Positions 1 to 64,000 of a stretch of 64,000 nt of DNA are shown here, piece by piece. Numbering within the stretch: the stretch's first letter is position 1; every line of letters begins with the position of its first letter. The stretch lies in the NCBI RefSeq assembly GCF_044324875.1, contig NZ_CP172185.1. One strand, written 5' to 3'. A program made the position numbers and the translations under genes. This DNA is from Escherichia coli. Its GTDB lineage: Bacteria > Pseudomonadota > Gammaproteobacteria > Enterobacterales > Enterobacteriaceae. The notes beneath the pieces were generated by a model. That model was not told the origin of the DNA. It ran no database searches and saw nothing but the letters and a program-made list of their open reading frames with translations.

Positions 1-105
1 TATCCTGGCGAAGCCGCGTCAGTAACATATGCTGAATAGTGTTAGGCGTTAATTTTAGCCTGTTAATCAATACTATTAAGATTTATTAATCGCTTTAAGG
101 AGAAG

Positions 106-336
106 ATGATGAAAAAGACTGCCGCAATTATTTCTGCCTGTATGCTGACTTTTGCCCTGAGCGCCTGTTCCGGTTCGAACTATGTGATGCACACCAATGA
201 CGGACGTACCATCGTCTCTGACGGCAAACCACAGACTGATAACGATACCGGTATGATTTCGTATAAAGACGCTAATGGCAACAAACAGCAGATCAACCGT
301 ACTGACGTGAAAGAGATGGTCGAACTGGATCAGTAA
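106..336 (+). CDS. ygdI: DUF903-family small lipoprotein YgdI
   Basis: 76-aa ORF with a signal peptide and lipobox (FALSAC). SD aaggag lies upstream. Product recognised as E. coli YgdI. The true start may be the second ATG at 109. Confidence 0.85.
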
Positions 337-352
337 TTCGCGATCGCAAGGT

Positions 353-558
353 AAAAAAAAGCACCGCAATTAGGCGGTGCTACATTAATCACTATGGACA
401 GACAGGGTAAATGTACAGGAAGTGAAAAAAGGTAGCTTTGCTACCATGGTCTGAATCGCAGACCAATTGCAAACACAACAACACAACATCACAACCGTAA
501 GCCAAAAGTTCACCAGAACACGCATTCCGATAAAACTTTTCGTTCCGGCTCAGGAAGT
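353..558 (-). ncRNA. gcvB: GcvB small regulatory RNA
   Basis: The minus strand reads ACTTCCTGAGCCGGAACGAAAAGTTTTATCGG... and contains the G/U-rich R1 tract GTTGTGATGTTGTGTTGTTGTGTTTG. It ends in hairpin AGCACCGCCTAATTGCGGTGCT plus a U-run. It is divergent from gcvA, as in E. coli, and the terminator is shared bidirectionally with ygdI. Confidence 0.85.
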
Positions 559-686
559 GCCGCCACTATAGGTATTTGCTGGTAGAAGCTCAACGGACAA
601 TTTATAATGGCTCAGATTAAAAAAACTAATAGGTTACACAGTGTGATCTAATTGTTAAATTCATTTAACATCAAAGTTTAAAAGCC

Positions 687-1604
687 ATGTCTAAACGATT
701 ACCACCGCTAAATGCCTTACGAGTTTTTGATGCCGCAGCACGCCATTTAAGTTTCACTCGCGCAGCAGAAGAGCTTTTTGTGACCCAGGCCGCAGTAAGT
801 CATCAAATCAAGTCTCTTGAGGATTTTTTGGGGCTAAAACTGTTCCGCCGCCGTAATCGTTCACTCCTGCTGACCGAGGAAGGGCAAAGCTATTTCCTCG
901 ATATCAAAGAGATATTTTCGCAATTAACCGAAGCGACGCGTAAACTCCAGGCCCGTAGCGCCAAGGGGGCGTTGACGGTCAGTTTACTCCCCAGTTTCGC
1001 CATTCATTGGTTGGTTCCGCGACTTTCCAGCTTTAATTCAGCTTATCCGGGAATTGACGTTCGAATCCAGGCGGTTGATCGTCAGGAAGATAAGCTGGCG
1101 GATGATGTTGATGTGGCGATATTTTATGGTCGGGGCAACTGGCCGGGGCTACGGGTGGAAAAACTTTACGCCGAATATTTATTGCCGGTGTGTTCGCCGC
1201 TACTGCTGACTGGCGAAAAACCCTTGAAGACCCCGGAAGATCTGGCTAAACATACGTTATTACATGATGCGTCACGCCGTGACTGGCAGACATATACTCG
1301 CCAATTGGGGTTAAATCATATCAACGTTCAGCAAGGGCCAATTTTTAGCCATAGCGCCATGGTGCTGCAAGCGGCTATTCACGGGCAGGGAGTGGCGCTG
1401 GCAAATAACGTGATGGCGCAATCTGAAATCGAGGCCGGACGTCTTGTTTGCCCGTTTAATGATGTTTTGGTCAGTAAAAATGCTTTTTATCTGGTTTGTC
1501 ATGACAGTCAGGCAGAACTGGGTAAAATAGCCGCCTTTCGCCAATGGATCCTGGCGAAAGCCGCTGCTGAACAAGAAAAATTCCGCTTTCGTTATGAACA
1601 ATAA
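687..1604 (+). CDS. gcvA: LysR-family glycine cleavage system transcriptional regulator GcvA
   Basis: 305-aa ORF with an N-terminal LysR HTH (LNALRVFDAAARHLSFTRAAEELFVTQAAVSHQIKSLE). Recognised as GcvA, and the divergent gcvB fits. Confidence 0.95.
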   Translation: MSKRLPPLNALRVFDAAARHLSFTRAAEELFVTQAAVSHQIKSLEDFLGLKLFRRRNRSLLLTEEGQSYFLDIKEIFSQLTEATRKLQARSAKGALTVSLLPSFAIHWLVPRLSSFNSAYPGIDVRIQAVDRQEDKLADDVDVAIFYGRGNWPGLRVEKLYAEYLLPVCSPLLLTGEKPLKTPEDLAKHTLLHDASRRDWQTYTRQLGLNHINVQQGPIFSHSAMVLQAAIHGQGVALANNVMAQSEIEAGRLVCPFNDVLVSKNAFYLVCHDSQAELGKIAAFRQWILAKAAAEQEKFRFRYEQ

Positions 1605-1622
1605 TTTACGTAGGGTACGACC

Positions 1623-2018
1623 ATGACCAGCCGTTTTATGCTGATTTTCGCCGCCATTAGCGGCTTCATTTTTGTGGCTCTGGGCGCTTTTGGCGCGCAT
1701 GTGTTAAGTAAAACCATGGGGGCCGTTGAGATGGGCTGGATCCAGACCGGTCTCGAATACCAGGCGTTCCACACGCTGGCGATCTTAGGTCTGGCGGTGG
1801 CAATGCAGCGTCGCATCAGTATCTGGTTTTACTGGAGTAGCGTTTTCCTCGCGTTAGGCACGGTGCTGTTCAGCGGCAGCCTTTATTGCCTGGCACTGTC
1901 CCATCTGCGTTTGTGGGCGTTTGTCACTCCGGTTGGCGGCGTGAGCTTCCTTGCGGGCTGGGCGTTAATGTTAGTTGGTGCTATCCGTTTAAAACGCAAG
2001 GGCGTAAGTCATGAATAA
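1623..2018 (+). CDS. ygdD: DUF423 inner-membrane protein YgdD
   Basis: 131-aa strongly hydrophobic ORF with about four TM segments, in the conserved position between gcvA and rlmM. Confidence 0.85.
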
Positions 2019-3111
2019 GGTTGTATTGCTGTGCCGTCCGGGCTTTGAAAAAGAGTGCGCCGCAGAAATTACCGATAAAGCCGGCCAGCGGGAAATTTTC
2101 GGTTTTGCCCGCGTGAAAGAGAATGCGGGTTATGTGATTTATGAATGTTATCAACCTGATGATGGCGATAAGTTAATCCGTGAGCTGCCGTTCAGTTCAT
2201 TAATTTTTGCCCGCCAGTGGTTTGTAGTGGGGGAACTCCTGCAGCATTTGCCGCCAGAAGATCGTATTACTCCCATTGTCGGCATGTTACAGGGCGTAGT
2301 AGAGAAGGGCGGTGAACTGCGTGTTGAAGTTGCCGATACCAACGAAAGCAAAGAGTTGCTGAAATTCTGCCGTAAATTCACCGTGCCGCTACGCGCTGCC
2401 TTGCGCGATGCGGGTGTGCTGGCGAACTATGAAACGCCGAAGCGTCCGGTTGTGCATGTATTCTTTATTGCACCAGGCTGCTGCTATACCGGTTACTCAT
2501 ACAGCAACAATAATTCGCCGTTCTATATGGGCATTCCGCGCCTGAAATTTCCGGCAGATGCGCCGAGTCGTTCCACGCTCAAACTGGAAGAGGCATTTCA
2601 TGTGTTTATTCCTGCGGATGAGTGGGATGAACGCCTGGCGAACGGGATGTGGGCGGTGGATTTAGGCGCTTGCCCAGGCGGCTGGACCTACCAACTGGTG
2701 AAGCGCAACATGTGGGTTTATTCCGTCGACAACGGCCCGATGGCGCAAAGTCTGATGGATACCGGACAGGTGACGTGGCTGCGGGAAGACGGTTTCAAAT
2801 TCCGTCCGACACGCAGCAATATCTCCTGGATGGTATGCGATATGGTTGAAAAACCGGCGAAAGTTGCGGCATTGATGGCGCAGTGGCTGGTTAATGGCTG
2901 GTGCCGTGAAACCATTTTCAACCTCAAACTGCCGATGAAAAAACGCTACGAAGAAGTGTCACACAATCTGGCGTATATTCAGGCACAGCTTGATGAACAT
3001 GGCATAAATGCTCAGATCCAGGCGCGGCAGTTGTATCACGATCGCGAAGAAGTGACGGTGCACGTCCGCCGTATCTGGGCTGCGGTGGGTGGTCGTCGCG
3101 ACGAGCGATAA
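2011..3111 (+). CDS. rlmM: 23S rRNA 2'-O-ribose C2498 methyltransferase RlmM
   Basis: 366-aa ORF overlapping the ygdD stop by 8 nt. SAM-MTase motif [11 protein letters not shown]. Recognised as YgdE/RlmM. Confidence 0.9.
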
Positions 3112-3154
3112 CAGGCAAGGCCGGGGCGTCGTCTCCGGCCTGCTACCCTTTCCG

Positions 3155-3886
3155 TCAGGCTGTTACCAAAGAAGTTGCAACCTGGCGCTCATCAGAAATA
3201 ATGTGCGTTACCTCATCCAGATGCCCGATGCGGGCTTCCCCTGAACGATTAAATTTACTTTTATCAATCAATAACAACGATTGCGCGGCGCGTTTTAATA
3301 GCATTGATTTGTAATCAGCGTTGATGGCATTGGAGTCCCACAGTGCGCCGCTGCTATCGATCCCTTCACAAGAAAAAATAAACAGATCGATTTCCAGCGA
3401 TTTAAGTTGAGAAATCAGCGAGGGATTGACGTAACAGCCATATTTGCGCTCAAGTGTGCCGCCGGAACTGATCAGTTGAATGCGTTCGCGTTTACCGAGT
3501 TCATGGCAAATCGGATGGCTATTGGTGAAGACCTGGATGTTGATGTCAGGCAACTGGCGTGCCAGATACCAGCAGGTTGAACTTGCGTCTAAGGCTATTA
3601 CCATCCCTTCTTCAATCCACGCGAGCGCCTCGCGCGCGATATCTGCTTTATGCGCATAATGGCTTTTCAGCCGGATGTGAAAGGGATCGCCACTGTCTTG
3701 ATTTTGACGGTGGATATATTTAGCGCGCCCATGATTGCGCAGAATTTTACCCTGCGTCTGTAATTCATTGAGATCGCGACGAATGGTTTCTTTACTGACC
3801 TTTAGCTGTTCAGAGAGAGCTTCCGTGGTCAGGCTGGTATGGTTCAGCAGCAGGTCGACTATCGCTTGCTGGCGTGCCGCTTTCAT
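3155..3886 (-). CDS. fucR: DeoR-family L-fucose operon activator FucR
   Basis: The ORF track gives 3155..3895. The recognised FucR N-terminus MKAARQQAIVDLL begins at the internal ATG at 3886. DeoR HTH plus sugar-binding domain. Confidence 0.9.
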   Translation of the reverse strand: MKAARQQAIVDLLLNHTSLTTEALSEQLKVSKETIRRDLNELQTQGKILRNHGRAKYIHRQNQDSGDPFHIRLKSHYAHKADIAREALAWIEEGMVIALDASSTCWYLARQLPDINIQVFTNSHPICHELGKRERIQLISSGGTLERKYGCYVNPSLISQLKSLEIDLFIFSCEGIDSSGALWDSNAINADYKSMLLKRAAQSLLLIDKSKFNRSGEARIGHLDEVTHIISDERQVATSLVTA

Positions 3887-3943
3887 ATTTTTCACCCCAT
3901 CATTCGATAACCGCCCGCGTCATGCGGGCGTACCGGTATGAGA

Positions 3944-4366
3944 TTACGGTGTTACCCCTTTTTTTAAAAGAATATTCCCGTACTTCGCTCGTTCGCCTGT
4001 GATAACGATCGCAAAGGCTTTTTGTGCCCGTTCATAAAACGCAAAACGATTGATGCGGATGATGTCAGGACACGGGGCTTGTAGTGAAAGCGCATTACGG
4101 TAACGTCGTTCTACTTCAGGATCGAGAGTGTCACCTTCTACCGCCGCCATCATCACCAGCGGCGGTGCATAACTGTCCAGTTCAAATAACGGGATAATCG
4201 CCTGGAGCAAGTCGCTCACCAACAGGCCATCAGCGCGGATCACCTGCGGTCCCATCGAATGGGCGGGAAAGTGAGCATCGGAAAAAATAATTTCATCTCC
4301 ATGCCCCATCTCTGCCAGCACTTTCAATAGTTCGGGAGAAATTAACGGCGAAATTGTTTTCAGCAT
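3944..4366 (-). CDS. fucU: L-fucose mutarotase FucU
   Basis: 140-aa ORF of the RbsD/FucU family, immediately downstream of fucK. Confidence 0.9.
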
Positions 4367-4367
4367 T

Positions 4368-5786
4368 TCACACTTCCTCTATAAATTCAGGTTCAGTTTG
4401 CGGGTAGAAATAACGGTACTGATAATGAATCTGCGCGCGGGCTTCTTCCGGGCTGTTAAATTCCCCTACGCCATACCAACCGAACAGCGCAGCTCCTGCG
4501 ACGGTCGTTTCTGCGTCGTCGAGAACTTTTACCGGAATATCAAGCATATTGGCTTTAATCTGATTCCACAAAGTGTTGCGACTTCCTCCGCCGACTAACA
4601 ATAATTCAGAGGCTTTAAAGTGCCCGATTTTTTCCAGCATCTGTAGATTGCGCTGTAATTGCTCAGTTAACCCTTCCAGCGCCGCGCGATAGAAATGCCC
4701 CCGCGTGGTATTAAGCGTCACTCCTTGCCAGCCAGCGTTCTGACACGACAATAAATCACACTGCATTTTCACACCATCCGCGCCAGGTGCGATCAGACGA
4801 GCCTCTTCAATCAACATTTGCCAGGGAGTTTCAGCCGTCCAGAACAGTTTTCTCACCCATTCCAGCACGCCGGATGCCAGCCATTGCATACCTGGGTTAT
4901 ACAACCCTGCCTGACTATCCAGTTCGCAGGTGGAACCGGCATACTGACTTAACAGCGAAGTATCAACCTGGGCGCTACGGACCATTAAAATTTCCCATGT
5001 ACCGGAAGAGAGCACGGGTTCATTTTGTTCAGCACCAGCGCCAAAAAGGGCGAACTGGGTATCGTGACCTGCGGAAATCACCGGTATGCCAACGGGTAAG
5101 CCGAGCATTGCTGCGGCGCTGTTCTGTAACGTACCAATCTGTTCACCCGCTTCCACCAGACGAGGGAAGAGGCGGCGTGGAATACCGGTGGCGTGTAAAA
5201 TTTGCGGACTGAAATCGCGTTGCTGGATATCCAGCATCTGGCTGGTTCCGGCCATCGTGATATCAGTAGTGAATTCGCCGGTTAAACGGTGGTTAATCAG
5301 CGACGAAATAAAGAGCCAGGCGTGCGCGCGTTCCAGCAGTTGTGGATGATTTTCTTTCAACCACACCAACTTATATAACGTATTGAAACTAAAGGCTCCG
5401 ACGCCAGAAATAGCCTGCAACTGCTGTGCGGAGATCAACCGTTCAATATTGTCCATTACCGCTGCTGTTCGCGGACATTTCCAGCTAATGATCGGATAGA
5501 GCAGATTGCCTTGCTTATCTACCAGAGCGCCATCCACACCAAAGGTGGTGACGGCGATACCGCGGATGTGGCATTCAGTCAGTTCACTATTGATTTGCCG
5601 ACAGCAATCAGCAAAGCGTTGCAAAATGGCGTCTAAAGACCACTGGTGCCAGGTGGTGTTTTCCATCGCGATATCGCTGGCATTAGGCGTTGAGGCGCGG
5701 GCAACAATTTTTCCCTGCCGATTAACCGCGATGGCCCTGACATTGGTCGCGCCACAGTCGAGTACCAGGATAACTTCTTGTTTCAT
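4368..5786 (-). CDS. fucK: L-fuculokinase FucK (FGGY family)
   Basis: The ORF runs to 5816. The recognised start [15 protein letters not shown] corresponds to the ATG at 5786. Confidence 0.9.
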
Positions 5787-5894
5787 AATCGCTCCTGCAA
5801 TATAGCCGGATAACATTGCTTATCCGGCTAACCACTCTTGCTTGTTCAGGCCCGGTAGCCGGAGCGACCGGGCATCACATCAGGGAGTAATGTA

Positions 5895-7670
5895 TTAACG
5901 CTTGTACAACGGGCCGTAGTTCTGGCAAGCGCGGTAATCCTGGCCTTCAATATCCATGCCGTGCGCGGCCCAGGCAGAAGGACGATACACTTTGGTCTCT
6001 TCAACGTTGTGCATACATACCGGGATACGCAGCATGGAGGCAAGAGTGATAAAGTCTGCGCCAACGTGGCCGATGGTTAGAACCCCGTGGTTAGCGCCCC
6101 AGTTCGCCATTACCGAGTACACATCCGTAAACGGCCCTTTACCGGTGAGGCGCGGTGCAAACCAGGTGGTTGGCCAGGTTGAGTTGGTGCGTTTGTTGAG
6201 GATGTCATGCACATCCTTCGGCAATTCCACGCTCCAGCCTTCCGCGATTTGCAGTACCGGTCCCAGGCCTTTGATGATGTTGACACGAGTCATGGTGAAC
6301 GGGACGCCGCCTTCGGTAAGGAAGCGGGAAGAGTAACCGCCGCCACGGAAGTATTCGTGGATCGCCGGGCACCATTCGGTAGCGGCGAGGCAAGCGTCAG
6401 CCTCTTGCTGAGAGATTTCCCAGTGTGGCTTCATCGTCGGGTTACCTTCGCTGTCGCGTTGTTTACAGGAACCGTCCAGCGCAGCAGAACCGGAGTTGAT
6501 CAAATGGATGATGCCGTGTTCTGCCAGTCCATCGAGTTTATGCCCCGTTACACGTTCAATTGCTTCTGGTGACCAGTAGGTACGCACATCGGCAAATACC
6601 TGAGCGGTGCCGGTGAGCTGGTGACCCATTAGCATTGCCACGCCGTTAAGACTGTCGTTTTCGGTCGCCACGACAAAGGGTTCGCGCACGCCATTCCAGT
6701 CAAATGAACTGTTAAGGATCGCTTCGGCGGTGTCGCCATTGGGATATTGATCGGTCCAGTGGCGTTGTCCCTGGAAGCCCGCAGCGATGGCGTTGTAGCC
6801 AAGTGATTCTTCTACGCGACCAATATCGGCCAGTTTGCTGTTGCCTTGCATCATGTCGCGGATACACATCGCCATCAGTAAACTTTCGCGCAGAACTGCG
6901 CGGCTTTGCTCGGCATTGCGTTGATACTGTTTGTTATTTTCATCTTCGCCATAGCGGAAGTTTTTATCAGCCCAGGCCAGCGCCATTTCCAGTTCGGCTT
7001 CGTCGTAAATCTTCTGATCGATACGGCGACGAAGTTCGGTCATATCCACCGCCTGGACTTTCATTCCCAGCCAGGATTCAAAGAAGTTGTGATCAACAAT
7101 AGAACCGGCGATACCCATCGAAACGCCACCCAGCGACAGATAGCTTTTACCTTTCATGCTGGCGACGGCCAAACCGGCGCGGGCAAAGCGCAGCAGTTTT
7201 TCTTCAACATCAGCAGGAATCGATGTGTCATCGGCATCCTGAACGTCATGACCGTAAATGGAGAATGCCGGGATGCCTTTCTGGCTGTGAGCTGCCAAAG
7301 CCGCAGCCAGGTAAACAGCGCCGGGGCGTTCAGTGCCGTTAAAGCCCCAAATGGCTTTCGGGCGGGTTGGATCCATGTCGATAGTTTCACTGCCATAGCA
7401 CCAGCAAGGCGTTACCGTAATGGTGAGGCCTACATTCTGACTGCTGAATTTTTCTTCGCAAGCAGCGGCTTCAGCCATACCCGCGATACAGGTATCGGAA
7501 ATGACACACTCGACGGCAGCTCCGCAGGCATGGCGCAGTTTCTCGGTCAGCAGTGCGGCCGTAGCTTTCGCCATATTCATTGTTTGTTCTTCAAGCGACT
7601 CACGAACACCCATGCGACGACCGTCAATAACCGGGCGGATACCAATTTTCGGTAAGCTGATTTTTTTCAT
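5895..7670 (-). CDS. fucI: L-fucose isomerase FucI
   Basis: 591-aa ORF recognised as FucI ([19 protein letters not shown]...). Confidence 0.95.
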
Positions 7671-7702
7671 TACAGATTCCTCACTTTATTCGGAAAATAT
7701 GT

Positions 7703-9019
7703 TCAGTTAGTTGCCGTTTGAGAACGGAAACGGGCAAAGATAAAGATGACCGCGAAGCAGAGTGCGGGGATCAGTTCAGCAGTGGGGATGTTGCCCGCCG
7801 CGTCACTGACAAAACCCATGACCGGAGTGACAATACCGCCGCCAATAATGGTCATAACGATGAAGGACGAACCGTATTTGGTGTCCTGGCCGAGATTCTT
7901 AATGCCCAGCGAGAAGATTGTTGGGTACTGAATCGACATAAAGGCACTGCATAATGTCAGGGCTATTAAGCCCACATGACCGCCAGCGAAGGCTGAGATC
8001 AGGCACAGTGCCATAGCGATTAATGCGTAGGCTGCCAGGACTTTGTGTGGTGCGAAGCGACTGATGAGCCAGGTACCGGTGAAACGACCAATAAAGAAGC
8101 ACACCATGGTTCCGGTTAAATAGTTAGCGGCAAAGCCTGCGGTCATACCTGGAATTTCTTCTACAGCGTAGCGAATCAAATAGCTCCAGCAGGCCGTTTG
8201 CGCGCCGACATAGCAGAATTGCGCTAATACCGCCCAGCGCCAGTGACGAATACGCGCCAGACGAGAAAGCGATGCGGAGAACGATCCTTGTTTGGCGTCA
8301 CTGTGATTATCACTCTGCAATGCCGGGAATTTCGTCAGCATGATCAGCAGGGCGACCAGTAACACGATAGCCACGATGATCATATAAGGTGTCTGTACCG
8401 ATAATACCAGGCTGTGTTTATACGCACTCAATTGCTCTGGAGACATTTTATCGAGAACGTCTTGCGATTGATGTGGCACGTTAGACAAAATAAGACTTTG
8501 CCCAAAGACAACCGCGATAATTGCGCCAAACGAGTTAAATGTTTGCGCAAGATTTAAGCGGAAGTGACCACTGCTTTCCGGCCCTAATACCGTAACAAAA
8601 GGGTTTGCGGCAGTTTCCAGACAACCTAATCCGGCTGCAATAATAAATAGGCCAACTAAAAATAAGGTGTAGTTCATTATTTCTGCAGCGGGCCAGAATA
8701 ATGCAGCGCCCAAGGCATATAAAAATAATCCGGTAATAATCCCTGCTTTATAACTGAGTTTTTTCATCAATATCCCAGCAGGGATTGGGATAATGAAATA
8801 ACCAAAGTAAAAGGCCGATTGGATCAGGCCAGCCTGGAAATTTGTCAGCGTAAAAGCCTGCTGGAATTGAGGTAATAAAATGTCGTTAAGGTTATTGGCT
8901 ACCGCCCAAAGAAAAAACAGTGAGCACAGCAGCGCGAATGGAATAATGTAACTTCTGCTTTGCCCTGCATCTTTATCTACCGCACGGTAACTCTGCGTTT
9001 GTATTGATGTGTTTCCCAT
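7703..9019 (-). CDS. fucP: L-fucose:H+ symporter FucP (MFS)
   Basis: 438-aa polytopic membrane ORF and first gene of the fucPIKUR operon. Confidence 0.95.
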   Translation of the reverse strand: MGNTSIQTQSYRAVDKDAGQSRSYIIPFALLCSLFFLWAVANNLNDILLPQFQQAFTLTNFQAGLIQSAFYFGYFIIPIPAGILMKKLSYKAGIITGLFLYALGAALFWPAAEIMNYTLFLVGLFIIAAGLGCLETAANPFVTVLGPESSGHFRLNLAQTFNSFGAIIAVVFGQSLILSNVPHQSQDVLDKMSPEQLSAYKHSLVLSVQTPYMIIVAIVLLVALLIMLTKFPALQSDNHSDAKQGSFSASLSRLARIRHWRWAVLAQFCYVGAQTACWSYLIRYAVEEIPGMTAGFAANYLTGTMVCFFIGRFTGTWLISRFAPHKVLAAYALIAMALCLISAFAGGHVGLIALTLCSAFMSIQYPTIFSLGIKNLGQDTKYGSSFIVMTIIGGGIVTPVMGFVSDAAGNIPTAELIPALCFAVIFIFARFRSQTATN

Positions 9020-9207
9020 AGCATCCTCTTAGGTTCAGAAGCTTAAGCACGTAATCGGTTATGTTTTCAAAAGTGCAAAACCAGCGAGTTCGGGCTTCAT
9101 ATCAGTGAATATTTGCCTGTCAGAAATGAACTCATGGATTCATTTTCAAATAAAAAACGCTCTGTAATATGACGGCGGTCACACTTATTAGCTGGGAGGT
9201 GACTTTA

Positions 9208-9223
9208 TGTGACTACCATCACT
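9208..9223. promoter_or_regulatory. CRP-like site in the divergent fucPIK / fucAO control region
   Basis: tgtgactaccatcact matches TGTGA-N6-TCACA in 9 of 10 core positions. It lies in the 546-bp divergent intergenic region of a CRP-dependent regulon. Function is not verifiable here. Confidence 0.4.
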
Positions 9224-9565
9224 TTAATAATCGAAATTTCATGCCCGTTTCAGAAAATAAATCATAAAAAACACAAACCCGATGACCGTATTAATTGTTT
9301 GTGCCGAAAACGGGCATTTCTGGCGAGGGGGAATGGAAAAATGACCGTTTTGATAAATATTTTTAAGAGCGGTCATTTTTAATAGGGTTATAAAAAGAGA
9401 ACTTGCAGTTATTTACTGTGATTAGTTGAACCAGGTCACAAAATATAAGCTTGTGAATTTCTTTCTGGTTAATCAGGAAGAAGATGGTGGGTAATTAAAC
9501 GGCTAATTCAATAGTGTGAAAGGAACAACATTATTGCCCTGTTTTGAATCAGAGAGAGGTAGCTA

Positions 9566-10213
9566 ATGGAACGAAATAAACTTGCTCGTCAGATTATTGA
9601 CACTTGCCTGGAAATGACCCGCCTGGGACTGAACCAGGGGACAGCGGGTAACGTCAGTGTACGTTATCAGGATGGGATGCTGATTACGCCTACAGGTATT
9701 CCATATGAAAAACTGACGGAGTCGCATATTGTCTTTATTGATGGCAACGGTAAACATGAGGAAGGAAAACTCCCCTCAAGCGAATGGCGTTTCCATATGG
9801 CGGCCTATCAAAGCAGACCGGATGCCAACGCGGTTGTTCACAATCATGCCGTTCATTGCACAGCAGTTTCCATTCTTAACCGACCGATCCCCGCTATTCA
9901 CTACATGATTGCGGCGGCTGGCGGTAATTCTATTCCTTGCGCGCGTTATGCGACCTTTGGAACACGCGAACTTTCTGAACATGTTGCGCTGGCTCTCAAA
10001 AATCGTAAGGCAACTTTGTTACAACATCATGGGCTTATCGCTTGTGAGGTGAATCTGGAAAAAGCGTTATGGCTGGCGCATGAAGTTGAAGTGCTGGCGC
10101 AACTTTACCTGACGACCCTGGCGATTACGGACCCGGTGCCAGTGCTGAGCGATGAAGAGATTGCCGTAGTGCTGGAGAAATTCAAAACCTACGGGTTACG
10201 GATTGAAGAGTAA
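9566..10213 (+). CDS. fucA: L-fuculose-1-phosphate aldolase FucA
   Basis: 215-aa ORF of the class II aldolase family, recognised as FucA. Confidence 0.95.
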   Translation: MERNKLARQIIDTCLEMTRLGLNQGTAGNVSVRYQDGMLITPTGIPYEKLTESHIVFIDGNGKHEEGKLPSSEWRFHMAAYQSRPDANAVVHNHAVHCTAVSILNRPIPAIHYMIAAAGGNSIPCARYATFGTRELSEHVALALKNRKATLLQHHGLIACEVNLEKALWLAHEVEVLAQLYLTTLAITDPVPVLSDEEIAVVLEKFKTYGLRIEE

Positions 10214-10237
10214 TTTCGTAAAGCAACAAGGAGAAGG

Positions 10238-11389
10238 ATGATGGCTAACAGAATGATTCTGAACGAAACGGCATGGTTTGGTCGGGGTGCTGTTGGGGCT
10301 TTAACCGATGAGGTGAAACGCCGTGGTTATCAGAAGGCGCTGATCGTCACCGATAAAACGCTGGTGCAATGCGGCGTGGTGGCGAAAGTGACCGATAAGA
10401 TGGATGCTGCAGGGCTGGCATGGGCGATTTACGACGGCGTAGTGCCCAACCCAACAATTACTGTCGTCAAAGAAGGGCTCGGTGTATTCCAGAATAGCGG
10501 TGCGGATTACCTGATCGCTATTGGTGGTGGTTCTCCACAGGATACTTGTAAAGCGATTGGCATTATCAGCAACAACCCGGAGTTTGCCGATGTGCGTAGC
10601 CTGGAAGGACTTTCCCCGACCAATAAACCCAGTGTACCGATTCTGGCAATCCCCACCACAGCAGGCACTGCGGCAGAAGTGACCATTAACTACGTGATCA
10701 CTGACGAAGAAAAACGGCGCAAGTTTGTTTGCGTTGATCCGCATGATATCCCGCAGGTGGCGTTTATTGACGCTGACATGATGGATGGTATGCCTCCAGC
10801 GCTGAAAGCTGCGACGGGTGTCGATGCGCTCACTCATGCTATTGAGGGGTATATTACCCGTGGCGCGTGGGCGCTAACCGATGCACTGCACATTAAAGCG
10901 ATTGAAATCATTGCTGGGGCGCTGCGAGGATCGGTTGCTGGTGATAAGGATGCCGGAGAAGAAATGGCGCTCGGGCAGTATGTTGCGGGTATGGGCTTCT
11001 CGAATGTTGGGTTAGGGTTGGTGCATGGTATGGCGCATCCACTGGGCGCGTTTTATAACACTCCACACGGTGTTGCGAACGCCATCCTGTTACCGCATGT
11101 CATGCGCTATAACGCTGACTTTACCGGTGAGAAGTACCGCGATATCGCGCGCGTTATGGGCGTGAAAGTGGAAGGTATGAGCCTGGAAGAGGCGCGTAAT
11201 GCCGCTGTTGAAGCGGTGTTTGCTCTCAACCGTGATGTCGGTATTCCGCCACATTTGCGTGACGTTGGTGTACGCAAGGAAGACATTCCGGCACTGGCGC
11301 AGGCGGCGCTTGATGACGTTTGTACCGGTGGCAACCCGCGCGAAGCAACGCTTGAGGATATTGTAGAGCTTTACCATACCGCCTGGTAA
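10238..11389 (+). CDS. fucO: L-1,2-propanediol oxidoreductase (lactaldehyde reductase) FucO
   Basis: 383-aa ORF (start may be the second ATG at 10241). Iron-containing alcohol dehydrogenase family, recognised as FucO. It is followed by a REP-like palindrome around 11404-11448 (gccggatgcgacgc...gcgtcttatccggc). Confidence 0.95.
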   Translation: MMANRMILNETAWFGRGAVGALTDEVKRRGYQKALIVTDKTLVQCGVVAKVTDKMDAAGLAWAIYDGVVPNPTITVVKEGLGVFQNSGADYLIAIGGGSPQDTCKAIGIISNNPEFADVRSLEGLSPTNKPSVPILAIPTTAGTAAEVTINYVITDEEKRRKFVCVDPHDIPQVAFIDADMMDGMPPALKAATGVDALTHAIEGYITRGAWALTDALHIKAIEIIAGALRGSVAGDKDAGEEMALGQYVAGMGFSNVGLGLVHGMAHPLGAFYNTPHGVANAILLPHVMRYNADFTGEKYRDIARVMGVKVEGMSLEEARNAAVEAVFALNRDVGIPPHLRDVGVRKEDIPALAQAALDDVCTGGNPREATLEDIVELYHTAW

Positions 11390-11493
11390 ATGCGCTGATG
11401 TGATAATGCCGGATGCGACGCTAGCTGCGTCTTATCCGGCGTATAAGTTCATTAAATTCAATGTGTTGATAATCGTTTGCATCCGGCACGCCG

Positions 11494-13727
<2,234 letters not shown>

Positions 13728-13784
13728 AGGAAATACATCGCGTTAAAACGGAGGAAGCGCCGCCCGAAAGCGGCGCGAAAGGAC

Positions 13785-15074
13785 TTAGCTGAACAGAGAG
13801 TAGAAGATTGCGGAGATTGCAATCAGACCCATCACGACAACGAATACGTTGCTGATGTGACCGCTGTACTTACGCATTGCCGGTACTTTCTGAATTGCGT
13901 ACATCGGCATCAGGAACAGGATCATCGCGATGATTGGGCCGCCCAGGGTTTCAATCATACCCAGGATGCTCGGGTTCAGGGTGGCAACAATCCAGGTCGT
14001 TACCAGCATGAACAGCGCAGTAATACGGTTCAGCTTGTTGATTTCGATAGACTTACCTTTACCACGCAGAGATTTAATCACCATACCGTTGAAGCCTTCA
14101 CGTGCGCCCAGGTAGTGGCCGAGGAAGGATTTGGTGATAGCGATAATCGCGATAATCGGTGCCATCCACGCGATAACCGGTGCGTTAAAGTGGTTAGCCA
14201 GGTAAGACAGAATCGAGATGTTCTGCTCTTTAGCCGCAGCCAGGTCTGCCGGAGTCAGGCTCAGTACGCAGCTGAATACGAAGAACATTACGGTCAGCAC
14301 CATCATGATGTGTGCGAATGCCAGGATCTTCGAGCATTTCTGTTCTGCCATATCGCCGTACTCTTCACGCTTCGCAACAGCGAAAGAAGAGATGATCGGA
14401 GAGTGGTTGAACGAGAACACCATTACCGGAATTGCCAGCCACAGGGTCATCCACAGACCGTTTCCGGTTGCCGATGCAGTGTCCAGAGACAGCGTTTCCA
14501 GTGCTGCGCCGTTCCACTGCGGGATCAGGTACAGAGCCAGCAGCATCAGTACGCCAACAAACGGGAATACCAGAATACTCATCGCTTTAACGATCATCTG
14601 CTCACCGAAGCGAACGATGGTCATCATACCCACGATCAGGATCAGCGACAGAATCGCACGCGGCGGTGGTGTCATACCCAGCTGGTGAGACATGAAGCTT
14701 TCAACTGTATTGGTGATTGCCACGCTATAAACCAGCAGGATCGGGTAGATAGCGAAGAAGTAGAGCAGGGTAATCAGTTTACCTGCGCCAATACCAAAGT
14801 GTTCTTCTACAACCTCGGTGATGTCTTCGCCCGGGTTTTTACCAGACAGTACGAAGCGAGTCAGACCGCGGTGAGCAAAAAATGTCATCGGGAACGCAAG
14901 GATAGCCATGATGATCAGCGGGATCATACCGCCAACACCGGCGTTGATTGGCAGGAACAGCACGCCCGCGCCGATTGCCGTGCCGTAAAGGCCCAGCATC
15001 CACATGGTGTCTGTCTTGCGCCAGGCACTACGAGAGTCTTTCGACGCAATCGTGCTGGTTTGAGTCGTTTCCAT
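13785..15074 (-). CDS. sdaC: Serine:H+ symporter SdaC
   Basis: 429-aa polytopic membrane ORF of the HAAAP family, recognised as SdaC. Confidence 0.95.
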
Positions 15075-15585
15075 CTATTTCTCCTGGAGGAATGCAAATA
15101 ATTCAGCTTTTAGCCAGTTCAGCCCGGGAAGGTGCCTGACCGTAAAAATGAAATCTGTCTATCGGCGATGGCTTAATCATTTACCGCCGTAATAATTTGA
15201 GGGCGGAAAGATACACACAAGTTATGTATCTATCAGTGATCTTGATCCCAAATACAATAATCTACTTGGAAGATAGATTATCCCAACGCTTTACTCTGTA
15301 AATCAAAAGTAAAAGAGAATTTAAGGGCAATATTTGCCCATTAAACGACATCTGACTTCTTCCGGGGCGCGCAATATATGTAGGTTGAACTGAAAAAATC
15401 AATACTTTTAGTTAATCATGGCGATAATTTCTTTTTCATAGCGATAAAATGTGGTTTATGAAAATAGGTAAACGTTTGCGTTACAACATAAATTGTATGA
15501 CATATTAACTGTAATGATATTTATCGCGTGAGGGTGGTAAGAAACATTCATATAACAAATGAAATAAATTGATGGGTATGTGACC

Positions 15586-15620
15586 AAAAACGAGAAAACC
15601 CGGCAACAAACGTCACCGGG
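15586..15620 (-). terminator. Intrinsic terminator downstream of ppnN
   Basis: The minus strand reads CCCGGUGACGUUUGUUGCCGGG followed by UUUUCUCGUUUUU, immediately after the ppnN stop codon. Confidence 0.6.
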
Positions 15621-15629
15621 GGAGGGAGA

Positions 15630-16994
15630 TTACGTGCAGATTTCGTAGCAAGGGATGTAGGCTGAGCCTGGCAACTTCATACGATGCTGGGCAACAAAAC
15701 CCTGTAGCAGGTCATCCATACGACGCATAATCTCTTTATCGCCGTTGATTTTATAAGGACCAAACTCTTCAATGGCGCGAATACCGACTTCTTTTACGTT
15801 ACCCGCCACAATACCGGAGAACGCACGGCGCAGGTCGGCAGCCAGCACTTCAACGGGTTGATCCGGGTAAAGCTTCAGATTAGCCATATTCTCGTGAGAC
15901 GGCTCAAACGGCATTTGCAAATCTGGCGCAATGCGCATTGACCAGTTAAAGCTGTAGGCATCGCCTGTGTCGCGGCGATTTTCTTTCACCAGCGGCATCG
16001 ATTTTTTCATCTGACGAGCGACTTCAGCGGCGTCATCAATGATGATGCGGTAATGGCGGCGCGCGTTTTCACCCAACGTATGCACGACAAACTCGTCCAG
16101 TACGCGGAAGTAGTCGGCGCTCTCTTTCGGGCCGGTGAGGATCAATGGTAAAACCTGATCTTTGTTGGCCGGGTTCATTAAAATTCCCAGCAAATACAGC
16201 AACTCTTCTGCCGTACCCACACCGCCAGGGAAGATAATGATACCGTGAGCGATACGGACAAACGCTTCCAGACGTTTTTCGATATCTGGCATGATGATCA
16301 ATTCGTTGACCAGCGGGTTAGGCGGTTCAGCGGCGATAATCGACGGCTCTGTCATACCAATAAAACGACTGTCTTTGTAACGCTGCTGTGCGTGTCCGAC
16401 CGCAGCGCCTTTCATCGGCGCTTCCATCGCTCCCGGACCACAGCCGGTGCAGATATTCAGCTCACGCAGGCCCAGCTGATTCCCGACGCGACGGGCATAC
16501 AAATACTCGTTTTCGTTAATTGAGTGCCCGCCCCAGCAGACCACCATATTTGGCGCTTCACCGACATGCAGTGCGCGAGCGTTACGCAAGATGGAAAAGA
16601 CCAGGTTAGTGATGTGGACGGAGTTGTCGAGATTCAGGTTGGGAAAACGAACGGTGTTATGGATTTGCCCGTAAACGAAGAGAATGTCACGCAGAACCGC
16701 GAACAAGTTGGCCTGCAAAGCGCGAATAATTCGCCCATCGACAAAAGCCTCTTCCGGGGGATTAATCAGTTCCAGCTTTACGCCGCGTTCACGGCGCAGG
16801 ACGTTAATATCGAAATTTTCAAAACGAGACAGCAATTCTTTGCTGTTATCGGTCAAACTACCGGAGTTCAGTACGGCAAGTGAACAGTTGCGAAACAGTT
16901 GATAGAGGTCGCTGCTGGCGGTGCGTTTAAGCATATCCACTTCCAGCTGCGACAACATATCCATGGAGCCAAGCGGGCTAATATGTGTAATCAA
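15630..16994 (-). CDS. ppnN: Pyrimidine/purine nucleotide 5'-monophosphate nucleosidase PpnN (YgdH, LOG family)
   Basis: 454-aa ORF with a LOG-family motif (PGGVGTAEE), recognised as YgdH/PpnN. Confidence 0.9.
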
Positions 16995-17105
16995 GAAAAA
17001 CTCCTTATGGGACGAATATCGTCATTCCCTTTGATTACAATAGCCCTGCCTGATGACCTTTCACAACCTTCTGCGTGAATCCAGCACGCAAAATTGAGAA
17101 AAAAT

Positions 17106-17954
17106 TTATTGCCGAACCAGTCTTGTGGTCGATGGGACAAAATCGCTATTACTGCGCCACGGGTTAATGTCCAGACCGCCACGACGGGTATAACGTGCGT
17201 AAACGCTCAATTTCTCTGGCTGGCAGAAGCGTAACAGGTCATTAAAGATGCGTTCCACGCACTGTTCGTGGAACTCGTTGTGATGACGGAAAGAAACCAG
17301 GTAACGCAGCAGTTTTTCTCTGTCAATTTGGCGTCCACGATACTGAATTTGGATCGATCCCCAATCTGGTTGATGGGTGATCAGGCAATTTGATTTCAGC
17401 AGGTGGCTGACGAGCGTCTCTTCTACTACTTTTTCGCCACTGGTGGCATTCTCCAGATAGTCAGTAGTGAATTCATAGTTATCGATAGTGATATCCTGGT
17501 CATCAATGCAAGTGCCATTGAAATGACCTATCGGTTGGCCTTCCAGTTCATCAAGACGATATAACGCCACGCTAACCTTACCCTGAGCGCAAGTGCTTAA
17601 GTCGCGCTCCAGCGTCTGGCGCACCTCATCCCAGTTATTAAAACGCGTCTGGTTAAAACTGTTGAGATAGAGCTTAAAACTCTTCGACTCAATCAGATTT
17701 GCGCTGGTGTAATCAAGTTCAACATGACCGACGGCGACCTGCGGCAAACCTTTCGCATTCAGCCAGGAAAGTTCATATAGCGTCCAGATATCCGTACCGT
17801 GAAAAGGCAGGTTATCCGCTTTCAGACCCAGCGGATCGCGATTCAGACTACGCGGAACGCCTTGCAGTAGGCTGGCGTCATAGGTATCCCGGTAATCGGT
17901 TGATTTTCCAAGAGTCAGGCCCGCAAGTGCCTGATGGTTTGCATAAGAAGACAT
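17106..17954 (-). CDS. queF: NADPH-dependent 7-cyano-7-deazaguanine reductase QueF
   Basis: 282-aa ORF recognised as YqcD/QueF (two-domain type). Confidence 0.9.
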
Positions 17955-18021
17955 GTTTCACCGTCATAAACCAGATAAACTAAACGACAAGTGTATCTGG
18001 TTTAAGTGAAGAGAGAAATTA

Positions 18022-18567
18022 GTGGACGATTTGACCGCACAAGCCCTGAAAGATTTTACTGCACGCTACTGCGATGCGTGGCATGAAGAGCATAAAAGCT
18101 GGCCGTTGAGTGAGGAACTGTACGGCGTTCCTTCACCGTGCATTATTTCAACCACCGAAGACGCCGTATACTGGCAACCCCAGCCGTTTACCGGGGAACA
18201 AAATGTAAACGCGGTTGAACGCGCTTTTGATATTGTGATACAACCCACAATTCATACCTTTTATACGACTCAGTTTGCCGGGGATATGCACGCGCAGTTT
18301 AGCGATATTAAACTGACATTGCTGCAAACCTGGAGTGAAGACGACTTCCGTCGGGTGCAGGAAAATCTGATTGGTCATCTGGTGACTCAGAAAAGGCTAA
18401 AATTGCCGCCCACGCTATTTATCGCGACGCTGGAAGAAGAGTTAGAGGTGATCTCGGTGTGTAATCTCTCCGGTGAAGTGTGTAAAGAGACGCTGGGAAC
18501 ACGTAAACGGGCGCATTTAGCCTCAAATCTTGCGGAATTCCTTAATCAACTTAAGCCTCTTCTGTAA
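18022..18567 (+). CDS. syd: SecY-interacting protein Syd
   Basis: 181-aa ORF with a GTG start, recognised as Syd. Confidence 0.85.
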
Positions 18568-18586
18568 TCCAAATACCCCATCTGGT

Positions 18587-18604
18587 TGTGAGAGATCTCT
18601 TACA
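18587..18604. promoter_or_regulatory. UvrY (BarA/UvrY) binding palindrome upstream of csrB
   Basis: tgtgagagatctcttaca is an 18-bp perfect palindrome about 175 bp upstream of the csrB start. It matches the known UvrY/SirA box of csrB promoters. Confidence 0.7.
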
Positions 18605-18777
18605 GACTCTGTAGGAGATCGCCAGGAAATAAGCGAATACTTAAAAAGATAAGAATCGTTATTTTCATTTAAAATCAATATATTGCTTGTTAATCCTTAA
18701 CTTTCATATTAAATTTTCCTTAAGGCATTGTCTGTAAGCGCCTTGTAAGACTTCGCGAAAAAGACGATTCTATCTTC

Positions 18778-19146
18778 GTCGACAGGGAGTCAGACAACGA
18801 AGTGAACATCAGGATGATGACACTTCTGAAGGACACACCAGGATGGTGTTTCAGGGAAAGGCTTCTGGATGAAGCGAAGAGGATGACGCAGGACGCGTTA
18901 AAGGACACCTCCAGGATGGAGAATGAGAACCGGTCAGGATGATTCGGTGGGTCAGGAAGGCCAGGGACACTTCAGGATGAAGTATCACATCGGGGTGGTG
19001 TGAGCAGGAAGCAATAGTTCAGGATGAACGATTGGCCGCAAGGCCAGAGGAAAAGTTGTCAAGGATGAGCAGGGAGCAACAAAAGTAGCTGGAATGCTGC
19101 GAAACGAACCGGGAGCACTGTGAATACAGTGCTCCCTTTTTTTATT
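18778..19146 (+). ncRNA. csrB: CsrB, CsrA-sequestering sRNA
   Basis: Begins GTCGACAGGGAGTCAGACAACGAAGTGAACATCAGGATG. Roughly twenty (C)AGGA(U)G / GGA motifs are spread over about 370 nt with no ORF. It ends in hairpin GGGAGCACTGTGAATACAGTGCTCCC plus a T-run. Confidence 0.9.
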
Positions 19147-19188
19147 CCTGCTATTCTTCGCGGCAGTTTTTCTTATTGAGGTTGCTTT

Positions 19189-19518
19189 ATGACCACTCAT
19201 GACCGCGTTCGTCTCCAGTTGCAGGCGCTTGAAGCGTTACTGCGTGAACATCAGCACTGGCGAAACGATGAACCCCAGCCGCATCAATTTAATAGTACCC
19301 AACCGTTCTTTATGGACACCATGGAACCACTGGAGTGGTTGCAGTGGGTGCTGATCCCGCGAATGCACGATTTGTTAGAAAACAACCAGCCGTTACCGGG
19401 CGCTTTTGCCGTTGCTCCCTATTATGAAATGGCGCTGGCGACGGACCACCCGCAACGCGCGCTTATTCTGGCTGAGCTGGAAAAACTGGATGCTCTTTTT
19501 GCGGATGATGCGAGCTAA
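19189..19518 (+). CDS. yqcC: DUF446-family protein YqcC
   Basis: 109-aa ORF whose stop overlaps the truC start (TAATG). Conserved neighbour of truC. Confidence 0.8.
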   Translation: MTTHDRVRLQLQALEALLREHQHWRNDEPQPHQFNSTQPFFMDTMEPLEWLQWVLIPRMHDLLENNQPLPGAFAVAPYYEMALATDHPQRALILAELEKLDALFADDAS

Positions 19519-20300
19519 TGCTGGAAATACTCTATCAGGATGAATGGCTGGTTGCGGTAAATAAACCCTCCGGCTGGCTGGTTCACCGCAGCTGGCTGGA
19601 TCGCGACGAGAAAGTAGTGGTCATGCAAACCGTGCGTGACCAGATAGGCCAGCATGTGTTTACTGCTCATCGTCTGGACCGACCAACTTCTGGTGTGTTG
19701 TTGATGGGATTATCCAGCGAGGCCGGACGGCTGCTGGCACAACAGTTTGAACAGCACCAAATCCAGAAACGTTACCATGCGATTGTGCGCGGCTGGTTGA
19801 TGGAAGAAGCAGTTCTGGATTATCCACTGGTGGAAGAACTGGACAAAATCGCTGATAAATTTGCCCGCGAAGATAAAGGCCCACAGCCAGCAGTGACGCA
19901 TTATCGCGGTCTGGCGACCGTAGAAATGCCGGTAGCGACCGGACGTTACCCGACCACGCGCTACGGCCTGGTGGAACTGGAGCCGAAAACCGGACGCAAG
20001 CACCAGCTCCGTCGCCATCTTGCCCATTTGCGCCACCCGATTATTGGCGACAGCAAACATGGTGATTTACGCCAGAATCGCAGCGGTGCTGAGCATTTTG
20101 GCCTTCAGCGGTTAATGTTGCATGCCAGTCAGTTGTCATTGACGCATCCTTTTACTGGCGAGCCGCTGACTATTCACGCGGGCCTGGACGACACCTGGAT
20201 GCAGGCGTTATCACAATTTGGCTGGCGCGGTCTGCTTCCTGAAAATGAAAGGGTTGAGTTCAGTGCGCCATCGGGTCAGGATGGAGAGATAAGTTCCTAA
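19518..20300 (+). CDS. truC: tRNA pseudouridine(65) synthase TruC
   Basis: 260-aa ORF with the RluA-family motif HRLDRPTSG. Confidence 0.9.
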
Positions 20301-20317
20301 TCCAGGGAGAAAACGGT

Positions 20318-20767
20318 ATGGCGGAAATTGGTATTTTTGTCGGCACCATGTACGGAAATTCGCTGTTAGTGGCGGAAGAAGCAGAAGCAATTCTGACCGC
20401 ACAGGGCCACAAAGCAACGGTATTTGAAGATCCTGAATTAAGCGACTGGCTGCCCTATCAGGATAAGTATGTTCTGGTGGTTACGTCCACGACCGGGCAG
20501 GGCGACCTTCCTGATAGCATTGTGCCGCTCTTTCAGGGAATCAAAGATACCCTGGGCTTCCAGCCGAATCTGCGTTATGGCGTGATTGCGCTCGGCGACA
20601 GTAGTTATGTGAATTTCTGCAATGGCGGCAAACAGTTCGATGCCTTGTTGCAGGAACAGAGCGCTCAGCGAGTGGGAGAAATGCTGTTGATTGACGCCAG
20701 TGAGAACCCGGAACCGGAAACGGAATCAAATCCGTGGGTCGAACATTGGGGCACGCTGTTGTCCTGA
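20318..20767 (+). CDS. yqcA: Flavodoxin-like protein YqcA
   Basis: 149-aa ORF with a flavodoxin fold signature ([11 protein letters not shown]). Confidence 0.85.
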
Positions 20768-21201
20768 TACGTTCAGCGAGCGGTAAATGCCGTTTTAGCG
20801 GTGCTGAATCGAATCTTTTCAGGCAAATGCCAGTAAAAACTGCTTCATAGCGCGGATTTTTACTGGCGTTTGCCTGGAGTCAAGCGATCCATTTCATACT
20901 CTTCTTTATTTCTTCGTTTTAACCCTTCCTTTCTTGTTCTTGTTTTCATTTCCGTGAAGTGGATTCCACCGTCCAGGGCTAATGCCAAAATCGGGCCTCA
21001 TTGAACGCATTAATGTTGTGTTGTTGCACGGTGAGCCACTATGGCGCGCTTTTTATACTGCTATTGCCAGATATAAACACGCGCCGTATTCGGCGAACGA
21101 CCTATAAAAACGGCAAAAAACACCCTACGTCACCTCTGATTTCCTGGCGATGTCGCAGTCCAGAGTGAGCGTGGCTAACGCGAATTTTCAGGAGTGCAAC
21201 A

Positions 21202-22554
21202 ATGAGTTCTTTAAGTCAGGCTGCGAGCAGTGTGGAAAAACGCACAAATGCTCGTTACTGGATAGTGGTGATGTTGTTTATCGTCACATCCTTCAACTAC
21301 GGCGACCGCGCTACGCTTTCTATTGCCGGTTCGGAAATGGCCAAAGATATCGGCCTTGATCCCGTGGGAATGGGCTATGTGTTCTCTGCTTTCTCATGGG
21401 CTTATGTTATCGGACAGATCCCTGGTGGTTGGTTGCTGGATCGTTTTGGTTCAAAACGCGTCTACTTCTGGTCGATCTTTATCTGGTCGATGTTTACCTT
21501 GCTGCAAGGCTTCGTCGATATTTTTAGTGGATTCGGCATTATCGTTGCCCTGTTTACGCTGCGCTTCCTGGTCGGGCTTGCTGAAGCGCCATCTTTCCCC
21601 GGCAACAGTCGCATTGTTGCGGCCTGGTTTCCGGCGCAGGAAAGGGGAACGGCGGTGTCGATTTTTAACTCCGCTCAATACTTCGCAACGGTGATCTTCG
21701 CGCCGATTATGGGCTGGCTGACGCATGAAGTGGGCTGGTCACACGTCTTCTTCTTTATGGGCGGTCTGGGCATTGTCATCAGCTTTATCTGGTTGAAAGT
21801 CATCCACGAGCCAAATCAACATCCGGGTGTAAATCAGAAAGAGCTGGAGTACATCGCCGCGGGTGGCGCGCTGATCAATATGGATCAGCAAAATACCAAA
21901 GTTAAAGTGCCGTTCAGCGTGAAGTGGGGGCAGATCAAACAGCTGCTCGGGTCACGGATGATGATCGGCGTTTATATCGGTCAGTACTGTATCAACGCCC
22001 TGACTTACTTTTTCATTACCTGGTTTCCGGTTTATCTGGTGCAGGCGCGTGGGATGTCGATCCTGAAAGCGGGCTTTGTGGCTTCCGTTCCGGCGGTTTG
22101 CGGTTTTATCGGCGGTGTGCTGGGTGGGATTATTTCCGACTGGCTGATGCGCCGCACGGGATCGCTGAACATTGCGCGTAAAACACCGATCGTAATGGGC
22201 ATGTTGCTGTCGATGGTGATGGTGTTCTGCAACTACGTCAACGTTGAGTGGATGATCATCGGTTTTATGGCGCTGGCCTTCTTCGGTAAGGGCATCGGGG
22301 CGCTGGGTTGGGCAGTAATGGCAGATACCGCGCCAAAAGAGATCAGCGGTCTTTCCGGTGGCCTGTTCAACATGTTCGGTAACATTTCTGGCATCGTCAC
22401 GCCAATCGCAATTGGTTATATCGTTGGCACGACTGGCTCGTTTAATGGGGCGCTGATTTATGTTGGTGTTCATGCCTTAATCGCGGTGCTGAGCTACCTG
22501 GTGCTGGTGGGCGATATCAAGCGTATCGAGCTGAAACCTGTCGCGGGGCAATAA
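21202..22554 (+). CDS. gudP: D-glucarate/galactarate MFS transporter GudP
   Basis: 450-aa 12-TM MFS ORF and first gene of gudPXD. Confidence 0.9.
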
Positions 22555-22555
22555 G

Positions 22556-23896
22556 ATGACGACACAATCCAGTCCTGTTATTACTGATATGAAAGTCATT
22601 CCGGTCGCCGGGCACGATAGCATGTTGCTTAATATTGGTGGGGCGCATAACGCATATTTCACTCGCAATATTGTGGTACTCACCGATAACGCCGGGCATA
22701 CCGGCATTGGTGAAGCGCCAGGCGGAGAGGTGATTTATCAGACACTGGTCGATGCTATTCCGATGGTGTTGGGCCAGGAAGTTGCGCGCCTGAATAAAGT
22801 GGTTCAGCAGGTGCATAAAGGTAATCAGGCAGCCGATTTTGATACCTTCGGCAAAGGTGCCTGGACTTTTGAATTGCGCGTTAATGCCGTGGCGGCGCTG
22901 GAAGCCGCCTTGCTTGACCTGCTAGGTAAGGCGCTGAATGTTCCGGTCTGCGAACTGTTGGGGCCAGGCAAGCAACGCGAGGCTATTACCGTCCTCGGTT
23001 ATCTGTTTTATATCGGTGATCGGACCAAAACCGATCTTCCTTATCTGGAAAATACGCCGGGCAACCATGAGTGGTATCAATTGCGGCATCAGAAAGCGAT
23101 GAACAGCGAAGCCGTTGTGCGTCTGGCGGAAGCCTCACAGGATCGCTACGGCTTTAAAGATTTCAAACTTAAGGGCGGCGTGTTACCTGGCGAGCAAGAA
23201 ATCGACACTGTTCGTGCATTGAAGAAACGCTTCCCGGATGCGCGGATTACCGTTGATCCCAACGGTGCATGGCTGCTTGATGAAGCTATTTCTCTGTGCA
23301 AAGGGCTGAATGATGTTCTTACCTATGCTGAAGATCCATGCGGAGCAGAACAGGGGTTCTCCGGACGTGAAGTGATGGCGGAGTTTCGACGGGCGACCGG
23401 CTTGCCCGTCGCGACTAACATGATCGCCACCAACTGGCGCGAAATGGGCCATGCGGTGATGCTCAATGCGGTAGATATTCCACTTGCCGATCCGCATTTC
23501 TGGACGCTTTCCGGTGCAGTCCGCGTAGCGCAGCTTTGCGACGACTGGGGGCTGACCTGGGGCTGCCATTCCAATAATCACTTCGATATCTCTCTGGCGA
23601 TGTTTACCCATGTGGGTGCGGCGGCACCGGGTAATCCTACCGCTATCGATACCCACTGGATTTGGCAGGAGGGCGATTGTCGCCTGACCAAAAATCCGCT
23701 GGAGATTAAAAACGGAAAAATTGCCGTTCCTGATGCGCCCGGTCTGGGCGTGGAACTGGACTGGGAGCAGGTACATAAGGCGCATGAGGCCTATAAACGT
23801 CTGCCTGGCGGTGCGCGTAACGACGCGGGCCCGATGCAGTACCTGATCCCCGGCTGGACCTTTGACCGTAAACGTCCCGTTTTCGGCCGTCATTGA
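22556..23896 (+). CDS. gudX: Glucarate dehydratase-related protein GudX (enolase superfamily)
   Basis: 446-aa ORF paralogous to the following gene, with long shared blocks such as [27 protein letters not shown]. Confidence 0.9.
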
Positions 23897-23916
23897 TTTT
23901 GAAAAAGGACATAAAT

Positions 23917-25257
23917 ATGAGTTCTCAATTTACGACGCCTGTTGTTACTGAAATGCAGGTCATCCCGGTGGCGGGCCATGACAGTATGCTGATGAATCTG
24001 AGTGGTGCACACGCACCGTTCTTCACGCGTAATATTGTGATTATCAAAGATAATTCTGGTCACACCGGGGTAGGGGAAATTCCCGGCGGCGAGAAAATCC
24101 GTAAAACGCTGGAAGATGCGATTCCGCTAGTGGTGGGTAAAACGCTGGGTGAATACAAAAACGTTCTGACGCTGGTGCGTAATACATTTGCCGATCGTGA
24201 TGCCGGCGGGCGCGGTTTGCAGACATTTGATTTGCGGACCACTATTCATGTGGTTACCGGGATAGAAGCGGCAATGCTGGATCTGCTGGGGCAACATCTG
24301 GGGGTTAACGTGGCATCGCTGCTGGGCGATGGTCAACAGCGTAGCGAAGTCGAAATGCTCGGTTATCTGTTCTTCGTCGGTAATCGCAAAGCCACACCGC
24401 TGCCGTATCAAAGCCAGCCGGATGATAAATGTGACTGGTATCGCCTGCGTCACGAAGAAGCGATGACGCCGGATGCGGTGGTGCGCCTGGCGGAAGCGGC
24501 ATATGAAAAATATGGCTTCAACGATTTCAAACTGAAGGGCGGTGTACTGGCCGGGGAAGAAGAAGCAGAATCTATTGTGGCACTGGCGCAACGCTTCCCA
24601 CAGGCGCGTATTACCCTCGATCCTAACGGTGCCTGGTCGCTGAACGAAGCGATTAAAATTGGTAAATACCTGAAAGGTTCGCTGGCTTATGCAGAAGATC
24701 CGTGTGGTGCGGAGCAAGGTTTCTCCGGGCGTGAAGTGATGGCAGAGTTCCGTCGCGCGACTGGCCTGCCGACCGCAACCAATATGATCGCCACCGACTG
24801 GCGGCAGATGGGCCATACGCTCTCGTTACAATCCGTTGATATCCCGCTGGCGGATCCGCATTTCTGGACGATGCAAGGTTCGGTACGTGTGGCGCAAATG
24901 TGCCATGAATTTGGCCTGACCTGGGGTTCGCACTCTAACAACCACTTCGATATTTCCCTGGCGATGTTTACCCATGTAGCCGCTGCTGCACCGGGTAAAA
25001 TTACTGCTATTGATACGCACTGGATCTGGCAGGAAGGCAATCAGCGTCTGACCAAAGAACCGTTTGAGATCAAAGGCGGGCTGGTACAGGTGCCGCAAAA
25101 ACCAGGATTGGGCGTAGAAATCGATATGGATCAGGTGATGAAAGCCCACGAGCTGTATCAGAAACATGGGCTTGGTGCGCGAGACGATGCGATGGGAATG
25201 CAGTATCTGATTCCTGGCTGGACGTTTGATAACAAGCGCCCGTGCATGGTGCGTTAA
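23917..25257 (+). CDS. gudD: D-glucarate dehydratase GudD
   Basis: The ORF track starts at 23893. The recognised N-terminus [15 protein letters not shown] begins at the ATG at 23917, giving 446 aa. Confidence 0.9.
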
Positions 25258-25331
25258 GACAGAAAACCAAAACCGGCTTCATAAGAAGTCGGTTTGAGAT
25301 TACTGACGAAGTGGTTTACGGGGCCGGTTTT

Positions 25332-25433
25332 CCCCCTCGCCCTTTCAGGGAGAGGGGCGGGGTGAGGGTAATCATTCGCACTTGCGTTGGCCTGTTCCCC
25401 TCACCCTAACCCTCTCCCCGGAGGGGCGAGGGG
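25332..25433. repeat. Pair of inverted GC-rich intergenic palindromic units
   Basis: Unit 1 is ccccctcgccctttcagggagaggggcggggtgaggg (25332-25378). Unit 2 is cccctcaccctaaccctctccccggaggggcgagggg (25397-25433). They are reverse complements of one another, and each has an internal hairpin. They lie in the convergent gudD/barA spacer. This is a repetitive extragenic element type common in enterobacteria, and the exact family name is uncertain. Confidence 0.6.
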
Positions 25434-25497
25434 ACTGTCTGTGCTGCTCCCAGCATTGGCATTGGACGGAACCTATTTTGACTCGACAAGACGTCCA

Positions 25498-28254
25498 TTA
25501 CCCGAGAATTTTGCTGGCTTCGCGCGCGACATTATCCATCTCGTCCAACAGTTCCAGCAGCTCCGGCTCCAAATCTTCTTCTTTAGTACCGCTACGTAGC
25601 TGTTGTTCGATCAGCTGGCAGAGATTCTTCATACGCGGCACACCGCTATAGCCGCAACTGCCATGCAGTTTATGAATCAAATCAACCAGGCCTTCCGGGT
25701 TTTCTCCAACCAGCTGTTCCTCAACTTTGTTGCGAACTTCAGGCAGGAAATCGAGTAACATTTGCAGCATATCGCGCGCTAAATCGGTTTTTCCTGCTGC
25801 CTGGCGTAGTGCCAGTTGCCAGTCGAGGGTCGCATTCGGGTTCACCACAATTTCGTTGACTTCGGGCGTCACGACGCGAGACGAAATACCGCTGCCAGGC
25901 TTGTAGCGCAACAACAAATTATGCAATCGCTCTTCTTCAATCGGTTTCGCCAGATAATCGCTCATCCCTGCGCCAAGCAGCTTCTCTTTTTGCCCGGCCA
26001 TTGCATGCGCCGTTACCGCGATAACTGGCGTTTGTTGCTGATGGGGGAGCTGGTGGATGAGTTCGCAGGCCCGAATGCCGTCCATGTCCGGCATTTGAAT
26101 ATCCATTAAGATCAAATCGAACGGCATCTGTTTCGCCCGTTCAACCGCCTGATGCCCGCTATCGCAAAGTTCCACATGTTGCACCATATCTTCCAGCAAT
26201 GCGCCGATAAGTTTCAGGTTAGCGGGGTTGTCATCAACCGCCATGACTGTCATTGCCAGCTTACTTTCATCGGTTACAGGCAAAAGCGTGTTTTGTTTGT
26301 GATGACAAAATTCCGTCAGGGCAGGTAACAGGCGCGTAGGTGTTAATGGTTTCAGCAGACACGCGCCGATACCATCTTGCTTAAGTTTTTCAGCATTGAC
26401 TTGTGCATGGCAAGGAAGTGCCAGCATCAGGAAATCGGTCATCGATACCGCTTTCGCTAATCGCTCATGTTGCATTGTTAGCGGCTCGCGGAAGGTCACC
26501 GCAATGCCTAATAACATCATGTCGTAATGCGCGGGAGGCAGCGCGGAGAACGTTGGGCTATAAACCACTTCCAGCGGCGTTTCACTTAAAATATCCAGCG
26601 TGCATTGCGCTGCTGCGGAGTTTGGTTCGACATAGGCCAGGCGCTTGCCGGCGAGGCACTGGGTGGATGGCCCTTCGATAATAATGTTCGGGTTCAGATC
26701 GAGATTAATGTGGAACCAGAAAGTTGAACCGCGATTCGGCTGGCTATGGAACGAAATATCGCCGCCCATTTCATTAACCAGTTTTTGTGTAATCACCAGC
26801 CCCAGCCCGGTGCCACCATGACGGCGGGAAATACTGGCATCAGCCTGTCGGAAGGCCTGGAATAAGCGCGATTGATCGCGTTCAGGAATACCAATGCCGG
26901 TATCCCGAATCTGCACTTCAATCTGCACTTTAGTATTACTCAGCGCACGTTTTTCTACCAGAATATCAATGTTGCCATTCTCGGTGAATTTAATTGCATT
27001 CCCTACCAGGTTAGTGATGATTTGCTGTAATCGCAGTGGGTCGCCAATTACGTTATCGGGCACGTCGCTCTTAATATTGAGCGTCAGTTCCAGCCCTTTA
27101 TCGTGAGAAGAATGTGCCAGCAGGGTAACGACTTCATCCAGCGTGCTGCGTAGTGGGAATGGAATACTTTCCAGAATCAGCTTACCTGCTTCCAGTTTCG
27201 AGAAGTCGAGAACATCATTAATAATTGCCAGCAAATTATTTGCCGAACGTTCAATCGTATTCAGGTGATCGCGCTGCGTTGGTGTTAATTCTGTTTTCAG
27301 CGTCAGGCGGGTAAAGCCAATAACACCATTCAGTGGTGTACGCAGCTCGTGTGACATATTTGCCAAAAACTCGGATTTAATACGCGCCGCTTCCTGGGCG
27401 CGCTTTTTCGCCAGATCCAACTCAACGTTCTGAATTTCCATCTGCTCCAGCGTTTCACGCAGATCGGACGTCGCCTGGTCGATATTGTGCTGCATCTCTT
27501 CGTGATAAGCAGCCAGCGACATTGCCATCGAGTTGATACCGTTTTTCAGCATATCCAGCTCGCCGAGCATAAATCCTTCCACCCGGCTGTCGAGTTGCCC
27601 GCGACGGATGCGGTCGACGGTATTCACCATGTTGCGAATCGGACCGGTTACATCGCGCATTAAGCGCCAGCCAAAAATAAGCGCAATACCGATACAAAAC
27701 AGCATCATCACGCTGGAAATAAAGATCTCTTTATATTGCTGCAAGCGAACCGATTTAAGATCCAGCTCCAGCGCAATATATCCCAGCATATTTTGACTAT
27801 TTTTGGCATCGCTACTGGGCGATTCGTCGGGGGAGTAACTCTCAGAAATAATCGGCGTGCGGAGGATCATAATATCGCCGTCACGAGTGACAGTGAGCTG
27901 GCGAGGAAACGGCACGTTGCTGCCGAGCTGCATTGATGAAGGATCAAGATGAAAATTGGAGGTGACAAAGAGTCGGTTATTTTCATCATAAACCGAAATC
28001 GCGCGAACAATATCGGAATGGCGACGATGCAGTACGCTTATTAACTGACCGATAGATTCGCGATTTTGCAGGCTCATGCCATATTCAGTAGAAACTGCAA
28101 GCGGCTCAATAATGCTGGCTCCGGCATCTTCCAGTTGACGCTGCAAGTCGTTATAGCGATGCACAACGAAAAAGATACTCAGCAATAAACCAATAAGGAC
28201 GGTCGGTGCCAGGATCAGAATCATCATGCGTGCGCGCAGGCTGTAGTTGGTCAT
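25498..28254 (-). CDS. barA: Tripartite hybrid sensor histidine kinase BarA
   Basis: 918-aa ORF with two N-terminal TM segments, HAMP, an H-box ([10 protein letters not shown]), HATPase, a receiver ([14 protein letters not shown]) and a C-terminal Hpt domain. Confidence 0.95.
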
Positions 28255-28310
28255 GGAGTTCCGTTATGGGACAATTAAGGTCACACTGTTAAATTGAGAA
28301 AGTCTCGCCA

Positions 28311-29612
28311 ATGGCGCAATTCTACTCTGCAAAACGACGCACGACGACGCGTCAGATCATAACTGTTTCAGTCAACGACCTCGACTCTTTTGGTCAGGGC
28401 GTGGCGCGACATAACGGCAAAGCGTTATTTATTCCTGGATTACTGCCACAGGAAAACGCGGAAGTTACTGTTACTGAAGATAAAAAACAGTATGCCCGCG
28501 CTAAAGTCGTGCGCCGGTTAAGCGATAGCCCGGAACGCGAAACGCCACGCTGCCCTCATTTTGGCGTATGCGGTGGCTGTCAGCAACAACACGCCAGCGT
28601 GGATTTACAGCAGCGAAGCAAAAGTGCGGCACTCGCCCGATTAATGAAACACGAAGTCTCTGAAGTGATCGCCGATGTTCCCTGGGGCTATCGCCGTCGC
28701 GCGCGTTTAAGTTTGAACTACTTACCGAAAACACAGCAACTTCAGATGGGGTTTCGCAAAGCGGGCTCCAGTGACATTGTCGACGTTAAACAATGCCCCA
28801 TTTTAGTGCCCCAACTTGAAGCATTGCTGCCCAAAGTCAGGGCATGCCTGGACAGCTTACAAGCTATGCGCCATCTTGGTCATGTTGAACTGGTACAGGC
28901 AACCAGCGGCACGCTGATGATTTTGCGCCATACCGCACCGCTAAGTTCGGCTGATCGCGAAAAACTGGAACGCTTTTCGCATTCTGAAGGCCTGGATCTG
29001 TATCTCGCCCCCGATAGTGAGATACTCGAAACCGTCGCTGGTGAGATGCCCTGGTATGACTCAAACAGGTTGCGCTTAACTTTTAGCCCGCGCGATTTTA
29101 TTCAGGTCAATGCGGGTGTGAACCAAAAAATGGTAGCGCGTGCGTTGGAATGGCTGGATGTGCAACCTGAAGATCGCGTACTGGATTTGTTCTGCGGTAT
29201 GGGCAACTTTACACTGCCATTAGCGACACAAGCTGCCAGTGTGGTGGGTGTAGAAGGTGTTCCGGCGCTGGTGGAAAAAGGCCAGCAGAATGCGCGTCTT
29301 AATGGCTTACACAATGTGACGTTTTATCACGAAAATCTTGAAGAAGATGTCACAAAGCAGCCGTGGGCGAAAAACGGCTTCGATAAAGTGTTGCTGGACC
29401 CGGCGCGAGCAGGTGCCGCAGGTGTTATGCAGCAAATTATAAAACTGGAACCTATTCGTATAGTTTATGTATCCTGTAACCCTGCAACGCTGGCTCGGGA
29501 TAGCGAAGCGTTATTAAAAGCAGGATATACCATTGCGCGACTGGCGATGCTGGATATGTTCCCACACACGGGACATCTGGAATCGATGGTACTTTTCTCG
29601 CGCGTTAAATAG
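28311..29612 (+). CDS. rlmD: 23S rRNA (uracil1939-C5)-methyltransferase RlmD (RumA)
   Basis: 433-aa ORF with a TRAM domain, a 4Fe-4S Cys cluster ([11 protein letters not shown]) and a SAM MTase domain. Confidence 0.9.
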
Positions 29613-29659
29613 TTGCGATTTGCCGATTTCGGCAGGTCTGGTCCCTAAAGGAGAGGACG

Positions 29660-31894
29660 ATGGTTGCGGTAAGAAGTGCACATATCAATAAGGCTGGTGA
29701 ATTTGATCCGGAAAAATGGATCGCAAGTCTGGGTATTACCAGCCAGAAGTCGTGTGAGTGCTTAGCCGAAACCTGGGCGTATTGTCTGCAACAGACGCAG
29801 GGGCATCCGGATGCCAGTCTGTTATTGTGGCGTGGTGTTGAGATGGTGGAGATCCTCTCGACATTAAGTATGGACATTGACACGCTGCGGGCGGCGCTGC
29901 TGTTCCCTCTGGCGGATGCCAACGTAGTCAGCGAAGATGTGCTGCGTGAGAGCGTCGGTAAGTCGGTCGTTAACCTTATTCACGGCGTGCGTGATATGGC
30001 GGCGATCCGCCAGCTGAAAGCGACGCATACCGATTCTGTTTCCTCCGAACAGGTCGATAACGTTCGCCGGATGTTATTGGCGATGGTCGATGATTTTCGC
30101 TGCGTGGTCATCAAACTGGCAGAGCGTATTGCTCATCTGCGCGAAGTAAAAGACGCGCCGGAAGATGAACGCGTACTGGCGGCAAAAGAGTGCACCAATA
30201 TCTACGCGCCGTTGGCGAACCGTCTTGGGATTGGACAACTGAAATGGGAGCTGGAAGATTACTGCTTCCGTTATCTCCACCCGACCGAATACAAACGCAT
30301 CGCAAAACTGCTGCATGAACGCCGTCTCGACCGCGAACACTATATCGAAGAGTTTGTCGGCCATCTGCGCGCTGAGATGAAAGCTGAAGGCGTTAAAGCT
30401 GAAGTGTATGGTCGTCCGAAACACATCTACAGCATCTGGCGCAAAATGCAGAAAAAGAACCTCGCCTTCGATGAGCTGTTTGATGTGCGTGCGGTACGTA
30501 TTGTCGCCGAGCGTTTACAGGATTGTTATGCCGCACTGGGGATAGTGCACACTCACTATCGCCACCTGCCGGATGAGTTTGACGATTACGTCGCTAACCC
30601 GAAACCAAACGGTTATCAGTCTATTCATACCGTGGTTCTGGGACCAGGTGGCAAAACCGTTGAGATCCAAATCCGCACTAAACAGATGCATGAAGATGCA
30701 GAGTTGGGTGTTGCTGCGCACTGGAAATATAAAGAGGGCGCGGCAGCTGGCGGCGCACGTTCGGGACATGAAGACCGGATTGCCTGGCTGCGTAAACTGA
30801 TTGCGTGGCAGGAAGAGATGGCTGATTCCGGCGAAATGCTCGACGAAGTACGCAGCCAGGTATTTGACGACCGGGTGTATGTCTTTACGCCGAAAGGTGA
30901 TGTCATTGATTTGCCTGCGGGATCAACACCGCTGGACTTCGCTTACCACATCCACAGTGATGTCGGACACCGCTGCATCGGGGCAAAAATTGGCGGGCGC
31001 ATTGTGCCGTTCACCTACCAGCTGCAGATGGGCGACCAGATTGAAATTATCACCCAGAAACAGCCGAACCCCAGCCGTGACTGGTTAAACCCAAACCTCG
31101 GTTACGTCACAACCAGCCGTGGGCGTTCGAAAATTCACGCCTGGTTCCGTAAACAGGACCGTGACAAAAACGTTCTGGCTGGGCGGCAAATCCTTGACGA
31201 CGAGCTGGAACATCTGGGGATCAGCCTGAAAGAAGCAGAAAAACATCTGCTGCCGCGTTACAACTTCAATGATGTCGACGAGTTGCTGGCGGCGATTGGT
31301 GGCGGGGATATCCGTCTCAATCAGATGGTGAACTTCCTGCAATCGCAATTTAATAAGCCGAGTGCCGAAGAGCAGGACGCCGCCGCGCTGAAGCAACTTC
31401 AGCAAAAAAGCTACACGCCGCAAAACCGCAGTAAAGATAACGGTCGTGTGGTGGTTGAAGGTGTCGGTAACCTGATGCACCACATCGCGCGCTGCTGCCA
31501 GCCGATTCCTGGAGATGAGATTGTCGGCTTCATTACCCAGGGACGCGGTATTTCAGTACACCGCGCCGATTGCGAACAACTGGCGGAACTGCGCTCCCAT
31601 GCGCCAGAACGCATTGTTGACGCGGTATGGGGTGAGAGCTACTCCGCCGGATATTCGCTGGTGGTCCGCGTGGTGGCTAATGATCGTAGTGGGTTGTTAC
31701 GTGATATCACGACCATTCTTGCCAACGAGAAGGTGAACGTACTTGGCGTTGCCAGCCGTAGCGACACCAAACAGCAACTGGCGACCATCGACATGACCAT
31801 TGAGATTTACAACCTGCAAGTGCTGGGGCGCGTGCTGGGTAAACTCAACCAGGTGCCGGATGTTATCGACGCGCGTCGGTTGCACGGGAGTTAG
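29660..31894 (+). CDS. relA: GTP pyrophosphokinase ((p)ppGpp synthetase I) RelA
   Basis: 744-aa ORF of the RelA/SpoT family with TGS and ACT regions. Confidence 0.95.
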   Translation: MVAVRSAHINKAGEFDPEKWIASLGITSQKSCECLAETWAYCLQQTQGHPDASLLLWRGVEMVEILSTLSMDIDTLRAALLFPLADANVVSEDVLRESVGKSVVNLIHGVRDMAAIRQLKATHTDSVSSEQVDNVRRMLLAMVDDFRCVVIKLAERIAHLREVKDAPEDERVLAAKECTNIYAPLANRLGIGQLKWELEDYCFRYLHPTEYKRIAKLLHERRLDREHYIEEFVGHLRAEMKAEGVKAEVYGRPKHIYSIWRKMQKKNLAFDELFDVRAVRIVAERLQDCYAALGIVHTHYRHLPDEFDDYVANPKPNGYQSIHTVVLGPGGKTVEIQIRTKQMHEDAELGVAAHWKYKEGAAAGGARSGHEDRIAWLRKLIAWQEEMADSGEMLDEVRSQVFDDRVYVFTPKGDVIDLPAGSTPLDFAYHIHSDVGHRCIGAKIGGRIVPFTYQLQMGDQIEIITQKQPNPSRDWLNPNLGYVTTSRGRSKIHAWFRKQDRDKNVLAGRQILDDELEHLGISLKEAEKHLLPRYNFNDVDELLAAIGGGDIRLNQMVNFLQSQFNKPSAEEQDAAALKQLQQKSYTPQNRSKDNGRVVVEGVGNLMHHIARCCQPIPGDEIVGFITQGRGISVHRADCEQLAELRSHAPERIVDAVWGESYSAGYSLVVRVVANDRSGLLRDITTILANEKVNVLGVASRSDTKQQLATIDMTIEIYNLQVLGRVLGKLNQVPDVIDARRLHGS

Positions 31895-31989
31895 TCTTAC
31901 ATAGCTGGATATGGCGTCAGCCGTATCCAGCGATATCTTTTACTCGAAGGTATTACACCTGACAGACCCGCAATTTTCAGGACAATTCA

Positions 31990-32781
31990 ATGAATCAAAT
32001 CGACCGTTTGCTCACTATTATGCAGCGCCTGCGCGACCCGGAAAACGGCTGCCCGTGGGATAAAGAGCAGACATTTGCCACCATTGCGCCTTACACCCTT
32101 GAAGAAACCTACGAAGTGCTGGACGCCATCGCCCGTGAAGATTTTGACGATCTTCGCGGTGAACTGGGCGATCTGCTATTCCAGGTGGTGTTTTACGCGC
32201 AAATGGCTCAGGAAGAAGGGCGCTTTGACTTTAATGATATTTGCGCTGCTATTAGCGATAAATTAGAGCGTCGCCATCCGCATGTTTTTGCTGACAGTTC
32301 TGCCGAAAACAGTAGTGAAGTGCTTACCCGTTGGGAGCAAATCAAAACCGAAGAGCGCGCGCAGAAAGCGCAGCATTCAGCGCTGGACGATATTCCTCGT
32401 AGTTTACCGGCTTTAATGCGTGCGCAAAAAATCCAGAAACGTTGCGCCAACGTTGGTTTCGACTGGACGACGCTTGGTCCGGTAGTCGATAAAGTCTACG
32501 AAGAGATCGACGAGGTGATGTACGAGGCGCGGCAGGCTGTTATCGACCAGGCTAAACTGGAGGAGGAAATGGGTGACCTGCTGTTTGCCACGGTCAACAT
32601 GGCACGCCATTTAGGGACAAAAGCAGAGATTGCACTACAAAAAGCCAATGAAAAATTCGAGCGCCGTTTTCGCGAAGTGGAGCGTATTGTTGCCGCGCGT
32701 GGACTGGAAATGACAGGTGTTGACCTCGAAACAATGGAAGAAGTCTGGCAACAGGTAAAACGGCAGGAAATTGATCTCTAA
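31990..32781 (+). CDS. mazG: Nucleoside triphosphate pyrophosphohydrolase MazG
   Basis: 263-aa ORF with tandem MazG domains. It starts only 95 nt after the relA stop. Confidence 0.9.
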   Translation: MNQIDRLLTIMQRLRDPENGCPWDKEQTFATIAPYTLEETYEVLDAIAREDFDDLRGELGDLLFQVVFYAQMAQEEGRFDFNDICAAISDKLERRHPHVFADSSAENSSEVLTRWEQIKTEERAQKAQHSALDDIPRSLPALMRAQKIQKRCANVGFDWTTLGPVVDKVYEEIDEVMYEARQAVIDQAKLEEEMGDLLFATVNMARHLGTKAEIALQKANEKFERRFREVERIVAARGLEMTGVDLETMEEVWQQVKRQEIDL

Positions 32782-32993
32782 GGGAATTACGTGGTCAAGC
32801 GCGATTTGTGTCATTTTTTAAATGACAAGCGCTTGATTTGCGTCAAAAACATTTACCCCAAAGGGGCTATTTTCTCACTCCTGATTTCAATAGTGCGCTG
32901 GCGAAGAGGAGGGATAATGAAAGTTTGTGGCACAGGTCATGTTCGGGTATACTGCTTTCCCGTCCTGGTTATTCCATCGTCTTTTCAACCTAA

Positions 32994-34646
<1,653 letters not shown>

Positions 34647-34664
34647 GTAAAAAAGTTAGAACGG

Positions 34665-34694
34665 CAACGCGTACCCTGGGTACGCGTTGTTTGT
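34665..34694 (+). terminator. Hairpin / partial terminator between pyrG and eno
   Basis: Near-perfect palindrome caacgcgtaccc-t-gggtacgcgttg followed by tttgt. Confidence 0.5.
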
Positions 34695-34718
34695 CTGGAG
34701 TTTCAGTTTAACTAGTGA

Positions 34719-36032
<1,314 letters not shown>

Positions 36033-36050
36033 GTCTGACTTTATCTGATT

Positions 36051-36082
36051 AAAAAATGCCAGCCTTCGGGCTGGCATTTTTT
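36051..36082. terminator. Bidirectional intrinsic terminator between eno (+) and ygcG (-)
   Basis: aaaaaatgccagcc-ttcg-ggctggcatttttt. The hairpin is flanked by an A-run and a T-run. Confidence 0.85.
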
Positions 36083-36091
36083 ATGGTTGAG

Positions 36092-36985
36092 TTACCAGCG
36101 ACCGGACGCGCCGCCACCGCCAGAAGAACCGCCCCCGCCGCTAAATCCGCCGCCACTTGAGCCGCCACCGGAAGAGGATGAAGAAGAACCTTTTCTTGAA
36201 GCTCTTTCTTTACTGAGTTTTTTGTATTTGGCGCGTAGCTTTTTATTAACGATAAGCCAAAAAATAACCAGTGGTACGATAGCAAAAGGCGTGAGCATAC
36301 CGCAGGCAACGATTAAATTCGTCCATGGTCCTGGCTCGGCAACATAGAGGAATACCATCCCATAAATTCCGCCAGTCAGTGCTATCCAGGGTAAATTCGA
36401 CGGATCGGTAAAAACAATAAAATATGAAAGTACCGCCAGCAATATAATTACAGCAAGCGATAATGGAATAGGGGGATTGATACTGTAATAATCCCCCCTG
36501 TCTTCCGGTAATTCACCATTCAACAGAAGCGCTCCGATATTTTCGCTTGCCAGTGTTAACCCACCCATCAAGTCATCACTTTTGAAGGCTGGGATTAATA
36601 TATTACGGATAATCTTCGCTGCTTGCAGATCGGTAACCACCCCTTCCAGCCCGTAGCCCACTTCTATACGGACAGCATGATCTTCCCAGGCAACCAGCAG
36701 TAAAATACCATCGTTTCGCTGCTTATCTCCCAGTTTCCAGCTATCAAAAACGCGTGTTGCATATTGTTCAATGGTATCGTCTCCGGTGGATGGCACTATT
36801 AATACGGCGACCTGGGCCCGTGTTTTTTGTGTGATATCCTGCAGCTGTTGTGTCAGTGATTGTTGTTCAGACGTGCTTAACGTACCAGTAATATCGGTCA
36901 CCTGTTGGCGCAGCTCCGGCACAGCAATTTGCTGGGCAAGCCCAGGAAGGCACCATAAAGTAAGTAGAAAAAAGATTAAGCGCAT
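36092..36985 (-). CDS. ygcG: TPM-domain membrane protein (YgcG family), paralog 3
   Basis: 297 aa. Signal peptide MRLIFFLLTLWCLPGLAQ, then a TPM (TLP18.3/Psb32/MOLO-1-like) domain with TIEQYATRVFDSWK...LLLVAW.DH.VRIE.GYGLEG. About three TM helices follow, then a basic stretch and an S/G-rich tail ending GGGGASGRW. Orthology to K-12 ygcG is inferred only from its position next to eno. Confidence 0.75.
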   Translation of the reverse strand: MRLIFFLLTLWCLPGLAQQIAVPELRQQVTDITGTLSTSEQQSLTQQLQDITQKTRAQVAVLIVPSTGDDTIEQYATRVFDSWKLGDKQRNDGILLLVAWEDHAVRIEVGYGLEGVVTDLQAAKIIRNILIPAFKSDDLMGGLTLASENIGALLLNGELPEDRGDYYSINPPIPLSLAVIILLAVLSYFIVFTDPSNLPWIALTGGIYGMVFLYVAEPGPWTNLIVACGMLTPFAIVPLVIFWLIVNKKLRAKYKKLSKERASRKGSSSSSSGGGSSGGGFSGGGGSSGGGGASGRW

Positions 36986-36990
36986 AATGA

Positions 36991-38139
36991 TTACCAGCGT
37001 CCGGATGAACCGCCGCCTCCTGAAGAACCACCACCACCGCGGAAAGAATTTCTCGACGAAGAGCGAGAATGAGCATTACGATTCCCCGTTTTCCTGTTGC
37101 TTTTTTCTCCTGACCCCAGTTTAAGATTGCCAGTAAATTTGGCCACAATGATCAGCAGAACTATGCCAGCAATGGTTATTGGGCCGATAAAATGATCAAT
37201 TAGCCCAATAATTGTTGAGATGAATGCAATATCTTTATTACTGGCGAACACCAGGCACCATCCCACAATAATTATCAGCATCACGACAAACAATGAATTT
37301 CGTCCTGATTCACGAACCTGCGGAGTCTTCTTTTGTTTTTTCACTTTAGTGTTTTTATTTTTGGGGGCCAGCATCATAGGAAATGCGCGGCACATATTAA
37401 AAACTACCGCGAGACGCTGCCAGCAGGTTGTTGCTAACAATAAACTAAAACAAACGACCGATACCCGCCGAATGATGACATCGTCCTGAAAGGAGAAAAA
37501 CCAGACCATAGGGGTAATCATCGATATCATCCATATGCCACGCCCTGGGCGGCTGGCAAATCGCCAGAGGACAACGATGGCAACGATCATCAGCAGTGTC
37601 CAGGCAAGACAAGGCAGCGAACGTTGCGGATTAGCAAACAGATGATTGGCTAAAGCATCCAAAGGGCTAAGGTTCGCTTTGATATGGGTAAACTGTGCGA
37701 TGCTTTCAATTCCGCCCGTTAATCCAGCAAAGAGATTGTTTTTTTCGAATTCTGGCTGCATATGGTAACGAACAATTTGCGCAGCTTGTTCCGGCGGCAA
37801 CATCTGTTCCAGTCCATGTCCAATCTTCATTGACGCCAGCCCTTCCGGCCATACGACGAGAATTAAGATACCTTCGCCATATCGCTTCTCTCCAACGGGT
37901 TTCCAGTGATATACCCCGTATCTCTGCGAGGCTGCAAGTTTAATGTTTTTGCCCCCTGTGGTCGGCGTGACCAACACGGCCACCTGGAAGTGGTTTTGCT
38001 GCACGAGAGTCTGTAATTGTTGAGTTAAAGCAGTTTGTTCTTCTGTCGTTAATGTCCCGGTTAAGTCAGTTACTGAAGGCAATTGTTCAGCGAATACCTG
38101 AAAACCGCATAGCATCAGAAGTAAGAGAAAAATACGCAT
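36991..38139 (-). CDS. TPM-domain membrane protein, divergent paralog 2
   Basis: 382 aa. Signal peptide MRIFLLLLMLCGFQVFA, a more divergent TPM-like domain (DLTGTLTTEEQTALTQQLQ...ILILVVW), about five TM helices and a tail ending GGGGSSGGGGSSGRW. There is a 5-nt gap to the next gene. Confidence 0.7.
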   Translation of the reverse strand: MRIFLLLLMLCGFQVFAEQLPSVTDLTGTLTTEEQTALTQQLQTLVQQNHFQVAVLVTPTTGGKNIKLAASQRYGVYHWKPVGEKRYGEGILILVVWPEGLASMKIGHGLEQMLPPEQAAQIVRYHMQPEFEKNNLFAGLTGGIESIAQFTHIKANLSPLDALANHLFANPQRSLPCLAWTLLMIVAIVVLWRFASRPGRGIWMISMITPMVWFFSFQDDVIIRRVSVVCFSLLLATTCWQRLAVVFNMCRAFPMMLAPKNKNTKVKKQKKTPQVRESGRNSLFVVMLIIIVGWCLVFASNKDIAFISTIIGLIDHFIGPITIAGIVLLIIVAKFTGNLKLGSGEKSNRKTGNRNAHSRSSSRNSFRGGGGSSGGGGSSGRW

Positions 38140-38153
38140 ATCAATTCCTTTTG

Positions 38154-39047
38154 TTACCAGCGCCCGGAAGCGCCACCGCCACCAGATGAACCGCCACCAC
38201 CGCTGAAATTGTCATTGTTGAATGAAGAGGATGACGATGATGAATAGTGGGAGGAAGAATTGCTTCTTGTATGGCGTGATGGCTGGTTGGCATCACGCAT
38301 CGAATCCCGAACCTTTTTGCCGAAGGGGGTAAAAGCGATGGCGACAGCCAGGAACGGTGTGGCGAAGCAGAGTAATGTTGCGAGTACTCCCCAGCTTCCG
38401 CTGAAGCCTGCTATAGGTAAAACAAAGGCCAGTACAATAGCTGCGAAGCAAATTACTCCCAGCGTTTTGATATATCCTCTGGCAGAAATAAACGTCAGTA
38501 CTATCGCCCAGACTAACAAAGCCCACCAACCGCTAAAAGGCAAAGGGTGATCGGTCGGTGTTATCGTTGCTAAATTATTCCCCGTCAGACGACTTTCAAT
38601 ATCGCTGATTCCCTTTTGCAAACCACCAGCCAGGTCCCCTTTTTTAAATGCCGGAATAATACTGTTGCGAATAATTTTCCCGGACTGTGCATCCGTAATA
38701 ATACCTTCCAGTCCGTAACCGATTTCAATACGCACGGTATGATCCTGCCAGGCGACTAACAGTAGAACGCCATCATCGTGGTCTTTATCACCCGGTTTCC
38801 AGCTATCGAATACCCGCGTTGCGTACTGCTCGATGGTTTCATCGCCTGTTGTTTCAACCACTAACACGACCAACTGTGCGTTGTTTTTTTGCGTCAGGGC
38901 TTTAATCTGGTTGGTCAGGGTGTTTACTTCACTGTTTGTCAATGTGCCGGTTAAGTCATTCACATACCTGGGTGATTCAGGTACTGGAATTTGTGTGGCA
39001 AACACAGATGAACAGAAGAAAGCCATAAGGAAGATAAAATTTCGCAT
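38154..39047 (-). CDS. TPM-domain membrane protein, paralog 1
   Basis: The ORF track starts at 39077. The start is placed at the ATG at 39047 (MRNFIFLMAFFCSSVFA signal peptide), preceded by SD ggggaag. The TPM domain is very similar to paralog 3. TM helices follow, then a Ser-rich tail ending GGGGSSGGGGASGRW. Confidence 0.75.
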   Translation of the reverse strand: MRNFIFLMAFFCSSVFATQIPVPESPRYVNDLTGTLTNSEVNTLTNQIKALTQKNNAQLVVLVVETTGDETIEQYATRVFDSWKPGDKDHDDGVLLLVAWQDHTVRIEIGYGLEGIITDAQSGKIIRNSIIPAFKKGDLAGGLQKGISDIESRLTGNNLATITPTDHPLPFSGWWALLVWAIVLTFISARGYIKTLGVICFAAIVLAFVLPIAGFSGSWGVLATLLCFATPFLAVAIAFTPFGKKVRDSMRDANQPSRHTRSNSSSHYSSSSSSSFNNDNFSGGGGSSGGGGASGRW

Positions 39048-39060
39048 ATAACTTCCCCGC

Positions 39061-39663
39061 TTAATGCGCATTAGCATTCTGGCTAAAATCTATTATTGGT
39101 GCTTTACTCACAGCTGCGACGTCATCCGGCAAATAATTTTTCTTCGGTGTGTAATCCATGACCTTTGCGGTTAATACAGCGGGGAATTTGCGGATAGTGA
39201 CATTATATTGTTCAATGGCTTTAATATATCTTCCTCGCGCAACGGCAATTCTATTTTCACTTCCTTCGAGCTGTACCATTAAATTTTGATAGAGTTCCTG
39301 AGCTTTTAAATCAGGGTAACGTTCACTAATTATCGTTAACTGACCGAGAGTGCGAGACACCTGCGCCTGGGCTTGTTGCCAGGCTTGTAATTTTTGCGCA
39401 TCTCCCGGAGCTTGCTGAAGATCGCTACTGGCGCGATTAGCCTGGCTACGTGCCAATGTTACGGCTTCCAGTACCTCTTGTTCATGGCTGGAATAACCTT
39501 TAATACTGGCGACAAGATTAGGAATAAGATCGGCGCGACGTTGATATTGATTCAATACCTCAGACCAGGAGGCGTTAACCTGCTCATCATAGGTTTGAAT
39601 ATCGTTATATCCACAGCCTGATAAATTGGCAATAAATATAATTACGATGAATATCCTGAGCAT
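39061..39663 (-). CDS. LemA-family protein (probable lipoprotein)
   Basis: 200 aa. The N-terminus MLRIFIVIIFIANLSGC has a lipobox. The rest resembles the LemA family (WSEVLNQYQRRADLIPNLV...ERYPDLKA...L.G.ENRI..AR..Y). It is the first gene of a tight four-gene operon. Confidence 0.75.
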   Translation of the reverse strand: MLRIFIVIIFIANLSGCGYNDIQTYDEQVNASWSEVLNQYQRRADLIPNLVASIKGYSSHEQEVLEAVTLARSQANRASSDLQQAPGDAQKLQAWQQAQAQVSRTLGQLTIISERYPDLKAQELYQNLMVQLEGSENRIAVARGRYIKAIEQYNVTIRKFPAVLTAKVMDYTPKKNYLPDDVAAVSKAPIIDFSQNANAH

Positions 39664-39835
39664 GTCTATGTCCCTTTTAATTAATTCCTTAAAACATAAT
39701 ACGCCGCTTCATTTTATTCTTTATGATCTCATCCACTTTTTGCCTTAAACCTGCCTGTAACAGAATGTTAATAAGACATGATTGTTGTGGCAGGATCTGC
39801 AATAATTAACAATTATCCACTTCACAGAGAATGCT

Positions 39836-40507
39836 ATGCAGTACCCGATTAACGAGATGTTCCAGACCCTGCAAGGTGAGGGTTACTTTACCGGCGTCCC
39901 CGCCATTTTTATTCGTTTACAGGGATGCCCGGTTGGCTGTGCCTGGTGCGACACCAAACACACCTGGGAAAAGCTTGAGGATCGGGAAGTCTCCCTTTTC
40001 AGCATTCTGGCGAAGACCAAAGAGAGTGATAAGTGGGGGGCGGCGAGCAGTGAAGACTTGCTGGCTGTCATTGGTCGCCAGGGATACACCGCGCGGCATG
40101 TGGTGATTACGGGTGGTGAGCCTTGCATTCATGATTTGCTGCCACTGACTGACCTGCTCGAAAAGAACGGTTTTAGCTGCCAGATCGAAACCAGTGGTAC
40201 TCATGAGGTACGCTGCACACCGAATACCTGGGTTACCGTATCGCCAAAGCTGAACATGCGCGGCGGCTATGAAGTGTTGTCACAGGCACTGGAGCGAGCC
40301 AACGAAATCAAGCATCCAGTGGGACGCGTACGTGATATTGAAGCACTGGATGAACTACTGGCAACACTGACCGATGATAAACCGCGAGTCATTGCACTGC
40401 AGCCGATTAGCCAAAAGGATGATGCTACTCGTTTATGTATCGATACGTGCATTGCGCGCAACTGGCGTTTGTCGATGCAAACGCATAAATATTTAAATAT
40501 TGCCTGA
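39836..40507 (+). CDS. queE: 7-carboxy-7-deazaguanine synthase QueE (radical SAM)
   Basis: 223-aa ORF with the radical-SAM Cys motif CPVGCAWC, recognised as YgcF/QueE. Confidence 0.9.
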   Translation: MQYPINEMFQTLQGEGYFTGVPAIFIRLQGCPVGCAWCDTKHTWEKLEDREVSLFSILAKTKESDKWGAASSEDLLAVIGRQGYTARHVVITGGEPCIHDLLPLTDLLEKNGFSCQIETSGTHEVRCTPNTWVTVSPKLNMRGGYEVLSQALERANEIKHPVGRVRDIEALDELLATLTDDKPRVIALQPISQKDDATRLCIDTCIARNWRLSMQTHKYLNIA

Positions 40508-40699
40508 TTAAACATTTATAAGCGTTATAAATGGGTGGAACCTGTAAAGACTTCTACTCATTTATATTCTTTGTCGCCTCTGAAAAACCTCCATTTTGCC
40601 CATCCTGAACTAATCATTATCATTCTCTACAAATTTTATGGCGTTAATTTTTCGTTGGAGTGAAAATTATTGCGGTGAAATTTGGTAGATTTTAGTTTG

Positions 40700-40845
40700 A
40701 ATAGAGTTATTTCAAATATTTATCTTTTTAATCAATGGATTAAATGCTCTTTAACATAATGGATGTGTTGTTTGTGTGATACTGTAAAGTTGGTAGATTG
40801 TGACTGGCTTAAAAAATCATTAATTAATAATAGGTTATGTTTAGA
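40700..40845 (+). promoter_or_regulatory. CRISPR leader (type I-E, E. coli type)
   Basis: AT-rich sequence ending ...gttggtagattgtgactggcttaaaaaatcattaattaataataggttatgtttaga directly abuts repeat 1. It is recognised as the conserved E. coli I-E leader. The 5' boundary is approximate. Confidence 0.75.
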
Positions 40846-41118
40846 GAGTTCCCCGCGCCAGCGGGGATAAACCGCTTCATCTGTCGGGCTAACTGGACAA
40901 AGAAACGAGTTCCCCGCGCCAGCGGGGATAAACCGTCGGTTTGACATCAAAGAAGCCATCAATCAGGGAGTTCCCCGCGCCAGCGGGGATAAACCGGTCT
41001 GGCCATAGGAACAAAGAAATTTGTCTTTGAGTTCCCCACGTCAGCGGGGATAAACCGGACACAGAGCGCCGCTATAGCGCCTATGCCAAGAGTTCCCCGC
41101 GCCAGCGGGGATAAACCA
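40846..41118 (+). CRISPR. Orphan type I-E CRISPR array (5 repeats, 4 spacers), CRISPR2.3 position next to queE
   Basis: 29-bp repeats gagttccccgcgccagcggggataaaccg start at 40846, 40907, 40968, 41029 and 41090. Repeat 4 is a variant (ccccacgtcag) and the last repeat ends in a instead of g. The four 32-bp spacers are cttcatctgtcgggctaactggacaaagaaac, tcggtttgacatcaaagaagccatcaatcagg, gtctggccataggaacaaagaaatttgtcttt and gacacagagcgccgctatagcgcctatgccaa. Confidence 0.97.
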
Positions 41119-41620
41119 CCATATAACCCGTTATCTCTTTCTCAAGTTTTTATATTAGCAGTACTTGTAATAAGCAACATATCCACGTAACACCTCATGT
41201 TCAAAATAGTTCTCCATGCCAGAGAAGTTCACAATTATCGATACAAAAAATTAAATTTAATCAAAGTGTTATTTGTATGATTCTTAAATCGTTAAGAAAT
41301 TTTAATATATTATTTTTTTAATATTAATTAATGCCTGTTAATTTTTTCTTTAGAATAACAGTGTATTTTTTAAGCTTATTATTCATTGATTAAGTAATAA
41401 ATCTGGAAATTTGTCTTTGTTTTGAGGCTAATGAGTGATTTTACATAATCGCCTCTATACGCTGTTGATGAATAGTTCTTATGAATAAAGATATCCAGTT
41501 CATACTTTAAGTGAAAATTGATAAAGTGCGATTCGTATTGTCTTTTATTCTAAAGACATCGAGTGTAGTTAATATTCCTTGTAAAAACAGGGATAAACCG
41601 AACTAGTTAAAGTTTTTATT

Positions 41621-41709
41621 ATGTTCCCTGCATCAGCGGGGATAAACCGGACTTGTTATCATTTTTTAAGTTGTCGAACTTATGTTCCCCGCGTCAGCGG
41701 GGATAACCA
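41621..41709 (+). CRISPR. Degenerate two-repeat I-E mini-array (CRISPR2.2 position next to ygcE)
   Basis: Repeats are atgttccctgcatcagcggggataaaccg (41621-41649) and atgttccccgcgtcagcggggataacc (41682-41709, one A deleted). The 32-bp spacer between them is gacttgttatcattttttaagttgtcgaactt. A possible truncated repeat remnant cagggataaaccg lies at 41588-41600. Confidence 0.8.
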
Positions 41710-41755
41710 TTCAGGTATGTTCAGGCCGGGCAGTTTCCCGCCCGGTCTTCCTCAC

Positions 41756-43234
41756 TTACGCATTCGACCAGCTCTGGATCGAATCTTCATTCCCCAGCTC
41801 ACCATGCATCACTTCATACGATTTTTTCAGGATCACATCAGTGTGTTTGGTTAGGTCTTTGAAAATGCCTTTATTCATCGCGTTGTAGCGTTTGGCGTTG
41901 CTCTCAACAGGCATAAAGATATCTTTCACGCGAACCATTTTGTCGACAGCCGTTGCGTAATCCGGGTATAGCCCCAGACCTACCGCCGTATTAATCGCTG
42001 CCCCCAGGCTTGCACAACCATTAATGGCGTTACGGCGTGCCGGAAGGTTGAACACGTCGGCAAAAATCTGCATAAACAGATCGCTGTTCGAACCGCCGCC
42101 AGTAATGATCACATGCTTTGCAAAGTGATTCATTTCATTACACATATTGTCGTAATTGTTCTTCAGCGTCAGCGCCACGCTTTCCAGTATCGAACGATAT
42201 ATCCATGCGTAATCCATGCTGGAATCAAAGCCAATCATAATCCCGCGTTTGTACGGTTCCCACGGATTGGTCAGCCAGTCCAGCACCGTCATCAGACCAT
42301 TACAGCCTGGCGGCACACAAGAAGCTTTTTTGTTGAGTAAATCTTCCGGTGAAAGATCCTGCGCCCTGGCATCCTGAATTAACGACTCGCCTAGCATGTC
42401 GCGCAGCCAGCTCACCGTCCACATGCCTTTGCGAATACCGTAACCTTCATACAGCAAGGTTTGCGGAATAGAAGACATAATCGGCCAGTACGCTACCGGA
42501 TCTTTCGGCAGTACTTTGCCGTTCATCATCAACGCGATGTAAGTGCCAAGAGAAATTACCGCAGTTTCATCATCCAGTAACCCGGCTCCCAGTGCTTCTA
42601 CCGGTTTATCACTGGTGGTACAAACAACCGGCAGCCCAGCCGGGAAATGTGTCGCCAGCGCGGCTTGAGGAGTGATATGCCCAAGAACAGTGCCCGGCAT
42701 TTGCACATCAAACAGCATATGACGGGGGATATTAAACTTCTCCATGACTGCGGCATCTTCACTCCATGCCCAGGTCTTATAATCCACCGGCCACTGACCA
42801 AAATAGTTGGCGATATTGTCTTTAAACTCGCCGGTTAAGCGATGCGTCAGATAACCCGAAAAAGAGGTGACATATGCCACGTCAGGATTCGTATGTTCGT
42901 AAGGGCGTGTAACGCGTGCATCCTGCCAGCTAATCAACGGCGCAGCTGGCGTGCCATCGGCTTTCAATAACGCACGGCAGCAACGGATGGATCCCAGACC
43001 AATACCGACAATATCTTCTTTATTTCCGGCAAACTGACTCATCAAATCGTGACCGGCAAAGCATAATGATGCCCATAAATCGTCGTCAGGATGTTCTGCG
43101 GTATCGGCATCTGGCGTGTGCATCGGCTGCAATAAGCCTTTGCCTTCGCAAACCACATTACCTTCCAGATCGTACATCACCACTTTTGTGCTCTGACTTC
43201 CACCATCAATCCCTATGATGTATTTTTTCGACAT
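41756..43234 (-). CDS. ygcE: FGGY-family carbohydrate kinase YgcE (substrate unknown)
   Basis: 492-aa ORF with an FGGY N-terminal motif (IGIDGGSQSTK). Confidence 0.85.
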   Translation of the reverse strand: MSKKYIIGIDGGSQSTKVVMYDLEGNVVCEGKGLLQPMHTPDADTAEHPDDDLWASLCFAGHDLMSQFAGNKEDIVGIGLGSIRCCRALLKADGTPAAPLISWQDARVTRPYEHTNPDVAYVTSFSGYLTHRLTGEFKDNIANYFGQWPVDYKTWAWSEDAAVMEKFNIPRHMLFDVQMPGTVLGHITPQAALATHFPAGLPVVCTTSDKPVEALGAGLLDDETAVISLGTYIALMMNGKVLPKDPVAYWPIMSSIPQTLLYEGYGIRKGMWTVSWLRDMLGESLIQDARAQDLSPEDLLNKKASCVPPGCNGLMTVLDWLTNPWEPYKRGIMIGFDSSMDYAWIYRSILESVALTLKNNYDNMCNEMNHFAKHVIITGGGSNSDLFMQIFADVFNLPARRNAINGCASLGAAINTAVGLGLYPDYATAVDKMVRVKDIFMPVESNAKRYNAMNKGIFKDLTKHTDVILKKSYEVMHGELGNEDSIQSWSNA

Positions 43235-43260
43235 GATTTTTCTCCTGTAATTTTCTGGAC

Positions 43261-44538
43261 TTACTTGCTGCTAGCCATAGCAGGGGCGCTATCAGCAGTA
43301 CGAATTTTTTGGAACAGCAAAAAGGTAAAGACGATCACCATGGCAAGCGCCGCCATGCCCATCAGCCACATATTGCGGTAGGCTTCTGCAGCGGGCAGGG
43401 TGTCTTGCCAGTAGCCGATAATCGGGTAAACGAAGACATCCGGCAGGAATCCAATCACCGAACAAATACCTACCGTGGTGCCCATAATGTAAGACGGTGT
43501 TCTCGCTTCGCCAGGGCAGGCCCAGTACAGCCCGCGTGAGGCGTAACAGGTGAATCCCAGCAGTAAAATCAGGCCAATCCCCATCGCGACCGATTGCGGG
43601 TTAGAGTTCGTGACGAGCAGGGCAGTTAACGCCAGCAAGCCGAGTACGGAAAGGATTTGGATCACGCGGGTAGGGGATTTCACTTTGCTGTAGGTGGTGA
43701 TAATGCCACCAAGTGGGCCGCACAGTGCGCGGAAGATTTTGTTGATCACAATCCCCATGTAGCTCGCCGCCACCAGCGACATGCCGTACATTTCGGTCAG
43801 ATAGTTGGTGGAGTAACTCAGAATGGCGTAGATGGTGAAGACACCAAAAATCACCATGCTGCAATACCAGGTGGTGCTGATGCGCAAAACAGCCAGGATG
43901 TCGCTAAGCTGGAATGACTGTTTTTCTTCGTTATTGGTATTGCACAGGTTGTTGTTATCGCTAACAAAAAACCAACACAAAATGCCCAGCAGAATGTAAA
44001 CCACACTATAGATAATAATGACCGTTTTCAGGCTGGCGCTGTCATCCGGTGCAAAGCGAGAAAAGACCCACATGGTAAACACCGCCAGCGACATTACACC
44101 GACGCCGCGCAGCCCTTCCATCCAGCCCATAATTTTCCCTTGCTCGCTATGATCGCCCAGCAACGAGGCGGCTTTAATCGACACCGACCACAGCATTAAA
44201 ATAGTGGTTATCGCAAAGGCGACCTGAATACAGAGCATTACCCACAGCGGTGGATATGTTGCCATTAACAGACCCAGTAATCCGGTAATGATCATCGCGG
44301 AAGTAATCATTTTGCGGTGTGAAAATTTATCGGCAATAACGCCGCTGGGGGCATAAAGAATAATAGCCGCAATACCAAAGGTACTCATTATTAAACCTAT
44401 CTCGGTATTGCTGAATCCCATAAATTTCGCCATGGGAATTTGATAAATATAACGTAAATAAGCCAGGTCGAAACTAACGCCGCCGCTAAAACTAATTATC
44501 GCGAGGGTTATCCAACGGCGATATGAGTTGTGTTGCAT
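43261..44538 (-). CDS. yqcE: MFS transporter YqcE (substrate unknown)
   Basis: 425-aa polytopic membrane ORF upstream of, and on the same strand as, ygcE. Confidence 0.85.
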   Translation of the reverse strand: MQHNSYRRWITLAIISFSGGVSFDLAYLRYIYQIPMAKFMGFSNTEIGLIMSTFGIAAIILYAPSGVIADKFSHRKMITSAMIITGLLGLLMATYPPLWVMLCIQVAFAITTILMLWSVSIKAASLLGDHSEQGKIMGWMEGLRGVGVMSLAVFTMWVFSRFAPDDSASLKTVIIIYSVVYILLGILCWFFVSDNNNLCNTNNEEKQSFQLSDILAVLRISTTWYCSMVIFGVFTIYAILSYSTNYLTEMYGMSLVAASYMGIVINKIFRALCGPLGGIITTYSKVKSPTRVIQILSVLGLLALTALLVTNSNPQSVAMGIGLILLLGFTCYASRGLYWACPGEARTPSYIMGTTVGICSVIGFLPDVFVYPIIGYWQDTLPAAEAYRNMWLMGMAALAMVIVFTFLLFQKIRTADSAPAMASSK

Positions 44539-44562
44539 ATCGTATTCCCATTTGTAATAGAC

Positions 44563-44610
44563 AAAAAAAAGAGAAAAGTAAGCCGCCCTTTCAGGTGGAT
44601 TACTTTTCTC
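44563..44610 (-). terminator. Intrinsic terminator inside the yqcE leader (candidate attenuator)
   Basis: Minus-strand RNA reads GAGAAAAGUAA-UCCACCUGAAAGGGCGGC-UUACUUUUCUC followed by UUUUUUUU. The basal stem is a perfect 11 bp. The U-tract ends 24 nt before the yqcE ATG. Confidence 0.75.
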
Positions 44611-44716
44611 AGGTCTCTAGTAATTGCAATAAGAAATAACATGGAAAGCAGTGGTGTTGTGTGAGAGTAATCACGCTTCTGCTTTTTAAAATTATTTGAC
44701 AATTCGAATATCACAC

Positions 44717-44732
44717 TGTGATTACGATCACA
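44717..44732. promoter_or_regulatory. Consensus CRP box in the divergent yqcE / ygcW control region
   Basis: tgtgattacgatcaca is a perfect TGTGA-N6-TCACA palindrome centred between the two divergent operons. A possible -10 element (tatgat, 44749-44754) lies downstream on the + strand. Confidence 0.6.
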
Positions 44733-44785
44733 TTAGCGATTATGCCCTTATGATAAAAATTATCTCCAGTTACCAGAGATAATGA

Positions 44786-44832
44786 GAAAGGTAACTTCCC
44801 TCTCGCGGGGGAAGTTACCTTTCTTTTTTTTT
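44786..44832 (+). terminator. Intrinsic terminator inside the ygcW leader (candidate attenuator)
   Basis: GAAAGGUAACUUCCC-ucucgcgg-GGGAAGUUACCUUUC forms a 15-bp perfect stem followed by nine U. The U-tract ends 24 nt before the ygcW ATG. There is no upstream + strand gene for it to terminate. Confidence 0.8.
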
Positions 44833-44856
44833 GCCTTACGGAAATTGGAGCTAACT

Positions 44857-45642
44857 ATGTCAATCGAATCTCTCAATGCGTTCTCAATGGATTTTTTCTC
44901 CCTGAAAGGCAAAACCGCAATTGTTACCGGCGGGAATAGCGGTTTAGGCCAGGCATTTGCCATGGCGCTGGCCAAAGCAGGCGCAAATATCTTTATTCCA
45001 AGCTTCGTTAAAGATAACGGCGAAACAAAGGAAATGATTGAAAAACAGGGTGTTGAGGTGGACTTCATGCAGGTGGATATCACCGCAGAAGGCGCGCCGC
45101 AGAAGATAATCGCCGCCTGTTGCGAACGTTTCGGTACCGTCGATATTCTGATTAACAATGCCGGTATTTGTAAGCTGAATAAGGTGCTGGACTTCGGTCG
45201 TGCCGACTGGGACCCGATGATTGATGTGAACCTGACCGCCGCATTCGAGTTAAGCTATGAAGCTGCAAAAATTATGATCCCGCAGAAAAGCGGTAAAATC
45301 ATTAATATCTGTTCATTATTCTCTTACTTAGGTGGACAATGGTCACCTGCATATTCTGCCACTAAACATGCTCTTGCCGGATTCACCAAAGCTTATTGTG
45401 ATGAACTAGGTCAATATAATATTCAGGTAAATGGTATTGCCCCTGGCTATTATGCAACAGATATTACGCTGGCGACACGCAGTAATCCAGAAACTAATCA
45501 GCGCGTTCTTGATCATATTCCGGCAAACCGTTGGGGCGATACTCAGGATTTAATGGGCGCAGCCGTATTCCTCGCAAGTCCGGCTTCAAATTATGTTAAC
45601 GGGCATTTATTAGTGGTCGATGGCGGTTATTTAGTGCGCTAA
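44857..45642 (+). CDS. ygcW: Short-chain dehydrogenase/reductase YgcW (KduD-like)
   Basis: The ORF track starts at 44782, inside the leader terminator. The start is placed at the ATG at 44857 (MSIESLNAF...), preceded by SD ggag. SDR motifs TGGNSGLG and YSATK are present. Confidence 0.85.
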   Translation: MSIESLNAFSMDFFSLKGKTAIVTGGNSGLGQAFAMALAKAGANIFIPSFVKDNGETKEMIEKQGVEVDFMQVDITAEGAPQKIIAACCERFGTVDILINNAGICKLNKVLDFGRADWDPMIDVNLTAAFELSYEAAKIMIPQKSGKIINICSLFSYLGGQWSPAYSATKHALAGFTKAYCDELGQYNIQVNGIAPGYYATDITLATRSNPETNQRVLDHIPANRWGDTQDLMGAAVFLASPASNYVNGHLLVVDGGYLVR

Positions 45643-45711
45643 TCCATAACGGTGGTTTCTGTTTTCTCTTATTAATGATTATTCCATTTTTATTATCAGG
45701 AAGGAATTACT

Positions 45712-47166
45712 ATGTCTTTATCTCGCGCAGCGATTGTCGACCAGCTAAAGAAAATTGTTGGTGCAGATCGCGTAATTACCGATGAAACAGTATTAAAGAA
45801 GAACAGTATTGACCGTTTTCGCAAATTTCCGGATATTCATGGCATTTATACTTTGCCGATTCCGGCAGCGGTCGTAAAACTCGGTTCCACAGAACAAGTA
45901 TCCCGTGTGCTGAATTTTATGAATGCGCACAAAATTAACGGTGTGCCGCGTACCGGTGCTTCCGCTACCGAAGGTGGGCTGGAAACCGTTGTGGAAAACT
46001 CGGTGGTGCTCGACGGCTCTGCCATGAATCAAATCATTAATATTGATATTGAGAATATGCAGGCCACGGCGCAATGCGGAGTTCCGCTGGAAGTGCTGGA
46101 AAACGCGTTGCGTGAAAAAGGTTACACCACGGGGCATTCTCCGCAGTCAAAGCCGCTGGCGCAGATGGGCGGCCTGGTAGCAACCCGCAGTATCGGGCAG
46201 TTCTCCACACTCTACGGCGCAATCGAAGATATGGTCGTTGGTCTGGAAGCAGTATTGGCTGATGGCACCGTAACACGCATTAAAAACGTACCACGCCGCG
46301 CGGCAGGCCCGGACATTCGTCACATCATCATCGGCAACGAAGGTGCATTGTGCTATATCACTGAAGTAACAGTGAAAATCTTTAAGTTCACCCCGGAAAA
46401 CAACCTCTTCTACGGCTATATCCTGGAAGACATGAAAACCGGCTTCAACATCCTACGTGAAATCATGGTGGAAGGGTATCGTCCGTCGATCGCTCGTTTG
46501 TATGACGCTGAAGATGGCACCCAACACTTCACCCATTTTGCCGACGGAAAATGCGTGCTGATCTTTATGGCTGAAGGTAACCCTCGCATTGCGAAGGCGA
46601 CGGGCGAAGGGATTGCTGAAATCGTGGCACGTTACCCGCAATGCCAGCGAGTGGACAGCAAGCTGATCGAAACCTGGTTTAACAACCTGAACTGGGGACC
46701 GGATAAAGTAGCTGCCGAACGTGTGCAGATCCTCAAAACCGGCAACATGGGCTTTACCACCGAAGTGTCCGGCTGCTGGAGCTGCATTCACGAAATCTAC
46801 GAAAGCGTTATTAACCGTATTCGTACCGAGTTCCCGCACGCCGACGACATCACCATGCTGGGCGGTCACTCCTCTCATAGCTATCAGAACGGCACCAACA
46901 TGTACTTCGTCTACGACTACAACGTCGTTGACTGTAAGCCGGAAGAGGAAATCGACAAGTACCACAATCCGCTCAACAAAATCATCTGCGAAGAAACCAT
47001 TCGCCTCGGTGGTTCGATGGTGCACCACCACGGTATCGGTAAACATCGCGTTCACTGGAGCAAACTGGAACACGGCAGCGCGTGGGCGTTGCTGGAAGGG
47101 CTGAAAAAGCAGTTCGATCCTAACGGCATTATGAATACGGGTACTATCTATCCGATTGAAAAATAA
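45712..47166 (+). CDS. ygcU: FAD-linked oxidase YgcU (GlcD / alkyl-DHAP-synthase-like)
   Basis: 484-aa ORF with FAD-binding PCMH-type domain features, recognised as YgcU. Confidence 0.85.
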   Translation: MSLSRAAIVDQLKKIVGADRVITDETVLKKNSIDRFRKFPDIHGIYTLPIPAAVVKLGSTEQVSRVLNFMNAHKINGVPRTGASATEGGLETVVENSVVLDGSAMNQIINIDIENMQATAQCGVPLEVLENALREKGYTTGHSPQSKPLAQMGGLVATRSIGQFSTLYGAIEDMVVGLEAVLADGTVTRIKNVPRRAAGPDIRHIIIGNEGALCYITEVTVKIFKFTPENNLFYGYILEDMKTGFNILREIMVEGYRPSIARLYDAEDGTQHFTHFADGKCVLIFMAEGNPRIAKATGEGIAEIVARYPQCQRVDSKLIETWFNNLNWGPDKVAAERVQILKTGNMGFTTEVSGCWSCIHEIYESVINRIRTEFPHADDITMLGGHSSHSYQNGTNMYFVYDYNVVDCKPEEEIDKYHNPLNKIICEETIRLGGSMVHHHGIGKHRVHWSKLEHGSAWALLEGLKKQFDPNGIMNTGTIYPIEK

Positions 47167-47259
47167 TGTGTCAGGCAGCGTTCCGCGATGACGGAGCGTT
47201 GCCTTTTCGGCTTCTCAGGCGAGAAGCCGTTCTTATTACCGGACAATGAAGGGGTAAAG

Positions 47260-48597
47260 ATGAACACTTCACCGGTGCGAATGGATGATTTACCGCTTAA
47301 CCGTTTTCACTGTCGAATTGCTGCGCTCACTTTCGGCGCACACCTGACCGACGGTTATGTTCTAGGCGTCATTGGTTACGCCATTATTCAGCTTACGCCC
47401 GCCATGCAACTGACGCCGTTTATGGCGGGTATGATCGGCGGCTCGGCGCTCCTTGGTTTGTTTCTTGGCAGCCTGGTTCTTGGGTGGATCTCCGACCATA
47501 TTGGTCGGCAAAAAATCTTCACCTTCAGCTTTTTGCTGATTACGCTCGCTTCGTTCTTGCAATTTTTTGCCACCACGCCAGAGCATCTTATTGGATTGCG
47601 CATTTTGATCGGCATTGGTCTGGGAGGCGATTACTCAGTCGGTCACACCTTGCTGGCTGAATTTTCCCCGCGCCGCCATCGCGGTATTTTGCTGGGCGCA
47701 TTCAGTGTGGTGTGGACCGTAGGCTATGTGCTGGCAAGTATTGCCGGACATCACTTTATTACCGAAAGCCCGGAGGCCTGGCGCTGGCTGCTGGCATCAG
47801 CGGCGTTACCAGCCTTGCTGATTACGCTGCTACGTTGGGGCACGCCGGAATCGCCACGCTGGCTACTGCGCCAGGGGCGTTTTGCTGAAGCTCACGCTAT
47901 CGTGCATCGCTACTTTGGTCCCCATGTTTTACTGGGCGATGAAGTGGCAACGGCGACCCATAAACACATCAAAACATTGTTCTCTTCGCGCTACTGGCGG
48001 CGCACAGCGTTTAACAGCGTCTTCTTTGTCTGCCTCGTAATCCCATGGTTTGTGATTTATACCTGGCTGCCAACTATCGCCCAAACTATTGGTCTGGAAG
48101 ATGCGCTGACAGCCAGCCTGATGCTTAATGCGTTGTTAATTGTGGGCGCGCTGCTGGGATTAGTTCTGACGCACCTGCTGGCACATCGCAAATTTTTGCT
48201 GGGAAGTTTTTTGCTGCTGGCGGCAACGCTGGTCGTGATGGCCTGTTTGCCTTCCGGCAGTTCATTAACGCTGCTGCTTTTTGTTCTCTTCAGCACCACC
48301 ATTTCGGCAGTCAGTAATCTGGTGGGCATTTTGCCTGCGGAAAGTTTTCCTACTGACATTCGCTCGCTGGGCGTCGGTTTTGCCACCGCCATGAGTCGGT
48401 TGGGCGCGGCAGTAAGTACGGGCCTGCTGCCGTGGGTGCTGGCGCAGTGGGGAATGCAAGTCACCTTATTGCTCCTGGCGGCAGTGTTGTTGGTTGGTTT
48501 TGTCGTGACCTGGCTATGGGCACCAGAAACCAAAGCACTCCCGCTGGTGGCGGCGGGAAATGTAGGAGGTGCGAATGAACATTCTGTTAGCGTTTAA
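47260..48597 (+). CDS. ygcS: MFS sugar-porter-like transporter YgcS
   Basis: The start is placed at the ATG at 47260 (MNTSPVRMDD...), preceded by SD aagggg. Sugar-porter signature PESPRWL. 445 aa. Confidence 0.85.
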   Translation: MNTSPVRMDDLPLNRFHCRIAALTFGAHLTDGYVLGVIGYAIIQLTPAMQLTPFMAGMIGGSALLGLFLGSLVLGWISDHIGRQKIFTFSFLLITLASFLQFFATTPEHLIGLRILIGIGLGGDYSVGHTLLAEFSPRRHRGILLGAFSVVWTVGYVLASIAGHHFITESPEAWRWLLASAALPALLITLLRWGTPESPRWLLRQGRFAEAHAIVHRYFGPHVLLGDEVATATHKHIKTLFSSRYWRRTAFNSVFFVCLVIPWFVIYTWLPTIAQTIGLEDALTASLMLNALLIVGALLGLVLTHLLAHRKFLLGSFLLLAATLVVMACLPSGSSLTLLLFVLFSTTISAVSNLVGILPAESFPTDIRSLGVGFATAMSRLGAAVSTGLLPWVLAQWGMQVTLLLLAAVLLVGFVVTWLWAPETKALPLVAAGNVGGANEHSVSV

Positions 48598-49354
48598 AGC
48601 CGAACCGGATGTCGGAATGCTGGCGGAAAAAGAGTGGCAGGCGGCGGCTCAGGGTAATAGCGGACCGGATGTTTCGCTTCTGCGAAGTTTACTCGGTGCT
48701 GATGAACAGGCTGCCGCCGCGCTGCTGTTGGCGCAGAGAAAAAACGGTACGTCGATGTCTTTAACCGCGTTGAGCATGGGGGATGAACGGGCGTTGCACT
48801 GGCTGCGCTATCTCATGGCTCTTGGGTTTGAGGAAGCTGTATTGCTGGAGACGGTGGCAGATCTGCGCTTTGCGCCGGAATTTGTCGCTCGCCATATTGC
48901 CGAATGGCAGCGTCAGAATCCGCTGGATCTGATAATTACCGGCTGCCAAAGCAGCGAAGGGCAGAATGGGCAAACGCCATTTTTGCTGGCGGAAATGCTG
49001 GGCTGGCCCTGCTTCACCCAGGTGGAGCGTTTTACTCTCGACGCGCCGTTTATCACCCTTGAACAGCGTACTGAAAACGGGCTGCGCTGTTGCCGGGTTC
49101 GCTTGCCTGCGGTGATTGCCGTGCGTCAGTGCGGTGAAGTGGCCTTGCCAGTACCGGGAATGCGTCAGCGAATGGCGGCGGGGAAAGCAGCAATTATCCG
49201 TAAAACTGTTGCTGCCGAATTGCCAGCGATGCTGTGTCTGCAACTGGCAAGAGCAGAGCAACAACGCGGAGCGACGCTGATTGATGGGCAAACGGTAGCA
49301 GAAAAAGCGCAAAAGCTATGGCAGGACTATTTACGCCAAAGGATGCAGCCATGA
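48575..49354 (+). CDS. ygcR: Electron-transfer flavoprotein beta-subunit-like YgcR (FixA-like)
   Basis: The ATG at 48575 is preceded by SD aggagg and overlaps the 3' end of ygcS. 259 aa, recognised as YgcR. Confidence 0.8.
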   Translation: MNILLAFKAEPDVGMLAEKEWQAAAQGNSGPDVSLLRSLLGADEQAAAALLLAQRKNGTSMSLTALSMGDERALHWLRYLMALGFEEAVLLETVADLRFAPEFVARHIAEWQRQNPLDLIITGCQSSEGQNGQTPFLLAEMLGWPCFTQVERFTLDAPFITLEQRTENGLRCCRVRLPAVIAVRQCGEVALPVPGMRQRMAAGKAAIIRKTVAAELPAMLCLQLARAEQQRGATLIDGQTVAEKAQKLWQDYLRQRMQP

Positions 49355-50211
49355 ATATCGCAATTGTGACAATAAATCAGGAGAATGCCGCAATAGCGAG
49401 CTGGCAGGCGGCGCAGGATTTCAGCGGTTGTACCCTGGCGCACTGGAAGATTGAACCTCAGCCCGCTGTGGCGGAACAGGTGCTGGATGCGCTGGTGGAA
49501 CAGTGGCAGCGAACGCCTGCGGACGTTGTTCTCTTTCCGCCGGGAACGTTTGGCGATGAACTGTCGACCCGGCTGGCCTGGCGTTTACATGGTGCAAGCA
49601 TCTGCCAGGTGACTTCGTTAGATATTCCAACCGTAAGCGTGCGCAAATCCCACTGGGGAAATGCGCTAACGGCGACGCTGCAAACAGAAAAACGCCCGCT
49701 ATGCCTTTCCCTGGCGCGTCAGGCGGGAGCAGCGAAAAACGCCACGTTGCCCTCTGGTATGCAGCAACTGAACATTGTCCCAGGTGCGCTTCCCGACTGG
49801 CTGGTTAGCATAGAGAATCTGAAAAATGTTAGCCGCGACCCATTAGCTGAAGCCAGACGGGTGCTGGTGGTGGGGCAGGGCGGAGAGGCAGATAACCAGG
49901 AAATCGCTATGCTGGCAGAAAAGCTGGGAGCCGAAGTGGGCTACAGTCGGGCACGAGTGATGAACGGTGGCGTTGATGCCGAAAAAGTGATTGGTATTTC
50001 TGGACATCTGCTGGCACCTGAGGTGTGTATTGTTGTTGGCGCTTCCGGCGCAGCAGCGTTAATGGCGGGCGTACGCAATAGCAAGTTTGTGGTGGCGATT
50101 AATCATGACGCCAGCGCGGCGGTATTTTCACAGGCAGATGTTGGCGTGGTTGATGACTGGAAAGCGGTGCTGGAGGCTCTGGTGACAAACATTCACGCAG
50201 ATTGCCAATAA
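49351..50211 (+). CDS. ygcQ: Electron-transfer flavoprotein alpha-subunit-like YgcQ (FixB-like)
   Basis: The ATG at 49351 overlaps the ygcR stop (ATGA). 286 aa with an ETF-alpha C-terminal FAD-binding region (GISG...VGASGA). Confidence 0.8.
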   Translation: MNIAIVTINQENAAIASWQAAQDFSGCTLAHWKIEPQPAVAEQVLDALVEQWQRTPADVVLFPPGTFGDELSTRLAWRLHGASICQVTSLDIPTVSVRKSHWGNALTATLQTEKRPLCLSLARQAGAAKNATLPSGMQQLNIVPGALPDWLVSIENLKNVSRDPLAEARRVLVVGQGGEADNQEIAMLAEKLGAEVGYSRARVMNGGVDAEKVIGISGHLLAPEVCIVVGASGAAALMAGVRNSKFVVAINHDASAAVFSQADVGVVDDWKAVLEALVTNIHADCQ

Positions 50212-50212
50212 C

Positions 50213-50322
50213 GTGCTGCCGGATGATCCTGCCTACGGTTCTGGGCTGGGGACTTGTAAGCCTGATAAGACGCGTCAAGCGTCGTATCAGGCGCTGAATG
50301 TCGGATGTGGCGTGCAGCCTAC
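50213..50322. repeat. REP/BIME-type extragenic palindromes
   Basis: gcctgataagacgcgtcaagcgtcgtatcaggc plus flanking gccggatg / gtcggatgtggcgtgcagcctac units lie between the convergent ygcQ and ygcP. Confidence 0.7.
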
Positions 50323-50357
50323 AAATCACACAAATTCAACTCGTTACGAGTATCCCG

Positions 50358-50933
50358 TCAAAGCAATTTTTTCGCTAACGTCCAGACCCCGGTATTCGTG
50401 GTGGAAAGCGCCACAACACCCGCGTTAATCGCATTACGCGCATCTTCTTCATCGCACACCAGCCCGCCGGCAATCAGCGGTTGGCGGATTTTCTCCGTCA
50501 CCCAGCCTAGCACTTTAGGCATACAGCCTGGCAGGATCTCAATACAATCCGGATTCGATTGCGCAACTTGCTTATCAATGTTGTGAAACGAAATCGAATC
50601 AACAATAAACAGGCGATGAATACAGAAAAAACCTTCCGCTCTTGCCGCTTTTAGCATCGATGCTTTCGTGCTGATAATGCCGTCCGCCTCGGTCACCAGT
50701 TTCAGAAACTGAATCACCACTTCTTTGTTCGATGCGCCTTCCAGCAAATCAACATGAATAAAGGCATATTTTCCGGCGTTTTTAATCTTTTTAACGATAT
50801 TACTGATGGTGCAGATATTGCCGTACAACACGGAAATAAACTGGCATTCAGAGTCGATTGCCAGTTGCAGGCTGGCATTATCTTTAACGGCAGCAATCAC
50901 CGGATTCTGGCGGAGCAGGTGTAAGAGGGGCAT
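50358..50933 (-). CDS. ygcP: GlpP-like (glycerol-3-phosphate-responsive antiterminator family) protein YgcP
   Basis: 191-aa ORF recognised as YgcP. The family assignment is from memory of the annotation; no HMM was run. Confidence 0.8.
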   Translation of the reverse strand: MPLLHLLRQNPVIAAVKDNASLQLAIDSECQFISVLYGNICTISNIVKKIKNAGKYAFIHVDLLEGASNKEVVIQFLKLVTEADGIISTKASMLKAARAEGFFCIHRLFIVDSISFHNIDKQVAQSNPDCIEILPGCMPKVLGWVTEKIRQPLIAGGLVCDEEDARNAINAGVVALSTTNTGVWTLAKKLL

Positions 50934-50949
50934 AAATTATCCTTATTAT

Positions 50950-51210
50950 TTATCCAAAGCGGTAGGTGATGCCGAATCCGGAAGGCGGATAGTGCCACTG
51001 TTGTAGCGTTTTTTCATCGCACAGCAAACGGCAGGTGCCGCACTCCAGACAATTACGATAATCAACGTGCAAATCACCCTCCGGTGTGAGCGAAAAAAGA
51101 CCAGCCGGACAAGCGTTAATCAACTGTTGTGCCGTCTGGCGCTCAACGGAGTCTGCCGGAACAATATGTGGCGCATCAGCAGCGCGCCAGAGATTACGGG
51201 CTACAGACAT
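50950..51210 (-). CDS. ygcO: FixX-like ferredoxin YgcO
   Basis: The start is placed at the ATG at 51210 (MSVARNLW...), giving 86 aa. Cys cluster CLECGTC. It overlaps the ygcN 3' end by 10 nt. Confidence 0.8.
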   Translation of the reverse strand: MSVARNLWRAADAPHIVPADSVERQTAQQLINACPAGLFSLTPEGDLHVDYRNCLECGTCRLLCDEKTLQQWHYPPSGFGITYRFG

Positions 51211-52472
51211 CGAATACTCCTGACAACATCGCCCGCCAGATGCCACAGGCCATGACGACGTAAATGACGCCAGAATAACTGGCGCAGCGGTGGAACAGGT
51301 TTATCACCCTGATCCCATAAATCACGGGAAATATCCTGCATTAACGCAGGCCACGCCCGATACCAGCCAGGGCGTTGCAAAAGCGCCGGAACATGCTGAT
51401 AACGCTGTAAAACATCCCACAGCAGGCTGCGCTCTACGTTGTGATGATAAAGCGGAAACAGATTTTGCGGCTCGCGGTGCTGGCAGGCGCTTATTAGCGT
51501 TTGTGCCGCCGCCTGCGCGCCAGTTAGCGCCATATCCATGCCGCGCACGGAAATTCCGGTATTGACGCAACTGCGCAACGCATCGCCCACCAGCAGTCAG
51601 CCGTTACCGGCGTATTGCATCGGCATACTGTGTAAGCCACCTTCTGGCACCAGATGCGCACCATACTCCAGTGATTCCGTGTTTTTGATAAGCGGGCGCA
51701 CTGCCGGATGCGTTTTAAAGCGAGCCAGCAGCTCGCTTGCCGGAACACGACTTTGCGTAAGGGAAGAGAGCGGGCAAACAATCCCTAACGAGAGCGTTTG
51801 TTGATTAGTATAAAGAAATGCGCCGCCGGGTAAGTCATCACAGATCCCGCCGCTGAACAGCAACGCTGCGCCTTCGTTATTCTCCAGATGAAAACGTTCT
51901 TCAATAGCGGATGTTTCCAGCGACAGCACTTCTTTGATCCCCAACGCCATCGCTTCGCCAGCAGGACGAGTCACTAACCCGTGACGTTCAGCCAGGACGC
52001 TGTTGGCACCTTCTGCCAGCACCACATAACGGGCGCGGAGAATATCGTCACCACAAATGACACCACACACCCTGCCGTTTTCTTCATACAGCGCATCCAC
52101 CGTCGCACCGGGGATGCATTCGACACCTTCTTTTTCGGCTTCGGCAACCAGCCACGGATCGAACCGTGCACGTAATACACTCCAGGATTCACCGCCGGGC
52201 TGTAAGCTGGAAAACGTCGTTGCGCCATCCGGCGTTAGCAGAGAAAGGCTTTCGTGAGTGATGCGTCGTTCAAGAGGCGCGGTCAGATGAAATTGCGGGA
52301 GGAGTTCCGCGAGCGCATGGGTGTATAAACGCCCGCCGGAAAGATTTTTGCTGCCGGGGATTTCAGCGCGTTCCAGTAACAGAACGGACAAACCTGCCCG
52401 CGCGCAGCGTAAAGCACAAGCGGTACCTGCTATACCCGCACCAATAATAATAATGTCGCAGTTGTCTTCCAT
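51201..52472 (-). pseudogene. ygcN: FixC-like ETF-quinone oxidoreductase ygcN interrupted by an in-frame TGA
   Basis: ORFs 51597..52502 and 51201..51590 are in the same frame and are separated only by a TGA at 51597-51599 (...MQYAGNG*LLVGDALRSC...). The N-terminus has an FAD-binding GxGxxG motif (IIIIGAGIAG). The start is inferred at the ATG at 52472 (MEDNCDIIIIG). Confidence 0.75.
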
Positions 52473-52549
52473 GTCATGCCCCAGATATCCAGAACACAAC
52501 ACCCTAACATGGCGTTACTTAAGGGAAATTGACCGCCGACACACTCTTA

Positions 52550-52915
52550 TCATTCGCCGCGATAGATACAGCCTGCAGTACAGGTTTCTTTTACCATCAC
52601 CGCACTTAACAGCGGCACAACGGGTTTAACCTGATCCCAAATCCATTTTGCTAAAACTTCGCTGGTTGGGTTTTCCAGACCTGGAATATCATTGAGATAA
52701 TGGTGATCGAGGCGCTCATAAGTTGGCTTAAACGCCGCTTTCAGTTCAGCGAAATCGATAATCCAGCCCGTATGCGGATCGACCTCCCCGGTAATTTCCA
52801 GTCGCACCATAAAGGAATGCCCGTGCAGGCGACCACATTTATGCCCTTCCGGGACGTGTGGTAAGCGGTGAGCGGCTTCGAAGGTGAAATCTTTAAATAA
52901 CGTGGTGGACATCAT
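52550..52915 (-). CDS. queD: 6-carboxy-5,6,7,8-tetrahydropterin synthase QueD
   Basis: The start is placed at the ATG at 52915 ([18 protein letters not shown]...), giving 121 aa. Recognised as YgcM/QueD. Confidence 0.9.
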
Positions 52916-53230
52916 AATTTCTCTACAGGACGATAAAACCGCCGTAGAGTACCGGAAAGGCTGTTTTTTCGCATTATCTAAAACGACTTTGTTGCGCAAA
53001 ATCGCTGATTTATCTTATTGATGGGCAATATTCATTTGTTTTTCATTGGGTTGGTTAATCTATTTTGTTGTTAAAGACTATTGCTAAAACAGGTTAGTCG
53101 ATTTGGTTATTAGTTATCGCTATCCCGTCTTTAATCCACACCGTTCACCCCGTTAACCTTACCTTCTCTTCTGTTTTATGGGCGCTGACAGGGCGCAGAA
53201 ACAGCTTTGCTTACTGGAACATAACGACGC

Positions 53231-55030
53231 ATGACGACACAGGTCCCACCTTCCGCGTTGCTTCCGTTGAACCCGGAGCAACTGGCACGCCTTCAGGCGG
53301 CCACGACCGATTTAACTCCCACCCAGCTTGCCTGGGTTTCTGGCTATTTCTGGGGCGTGCTCAACCAGCAGCCAGCTGCGCTTGCAGCGACGCCAGCGCC
53401 CGCCGCAGAAATGCCGGATATAACTATTATCTCCGCTTCGCAAACCGGCAATGCGCGCCGGGTTGCTGAAGCATTACGCGATGATTTATTGGCGGCAAAA
53501 CTGAACGTTAAGCTGGTGAACGCGGGCGACTATAAATTCAAACAAATCGCCAGCGAAAAACTGCTTATCGTGGTGACGTCAACGCAAGGGGAAGGGGAAC
53601 CGCCGGAAGAAGCCGTCGCGCTGCATAAGTTCCTGTTCTCCAAAAAAGCGCCAAAGCTGGAAAACACTGCATTTGCCGTGTTTAGCCTCGGCGATAGCTC
53701 TTATGAATTTTTCTGCCAGTCCGGGAAAGATTTTGACAGCAAGCTGGCGGAACTGGGCGGTGAACGCCTGCTCGACCGTGTCGATGCCGACGTTGAATAC
53801 CAGGCTGCTGCCATCGAGTGGCGCGCCCGCGTGGTTGATATTCTGAAGTCCCGTGCGCCTGTCGCGGCACCTTCGCAATCCGTCGCTACTGGCGCGGTAA
53901 ATGAAATCCACACCAGCCCGTACAGCAAAGACGCGCCGCTGGTGGCGAGCCTCTCTGTTAACCAGAAAATTACCGGGCGTAACTCTGAAAAAGACGTTCG
54001 CCATATCGAAATTGACTTAGGTGACTCGGGCCTGCGTTACCAGCCGGGTGACGCGCTGGGCGTCTGGTATCAGAACGATCCGGCACTGGTGAAAGAACTT
54101 GTCGAACTGCTGTGGCTGAAAGGCGATGAAACTGTCACCGTTGACGGCAAAACGCTGACCCTGAGCGAAGCGCTCCAGTGGCACTTTGAACTCACCGTCA
54201 ACACCGCGAATATTGTTGAGAACTACGCCACGCTTACCCGCAGCGAAACGCTGCTGCCGCTGGTGGGCGATAAAGCGAAGTTACAGCATTACGCCGCGAC
54301 CACGCCGATTGTTGACATGGTGCGTTTCTCTCCGGCGCAACTGGATGCCGAAGCGCTGATTAACCTGTTGCGCCCGCTGACCCCGCGCCTGTATTCCATC
54401 GCCTCCTCGCAGGCGGAAGTCGAGAACGAAGTGCACGTTACCGTTGGTGTGGTGCGTTACGACGTGGAAGGCCGCGCCCGTGCCGGTGGTGCCTCCAGCT
54501 TCCTCGCGGATCGTGTGGAAGAAGAGGGTGAAGTCCGCGTCTTTATCGAACATAACGACAACTTCCGCCTGCCCGCTAACCCGGAAACCCCGGTGATCAT
54601 GATTGGCCCTGGCACCGGCATCGCGCCGTTCCGTGCCTTTATGCAGCAGCGTGCTGCCGACGAAGCGCCGGGTAAAAACTGGCTATTCTTTGGCAACCCA
54701 CACTTTACGGAAGATTTCCTCTACCAGGTGGAGTGGCAGCGCTACGTGAAAGAAGGCGTATTGAGCCGCATCGATCTTGCCTGGTCGCGCGACCAAAAAG
54801 AAAAAGTTTATGTACAAGACAAACTGCGCGAACAGGGCGCGGAGCTGTGGCGCTGGATCAATGACGGTGCCCACATTTATGTCTGCGGCGACGCTAATCG
54901 CATGGCGAAAGACGTTGAGCAGGCACTTCTGGAAGTGATTGCCGAATTTGGTGGCATGGACACCGAAGCGGCGGATGAATTTTTAAGTGAGCTGCGCGTA
55001 GAGCGCCGTTATCAGCGAGATGTCTACTAA
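53231..55030 (+). CDS. cysJ: Sulfite reductase [NADPH] flavoprotein alpha component CysJ
   Basis: 599-aa ORF with flavodoxin-like and FNR-like domains. Confidence 0.95.
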
Positions 55031-56742
55031 TGAGCGAAAAACATCCAGGGCCTTTAGTGGTCGAAGGAAAACTGACAGACGCCGAGCGCATGAAGCTTGA
55101 AAGCAACTACCTGCGCGGCACCATTGCGGAAGATTTAAACGACGGTCTGACCGGTGGTTTTAAGGGCGACAACTTCCTGCTGATCCGCTTCCACGGCATG
55201 TATCAGCAGGATGACCGCGACATCCGCGCTGAACGTGCTGAACAGAAGCTGGAGCCGCGTCATGCGATGCTGCTGCGCTGTCGTCTGCCGGGTGGGGTGA
55301 TTACCACCAAACAGTGGCAGGCGATCGATAAATTTGCCGGTGAAAACACCATTTATGGCAGCATTCGCCTGACCAACCGCCAGACGTTCCAGTTCCATGG
55401 CATTCTGAAAAAGAACGTCAAACCGGTGCACCAGATGCTGCACTCAGTCGGTCTTGATGCGCTGGCGACCGCCAACGACATGAACCGTAACGTACTCTGT
55501 ACCTCGAACCCTTACGAGTCGCAGCTGCACGCGGAATCCTATGAATGGGCGAAGAAAATATCTGAACATCTGCTGCCGCGTACCCGCGCGTATGCGGAGA
55601 TCTGGCTCGATCAGGAAAAAGTCGCCACCACCGATGAAGAACCGATCCTCGGTCAGACTTATTTGCCGCGTAAATTCAAAACCACGGTAGTGATCCCGCC
55701 GCAGAACGATATCGATCTGCACGCCAACGACATGAACTTCGTGGCGATCGCCGAAAACGGCAAGCTGGTGGGCTTTAACCTGCTGGTGGGCGGTGGGCTT
55801 TCCATCGAGCACGGCAACAAGAAAACCTACGCCCGCACGGCGAGTGAGTTTGGTTATCTGCCGCTGGAGCATACGCTGGCGGTGGCAGAAGCCGTCGTGA
55901 CGACTCAGCGCGACTGGGGTAACCGTACCGATCGTAAAAATGCCAAAACCAAATACACGCTGGAGCGCGTGGGGGTTGAGACGTTTAAAGCGGAAGTGGA
56001 GCGTCGCGCGGGGATCAAATTTGAACCGATCCGTCCGTATGAGTTTACCGGACGCGGCGATCGTATTGGTTGGGTTAAGGGCATTGATGATAACTGGCAC
56101 CTGACGCTGTTTATCGAAAATGGTCGCATCCTTGATTATCCGGGGCGTCCGCTGAAAACTGGCCTGCTGGAGATCGCGAAGATCCACAAAGGTGATTTCC
56201 GCATTACGGCGAACCAGAATCTGATCATCGCCGGTGTGCCGGAAAGCGAGAAAGCGAAGATCGAGAAGATCGCCAAAGAGAGCGGGTTAATGAATGCCGT
56301 CACGCCGCAGCGTGAAAACTCAATGGCCTGCGTGTCATTCCCGACTTGCCCGCTGGCGATGGCCGAAGCCGAGCGTTTCCTGCCGTCTTTTATCGACAAC
56401 ATCGATAATTTAATGGCGAAACATGGTGTCAGCGATGAGCATATCGTGATGCGTGTAACAGGCTGCCCGAACGGTTGTGGTCGCGCGATGCTGGCGGAAG
56501 TGGGCCTGGTGGGTAAAGCGCCGGGTCGCTACAACCTGCATCTTGGCGGCAACCGCATTGGGACACGTATCCCACGGATGTATAAAGAAAACATCACCGA
56601 GCCGGAAATCCTGGCGTCGCTTGATGAACTGATAGGGCGCTGGGCGAAAGAGCGCGAAGCGGGTGAAGGCTTCGGCGACTTTACGGTGCGTGCGGGCATC
56701 ATTCGCCCGGTGCTCGATCCGGCGCGCGATTTGTGGGATTAA
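55030..56742 (+). CDS. cysI: Sulfite reductase [NADPH] hemoprotein beta component CysI
   Basis: 570-aa ORF with a start/stop overlap with cysJ (TAATG). Siroheme/4Fe-4S Cys motifs are present (CVSFPTC, CPNGC). Confidence 0.95.
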
Positions 56743-56758
56743 CCATCAGCCCGGTCTT

Positions 56759-56795
56759 GTAGGCCTGATAAGACGCGTGAGCGTCGCATCAGGCA
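56759..56795. repeat. REP element
   Basis: gtaggcctgataagacgcgtgagcgtcgcatcaggca lies between cysI and cysH. Confidence 0.7.
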
Positions 56796-56815
56796 AGGCA
56801 AACAGTGAGGAATCT

Positions 56816-57550
56816 ATGTCCAAACTCGATCTAAACGCCCTGAACGAACTGCCGAAGGTAGATCGCATTCTGGCGCTGGCAGAAACTAACGCCGAACTGG
56901 AAAAACTGGATGCTGAAGGCCGCGTTGCCTGGGCGCTGGATAATCTGCCCGGTGAATATGTACTTTCTTCCAGTTTCGGCATTCAGGCGGCGGTGAGCCT
57001 GCATCTGGTGAATCAGATTCACCCGGATATCCCGGTGATCCTGACCGATACGGGTTATCTGTTCCCGGAAACCTACCGCTTTATTGACGAGTTAACGGAC
57101 AAACTCAAGCTCAACCTGAAAGTGTACCGCGCTACCGAAAGCGCCGCCTGGCAGGAAGCGCGCTACGGCAAACTGTGGGAGCAGGGTGTTGAAGGCATTG
57201 AAAAGTACAATGACATCAACAAAGTCGAACCGATGAACCGGGCGCTGAAAGAACTGAATGCGCAAACGTGGTTTGCTGGCCTGCGCCGCGAACAATCCGG
57301 CAGTCGCGCCAATTTACCGGTGCTGGCAATTCAGCGTGGCGTATTTAAAGTGCTGCCGATTATCGACTGGGATAACCGAACGATATATCAGTATCTGCAA
57401 AAACATGGCCTGAAATATCATCCATTATGGGACGAAGGATATTTATCCGTCGGTGATACCCATACAACCCGTAAATGGGAACCCGGCATGGCGGAAGAAG
57501 AAACGCGTTTCTTTGGCTTAAAAAGGGAATGTGGGCTGCACGAAGGGTAA
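56816..57550 (+). CDS. cysH: Phosphoadenosine phosphosulfate (PAPS) reductase CysH
   Basis: The ORF track starts at 56663, inside the REP. The recognised N-terminus [14 protein letters not shown] begins at the ATG at 56816, preceded by SD gagg. 244 aa ending ECGLHEG. Confidence 0.93.
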
Positions 57551-57722
57551 AATATCGTACCGCTTAATAAACGTCTCTGTCTGAAAAGATGGGGGCGTTT
57601 TTATTTTGCGAGCAGCATTCCTGATTTTAAACGTGAACGCCGCTGGAAGAATTATCAAGTATAGAATGGCGTTGGGTGCTTGAGGCTGTCTGGCGTTAAG
57701 CATTCGCGAGGTTCCAGATGGA

Positions 57723-57777
57723 CAAAAGCCCCAGGCGATATTTCTATCAACCTGAGGCCAGCGTTCGAACCTAAGCA
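57723..57777 (-). ncRNA. Candidate Sok-like antisense RNA (tentative)
   Basis: Minus-strand promoter-like elements are -35 ttgcct (57812-57807), a 17-nt spacer and -10 taacat (57789-57784). A transcript of about 55 nt is predicted, complementary to the hok-leader region. It ends in a weak hairpin plus CUUUUG. No experimental or homology confirmation is possible here. Confidence 0.3.
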
Positions 57778-57815
57778 ATTCGAATGTTAGTCTCTTCTTT
57801 GCAGGGAGGCAAGAC

Positions 57816-57968
57816 ATGCTGACAAAATATGCCCTTGTGGCAATCATCGTACTGTGTTGTACAGTACTGGGATTCACGCTGATGGTAGGCGACTCGTTGT
57901 GTGAGTTGAGTATCAGAGAACGTGGTATGGAGTTTAAGGCAGTTCTCGCTTACGAATCGAAGAAGTAG
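57816..57968 (+). CDS. Hok/Gef-family type I toxin (HokE-like), 50 aa
   Basis: Not in the ORF track because it is under 60 aa. The ATG at 57816 is preceded by strong SD gggagg. The product is [50 protein letters not shown]. It has a single TM helix plus the conserved Hok C...C..AYE periplasmic tail and is very similar to my recollection of HokE. A 12-codon uORF (57784-57822) overlaps the start. Confidence 0.8.
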
Positions 57969-58319
57969 CCACCACGCGGGGGTAAAACCCCGCGTATTGA
58001 ATTGTGATGGTTTGGTCTCCTGCACCCTTTTTTAATTTATATTGTTTATGTGAATATTATGCCTATGTTTATTATTCATATATATTACGGATGAAAATTA
58101 TTTGATTATTCATAATGTGCAAAATGGCATCTGAATCGATCGCAGTTTGGCATTCGAATCGATCATGATTTGGCATCCATCTCCGATCACAGTTTGGCAT
58201 CACAATCGATCACGATTTGGCATGCTTCCGATCATTGATTGGCATCCTGCCAGTCACTCCGGGAATTAACTCTTTTCACCACAGTCTCCATTGCCGTGTT
58301 TAAACCAGTGGAGACGTCA

Positions 58320-59885
58320 ATGTCCAGAAAGAGAAAATCCAGGAGCACTATGGAAACCTGTTTTAAGATCCTTCAGCTCAAGTTCGACAAGAAGCTGACT
58401 AACCGTTGTATCGGACTGACGTTACACATCAGCGCCTCAACCGTTTTTGAGGTTCTTGCCCGCTTCAAAGCCTCTTCTCTGTCATGGCCATTACCTGCTG
58501 ATATATCCCATGACACGCTGGAGAAACTCATTTTTCCGCCCAAAGACACCTTTGCATCAGAGCTTGTAATGCCTGACATGTTGTACTTCGATACGGAAAT
58601 GAGAAAACCAGGTGTGACGCGGCAACTGTTGTGGATGGAATACAAGGCACAGGCGGGTAACAAAGCGATGGGATACTCGCACTTCTGCCGTTGCTACCGG
58701 GAGTGGAAAAAAACGCGACGTCTCTCCATGCGCCAGGAGCATCGTGCCGGCGAAAAGCTTTTTATCGACTTCTGTGGTCCTACGGTTCCTGTTATTAATC
58801 CGGACACCGGTGAGATACGCCGCGTGGCAATCTTCGTGGCCGTAATGGGGGCGTCCAACTATACCTACGTTGAAGCGTGCGAAGGTCAGGACATGATGTC
58901 ATGGTTAAATGCCCACAGCCGTTGCCTGACCTTCCTGGGCGGCGTACCGAAGCTGCTCATCCCCGATAACCTCAGAAGCGCAGTGAAAAAGGCCGATCGA
59001 TATGAGCCTGTCATCAACGACAGTTATCAGGCACTGGCTGAGCACTATGGCACGGTTATCATCCCGGCCCGACCACGCAAACCTAAAGATAAACCAAAAG
59101 CAGAAAACGGCGTCCTCATCGTTGAACGATGGCTTCTTGCCCGCATCCGTAATGAAACCTTCCACACGCTCAGGGCGCTGAATGCGCGCCTTAGGGAGTT
59201 ACTGACAGACATGAATAACCGGCCAATGAAGGGGTACGGCAATCAAACCCGTGCAGAACGCTTCCGCATACTGGATGCGCCAGCACTCTCTCCGCTGCCT
59301 CTGGCACCTTATGAATACACGGAATACAAAGCTGTGAAGGTTGGCCCTGACTACCACGTTGAATATGCCCGTCACTGGTACTCCGTTCCACACGAACTGG
59401 TCGGTCAGCGTCTGTCACTGAAGGCGGGGCAGTCGGTGGTACAGCTCTGGCACAAGGGGCAGTGTGTGGCGCAACATCCGCGCAGCACACATGAATATAA
59501 ACACACAACCAATCCGCTTCACATGCCAGAGCGCCACCGGCAGCACGGGACATGGACACCGGAACGCCTGATCGAGCAGGGAAAACGTACGGGCCCGTCC
59601 ACAGGCCGGGTGGTTGAATCCATGCTGAAGGCAAAACCCCATCCGGAACTGGCTTATCGTGCAGTTCTGGGGCTGCTGGCACTTCAGAAAAAATACGGCC
59701 CGGAACGGCTGGAAAAGGCCTGTTACGTTGCCCTGCACTATAACGCCCCTGACAGACGCTTTATCGACAATCTGCTGCGTCACCATCGGGAGAACCTGGA
59801 GCTTCCATTATCCCGCCAGGGCGAACAACATCCGGCATATGCTTCAGAGCATGAAAACCTGCGTGGTCCGGGCTACTACCACTGA
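58320..59885 (+). CDS. istA: IS21-family transposase IstA
   Basis: The start is placed at the ATG at 58320 (MSRKRKSRS...), preceded by SD ggag. N-terminal HTH and a DDE integrase core region. 521 aa. Confidence 0.85.
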   Translation: MSRKRKSRSTMETCFKILQLKFDKKLTNRCIGLTLHISASTVFEVLARFKASSLSWPLPADISHDTLEKLIFPPKDTFASELVMPDMLYFDTEMRKPGVTRQLLWMEYKAQAGNKAMGYSHFCRCYREWKKTRRLSMRQEHRAGEKLFIDFCGPTVPVINPDTGEIRRVAIFVAVMGASNYTYVEACEGQDMMSWLNAHSRCLTFLGGVPKLLIPDNLRSAVKKADRYEPVINDSYQALAEHYGTVIIPARPRKPKDKPKAENGVLIVERWLLARIRNETFHTLRALNARLRELLTDMNNRPMKGYGNQTRAERFRILDAPALSPLPLAPYEYTEYKAVKVGPDYHVEYARHWYSVPHELVGQRLSLKAGQSVVQLWHKGQCVAQHPRSTHEYKHTTNPLHMPERHRQHGTWTPERLIEQGKRTGPSTGRVVESMLKAKPHPELAYRAVLGLLALQKKYGPERLEKACYVALHYNAPDRRFIDNLLRHHRENLELPLSRQGEQHPAYASEHENLRGPGYYH

Positions 59886-59901
59886 CAGAAGGAACAACAG
59901 T

Positions 59902-60657
59902 ATGAGTGATAACCTGTTAAACAAACTGACCCAACTGAAACTCCCGGCGATGGCCGGGAGCCTGATACGGCAGCGGGAAACGCCTCAGACCTACGACGAA
60001 CTGTCGTTCGAGGAAAGGCTGACGCTGCTGGTTGATGACGAGCTTCTGAGCAGGGAAAACAGCCGTGTGGCACGGTTGAGAAAAAATGCCGGCCTGAAAT
60101 ACCAGGCAACACCGGAAGGGCTGCGCTATCCGGCCTCAAGAGGTCTGCGGGCTGAACAGATGAGAGAACTGCTGAACGGCCACTACATAACCCACAGGAA
60201 AAACCTGCTGATAACCGGTCCGACAGGATGTGGCAAGAGCTGGATAGCCAATGCGCTGGGCGAACAGGCATGTCGACAGAAACACAGCGTCCGGTACTGT
60301 AGAACCGGGCGATTACTGGAACAACTGGCTCAGGGACGTGTTGATGGCAGCTGGCTGAAATATCTGAAACAGTTGCAAAAAATACAGGTTCTAATCCTGG
60401 ACGATCTGGGGCTGGAACAGTTAAGTAACGCCCAGTGTAATGACCTTCTGGAGCTCATAGAGGATCGTTACGGACAAAGCAGCACGATAGTGGTAAGCCA
60501 GTTCCCGGTAGATAAATGGCATGGTCTGATGGAGAACCCAACAACAGCAGATGCCATCCTGGACAGACTGGTACATAACTCACACCGAGTGGTCCTTCAG
60601 GGAGAGTCACTGAGGAAAAATCCCCCGGTAGTGGAAAGCAGCGAAAAAACGCGTTAA
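59902..60657 (+). CDS. istB: IS21-family helper ATPase IstB
   Basis: The ATG at 59902 (MSDNLLNKLTQLKLP...) lies 16 nt after the istA stop. Walker A GPTGCGKS and Walker B VLILDDLG. 251 aa. Confidence 0.85.
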   Translation: MSDNLLNKLTQLKLPAMAGSLIRQRETPQTYDELSFEERLTLLVDDELLSRENSRVARLRKNAGLKYQATPEGLRYPASRGLRAEQMRELLNGHYITHRKNLLITGPTGCGKSWIANALGEQACRQKHSVRYCRTGRLLEQLAQGRVDGSWLKYLKQLQKIQVLILDDLGLEQLSNAQCNDLLELIEDRYGQSSTIVVSQFPVDKWHGLMENPTTADAILDRLVHNSHRVVLQGESLRKNPPVVESSEKTR

Positions 60658-60808
60658 AAAGCGGTAGAAAAAGTTAAGTTCCCGGTTGATCGAATGGATG
60701 CGAATCGCTGATCGGACTTCGATGCCAATCCGTGATCGAATAGAGCGGAATACGCACATAATGTAAATATTTTATTGAACGATATATATCACAGATAATT
60801 TTTAATAT

Positions 60809-63508
60809 ATGCGTAAATATCCTTTAAGTTTACTGAAGGATAAAAATATTGTGACTTTTTTTGATTTCTGGGGAAAAACCCGACGCGGCGAGAAAGACGG
60901 GGGCGACGACTATCACCTTCTTTGCTGGCATTCGCTGGATGTAGCCGCGATGGGCTATTTAATGGTTAAAAGCAATTGCTTCGGGCTGACTGACTATTTT
61001 CGTCAACTAGGTTTCGCTGATACGGAGCAGGCAGCACAATTTTTCGCCTGGCTATTGTGCTGGCACGATACTGGAAAATTTGCCCGCTCTTTTCAGCAAC
61101 TTTACCTGCACCCACAACTCAAGGTTCCGGAAGGCGCAAGAAAGAATTACGAAAAGATCTCTCATTCAACGCTGGGCTACTGGCTGTGGCATCATTATTT
61201 AAGTGAATACGAAGAATTGCTTCCTTCATCTTCACTCTCTCCGCGCAAACTTAAACGGGTGATGGAGATGTGGATGCCCATAACTACCGGGCATCATGGT
61301 CGCCCGCCTGACCGTATTGATGAACTGGATAATTTTCTGCCTGAAGACAAAGCTGCCGCGCGAGATTTTCTTCTTGAAATCAAACCACTGTTTCCGCTCA
61401 TAGAGATCCCCGCATTCTGGGATGATGATGAGGGCATTGAACTTATAAAACACCTTTCCTGGTATATCTCTGCAACCGTCGTGCTCGCAGACTGGACGGG
61501 TTCGTCAACGCGATTTTTTCCACGCGTCGCACACCCAATGGATATTAAAGGTTACTGGCAGAAAACTTTAGTTCAGGCTCAAAACGCCTTAACCGTCTTT
61601 CCTCTAAAAGCAAAAGTCGCGCCTTTCACCGGAATTAATACGCTGTTTCCTTTTATTGAGAATCCGACACCGTTACAGCAAAAGGTGCTGGATCTGGATA
61701 TCAGCCAGCCAGGGCCACAGTTATTTATTCTGGAAGATGTGACTGGCGCAGGTAAAACGGAAGCGGCGCTTATCCTGGCGCACAGGTTGATGGCTGCGGG
61801 TAAAGCGCAGGGTTTGTTTTTTGGCCTGCCAACAATGGCAACGGCCAATGCCATGTACGATCGACTGGTCAAAACCTGGCTTGCTTTCTATTCGCCAGAG
61901 TCCCGCCCCAGCCTGGTGCTGGCACACAGTGCCCGAACATTAATGGACCGCTTTAATGAATCACTCTGGTCCGGTGATTTAGTCGGGTCAGAAGAACCGG
62001 ATGAACAAACGTTCAGTCAGGGATGTGCGGCCTGGTTTGCCGACAGTAACAAGAAGGCGCTACTGGCTGAAATTGGCGTCGGCACGCTGGATCAGGCGAT
62101 GATGGCTGTGATGCCGTTCAAACATAATAATCTGCGGCTTCTGGGACTGAGTAACAAAATCCTGCTGGCTGATGAGATCCATGCCTGTGACGCTTACATG
62201 TCATGCATTCTTGAAGGGCTGATCGAGCGGCAGGCGCGTGGCGGAAACAGCGTCATTTTGCTTTCTGCCACGTTATCTCAACAGCAGTGCGACAAACTCG
62301 TTGCTGCCTTTGCGCGTGGTACAGAGGGCCAGCAAGAAGCTCCGTTCCTGGAAAAGGATGATTACCCCTGGCTGACGCACGTTACGAAATCCGATGTGCA
62401 TTCACACCGGGTAGCGACGCGCAAAGACGTTGAGCGTAGCGTGAGCGTGGGTTGGCTTCATAGCGAACAAGAATGTATTGCGCGTATCGAATCGGCAGTA
62501 AGTCAGGGGAAATGCATCGCCTGGATCCGGAATTCTGTCGATGACGCTATTAAGGTTTATCGTCAGTTGCTTGCCCGCGGCGTCATTCCTGCTTCCAGCC
62601 TTTCTCTGTTTCATAGCCGCTTTGCTTTTAGCGATCGCCAGCGAATTGAAACGGAAACGCTGGCACGCTTCGGTAAAGAAGATAGCTCACAGCGTGCCGG
62701 AAAAGTCCTCATTTGTACTCAGGTCTTAGAGTCGAGCGTTGATTGCGATATGGACGAAATGATTTCCGACCTGGCCCCTGTTGATTTGCTGATCCAGCGA
62801 GCGGGGCGATTACAGCGGCATATCCGCGATATTAATGGTCAGTTAAAGCGTGACGGAAAAGACGAGCGTTCCCCTCCTGAATTGCTGATTCTGGCCCCCG
62901 TCTGGGACGACGCTCCAGGTGACGAATGGTTCGGCAGTGCCATGCGTAACAGTGCATATGTCTATCCCGATCATGGACGAATCTGGCTGACGCAGCGTGT
63001 ACTGCGTGAGCAAGGCGCTATTCAAATGCCACACGCAGCCCGCCTTCTTATTGAATCAGTCTACGGTGAGGACGTGGTAATGCCGGAAGGATTTGCCCGC
63101 AGCGAGCAGGAGCAAGTGGGCAAATATTACTGCGATCGCGCAATGGCTAAAAAGTTTGTGCTGAACTTCAGGCCTGGCTATGCCGCCAATATCAACGATT
63201 ACCTTCCGGAAAAGCTGTCGACACGTCTGGCGGAGGAGTCTGTTTCCCTGTGGCTGGCTACCTGTATTGCCAGTGTGGTGAAGCCTTATGCCAACGGTGC
63301 TCACGCATGGGAAATGAGCGTTGTCAGAGTGCGTCGAAGCTGGTGGAAAAAACATCGGGATGAGTTTTCTTTACTGGAAGGGGAAGCGTTCAGGCAGTGG
63401 TGCATTGAACAGCGGAAAGATCCGGAGATGGCAAACGTGATTTTAGTTACCGATGACGAAAGTTGCGGGTATTCGGCTATGGAAGGATTGACTGGCAAGG
63501 TTGGTTGA
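60809..63508 (+). CDS. cas3: Type I-E CRISPR-associated nuclease/helicase Cas3
   Basis: 899-aa ORF. HD-domain motifs (HSLDVAA, WHDTGKF, TGHHG) and SF2 helicase motifs (GAGKTEAAL, ADEIHACD, SATL, QRAGRLQRH). It clearly differs in sequence from K-12 Cas3. An alternative GTG start at 60851 (SD aagga) aligns better with the usual FWGK N-terminus. Confidence 0.9.
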   Translation: MRKYPLSLLKDKNIVTFFDFWGKTRRGEKDGGDDYHLLCWHSLDVAAMGYLMVKSNCFGLTDYFRQLGFADTEQAAQFFAWLLCWHDTGKFARSFQQLYLHPQLKVPEGARKNYEKISHSTLGYWLWHHYLSEYEELLPSSSLSPRKLKRVMEMWMPITTGHHGRPPDRIDELDNFLPEDKAAARDFLLEIKPLFPLIEIPAFWDDDEGIELIKHLSWYISATVVLADWTGSSTRFFPRVAHPMDIKGYWQKTLVQAQNALTVFPLKAKVAPFTGINTLFPFIENPTPLQQKVLDLDISQPGPQLFILEDVTGAGKTEAALILAHRLMAAGKAQGLFFGLPTMATANAMYDRLVKTWLAFYSPESRPSLVLAHSARTLMDRFNESLWSGDLVGSEEPDEQTFSQGCAAWFADSNKKALLAEIGVGTLDQAMMAVMPFKHNNLRLLGLSNKILLADEIHACDAYMSCILEGLIERQARGGNSVILLSATLSQQQCDKLVAAFARGTEGQQEAPFLEKDDYPWLTHVTKSDVHSHRVATRKDVERSVSVGWLHSEQECIARIESAVSQGKCIAWIRNSVDDAIKVYRQLLARGVIPASSLSLFHSRFAFSDRQRIETETLARFGKEDSSQRAGKVLICTQVLESSVDCDMDEMISDLAPVDLLIQRAGRLQRHIRDINGQLKRDGKDERSPPELLILAPVWDDAPGDEWFGSAMRNSAYVYPDHGRIWLTQRVLREQGAIQMPHAARLLIESVYGEDVVMPEGFARSEQEQVGKYYCDRAMAKKFVLNFRPGYAANINDYLPEKLSTRLAEESVSLWLATCIASVVKPYANGAHAWEMSVVRVRRSWWKKHRDEFSLLEGEAFRQWCIEQRKDPEMANVILVTDDESCGYSAMEGLTGKVG

Positions 63509-63605
63509 GATGCCTGCGACAGGGCTCTCTGAATAGTTGATACACCGAAAAGGATGGAATGATGGACAACCGACCTGGGATGGTCTTTTTTACGAGAGGA
63601 TGCGT

Positions 63606-64000
63606 ATGAACTCGTTTTCACTTCTGACAACCCCGTGGTTGCCCGTTCGTTATAAAGACGGAACGACAGGCAAACTGGCGCCTGTCGATCTGGCGGATGA
63701 AAATGTTGTCGATATTGCTGCGCCACGGGCAGATCTCCAGGGAGCGGCATGGCAGTTTTTGCTGGGGCTACTACAAACCAGCTTTGCGCCAAAAGATCAT
63801 CGTCGTTGGGATGATATCTGGGAAGACGGACTGGAATCTGAAAAGCTACGGGAAGCATTGCTGTCCTTAGAACACGCTTTCCAGTTTGGGCCAGATTCCC
63901 CTTCATTTATGCAGGATTTCGAGGCGCTCACAGGAGATAAAGTTCAGGTCGCTTCGCTACTGCCTGAGATTCCCGGCGCTCAAACAACGAAGTTTAATAA
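63606..64000 (+). CDS. casA: Cse1/CasA (Cascade large subunit), 5' partial, continues beyond the window
   Basis: The ATG at 63606 is preceded by SD gagga. The N-terminus is MNSFSLLTTPWLPVRYKDGTTGKLAPVDLAD.... Its position immediately after cas3 and the W.PV N-terminal motif are typical of Cse1. Confidence 0.75.
   Translation, partial: MNSFSLLTTPWLPVRYKDGTTGKLAPVDLADENVVDIAAPRADLQGAAWQFLLGLLQTSFAPKDHRRWDDIWEDGLESEKLREALLSLEHAFQFGPDSPSFMQDFEALTGDKVQVASLLPEIPGAQTTKFN

Follow-up and report, generated by a model that had tools for sequence, protein, structure and literature searches.

The stretch of Escherichia coli DNA analyzed here (64,000 nucleotides, hereafter the window) differs from K-12 in the haplotype of its queE-eno interval, which contains an expanded copy of a gene module conserved in Proteobacteria. 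The module is encoded by an operon of four genes, lemA-TPM1-TPM2-TPM3, for one LemA-family lipoprotein and three paralogous TPM-domain proteins of the YgcG family, and this operon represents, in expanded form, the E. coli variant of a cell-envelope module that is very widespread. The operon structure holds, as do the family assignments, the latter by Pfam, phmmer and structural comparison. Few bacterial envelope proteins without an assigned function are as common as LemA and the TPM proteins of the YgcG type: the search with TPM3 alone returned over 22,000 clusters (50% identity), and no published functional study of the window operon was found in the literature. Our analysis does not overturn current understanding; for experimenters, it provides the conserved anatomy of the module and a family-signature motif with a testable structural prediction.

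The lemA-TPM operon between eno and queE

An earlier note on this DNA had described four genes on the same strand, separated by 13, 14 and 5 nt, as a single operon divergent from queE, and both the predicted ORFs and the raw sequence bear out this layout (Table 1). The start codon of TPM1 is the ATG at 39047, which leaves 13 nt from the lemA stop codon (an alternative ORF from 39077 would overlap lemA); the 14-nt gap lies upstream of TPM2 and the 5-nt gap upstream of TPM3. The operon occupies the minus strand between eno and queE and is convergent with eno. The hairpin terminator that eno and the operon have in common aligns with itself in reverse (BLAST) and is missing from the output of a consensus terminator scan. 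The queE-eno locus adjoins CRISPR arrays.

Table 1. Features of the queE-eno interval in the window, with positions counted from its first nucleotide.
Feature	Position	Strand	Remarks
eno	34734-36032	+	convergent with the operon
Bidirectional hairpin terminator	about 36050-36081	.	common to eno and the operon; aaaaaatgccagcc-cgaa-ggctggcatttttt; read from sequence
TPM3	36092-36985	-	297 aa; canonical YgcG-family protein; positional counterpart of K-12 ygcG
Tail-tip coding segment of TPM3	36092-36148	-	...SGGGGSSGGGGASGRW plus stop
TPM2	36991-38139	-	382 aa; divergent paralog
Equivalent tail-tip segment of TPM2	36991-37047	-	DNA alignment
TPM1	38154-39047	-	297 aa; canonical YgcG-family protein
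Equivalent tail-tip segment of TPM1	38154-38210	-	DNA alignment
lemA	39061-39663	-	200 aa
Divergent lemA/queE control region	39664-39835	.	conserved with K-12 yqcG-queE intergenic region
PhoP-box-like repeat TGTTACaggcaGGTTTA	39746-39762	-	candidate; not significant by count
queE	39836-40507	+	divergent from the operon

The first gene encodes, as had been proposed, a LemA-family protein with a lipobox. Its match to Pfam PF04011 (164.4 bits, 2e-48; gathering cut-off = 26.2 bits) covers residues 32-193 and profile positions 1-149 of 149, and phmmer aligns it with the "lemA protein" of PDB entry 2ETD (6.9e-33). The lipobox LSGC (residues 14-17) is followed by Gly at position +2, in the context LSGC-GYND, and the GCGYN context is present in 80/80 proteobacterial LemA homologues, which places the window LemA in the lipoprotein subgroup. 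Since there is no Asp at +2, the Lol sorting rule predicts an outer membrane anchor. An identity as MamQ was rejected (NCBIfam equivalog NF040966; 93.8 bits against a cut-off of at least 250).

The three downstream genes encode proteins with the common layout that the earlier note had recognized, namely a signal-like peptide at the N-terminus, then the TPM domain and hydrophobic helices, and further on a basic patch and a tail rich in Ser and Gly. All three match the TPM domain profile (Pfam PF04536; gathering cut-off = 22.1 bits), with scores of 139.5 bits for TPM1 (8e-41), 133.2 bits for TPM3 (7e-39) and 72.2 bits for TPM2 (5e-20). An identity as Psb32 was also rejected, as two paralogs reached 35.1 and 33.6 bits with the NCBIfam equivalog NF047379 (cut-off of at least 160) and TPM2 gave no match to it. 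TPM1 and TPM3 are indeed the close pair (45% identity), and TPM2 is the larger and more divergent paralog, with 36-40% identity to the other two, restricted to the TPM domain. Among the 41 family-conserved columns, each at least 85% conserved across 101 diverse YgcG members, TPM3 retains 41, TPM1 40 and TPM2 30, the latter carrying the substitutions E73K, R106S, E108K and D119P at conserved sites. TPM1 has three hydrophobic helices and a Ser-rich tail, and TPM3 has helices at residues 174-191, 194-214 and 219-245 and then a basic helix, both proteins ending in GGGGASGRW; TPM2 has about five predicted transmembrane helices around a very basic loop (KNKNTKVKKQKK) and ends in GGGGSSGRW. Judged from its sequence, TPM2 is a divergent YgcG-family member in which the TPM domain is degenerate and the membrane block enlarged. 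Orthologues of TPM2 were found in Escherichia only, and its counterpart in Klebsiella spallanzanii has no TPM domain altogether.

The AlphaFold2 model of TPM3 has a mean pLDDT of 84, rising above 90 in the TPM domain, which adopts the alpha-beta-alpha sandwich fold and superposes on 5ANP (BA41) and 7TBR with a TM-score of 0.90 (Foldseek); the TPM2 model (pLDDT 39) is too poor to judge its fold. Compared with other E. coli alleles, dN/dS values are 0.10-0.17 for lemA, 0.14-0.21 for TPM1 and 0.27-0.32 for TPM2, and the overall range across the operon genes (0.10-0.32) was counted as a sign of functional genes. TPM1 is intact in LF82, A36 and JS01, notwithstanding the "partial" flags in RefSeq.

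The region between lemA and queE is 94% identical to K-12 from window position 39631 onward, and nearly 100% distally. In K-12, the yqcG-queE region binds PhoP-P (PMC4974570) and sigma-S RNA polymerase (PMC4447067); yqcG itself carries the annotation of an envelope-stress gene. The similarity suggests that the window operon is probably transcribed from the region that drives yqcG in K-12, which in the window includes a candidate PhoP box (Table 1). A joint increase of lemA and a TPM gene has been reported for a membrane-stressed sppA mutant of Flavobacterium.

Haplotypes of the locus and the K-12 form

E. coli harbors four haplotype classes at this locus. Among 5426 complete genomes, about 20% have the four genes, about 6.5% have lemA with one TPM gene, and 73% have the K-12 form, in which LemA is absent and a single YgcG protein is present. 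Natural haplotypes with 0 or 1 LemA and 1, 2 or 3 YgcG paralogs could be used as isogenic-like comparisons. Beyond E. coli, E. albertii and Klebsiella spallanzanii have the operon genes in this chromosomal position as well, which also speaks for functional genes.

The earlier note had given ygcG as the only gene between queE and eno in K-12. This gene is indeed present, together with a second one, the 46-codon yqcG; lemA, TPM1 and TPM2 are absent, and these three genes are thus accessory relative to K-12, as had been stated. The yqcG gene is a relic of the lemA 5′ end (leader and signal-peptide codons), which explains where YqcG, the small stress protein of K-12, came from. The K-12 form is therefore derived by loss, as the earlier note had suggested, but a simple deletion through recombination between these paralogs is not supported. 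Residues 1-80 of K-12 YgcG share only 47-58% identity with the TPM1 and TPM3 sequences sampled. Over residues 81-290, K-12 YgcG is 90-96% identical to a common TPM3 allele, that of LF82/A36-type four-gene operons, and a K-12 ygcG formed as a chimera of the window paralogs was therefore rejected. The junction falls at the conserved IEQYATRVFD box, and the mosaicism at this box is real. Homology between K-12 and the window runs from eno through window position 36173, including the TPM3 tail-tip segment.

The C-terminal tip and the proposed function of the module

The terminus SGGGG(A/S)SGRW is common to the three TPM proteins, and the DNA encoding their tails is repeated at 36092, 36991 and 38154, both as first reported. 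An alignment of the three copies revealed that they differ mostly at synonymous Gly third positions, indicating homology under protein-level constraint rather than chance or recent gene conversion. The further suggestion that an invariant GRW is a feature of this operon did not hold, as GRW is the local form of a family-wide GGGGASGxW. A G-rich terminus of this type, in which x varies (S, R, G, D, K or N), is present in 128/149 diverse YgcG-family representatives, and K-12 YgcG and BA41 have it too; W297 and the Gly runs are invariant in 101 aligned family sequences. On the strength of these alignments, the motif is a hallmark of the whole YgcG family and nothing special to the window operon.

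In the AlphaFold2 model, the last six residues of TPM3 form a beta-strand (pLDDT about 96) behind a linker predicted to be disordered (residues 263-287, pLDDT below 50). The modeled strand lends some support to a docking role for the tip, with a partner that we infer. The signal peptide, the odd number of transmembrane helices and the basic patch predict a periplasmic TPM domain and a cytoplasmic tail tip, and this placement on opposite sides of the membrane conflicts with intramolecular docking.

We tentatively favor the view that the operon encodes a stress-induced, non-enzymatic envelope scaffold in which the C-terminal tip acts as a docking strand, a reading we consider plausible, if somewhat short of probable. 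LemA, at the outer membrane, would come into contact with the TPM domains that the YgcG paralogs, anchored in the inner membrane, expose in the periplasm, and together they would constitute a scaffold or adaptor that aids the assembly or stability of envelope and membrane protein complexes. The tail tip would serve in docking, as a tethered peptide contributing a beta-strand to the sheet of a partner, and TPM2 would be a non-canonical accessory subunit. In the window, one long TPM gene of the canonical module has become three. Scaffolding has precedents among TPM proteins, including Psb32/TLP18.3 on photosystem II, AscF and CcoZ on respiratory oxidases, and MOLO-1 on a receptor, and completion of TPM sheets in trans or by a tail has precedents in AscF/AscG and BA42 (PMC13456599). 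Given that 73% of E. coli have one YgcG protein and no LemA, any role of the module must be dispensable or conditional.

A bolder version, which we regard as decidedly improbable, is that the GGGGASGxW tip completes the sheet of a TPM domain and that LemA/YgcG modules physically link a partner in the cytoplasm to a lipoprotein of the outer membrane and to a TPM domain in the periplasm. The receiver in canonical operons would be the cytoplasmic short TPM protein, and in E. coli the three long paralogs would form a rebuilt, heteromeric version of this arrangement. If true, LemA/YgcG modules would represent a widespread, unrecognised trans-envelope sensing or assembly device.

The near-invariant charged residues D31, E73, R106, E108, E114 and D119 are kept in TPM1 and TPM3, and the loss of several of them gives TPM2 the look of a pseudo-enzyme, a pattern that would suit an enzymatic module in which TPM1 and TPM3 act through their exported TPM domains as phosphatases or nucleotidases of the periplasm, with LemA serving as cofactor or regulator and the tails as mere anchors. 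ATPase/ADPase activity has been reported for BA41 (5ANP), the closest solved relative, with the same architecture and a GGGGASGGW terminus, and phosphatase activity for TLP18.3, BA42 and Rv2345. However, AscF binds neither metals nor nucleotides, the conserved charged residues could as well make a binding surface, the literature found reports no physiological substrate, and comparative-genomics authors deem the phosphatase assignment unlikely and prefer a role in assembly. Taken together, we consider an enzymatic module unlikely.

The position of the tip, on a tail that lies beyond the basic patch and is predicted to be disordered and probably cytoplasmic, would also be compatible with a degradation or quality-control signal that starts FtsH or ClpXP and sets the turnover of the three paralogs. 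The tip is identical in the three proteins, and the final Trp has been lost in several E. albertii TPM2 orthologues, suggesting that the tip is dispensable in at least one paralog. This possibility appears very unlikely, as the invariance of the Gly runs and the tip across the 101 diverse sequences points to structural constraint and AlphaFold2 predicts the tip as an ordered strand with high confidence. To our knowledge, GGGG(A/S)SGRW fits no class of degron, which also counts against this reading.

Finally, a variable anti-phage, anti-colicin or surface-exclusion cassette would account for the presence/absence polymorphism. In its favor are the four haplotype classes, allele membrane regions only about 18% identical, a dS above that of eno, the neighboring CRISPR arrays, the match of LemA to a PHROG family and the lemA-TPM pairs in some phage records, but such a conflict system is hardly credible given that many of these "phage" records are fragments or metagenomic bins, the sole PADLOC-DB match, to PDC-M18B, does not rise above noise (E = 0.007, 13.8 bits; no stretch passes), the cassette has no mobility genes of its own (IS elements occur only in single strains), its chromosomal position is stable across genera, selection is purifying and not diversifying, and the module is housekeeping-like across Proteobacteria.

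Relation to known modules and TPM proteins

The counterpart closest to hand, K-12 YgcG (b2778), occupies the same slot between eno and queE and has the YgcG architecture and the ...SGGGGASGRW terminus seen in the window, but is only 42% identical to TPM3 overall and about 18% identical in the membrane region.

LemA and TPM genes proved to be habitual neighbors, as the earlier note had stated. A lemA-long TPM pair is present in about 70/80 proteobacterial loci and a short TPM gene comes directly after it in about 33/80, with no other conserved neighbors; the usual proteobacterial form comprises a lipoprotein LemA, one long TPM protein and often one short cytoplasmic TPM protein. Canonical lemA-long TPM-short TPM operons (e.g., those of Burkholderiales and Xanthomonadales) share with the window the gene order and the tight spacing, a LemA about 50% identical to that of the window, and the same tail on the long TPM protein, while P. 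aeruginosa has lemA-ygcG only. They differ in having a single long TPM protein where the window has three (one of them degenerate), and in often having a cytoplasmic TPM protein of about 165 aa ending in NELPDxPVxL, which the window lacks: no ORF for a short cytoplasmic TPM protein was found in 36092-39663. E. coli has no cytoplasmic short TPM protein able to receive the tip.

The BA41 protein of Bizionia argentinensis (PDB 5ANP) is likewise a long YgcG-type protein with the TPM fold of the TPM3 model and a GGGGASGxW-type end. BA41 and BA42 (5ANP, 4OA3) are, however, proteins from Bacteroidota with 29% identity, and work on them has addressed soluble domains only, with weak ATPase or phosphatase activities in vitro and no LemA studied. 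Some TPM domains display phosphatase or ATPase activity in vitro, and the literature is divided on this subject. Psb32/TLP18.3, AscF/AscG, CcoZ and MOLO-1 share the TPM fold with TPM3 and are membrane-tethered adaptors or assembly factors of membrane complexes, but they have 16-22% identity, differ in topology, partners and organisms, and are devoid of the Gly-rich, W-terminated tail.

The LemA of Thermotoga maritima (PDB 2ETD) and MamQ belong to the same Pfam family as the window LemA. LemA-like domains have been described as four-helix bundles with a part in membrane remodelling or scaffolding; the window LemA is a periplasm-facing lipoprotein, not a protein of magnetosomes or of the cytoplasmic face.

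The lemA-TPM operon and its C-terminal motif

The earlier note had described four co-directional genes between eno and queE as one operon, comprising a LemA-family gene and three TPM-domain (YgcG-family) paralogs, referred to here as TPM1, TPM2 and TPM3. Both the ORF listing and the minus-strand sequence bear out this layout, with intergenic gaps of 13, 14 and 5 nt, and in the raw sequence a Shine-Dalgarno-like run (GGGGAAG) precedes the TPM1 start codon. The hairpin between eno and TPM3 was overlooked by a consensus terminator scan, though it is obvious by eye, and Rfam identified no RNA element at 33-44 kb of the window.

Features of the eno-queE interval and its counterparts; positions are those of the window unless preceded by a locus handle (L001, K-12-type; L002, JS01; L003, EcPF5; L085, LF82; L086, A36; L087, Klebsiella spallanzanii)
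Feature	Position	Strand	Remarks
eno	34734-36032	+	Flank of four-gene operon
Hairpin terminator	~36050-36081	both	T-runs in both directions; terminates eno and operon; read from sequence
TPM3	36092-36985	-	5-nt gap
TPM2	36991-38139	-	14-nt gap
TPM1	38154-39047	-	13-nt gap; ATG at 39047
lemA	39061-39663	-	ORF listing and raw sequence
Two-codon mini-ORF	39684-39692	-	ATG TTT TAA
PhoP-box-like repeat	39746-39762
queE	39836-40507	+	Flank of four-gene operon
Two small CRISPR arrays	40834-41121 and 41609-41713		Type I-E-like; repeat GAGTTCCCCGCGCCAGCGGGGATAAACCG, 61-nt period
FGGY-family sugar kinase gene	41756-43234
K-12-type yqcG	L001:2579-2719		Homologous to window 39631-39700
TPM1 flagged partial by RefSeq	L085:3056-3727, L086:3071-3742, L002:2321-2992		LF82, A36, JS01
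Hydrophobic 120-aa ORF	L002:1689-2051		JS01-type
ISEc45 and IS66 fragment	L003:6599-7981		EcPF5
queE-eno slot	L087:3537-7468		K. spallanzanii

Family membership was confirmed by Pfam profile search (LemA, 2e-48; TPM domain, 8e-41 in TPM1, 5e-20 in TPM2 and 7e-39 in TPM3), and similarity to MamQ and Psb32 in NCBIfam was sub-threshold only. As had been claimed, the three paralogs have a common layout (signal-like N-terminus, TPM domain, hydrophobic helices, basic patch, Ser/Gly tail and an SGGGG(A/S)SGRW terminus), and TPM1 and TPM3 are close (45% identity), TPM2 being the divergent member (its match to both being limited to the TPM domain, at 36-40%, and the tail). The tail-coding DNA does recur in the three genes; since most differences between the copies are synonymous changes in the third base of Gly codons, the repeat has been kept at the protein level, and recent gene conversion is ruled out as its source. 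The operon expands on a module that is already known and annotated, though uncharacterized: literature searches on ygcG, on LemA with TPM and on COG/DUF names found no functional study of it, in agreement with the earlier description.

The view of an invariant GRW as a feature specific to this operon did not hold. A full-library search with TPM3 (E <= 1e-3) yielded 22,398 clusters at 50% identity, and among the best 149 of these cluster representatives the C-terminal end is Trp in 128; the consensus terminus among the 128 is G[SFG][SF]GGGGASGxW, where x is S, R, G, D, K or N, and most of the exceptions look like fragments. When 101 diverse full-length members are aligned, the terminal Trp never varies, nor do several of the Gly, and the same terminus is found in K-12 YgcG and in BA41, the long YgcG-type protein of Bizionia argentinensis, which among proteins with a solved TPM domain is the closest relative. 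Judging from these sequences, GRW is a local version of a general and very old family feature. Several clusters of E. albertii TPM2 orthologues (in alignment A3, P0269, P0271, P0274, P0277, P0279, P0280 and P0281) lack this Trp, stopping at ...GGGGASGR; the terminus of one is ...GGGDSFGRR. The alignment suggests that constraint on the tip is relaxed in this paralog. A protein-database search for unrelated carriers, using the tail alone, returned E. coli fragments only, probably a low-complexity effect, and a literature search on the motif strings found no paper with them in such a context.

Haplotypes of the interval and the K-12 state

To survey the queE-eno interval, we performed sequence searches across 5426 complete E. 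coli genomes, which detected the whole interval (at least 80% coverage) in 1101, lemA in 1454, the 3' part of TPM1 in 1452, TPM2 in 1104 and the membrane body of window-type TPM3 in 782; K-12-type yqcG with the 5' part of ygcG was present in 3950 and the body of K-12-type YgcG in 4290. Four classes emerged: (i) the K-12 type, yqcG-ygcG (~73% of genomes); (ii) four genes with window-type TPM3 (~14%); (iii) four genes with a mosaic TPM3 carrying K-12-like residues 81-290, as in LF82 and A36 (~6%); and (iv) the JS01 class, with lemA, a divergent TPM1 and an unannotatable 120-aa ORF (~6.5%). This hydrophobic ORF, which stands in place of TPM2 and TPM3, matches no family of Pfam or of PHROGs. Insertion elements were seen in single strains: an IS4 within the four-gene operon of CH4796 (H1, NZ_CM166348.1), and ISEc45 plus an IS66 fragment in place of lemA and TPM1 in EcPF5. 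RefSeq annotates TPM1 of LF82, A36 and JS01 as partial, missing the C-terminus; a pseudogene is ruled out, as the translated ORFs are intact and end in ...GGGGASGRW and a stop codon, and the flags are probably an annotation artefact from the low-complexity tail.

In E. coli 042 and several further strains, the segments tested have identical counterparts. Compared with other alleles, dN/dS is 0.10-0.17 for lemA, 0.14-0.21 for TPM1 and 0.27-0.32 for TPM2, and dS reaches 0.08-0.32 for these genes versus 0.03-0.05 for eno. These values indicate that lemA, TPM1 and TPM2 are under purifying selection, and that the operon alleles are older or more recombined than their flanks. The same slot holds lemA-TPM1-TPM2 in E. 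albertii and, in K. spallanzanii, lemA, a TPM1-like gene (294 aa, ending in GGGGASGHW) and a TPM2-like gene, followed by an apparent CRISPR array before eno; the arrangement therefore predates E. coli. The translated repeats of this CRISPR-like array read ...FIPAGAGNT...

The K-12 interval had been taken to hold ygcG alone, possibly as the product of a deletion by recombination between paralogs. It also holds yqcG, and ygcG is the positional counterpart of TPM3. Homology between K-12 and the window extends from eno through window position 36173, including the last 82 nt (tail-coding) of TPM3, and returns at 39631, 33 nt into lemA. Over its 5' 70 nt, yqcG aligns significantly with the leader and first 12 codons of lemA (score 43, against a maximum of 32 in shuffles, 0/300), and the hydrophobic core KIIFIFSVL of YqcG, a 46-aa "cell envelope stress response" protein of K-12, matches VIIFIANL in the LemA signal peptide. 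YqcG is thus founded on what remains of the lemA leader and signal-peptide codons, an origin for which no paper was found in the literature; because yqcG carries this relic, K-12 represents the loss state. Descent of the 3' half of yqcG from the 3' end of lemA was also considered, but the alignment was not significant.

The loss is therefore upheld, and recombination between the window's own paralogs is not: residues 1-80 of K-12 YgcG share only 55-58% identity with any TPM3 and 47% with TPM1, and there is no DNA similarity over L001 2389-2653, which excludes a simple chimera of window TPM1 and TPM3. Over residues 81-290, identity to the TPM3 of LF82 and A36 is 90-96%. The change-over lies at the conserved IEQYATRVFD box, where alleles are clearly shuffled by recombination.

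Predicted structure, regulation and possible role

The AlphaFold2 model of TPM3 (101 sequences; mean pLDDT 84) has a confident TPM domain (TM-score 0.90 to BA41 and 7TBR), helices at 174-191, 194-214 and 219-245, then a basic helix (247-260), a disordered Ser/Gly linker (pLDDT <50) and, in its last six residues, a beta-strand (block pLDDT 96). Since a confident short strand needs a sheet, and the TPM sheet is the sole one in the model, the predicted tip strand would presumably pair with it. There are published precedents for such added strands: AscG completes the TPM sheet of AscF in trans, and BA42 completes its TPM sheet with its own C-terminal tail (PMC13456599). The model of TPM2 (15 sequences; pLDDT 39) was too poor to use.

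Basic patches lie past the last helix (GKKVRDSMRD in TPM1, NKKLRAKYKKLSKERASRK in TPM3 and NLKLGSGEKSNRK... in TPM2). Under the positive-inside rule, these patches, the signal peptide and the odd number of helices predict a periplasmic TPM domain and a cytoplasmic tail tip, so that docking in cis is topologically implausible. In canonical operons the obvious candidate for receiving the tip is the cytoplasmic short TPM, which the window operon lacks.

Between lemA and queE, the intergenic sequence matches that between yqcG and queE of K-12 at 94-100% identity. In K-12, PhoP-P binds both the first 300 bp upstream of queE and the 300 bp that follow, and deletion of yqcG raises queE expression (PMC4974570); sigma-S RNA polymerase was bound at the same region (PMC4447067). 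It is reasonable to suppose that the stress-responsive promoter of K-12 yqcG would also drive the operon. The PhoP-box scan gave a repeat that is conserved, but statistically not distinctive, and a consensus promoter scan of the region ahead of lemA gave no convincing sigma-70 candidate. The mini-ORF, 21 nt upstream of the lemA ATG, is aligned with the K-12 yqcG start codon.

TPM domains are currently viewed as having adaptor or assembly roles at membranes, as for Psb32/TLP18.3 on photosystem II, AscF and CcoZ on respiratory complexes and YdjH with PspA; LemA-like domains have been described as membrane-associated four-helix scaffolds, and membrane stress in a Flavobacterium mutant is accompanied by joint induction of lemA and a TPM gene. 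As the best-supported reading we tentatively propose a non-enzymatic, stress-induced envelope scaffold, in which LemA would be anchored in the outer membrane, the YgcG paralogs would be its scaffold partners in the inner membrane, and the tail tip would serve as docking strand. Older reports of weak phosphatase or ATPase activities of TPM domains would fit a periplasmic phosphatase or nucleotidase, which we consider unlikely, and a tail acting as turnover signal seems quite improbable. A conflict or defence cassette has the least to recommend it, as a PADLOC search for a defence system gave nothing meaningful.

The CRISPR arrays between queE and the sugar kinase gene comprise 5 repeats in one and 2 degenerate repeats in the other; an array is annotated at the same place in the K-12 and JS01 records, and Rfam at gathering thresholds had no match over them. 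Against PHROGs, the window LemA matches phrog_1383 ("virion structural protein", 4e-22). LemA relatives occur in 40 of 50,697 phage records, some of them short fragments or metagenomic bins for which host contamination is possible, and in several a TPM gene adjoins (huge-phage record LR745206, Enterococcus phage Efs 1-1-1).

Comparison with the canonical module

Using LemA as query, we retrieved 80 proteobacterial loci, species representatives among the matches listed, whose LemA is ~50% identical to that of the window; no close LemA relative was present among them. A long TPM gene (280-330 aa, GGGGASGxW end) lies directly 3' of lemA in ~70 of the 80 listed loci, most long TPMs having about three hydrophobic segments past the TPM domain. 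Next in order, in ~33 of the 80, is a short TPM of ~165 aa with no signal peptide or TM segment and with the C-terminus NELPDxPVxL; no further neighbour is conserved in more than 11. The lipobox context GCGYN is present in all 80 listed LemA homologues, which are thus lipoproteins, and Gly at +2 predicts outer-membrane sorting in E. coli under the Lol rule.

Among the 41 columns at least 85% conserved in the family, TPM3 keeps all 41, TPM1 keeps 40 and TPM2 only 30, the near-invariant charged E73, R106, E108 and D119 all being replaced in the latter. TPM2 orthologues were confined to Escherichia in the homologue search; the K. spallanzanii gene at this position (268 aa) resembles TPM2 in its membrane block and GGGGASGRW tail but has no TPM domain. 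On this evidence TPM2 resembles an accessory subunit of the membrane with a putatively dispensable TPM domain. This degenerate nature of TPM2 is a new point, as are the four E. coli haplotypes, the origin of yqcG and the family-wide definition of the terminus with its predicted strand. In P. aeruginosa the order is dsbB-lemA-ygcG. Compared with the canonical module, the window operon differs in carrying three long-form paralogs and no short TPM.

Follow-up and report, generated by a model that had tools for sequence, protein, structure and literature searches.

In the 64,000-nt stretch of Escherichia coli DNA analysed here (the window, to which all positions refer), the divergent operons yqcE-ygcE and ygcW-ygcU-ygcS-ygcR-ygcQ are each preceded by a leader RNA in which the 3′ strand of a short conserved hairpin, P1, also forms the base of an intrinsic terminator. 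The evidence as a whole is probably best explained by a proposed switch in which YgcP, a protein of the GlpP family, would turn on both operons by blocking termination in their leaders. The data given below directly support the terminators, the short RNAs, the binding of CRP and the family of YgcP, and they show that each of the two alternative helices is conserved and covaries; to these findings the proposal adds, as predictions, the binding of YgcP, its dependence on a ligand and the identity of that ligand. The computational checks that had been suggested with the original prediction, i.e. folding of the leaders, covariation, Term-seq 3′ ends and the match of YgcP to its family profile, all came out in its favour.

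Two divergent CRP promoters in the ygc intergenic region

The operon yqcE-ygcE (41756-44538, minus strand) encodes an MFS transporter and an FGGY-family kinase, and the operon ygcW-ygcU-ygcS-ygcR-ygcQ (44857-50211, plus strand) encodes an SDR, a FAD-linked oxidase, an MFS transporter, ETF beta and ETF alpha. The 318-bp region between them consists of two divergent class-II-type CRP promoters. The perfect TGTGA-N6-TCACA site TGTGATTACGATCACA at 44717-44732 is centered at 44724.5, that is at −41.5 from the transcription start of ygcW (published 5′ end 44766), and a second CRP-like site (TGTGAgagtaaTCACg / TGTGAGAGTAATCACG; 44661-44676) centered at 44668.5 takes the same −41.5 position relative to the yqcE start (published 5′ end 44627). 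The original prediction had placed one perfect box between the two leaders; this box is present at 44717-44732, but it is not shared, each promoter having a box of its own. Published CRP binding data (ChIP in ETEC, genomic SELEX, footprinting and an in vitro Kd of 1.7 nM) concern the perfect box, and the second box is CRP-like by sequence. Both boxes are retained in Enterobacterales intergenic regions, each at a fixed offset from its own leader, and yqcE-ygcE was listed as Crp-activated in a transcriptome study. Likely extended −10 elements, TGaTAAAAA for ygcW (44751-44759, plus strand) and TGtTATTTC for yqcE (44633-44641, minus strand), were assigned from their position relative to the published 5′ ends (44766 and about 44627, respectively) and from the conservation of TGnTAAAAA/T and ATGTTATTT.

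A small hairpin overlaps the terminator in both leaders

The ygcW leader RNA (44766-44832, plus strand) extends from the transcription start, taken from Table S5 of Romero et al. and converted to window coordinates, to the end of the U tract and is identical to the published sRNA ecr2774, and the yqcE leader RNA (44563-44627, minus strand) is the sRNA ecr2775, detected by RNA-seq and confirmed by northern blot. A covariance model of the module matched the two leaders at 44760-44832 (77.6 bits) and 44563-44633 (72.8 bits), respectively. Each leader is about 65 nt long and starts 2-3 nt ahead of the conserved P1 module, a 6-7 bp helix (AGUUACC/GGUAACU in ygcW, AUUACU/AGUAAU in yqcE) closed by a loop of 14-15 nt carrying two GAGA boxes. 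In the ygcW leader, the 5′ strand AGUUACC (44768-44774; supported by sequence, folding and covariation) and the 3′ strand GGUAACU (44790-44796; supported by sequence, folding and pair counts) flank the loop AGAGAUAAUGAGAAA (44775-44789), which was defined from alignments; the two strands lie where they had been predicted to lie and are complementary. In the yqcE leader, the 5′ strand AAUUACU (paired part AUUACU; 44619-44625), identified from sequence, folding and pair counts, is followed by the loop AGAGACCUGAGAAA (44605-44618), identified from sequence and alignments, and by the 3′ strand AGUAAUC (paired part AGUAAU; 44598-44604).

In both RNAs the P1 3′ strand, which constitutes the switch segment, is common to P1 and to the 5′ arm of the terminator, so that the basal 13 nt of this arm are the second GAGA box plus the P1 3′ strand; in the ygcW leader the second GAGA box (from 44784) doubles as the first 6 nt of the arm. 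The 3′ half of P1 as the 5′ base of the terminator is the classic antiterminator/terminator overlap.

Both terminator hairpins were found at the positions previously given for them. That of the ygcW leader (terminator 44784-44832, plus strand; hairpin 44784-44825) has a stem of 19 bp counting one terminal G·U, and not 15 bp as first described (44784-44802/44807-44825, loop 44803-44806), followed by Us to 44832. That of the yqcE leader (terminator 44563-44610, minus strand; hairpin 44610 to 44571) has the predicted perfect 11-bp base (44610-44600/44581-44571), interrupted pairs at the apex and a run of eight Us (44570-44563). In both cases 24 nt separate the last U of the tract from the start codon (ATG at 44857 for ygcW and at 44538 for yqcE), as had been noted; this spacing holds for the two E. 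coli leaders but varies among other species and is incidental.

Folding of the leaders, as had been recommended, gave energies far better than those of shuffled sequences, with z-scores of −5.5 for the whole ygcW leader and −4.3 for the whole yqcE leader (0/200 shuffles equalling the native value in either case) and of −6.7 and −4.0, respectively, for the 67-nt leaders. P1 alone is predicted to be much less stable (−1.4 to −6.7 kcal/mol) than the terminator (−20 to −31 kcal/mol): a truncated ygcW leader forms its P1 hairpin at −6.7 kcal/mol, and P1 of yqcE is very weak, at −1.4 kcal/mol being no better than shuffles. A word common to the leaders, TGAGAAARGTAA, occurs four times in the window against 0.39 expected, and a terminator scan returned 8 sites against 1.8 ± 1.5 expected.

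Other interpretations of the region were considered and set aside. An in-frame ATG at 44782, which would open a 286-aa ORF, was rejected as the start of a leader peptide, as it has no room for a Shine-Dalgarno sequence and is replaced by AAG or ACG in many species. A MITE-like element with terminal inverted repeats was also rejected, since the arms are always sense leaders of the flanking operons, conserved promoters and CRP sites lie inside and the spacer length varies. A paper on riboswitch entropy that names ygcW proved irrelevant, its windows being 3.5-4.2 kb away.

Both leader terminators are used in vivo

Published transcript data agree with the expectation of premature 3′ ends at the two hairpins. 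Term-seq 3′ ends fall at about 44819 (plus strand), inside the 3′ arm of the ygcW hairpin, with an intrinsic-terminator score of 15.8 and 40,640 reads, and at about 44574 (minus strand), in the yqcE hairpin, with a score of 11.4 and 1,557 reads; neither is in a Rho region. In addition, RNAs of 73 nt and 63 nt detected by RNA-seq or northern blotting, one of them northern-confirmed, span the module through to the terminator U tract. The Term-seq ends are 11-14 nt short of the end of the U tract, within the 3′ arm, which requires exonuclease trimming as an explanation, and the RNA-seq ends do reach the U tract. Both leader terminators are thus used in vivo.

The Term-seq ends had been published as “orphan” 3′ ends, 2900311(−) and 2900556(+), which correspond to the same RNAs as ecr2774 and ecr2775. 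The original statement that no description of this regulon was known stands insofar as no paper was found on the function of YgcP or joining YgcP to these leaders, but the leader RNAs themselves had already been detected and left unexplained; the earlier publications list them only as detected transcripts or 3′ ends, assign no function, propose no structure and make no connection with YgcP.

Both alternative helices are conserved and show compensatory changes

Alignment of the interval among related species, as originally suggested, showed that both stems are conserved with compensatory changes from Escherichia to Pantoea, Erwinia and Serratia. In the terminator helix, 94.9% of cells were paired compared to 88.6% in shuffles, none of 500 shuffles being as high, with double changes in 9 of the 16 pairs and pairing of 57-75% in slid registers. 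The pairing of AGUUACC with GGUAACU, put forward earlier as a possible antiterminator, is preserved at six positions in 94-100% of 125 distinct instances and falls to 2% one position beyond the helix. Double changes were found at three positions (C:G to U:A, G:C to A:U and A:U to G:C, or the reverse), the change from A:U to G:C recurring in Listeria, Fodinisporobacter and Apirhabdus, and G·U wobbles are tolerated. As MAFFT misplaced loops that were 3 nt longer (19 rows out of register in one alignment), P1 pairs were also counted with a register-aware script. In a formal test, 0/500 shuffles reached the observed P1 values for percentage paired, double-change cells or covariation score, and slid registers gave 16-56%; these shuffle tests are inflated by related sequences, two of five measures of covariation fell short of significance and the P1 stem is largely conserved rather than covarying. 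In the loop, the alignments show no or almost no variation in the G-A-G of the first GAGA box and at the beginning of the second.

YgcP belongs to the GlpP family and accompanies the module

The proposed antiterminator is encoded by ygcP (50358-50933, minus strand), the only regulator-like gene in the cluster; no CAT/PRD protein was found among the nine cluster ORFs scanned with Pfam or in the RefSeq annotation of the cluster. The original assignment of YgcP to the GlpP family was borne out by a full-length match to the G3P_antiterm profile PF04309 (YgcP residues 12-184 covering all 173 positions of the profile; E 1.4e-62, score 210.6 bits, cut-off 27), the sole Pfam match of the protein. The closest solved structure is 3KTS, the GlpP of Listeria monocytogenes (phmmer E 1.2e-27), and 1VKF gave an E value of 8e-15.

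Of 67 distinct Enterobacterales intergenic regions, 66 have the module upstream of the homologous operons; outside this order, it lies directly upstream of homologous operons in Vibrio and in six loci from five Bacillota genera (Thalassobacillus, Sporomusa, Fodinisporobacter, Listeria and Vallitalea). Transporters linked to YgcP-type loci are of the MFS, BCCT or OpuA type. A PF04309 YgcP homologue lies near the leaders in every locus examined with enough flank, including all 66 module-bearing Enterobacterales regions, most loci having been picked via YgcP. In the reverse direction, a motif-anchored metagenome scan dominated by Enterobacterales recovered ygc loci, with YgcP in the 24 loci whose contigs reach the ygcP position, and revealed new, compactly organized loci consisting of ygcP, promoter, leader and operon. 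Motif matches in eight marine phage-like contigs and two singletons had no convincing terminator or ygc gene and were taken as chance. The YgcP-anchored Enterobacterales loci carry exactly two strong model matches each and no third. Likewise, no third copy serving the ygcNOP operon was seen upstream of ygcN by eye, nor did the model detect one in the window or in any locus searched, and BLAST revealed no further module targets elsewhere in E. coli.

Proposed mechanism and alternative explanations

In the proposed mechanism, each CRP promoter would transcribe a leader of about 65 nt beginning just before P1. By default, P1 being weak and the terminator strong, the terminator would win, so that transcription stops and the short RNAs ecr2774 and ecr2775 are made. 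Effector-bound YgcP would bind and stabilize P1, thereby withholding the base of the terminator stem and allowing RNA polymerase to read into yqcE-ygcE and ygcWUSRQ. By analogy with GlpK, glycerol-3-phosphate and GlpP, the effector is most likely to be a phosphorylated product of the FGGY kinase YgcE. The linked genes (an FGGY kinase, an SDR, a FAD-linked oxidase with ETF, and transporters, and not glpF/K/D) make a phosphorylated compound other than glycerol-3-phosphate the more likely effector.

It is unlikely that YgcP acts on the leaders mainly through mRNA stability or translation rather than termination. B. subtilis GlpP reportedly controls the stability of glpD mRNA in addition to antitermination (Glatz et al. 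1996), and the two modes are compatible, but the overlap between P1 and the terminator base, conserved everywhere, is the signature of a termination switch.

The leaders might also be small riboswitches in which P1 and its loop bind a metabolite directly, with YgcP acting elsewhere. A conserved structured element overlapping a terminator is a feature of transcriptional riboswitches, and very small riboswitch aptamers exist. This reading is nevertheless quite improbable, as a hairpin of 6-7 bp whose purine loop is unstructured leaves little room for a ligand pocket, a PF04309 gene goes with the module in every locus with enough flank and the Rfam 15 covariance models gave no relevant match at E ≤ 1 in window positions 43000-53000 (a weak rliE match over 44658-44862, E 0.74, was taken as chance). 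Furthermore, B. subtilis glpD, which has the same layout, requires the GlpP protein, induction being lost in a ΔglpP strain (PMC9604022).

Very little weight can be given to the view that the hairpins simply end independent trans-acting sRNAs or act as constitutive insulators, the operons using other promoters and YgcP being irrelevant. Such a view would draw on ecr2774 and ecr2775 having first been reported as sRNAs and being fairly abundant in LB. Against it, the module, in whichever phylum it is found, always directly precedes an operon of the same gene set and has the sense orientation; the start codon is near, most species having a distance of 19-48 nt from the terminator (some yqcE leaders of Serratia have 55-90 nt, and the presence of an insertion brings the distance to 150 nt); there is no other conserved promoter-like block between terminator and ATG; and the conserved antiterminator alternative would have no role in a plain sRNA.

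Finally, an inverted repeat, GTTAC-N15-GTAAC, does lie just 3′ of the transcription start, but that it should be a DNA operator for a dimeric repressor at +3 to +31 is extremely improbable, since the tolerance of G·U-type “pairs” (T:G in 30 instances, G:T in 4) and the compensatory, non-symmetric changes are consistent with pairing in RNA and inconsistent with recognition of half-sites, the spacer length ranges between 14 and 20 nt and the cluster has no conserved DNA-binding regulator.

Ten E. coli K-12 genes lacking known function would gain a concrete mechanism through antitermination by YgcP, which would also explain two published orphan sRNAs and Term-seq 3′ ends. If it is correct, the YgcP ligand would be the inducer of the ten-gene ygc catabolic cluster and thus a key to its de-orphaning, with leader read-through a possible reporter to screen for the pathway substrate. 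The RNA module is defined enough for immediate mutational tests and could be used as a regulon marker in other bacteria.

Comparison with known antitermination systems

The closest parallel is B. subtilis GlpP, which belongs to the same family, PF04309, and mediates glycerol-3-phosphate-dependent antitermination at glpD, glpFK and glpTQ. In both systems a terminator lies between the promoter and the first gene, and the gene sets include an FGGY kinase, a flavin-dependent dehydrogenase and a transporter. The ygc leaders were compared with seven GlpP-type leaders, of which one is the glpD 5′ UTR of B. subtilis and the other six are glpD/glpF leaders of Priestia, Lysinibacillus and Paenibacillus; in L. 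monocytogenes and L. grandensis the canonical glpP gene is located after mutL, away from the glp targets, so that these loci could not be used. All the leaders compared carry an AGUUA box at the 5′ end, followed by two GAGA-type boxes separated by 4 nt; a short helix encloses these boxes, and the second of them supplies the base of the terminator 5′ arm. This likeness is one of layout and not of a defined binding site, since no nucleotide-level map of the B. subtilis GlpP site on RNA is known to us. The enclosing helix differs, being longer in the ygc leaders (GUUAC/GUAAC, 6-7 bp) than in the GlpP-type leaders (GGUC/GACC-type, 3-5 bp), and in the ygc leaders, unlike the GlpP type, the 5′ box itself takes part in pairing. 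The ygc system is further distinguished by its Gram-negative host, its additional CRP-dependent initiation, its two divergent leaders within one intergenic region and its linked enzymes, which are not GlpF/K/D; YgcP itself is only distantly alignable to L. monocytogenes GlpP. Rfam gave no relevant match on the Bacillus-type glp leaders, and neither leader RNA type is present in Rfam.

There is perhaps an even chance that the hairpin with two GAGA boxes is the element recognized throughout the PF04309 family, defining a leader RNA class absent from Rfam and spread over Bacillota and Gammaproteobacteria, with specificity set by the helix and the 5′ box. It would suggest a shared RNA recognition design for a family whose RNA-binding mode is poorly understood. 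The specificity of paralogues would then reside in GUUAC/GUAAC for the YgcP type and in AGUUAAUA plus the GGUC/GACC-type helix for the GlpP type, so that two PF04309 members could operate in parallel within a cell, L. grandensis being a species that has both. The ygc system would be the first of the GlpP type in a Gram-negative organism.

BglG is the textbook example of an E. coli protein stabilizing an antiterminator hairpin, and YgcP would be the second classical protein-dependent leader antiterminator in this species. As in the BglG/SacY/LicT systems with their RAT elements (E. coli bgl, B. subtilis sac and lic), a small antiterminator hairpin would have its 3′ part overlapping the terminator 5′ arm. 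YgcP, however, has no CAT or PRD domain, its RNA element is unrelated in sequence and the signal controlling it is presumably a small-molecule effector instead of PTS phosphorylation. HutP, TRAP and PyrR also resemble the ygc system in using short repeated purine motifs beside or overlapping a terminator or antiterminator; TRAP and PyrR promote termination rather than prevent it. HutP is described as using XAG-rich regions (PMC2425495). The folds of these three proteins are unrelated to that of YgcP, and in the ygc leaders the GAGA motif occurs only twice, inside the loop of a hairpin.

Gene content of the ygc locus

The window covers the E. coli ygc region, where Pfam searches identified ygcE (41756-43234, minus strand) as an FGGY kinase and yqcE (43261-44538, minus strand) as an MFS transporter. 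On the plus strand, ygcW (44857-45642) encodes an SDR and is followed by ygcU (FAD-linked oxidase), ygcS (MFS transporter) and ygcR and ygcQ (ETF subunits), with the operon ending at 50211. The minus-strand gene ygcP (50358-50933) comes next and, by gene order, ygcO and ygcN lie beyond it on the same strand, the ferredoxin-like YgcO giving only sub-threshold 4Fe-4S matches. YgcP, described in the original prediction as a GlpP-family protein, matched the G3P_antiterm profile PF04309 over its whole length (E 1.4e-62), and its family assignment thus holds. No paper was found that deals with what YgcP does or with how the ygc cluster is regulated.

Other features of the locus were also recorded. 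The convergent ygcQ-ygcP gap (50259-50341, minus strand) matched the Rfam family naRNA4 weakly, its 29.5 bits falling short of the gathering score, and resembles REP elements (GCCTGATAAGACGCG...CGTCGTATCAGGCG, GCCGGATG). In the homologous K-12-type locus (L001, 8324-8717), RefSeq annotates a CRISPR repeat array in the interval from queE to ygcE, equivalent by homology to about 40720-41120 of the window, and the Term-seq table has 3' ends inside such repeats (2904041, 2904075 and 2904326). In E. coli ECMA0423 (L006) and Shigella flexneri SFBU1023 (L008), ygcN through ygcS are kept and ygcU, ygcW, yqcE and ygcE have no matches; a deletion appears to have removed this portion of the cluster, both leaders with it, and to have spared ygcP.

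Leader terminators and published transcripts

The ygcW leader (plus strand) contains a 19-bp terminator stem (44784-44802/44807-44825) followed by Us to 44832, and the yqcE leader (minus strand) a terminator with an 11-bp perfect base (44610-44600/44581-44571), an interrupted apex and a U8 tract (44570-44563). Both hairpins lie where originally predicted, each ending 24 nt before its own ATG in E. coli. Folding z-scores of the leaders ranged from -4.0 to -6.7, with no shuffle equally good, and a consensus scan found 8 terminator-like sites vs 1.8 expected. RefSeq annotates nothing at the leaders. A mechanical ORF list includes a 286-aa ORF (44782-45642, plus strand) starting at an in-frame ATG inside the ygcW leader; this ATG lies within AUGAGAAAGG, part of both P1 (the proposed antiterminator helix, see below) and the terminator, is not conserved in other species and could mislead automatic calling of the ygcW start codon.

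Term-seq of MG1655 in LB (Adams et al. 2021, PMC7815308) reported 3' ends at 2900311(-), 38 nt before ygcW (40,640 reads), and 2900556(+), 36 nt before yqcE (1,557 reads), both classed as "orphan" and neither within a Rho region, with intrinsic-terminator scores of 15.8 and 11.4, respectively (>3 suggests intrinsic termination). Since the sequence column of that table spans -50 to +10, as verified on the sokX row, the ends could be placed at ...GGGGGAAGUUACC^UUUCUUUUUU and ...GGCGGCUUACUUUU^CUCUUUUUUU. Both fall inside the 3' arms of the hairpins, 11-14 nt short of the end of the U-tract, and are read as trimmed terminated leaders, an interpretation given as a caveat and not as proof. Romero et al. 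2014 (PMC4681348) described two novel sRNAs here: ecr2774, of 73 nt, from the ygcW strand, and ecr2775, of 63 nt, from the yqcE strand and also seen on northern blots. That these are free-standing sRNAs is less likely than that they are terminated leaders. After conversion with an offset of +1976, which we take to separate U00096.2 from U00096.3 and which fits the record length and puts the ecr2775 3' end on the seventh U, ecr2774 runs from 44766 to about 44839 and ecr2775 from 44627 to 44564, with 5' ends 2-3 nt before the AGUUACC and AAUUACU boxes and 3' ends at the terminators.

Each promoter has its own CRP site

Judged from the published 5' end, the perfect CRP box predicted between the leaders is centred on 44724.5, at -41.5 of the ygcW start, and CRP binding there is already documented by prediction, genomic SELEX, ChIP in ETEC and an in vitro Kd of 1.7 nM. 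The yqcE-ygcE operon is listed as Crp-activated. This part of the prediction was therefore already known. The single box, however, was not borne out. A second CRP-like box, TGTGAgagtaaTCACg = TGTGAGAGTAATCACG (44661-44676, centre 44668.5), absent from the original prediction and conserved in Enterobacterales intergenic regions, lies at -41.5 of the yqcE start, so that each divergent promoter has its own class-II-type site. Across these regions each box keeps a fixed offset from its own leader, while the spacer between the boxes varies from about 20 to 120 bp.

Conservation in Enterobacterales

A YgcP-anchored scan gave 80 loci, and tblastn maps showed the divergent yqcE/ygcW pair and linkage to ygcP throughout Enterobacterales. 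The terminator was present in 134/134 leaders (67 distinct intergenic regions), and each leader of 66 regions contained the full module, with the consensus (C)AGUUACY, AGAGAY, 2-4 nt, (A/U)GAGAAARGUAAC, followed by an apex that varies, the 3' arm and U7-9. The GAGAAA/UUUCUC base is invariant in sequence and the apex varies with compensatory changes. In a model-based alignment of 101 hits, 94.9% of terminator cells were paired vs 88.6% in shuffles (0/500) and 57-75% in slid registers, with double changes at 9/16 pairs. The covariance model gave exactly two strong hits, and no third copy, in every Enterobacterales locus searched that spans the intergenic region, except for L048; in E. coli the leaders occur at this locus only (5063/5426 genomes).

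The exception, Limnobaculum eriocheiris (L048, 13880-13957), has an intergenic region shrunk to 136 bp, in which a single hairpin stands between A9 and T9 and the two promoters, CRP boxes and P1 boxes are gone. Recombination between the two leader terminators, which are inverted and nearly the same in sequence (identical in a sister species, L050), appears to have caused the deletion. In Klebsiella spallanzanii (L017) and Citrobacter youngae (L018), an insertion of about 126 bp (AATCCCGATGAGCTTACTGTAGTAAGTGATTCGGGTGAG...), presumably resembling an ERIC/IRU-type repeat, separates the terminator of the yqcE leader from the start codon and lengthens the spacing from about 24 to 150 nt.

A proposed antiterminator helix and mechanism

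The 5' box is complementary to the first 6-7 nt 3' of GAGAAA, and the pairing originally suggested for the ygcW leader is kept in most instances. In a register-aware count of 125 distinct instances, six P1 positions were paired in 94-100% (position 1, C:G 29/U:A 88; 2, C:G 125; 3, A:U 119/G:U 4/G:C 2; 4, U:A 101/U:G 24; 5, U:A 119/U:G 6; 6, G:C 87/A:U 36), the seventh in 66% and the next position out in 2%. In a formal test on 87 segments, P1 exceeded shuffles in three measures (percentage paired, covariation score and double-change cells; 0/500 for each) and scored above every slid register (16-56%), despite 19 long-loop rows being out of register; two measures counting pairs or pair types were not significant. 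Listeria, Fodinisporobacter and Apirhabdus all show an A:U-to-G:C change, accompanied in Apirhabdus by a matching change in the terminator 3' arm.

When leaders of four species were folded without the 3' terminator arm, the minimum-free-energy structure was the P1 hairpin each time (-6.7, -1.4, -5.8 and -5.1 kcal/mol). P1 is far weaker than the terminator, and a stabilising factor is therefore needed. We propose that CRP-dependent initiation would be followed by default termination at about +65, and that effector-bound YgcP would stabilise P1, so that the 13 nt at the base of the terminator stem are kept from pairing and polymerase reads through. YgcE, as a kinase, probably makes the effector, by analogy with GlpK (also FGGY), glycerol-3-phosphate and GlpD, which the ygc cluster would parallel. 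A riboswitch, with the leader itself as sensor, is less likely than YgcP-mediated antitermination, as are a DNA operator and an effect on stability or translation only.

The module outside Enterobacterales

In the two Bacillota loci of the first scan, the model gave weak hits placed exactly in front of the homologous operon's first gene, each preceded by a good sigma-A-type promoter; Listeria has UAGUUGCUAGAGAAUUGAGAUAAGCGACU and Vallitalea AGAUUACUAGAGAGCAGAGAAAAGUAAUC. Four further YgcP homologues (54-59% identity; Vibrio hannami, Thalassobacillus, Sporomusa and Fodinisporobacter) share a gene set of SDR, FAD oxidase, FGGY kinase and transporter, to which ETF is added in some, and the module lay upstream of these operons in 4/4 loci (69, 64, 62.5, 39, 39, 32 and 21 bits). 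Conversely, metagenome contigs scanned with the motif alone yielded 80 loci, of which about 68 were ygc loci, with a YgcP match in the 24 whose contigs reach the ygcP position. Three new divergent loci had ygcP immediately upstream of promoter and leader, and the one such contig long enough showed the SDR operon after the leader. The exceptions, none with a convincing terminator, were two singletons and eight near-identical marine phage-like contigs.

These eight contigs (L091, L119, L124, L127, L133, L157, L164 and L170) have AGATTACTAGAGGGCACGAGAAAAGTAATTT ahead of an ORF that resembles a terminase small subunit, with a weak A/U hairpin only and neither YgcP nor ygc genes, probably a chance match in AT-rich DNA. 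YgcP-linked clusters outside Enterobacterales (L082, L083, L084, L085 and L138 5573-6319) have BCCT or OpuA-type transporters instead of MFS, and the leader in L138 is followed by an ORF for an MttB-like methyltransferase; these hint at substrates that, in some lineages, may belong with quaternary amines or osmolytes. In Listeria monocytogenes (L086) and L. grandensis (L211), canonical glpP sits between mutS-mutL, which it follows directly, and pflB, away from the glp genes. L. grandensis also has a YgcP-like paralogue within its own operon (L081), and two PF04309 proteins therefore coexist there.

Comparison with GlpP targets

The leader RNAs and the CRP site were already known as isolated observations; what appears to be new is their connection in a GlpP-type antitermination regulon, together with the definition of the conserved RNA module. 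Rfam has no family for ygc-type or GlpP-type leaders. The leaders were compared with the B. subtilis glpD 5' UTR (PMC9604022, Table S4), from a system in which a delta-glpP strain is not inducible (PMC9604022), and with glpD and glpF leaders adjoining canonical glpP in Priestia, Lysinibacillus and Paenibacillus. All of these GlpP-type leaders start with AAGUUAAUA (AAGUUCAUA in one), and most have two GGAGA/UGAGA boxes, 4 nt apart, within a 3-5 bp helix; in 3/7 the first box, or each of the two, deviates from the GAGA consensus. The second box forms the base of the terminator 5' arm (GGAGAGACCAC...GUGGUCUCUUUUU); the E. coli ygcW leader reads CAGUUACCA-GAGA-UAAU-GAGA-AAGGUAAC... The two groups of leaders are thus alike in layout but differ in helix sequence and in the enzymes controlled.

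Follow-up and report, generated by a model that had tools for sequence, protein, structure and literature searches.

hok/sok systems and the locus between cysH and cas3

The mechanism of the hok/sok system (parB) of plasmid R1 was established by the work of the Gerdes laboratory. The R1 system comprises a Hok/Gef peptide and a stable mRNA with tac/fbi pairing, in which the 5' end can instead pair so as to create the target of the antisense RNA. This short RNA, encoded in cis, consists of a 5' tail and a terminator hairpin, and an upstream frame runs into the hok start. All of these features had an observed or predicted counterpart in the chromosomal locus described here, hokX/sokX of Escherichia coli. 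However, plasmid Hok peptides were only approximately 40-43% identical to HokX. The upstream frames also differed, because mok of R1 is a long frame that overlaps most of hok, whereas the upstream ORF of hokX has 12 codons. The role of R1 hok/sok in the post-segregational killing of plasmid-free cells is not applicable to chromosomal hokX/sokX.

The nearest paralog was hokE/sokE, which is located next to ybdK. HokX showed 78% amino acid identity to HokE of K-12 and 80% to HokE of other E. coli, and the nucleotide identity over the coding sequence was approximately 82%. The leader architecture and the post-stop hairpin were the same, and both loci had an fbi box of the GGCACC type. They differed in the upstream ATG, which is in frame in hokE and gives a 62-codon extension, whereas that of hokX opens the 12-codon ORF out of frame. 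In addition, K-12 and some other strains have lost the fbi box of hokE to an IS421/IS186-type element in the hairpin. The initial annotation had called the locus HokE-like and had suggested an alignment with hokE. This label was fair, since HokE is the nearest paralog at 78-80% amino acid identity. Orthology with hokE was nevertheless rejected, because hokE occupies another chromosomal site, the identity is 78-80%, and the genomes carrying hokX have a separate hokE.

The closest described system was hokX/sokX of E. coli itself, found in the cysH-cas3 or cysH-iap interval. The position was the same, the protein was identical (WP_000956458.1), and only the downstream IS21 differed in the present strain. 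The gene has the name hokX and was first noted in E. coli B (PMC7232551). Among urinary isolates, hok and sokX adjoined cysH in 90%, and the rest had sokX alone, as in K-12 (PMC12736100). "The hok sok system" was also described in every CRISPR-I arrangement but those with K-12-type cas-E2, strains without cas-E genes included (PMC3903273). hokX/sokX is already named, described and widespread, and the locus here is not new.

The window is the whole stretch of E. coli DNA that was analysed, 64,000 nucleotides in length. In it, the cysH ORF ended at 57550 and was followed by the cysH terminator hairpin at 57569-57600. A match to the Rfam family ctRNA_p42d at 57567-57609 was dismissed with 26.4 bits against a gathering score of 50; it corresponded to this terminator hairpin. 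The ATG of cas3 was located at 60809, and hokX/sokX was situated in between.

We consider the locus between cysH and cas3 to be hokX/sokX, a chromosomal type I toxin-antitoxin locus, here as an intact allele, with a probability of roughly 0.9. The initial annotation had proposed a complete hok/sok-type locus at this site. This was borne out by the Pfam match of the peptide, the full-length Rfam match of the leader and the conserved tac/fbi pairing. The features it had listed (ORF, Shine-Dalgarno sequence, upstream ORF, hairpin, 5' and 3' segments, Sok elements) were found in place or within a few bases. The assignment to hokX/sokX in particular was consistent with the cysH-cas3 site, the identity to the annotated E. 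coli locus and the sokX remnant of K-12, which corresponded to the 5' part of the locus. The integrity of the sequence need not equal activity.

The HokX peptide and its coding sequence

The features of the coding region were as follows.

57784-57822, + strand: 12-codon upstream ORF, mok-like candidate; ATG at 57784, and the TGA at 57820-57822 overlaps the hok ATG as ATGCTGA
57805-57809, + strand: hokX Shine-Dalgarno sequence GGAGG, read from the sequence
57816-57968, + strand: hokX coding sequence, 50 amino acids with one transmembrane segment, Cys29 and Tyr46; Pfam PF01848
57951-57954, + strand: TACG at the Tyr46 codon, candidate site of A-to-I editing by TadA, which would recode Tyr46 to Cys

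A 50-codon ORF with a strong Shine-Dalgarno sequence had been proposed to encode a Hok-family peptide with a single transmembrane segment, and the result agreed with this. HokX matched the Pfam profile HOK_GEF (PF01848) over positions 1-42 of 42 with an E value of 5.7e-10 and 39.1 bits against a cut-off of 22, and GGAGG was present upstream of the ATG. The peptide had the characters of Hok/Gef peptides, namely a length of approximately 50 amino acids, an N-terminal transmembrane segment and Cys29-Glu30. It was identical to RefSeq WP_000956458.1, which is annotated as "Hok/Gef family protein", and it is a member of this family. A chance ORF at 57816-57968 was ruled out by the Pfam statistics and by those of the Rfam match of the leader (E 4.4e-26). 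Identity with HokA was also rejected, because the equivalog model NCBIfam NF007290 gave 53 bits against a cut-off of 89. The case of hokX/sokX showed that a 60-aa ORF filter passes over real genes.

Conservation was examined using 79 related loci from contigs of one genome per species, which covered Escherichia, Shigella, Pseudocitrobacter, Kluyvera, Klebsiella, Citrobacter, Scandinavium and others. The alignment set consisted of 81 distinct mRNA regions from related loci of Enterobacteriaceae. The Shine-Dalgarno region GGAGGCAA was nearly invariant in this alignment. The median dN/dS of the peptide was 0.13, and by this measure HokX is under purifying selection. The peptide was 100% identical in E. 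coli O157:H7, Shigella flexneri and Escherichia whittamii. In codons 43-49 there was almost no synonymous variation, which suggests that the RNA itself is under an additional constraint.

A short upstream ORF that ends overlapping the hok ATG had also been claimed, and the overlap ATGCTGA was confirmed. In 77 of the 81 relatives, the frame of the upstream ATG read into or through the hok start, and four had no such ORF. The frame was in frame with hok in the hokE types, and in the hokX types it was out of frame and ended at +7. The ATG of the upstream ORF coincided with the -10 box of Sok, and a stretch of approximately 11 codons is free of stops by chance in approximately 60% of cases. The conservation of the upstream ORF was ambiguous because its ATG is also the Sok -10 box. 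Translational coupling of hok through this candidate ORF is plausible by analogy with R1 hok/sok.

The TACG motif was located within the 9-nt loop of a small hairpin in the predicted fold. A-to-I editing by TadA, which changes Tyr46 to Cys and allows bonding with Cys29, was described for hokC, hokD and hokE (preprint 10.1101/2025.08.07.668861). By analogy with these three genes, editing is likely to be a further layer at the candidate hokX site. The genome encodes Tyr and not Cys at position 46 of HokX, and full toxicity may depend on RNA editing. Construct LRP171 "46_982" in Table S2 of this 2026 preprint was exactly the HokX peptide (10.1101/2025.08.07.668861). In the same preprint, 42 of the 45 homologs tested were toxic, and 46_982 was absent from the three named as non-toxic. 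The text of the preprint thus implies that the identical peptide 46_982 is toxic.

The hokX mRNA, its alternative pairings and SokX

The elements of the sense and antisense transcripts were as follows.

57662-57667, + strand: -10 box TAGAAT of the putative hokX promoter; consensus of the alignment of 81 loci, 6-7 nt upstream of GGGUGC
57674-58033, + strand: predicted full-length hokX mRNA of approximately 360 nt, both ends predicted
57674-57681, + strand: tac-like 5' element GGGUGCUU with two mutually exclusive partners, the fbi box or AAGCCCC
57726-57732, + strand: AAGCCCC, ucb-like partner of tac, from the consensus structure of Rfam RF01794
57754-57794, + strand: Sok-target stem-loop in the hok leader with the loop CCUAAGCAA, helix 3 of the Rfam structure
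57974-57995, + strand: GC-rich hairpin after the stop codon in the predicted fold, ACGCGGGG / six-base loop / CCCCGCGT; kept in 81 of 81 loci
58014-58033, + strand: fbi-like 3' element GGUCUCCUGCACCC, followed by TTTTTT (T-run at 58028-58033); closes the fold with tac
57723-57777, - strand: predicted SokX RNA of approximately 55 nt with a single-stranded 5' tail, a terminator-like hairpin and UUUUGU; both ends predicted
57784-57812, - strand: putative sokX promoter with -35 TTGCCT (reverse complement of 57807-57812), a 17-nt spacer and -10 TAACAT (reverse complement of 57784-57789)

The putative hokX promoter had no good -35 box, and the consensus promoter scan called none for hokX. As judged from these boxes, the promoter is weak. 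The tac element had been placed at approximately 57668. The tac box GGGUGC was present as claimed, but the 5' end of the mRNA is probably nearer 57674 than 57668 because of the conserved -10 box TAGAAT and the start of the Rfam model. At the other end, no local terminator hairpin was found before the T-run by the terminator scan or by local folding. The local fold of the last 41 nt was no better than that of shuffled sequence. The 3' end was thus placed only from the T-run after the fbi box.

The leader matched Rfam RF01794 at 57674-57831 with 111.7 bits against a gathering score of 59 (E 4.4e-26), and the match covered model positions 1-157 of 157. The leader is a member of this RNA family. 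Because the match was on the hok-sense strand, what the model captures is the leader, which Sok overlaps.

The long-range pairing of the mRNA was then considered. A 3' segment complementary to the 5' gggtgc segment had been claimed, and it was expected that the folded transcript would show 5'-3' pairing between fbi and tac. GGGUGC (57674-57679) was complementary to GCACCC (58022-58027), and GAGGCU (57682-57687) was complementary to GGUCUC (58014-58019). Folding of 57668-58033 gave structures in which the tac/fbi helix of GGGUGC with GCACCC and of GAGGCU with GGUCUC closed both the minimum-free-energy fold and the centroid fold, with a z-score of −2.5. Both expectations were confirmed in this way, and the hairpin reported after the hok stop codon was also found, with its two arms at 57974-57995.

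When the hokX mRNA was shortened in silico by 35-40 nt at its 3' end, the 5' domain was rearranged. In the fold of the 70-nt nascent transcript, the tac-like element was paired with AAGCCCC, which is the Rfam consensus pairing. In the fold of the 3'-truncated mRNA, tac was paired with 57698-57705 and not with AAGCCCC, and the tac/ucb pairing of the family was not reproduced. The case for tac/ucb pairing therefore comes from covariation instead of thermodynamic refolding.

Both alternative pairings were conserved among the relatives. The six core pairs of tac/fbi could be formed in 81 of the 81 loci. A double change from C-G to U-A was observed in one locus, L080, and the changes were otherwise from G-C to G-U wobbles. 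In L080, tac had a C-to-U change, and both of its partners, the fbi box and the ucb-like box, had the corresponding G-to-A change. Such dual compensation is the prediction for one 5' element with two alternative partners. For tac/ucb, four of the seven pairs (GGG and the G of GGGUGC against four C's) could be formed in 78-81 of 81 loci. The whole Rfam leader structure gave a similar picture. In the 81 loci, 81% of the cells were paired, compared to 35-50% when the partners were slid by 1-3 columns. Twenty pairs had changed on both sides, and the covariation score was 0.19, compared to at most 0.08 in the slid controls. In helix 3, the Sok target, 85% of the cells were paired and four pairs had changed on both sides.

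On the opposite strand, a promoter-like element and a Sok-like RNA of approximately 55 nt (57777-57723) had been suggested. TTGCCT, the 17-nt spacer, TAACAT, the hairpin and UUUUGU could all be read in the sequence. The sokX promoter matched 8 of 12 consensus positions, and since the threshold of the promoter scan was 9 of 12, it was not listed by the scan. Both hexamers were conserved in the alignment of 81 loci, and the predicted SokX sequence was identical in K-12. The hok and sok promoters were kept as putative features because of this conservation and the identity to K-12 sokX. The predicted SokX fold had a free energy of −21.4 kcal/mol with a z-score of −2.46. The loop of the Sok-target hairpin, as read from the sequence, was complementary to the 5' tail of SokX. 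For EHEC, RNA-seq reads that map to the sokX region have been reported.

By analogy with R1 hok/sok, the transcript, its 3' processing, the action of Sok, translational coupling to the upstream ORF and a possible cellular role may be pictured as follows. A weak promoter with its -10 box at 57662-57667 would give a hokX mRNA of approximately 360 nt. In the full-length mRNA, tac GGGUGC would be paired with fbi GCACCC, and the molecule would be locked in a closed form that is neither translated nor accessible to the antisense RNA. Slow exonucleolytic trimming of the 3' end would remove the fbi box. The freed 5' end would then switch to AAGCCCC, by which the Sok-target hairpin (57754-57794) would be built. 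The same switch would expose the translation start region, in which the short upstream ORF and the Shine-Dalgarno sequence of hok lie. The 5' tail of the approximately 55-nt SokX would pair with the loop of the target hairpin, and this would block translation and mark the mRNA for cleavage, which in the hok/sok family falls to RNase III. When SokX is exhausted, the 50-aa HokX would be made and the inner membrane would be damaged.

Distribution, insertion elements and the cas neighbourhood

hokX/sokX occurred widely in E. coli. At least 80% of 57560-58120 was covered at 93-99.8% identity in at least 3,371 of the 5,426 complete genomes, and the hokX coding sequence was present at 95% identity or more in 4,216 of the 5,426. 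A deletion of hokX of the K-12 type was found in approximately 1,176 genomes. In approximately 800 genomes, only part of 57955-58040 was present, at least in some of them because of an IS421/IS186-type element in the post-stop hairpin. Among plasmids, only Hok peptides of approximately 40-43% identity were found, and the single 100% match was a record of 4.9 Mb, evidently a misfiled chromosome. In related genera, loci of the hokX/hokE type were located at other sites, sometimes in tandem.

K-12 MG1655 matched the window only at 57568-57818 and diverged straight after the hok ATG. The remnant retained the promoter, leader, antisense region, Shine-Dalgarno sequence and ATG of hokX. The initial annotation had stated that K-12 has only sokX in the cysH-cas3 interval, and the end of the MG1655 match at 57818 was in agreement with this. 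In most E. coli the complete toxin-antitoxin locus is retained, and the "orphan" sokX of K-12 corresponds to its front half. The allele of the present strain was intact, unlike the K-12 deletion or the alleles split by an IS421/IS186-type element. The significance of the locus beyond its correct annotation is small, and hokX/sokX raised no fresh toxin-antitoxin question here.

An intact sequence could also belong to a silent, decaying remnant without killing or regulation in vivo, which is the view taken of the hok loci of K-12. The frequent loss or breakage of the locus (approximately 1,176 deletions of the K-12 type and approximately 800 partial 3' segments) would fit such a remnant, and both promoters were weak by consensus. 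However, a dN/dS of 0.13 indicated purifying selection on the peptide, and the RNA pairings were maintained by compensatory changes across genera. The peptide was also fully identical in E. coli O157:H7, S. flexneri and E. whittamii, and toxicity of the identical peptide on overexpression is implied (preprint 10.1101/2025.08.07.668861). Selection, compensatory changes, identity across species and toxicity are unexpected for a neutral remnant. We therefore regard a silent remnant as possible but rather doubtful, and the reading as an intact hokX/sokX allele was preferred.

An insertion element was located between hokX and cas3.

58118-60756, + strand: insertion of the IS21 family (istA, istB) with TG...CA ends and a 7-bp target duplication CATAATG (58111-58117 and 60757-60763); context, outside the toxin-antitoxin locus

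The ends of the element were set by comparison of the window with strain AF40, in which the site is empty, and with a further copy of the IS21. The IS21 started 84 nt past the hokX T-run and ended 52 nt before the cas3 ATG. Its junction was shared with none of the other strains in the 5,426 complete E. coli genomes, and the insertion is strain-specific. Up to the insertion point, the sequence was collinear with IS-free genomes and had one substitution, which was in the spacer beyond the transcript.

A possible consequence of such an element is that it disabled hokX, as insertion elements do with hokA, hokC and hokE in K-12 and with hokX in E. coli B. The element does lie just downstream at 58118-60756, and the hokX of E. 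coli B was inactivated by an insertion element (PMC7232551). In other strains, an IS421/IS186-type element was found inside the GGGGG-N-CCCC hairpin after the hokX stop codon, at the equivalent of 57990 in the window. In hokE of K-12, the same IS end was located at the homologous position of the hairpin, where the insertion lies between hok and its fbi box. The disabling insertions were thus inside the post-stop hairpin and split the fbi box from hok, whereas the IS21 in the window began 84 nt after the T-run and left all of the mRNA elements untouched. In addition, its genes were transcribed away from hok. The initial annotation had noted an IS approximately 85 bp beyond the predicted 3' end, as at several hok loci of K-12. 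The distance was correct within a base, but the analogy was superficial because the disabling elements lie inside the hairpin. Disabling of hokX by the IS21 was very unlikely and was rejected, since the ends at 58118 and 60756 place the element outside the transcript.

The position beside the cas operon raised another explanation, in which hokX/sokX would be functionally tied to the cas genes, as an addiction element for cas-E or a regulator of cas3, and would not be independent. hokX/sokX is immediately upstream of cas3 in most E. coli, and strains with the cas-E1 variant tend to have it whereas those with cas-E2 tend to lack it (PMC3903273). However, the hok sok system was present also in strains without cas-E genes (PMC3903273). 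Loci of the hokX/hokE type were found elsewhere in related genera, sometimes in tandem, and in the window the IS separates hokX from cas3. A functional tie of this kind seems extremely improbable compared to an independent hokX/sokX.

It is hardly to be expected that hokX/sokX shapes the neighbouring CRISPR-Cas, either as an addiction element or anchor that biases the cas-E variant beside cysH or through transcription that influences cas3. The reported hok sok systems of strains lacking cas-E genes speak against such a role (PMC3903273). In archaea, the CreTA RNA toxin-antitoxin pairs safeguard cas genes, which is a loose analogy for hokX/sokX as an anchor. If hokX/sokX did shape CRISPR-Cas, the strain-specific IS21 would uncouple it from cas3. 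Apart from any role of hokX/sokX, this element between hokX and cas3 lies 52 nt upstream of the cas3 start and could matter for cas3 expression.

IS421/IS186-type insertions in the post-stop hairpin

In some strains, an IS421/IS186-type element was located within the post-stop GGGG-N-CCCC hairpin of hokX (1900-1925 of L085, a hok-type locus from another genome, equivalent to window 57974-57990). K-12 hokE, the nearest paralog at a separate chromosomal site, carried an IS421/IS186-type element at the homologous position (L005 855-880). The element end CATAAGCGCTAACTTAAGGG was identical in both cases. The insertions appear to have arisen independently at a shared hot spot. In every case the toxin gene was parted from the fbi box, the 3' element of the hok mRNA that pairs with the 5' tac box. 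The hokX 3' segment was only partly present in about 800 genomes.

Remnant, decayed and tandem copies

The corresponding region of K-12 MG1655 (L002 2501-2770) matched window 57568-57818. The hok promoter, leader, sokX antisense RNA gene, Shine-Dalgarno sequence and hok ATG were retained in this remnant, and the breakpoint was immediately 3' of the ATG. Near cysH, a weak Rfam match to ctRNA_p42d (window 57567-57609; 26.4 bits vs a gathering score of 50) coincided with the cysH intrinsic terminator hairpin and was judged to be a chance resemblance.

Locus decay was represented by a Shigella flexneri genome (L082, 1501-1593), in which the hokX reading frame was broken after codon 31, and by E. 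coli strain ECMA0423 (L084), in which hokX was reduced to a degraded fragment. In several Klebsiella and Escherichia genomes, a single locus contained a tandem pair of hokX/hokE-type genes:

L028, L036, L038, L039, L049, L058: two hits per locus, separated by 500-1,200 bp

L041 and L051 each contained an intact hokX/hokE-type copy beside a frameshifted second copy.

IS21-family element ahead of cas3

58118-60756: IS21-family element (istA, istB)
58111-58117 and 60757-60763: its 7-bp target duplication, CATAATG

Another copy of this element was annotated as ISSso4-like. The cas3 ATG (60809) was 52 nt downstream of the insertion, which may have cut cas3 off from its upstream control region. This insertion junction was found in 0 of 5,426 complete E. 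coli genomes.

Candidate editing site at Tyr46

57942-57965: small hairpin of hokX; its 9-nt loop holds TACG, the Tyr46 codon plus the next G

TadA A-to-I editing, which converts Tyr to Cys, was described for hokC, hokD and hokE (10.1101/2025.08.07.668861). Among the 81 aligned loci, synonymous variation in codons 43-49 was almost nil. This near-invariance and the TACG loop fit the TadA editing pattern, and Tyr46 of hokX is considered a candidate site.
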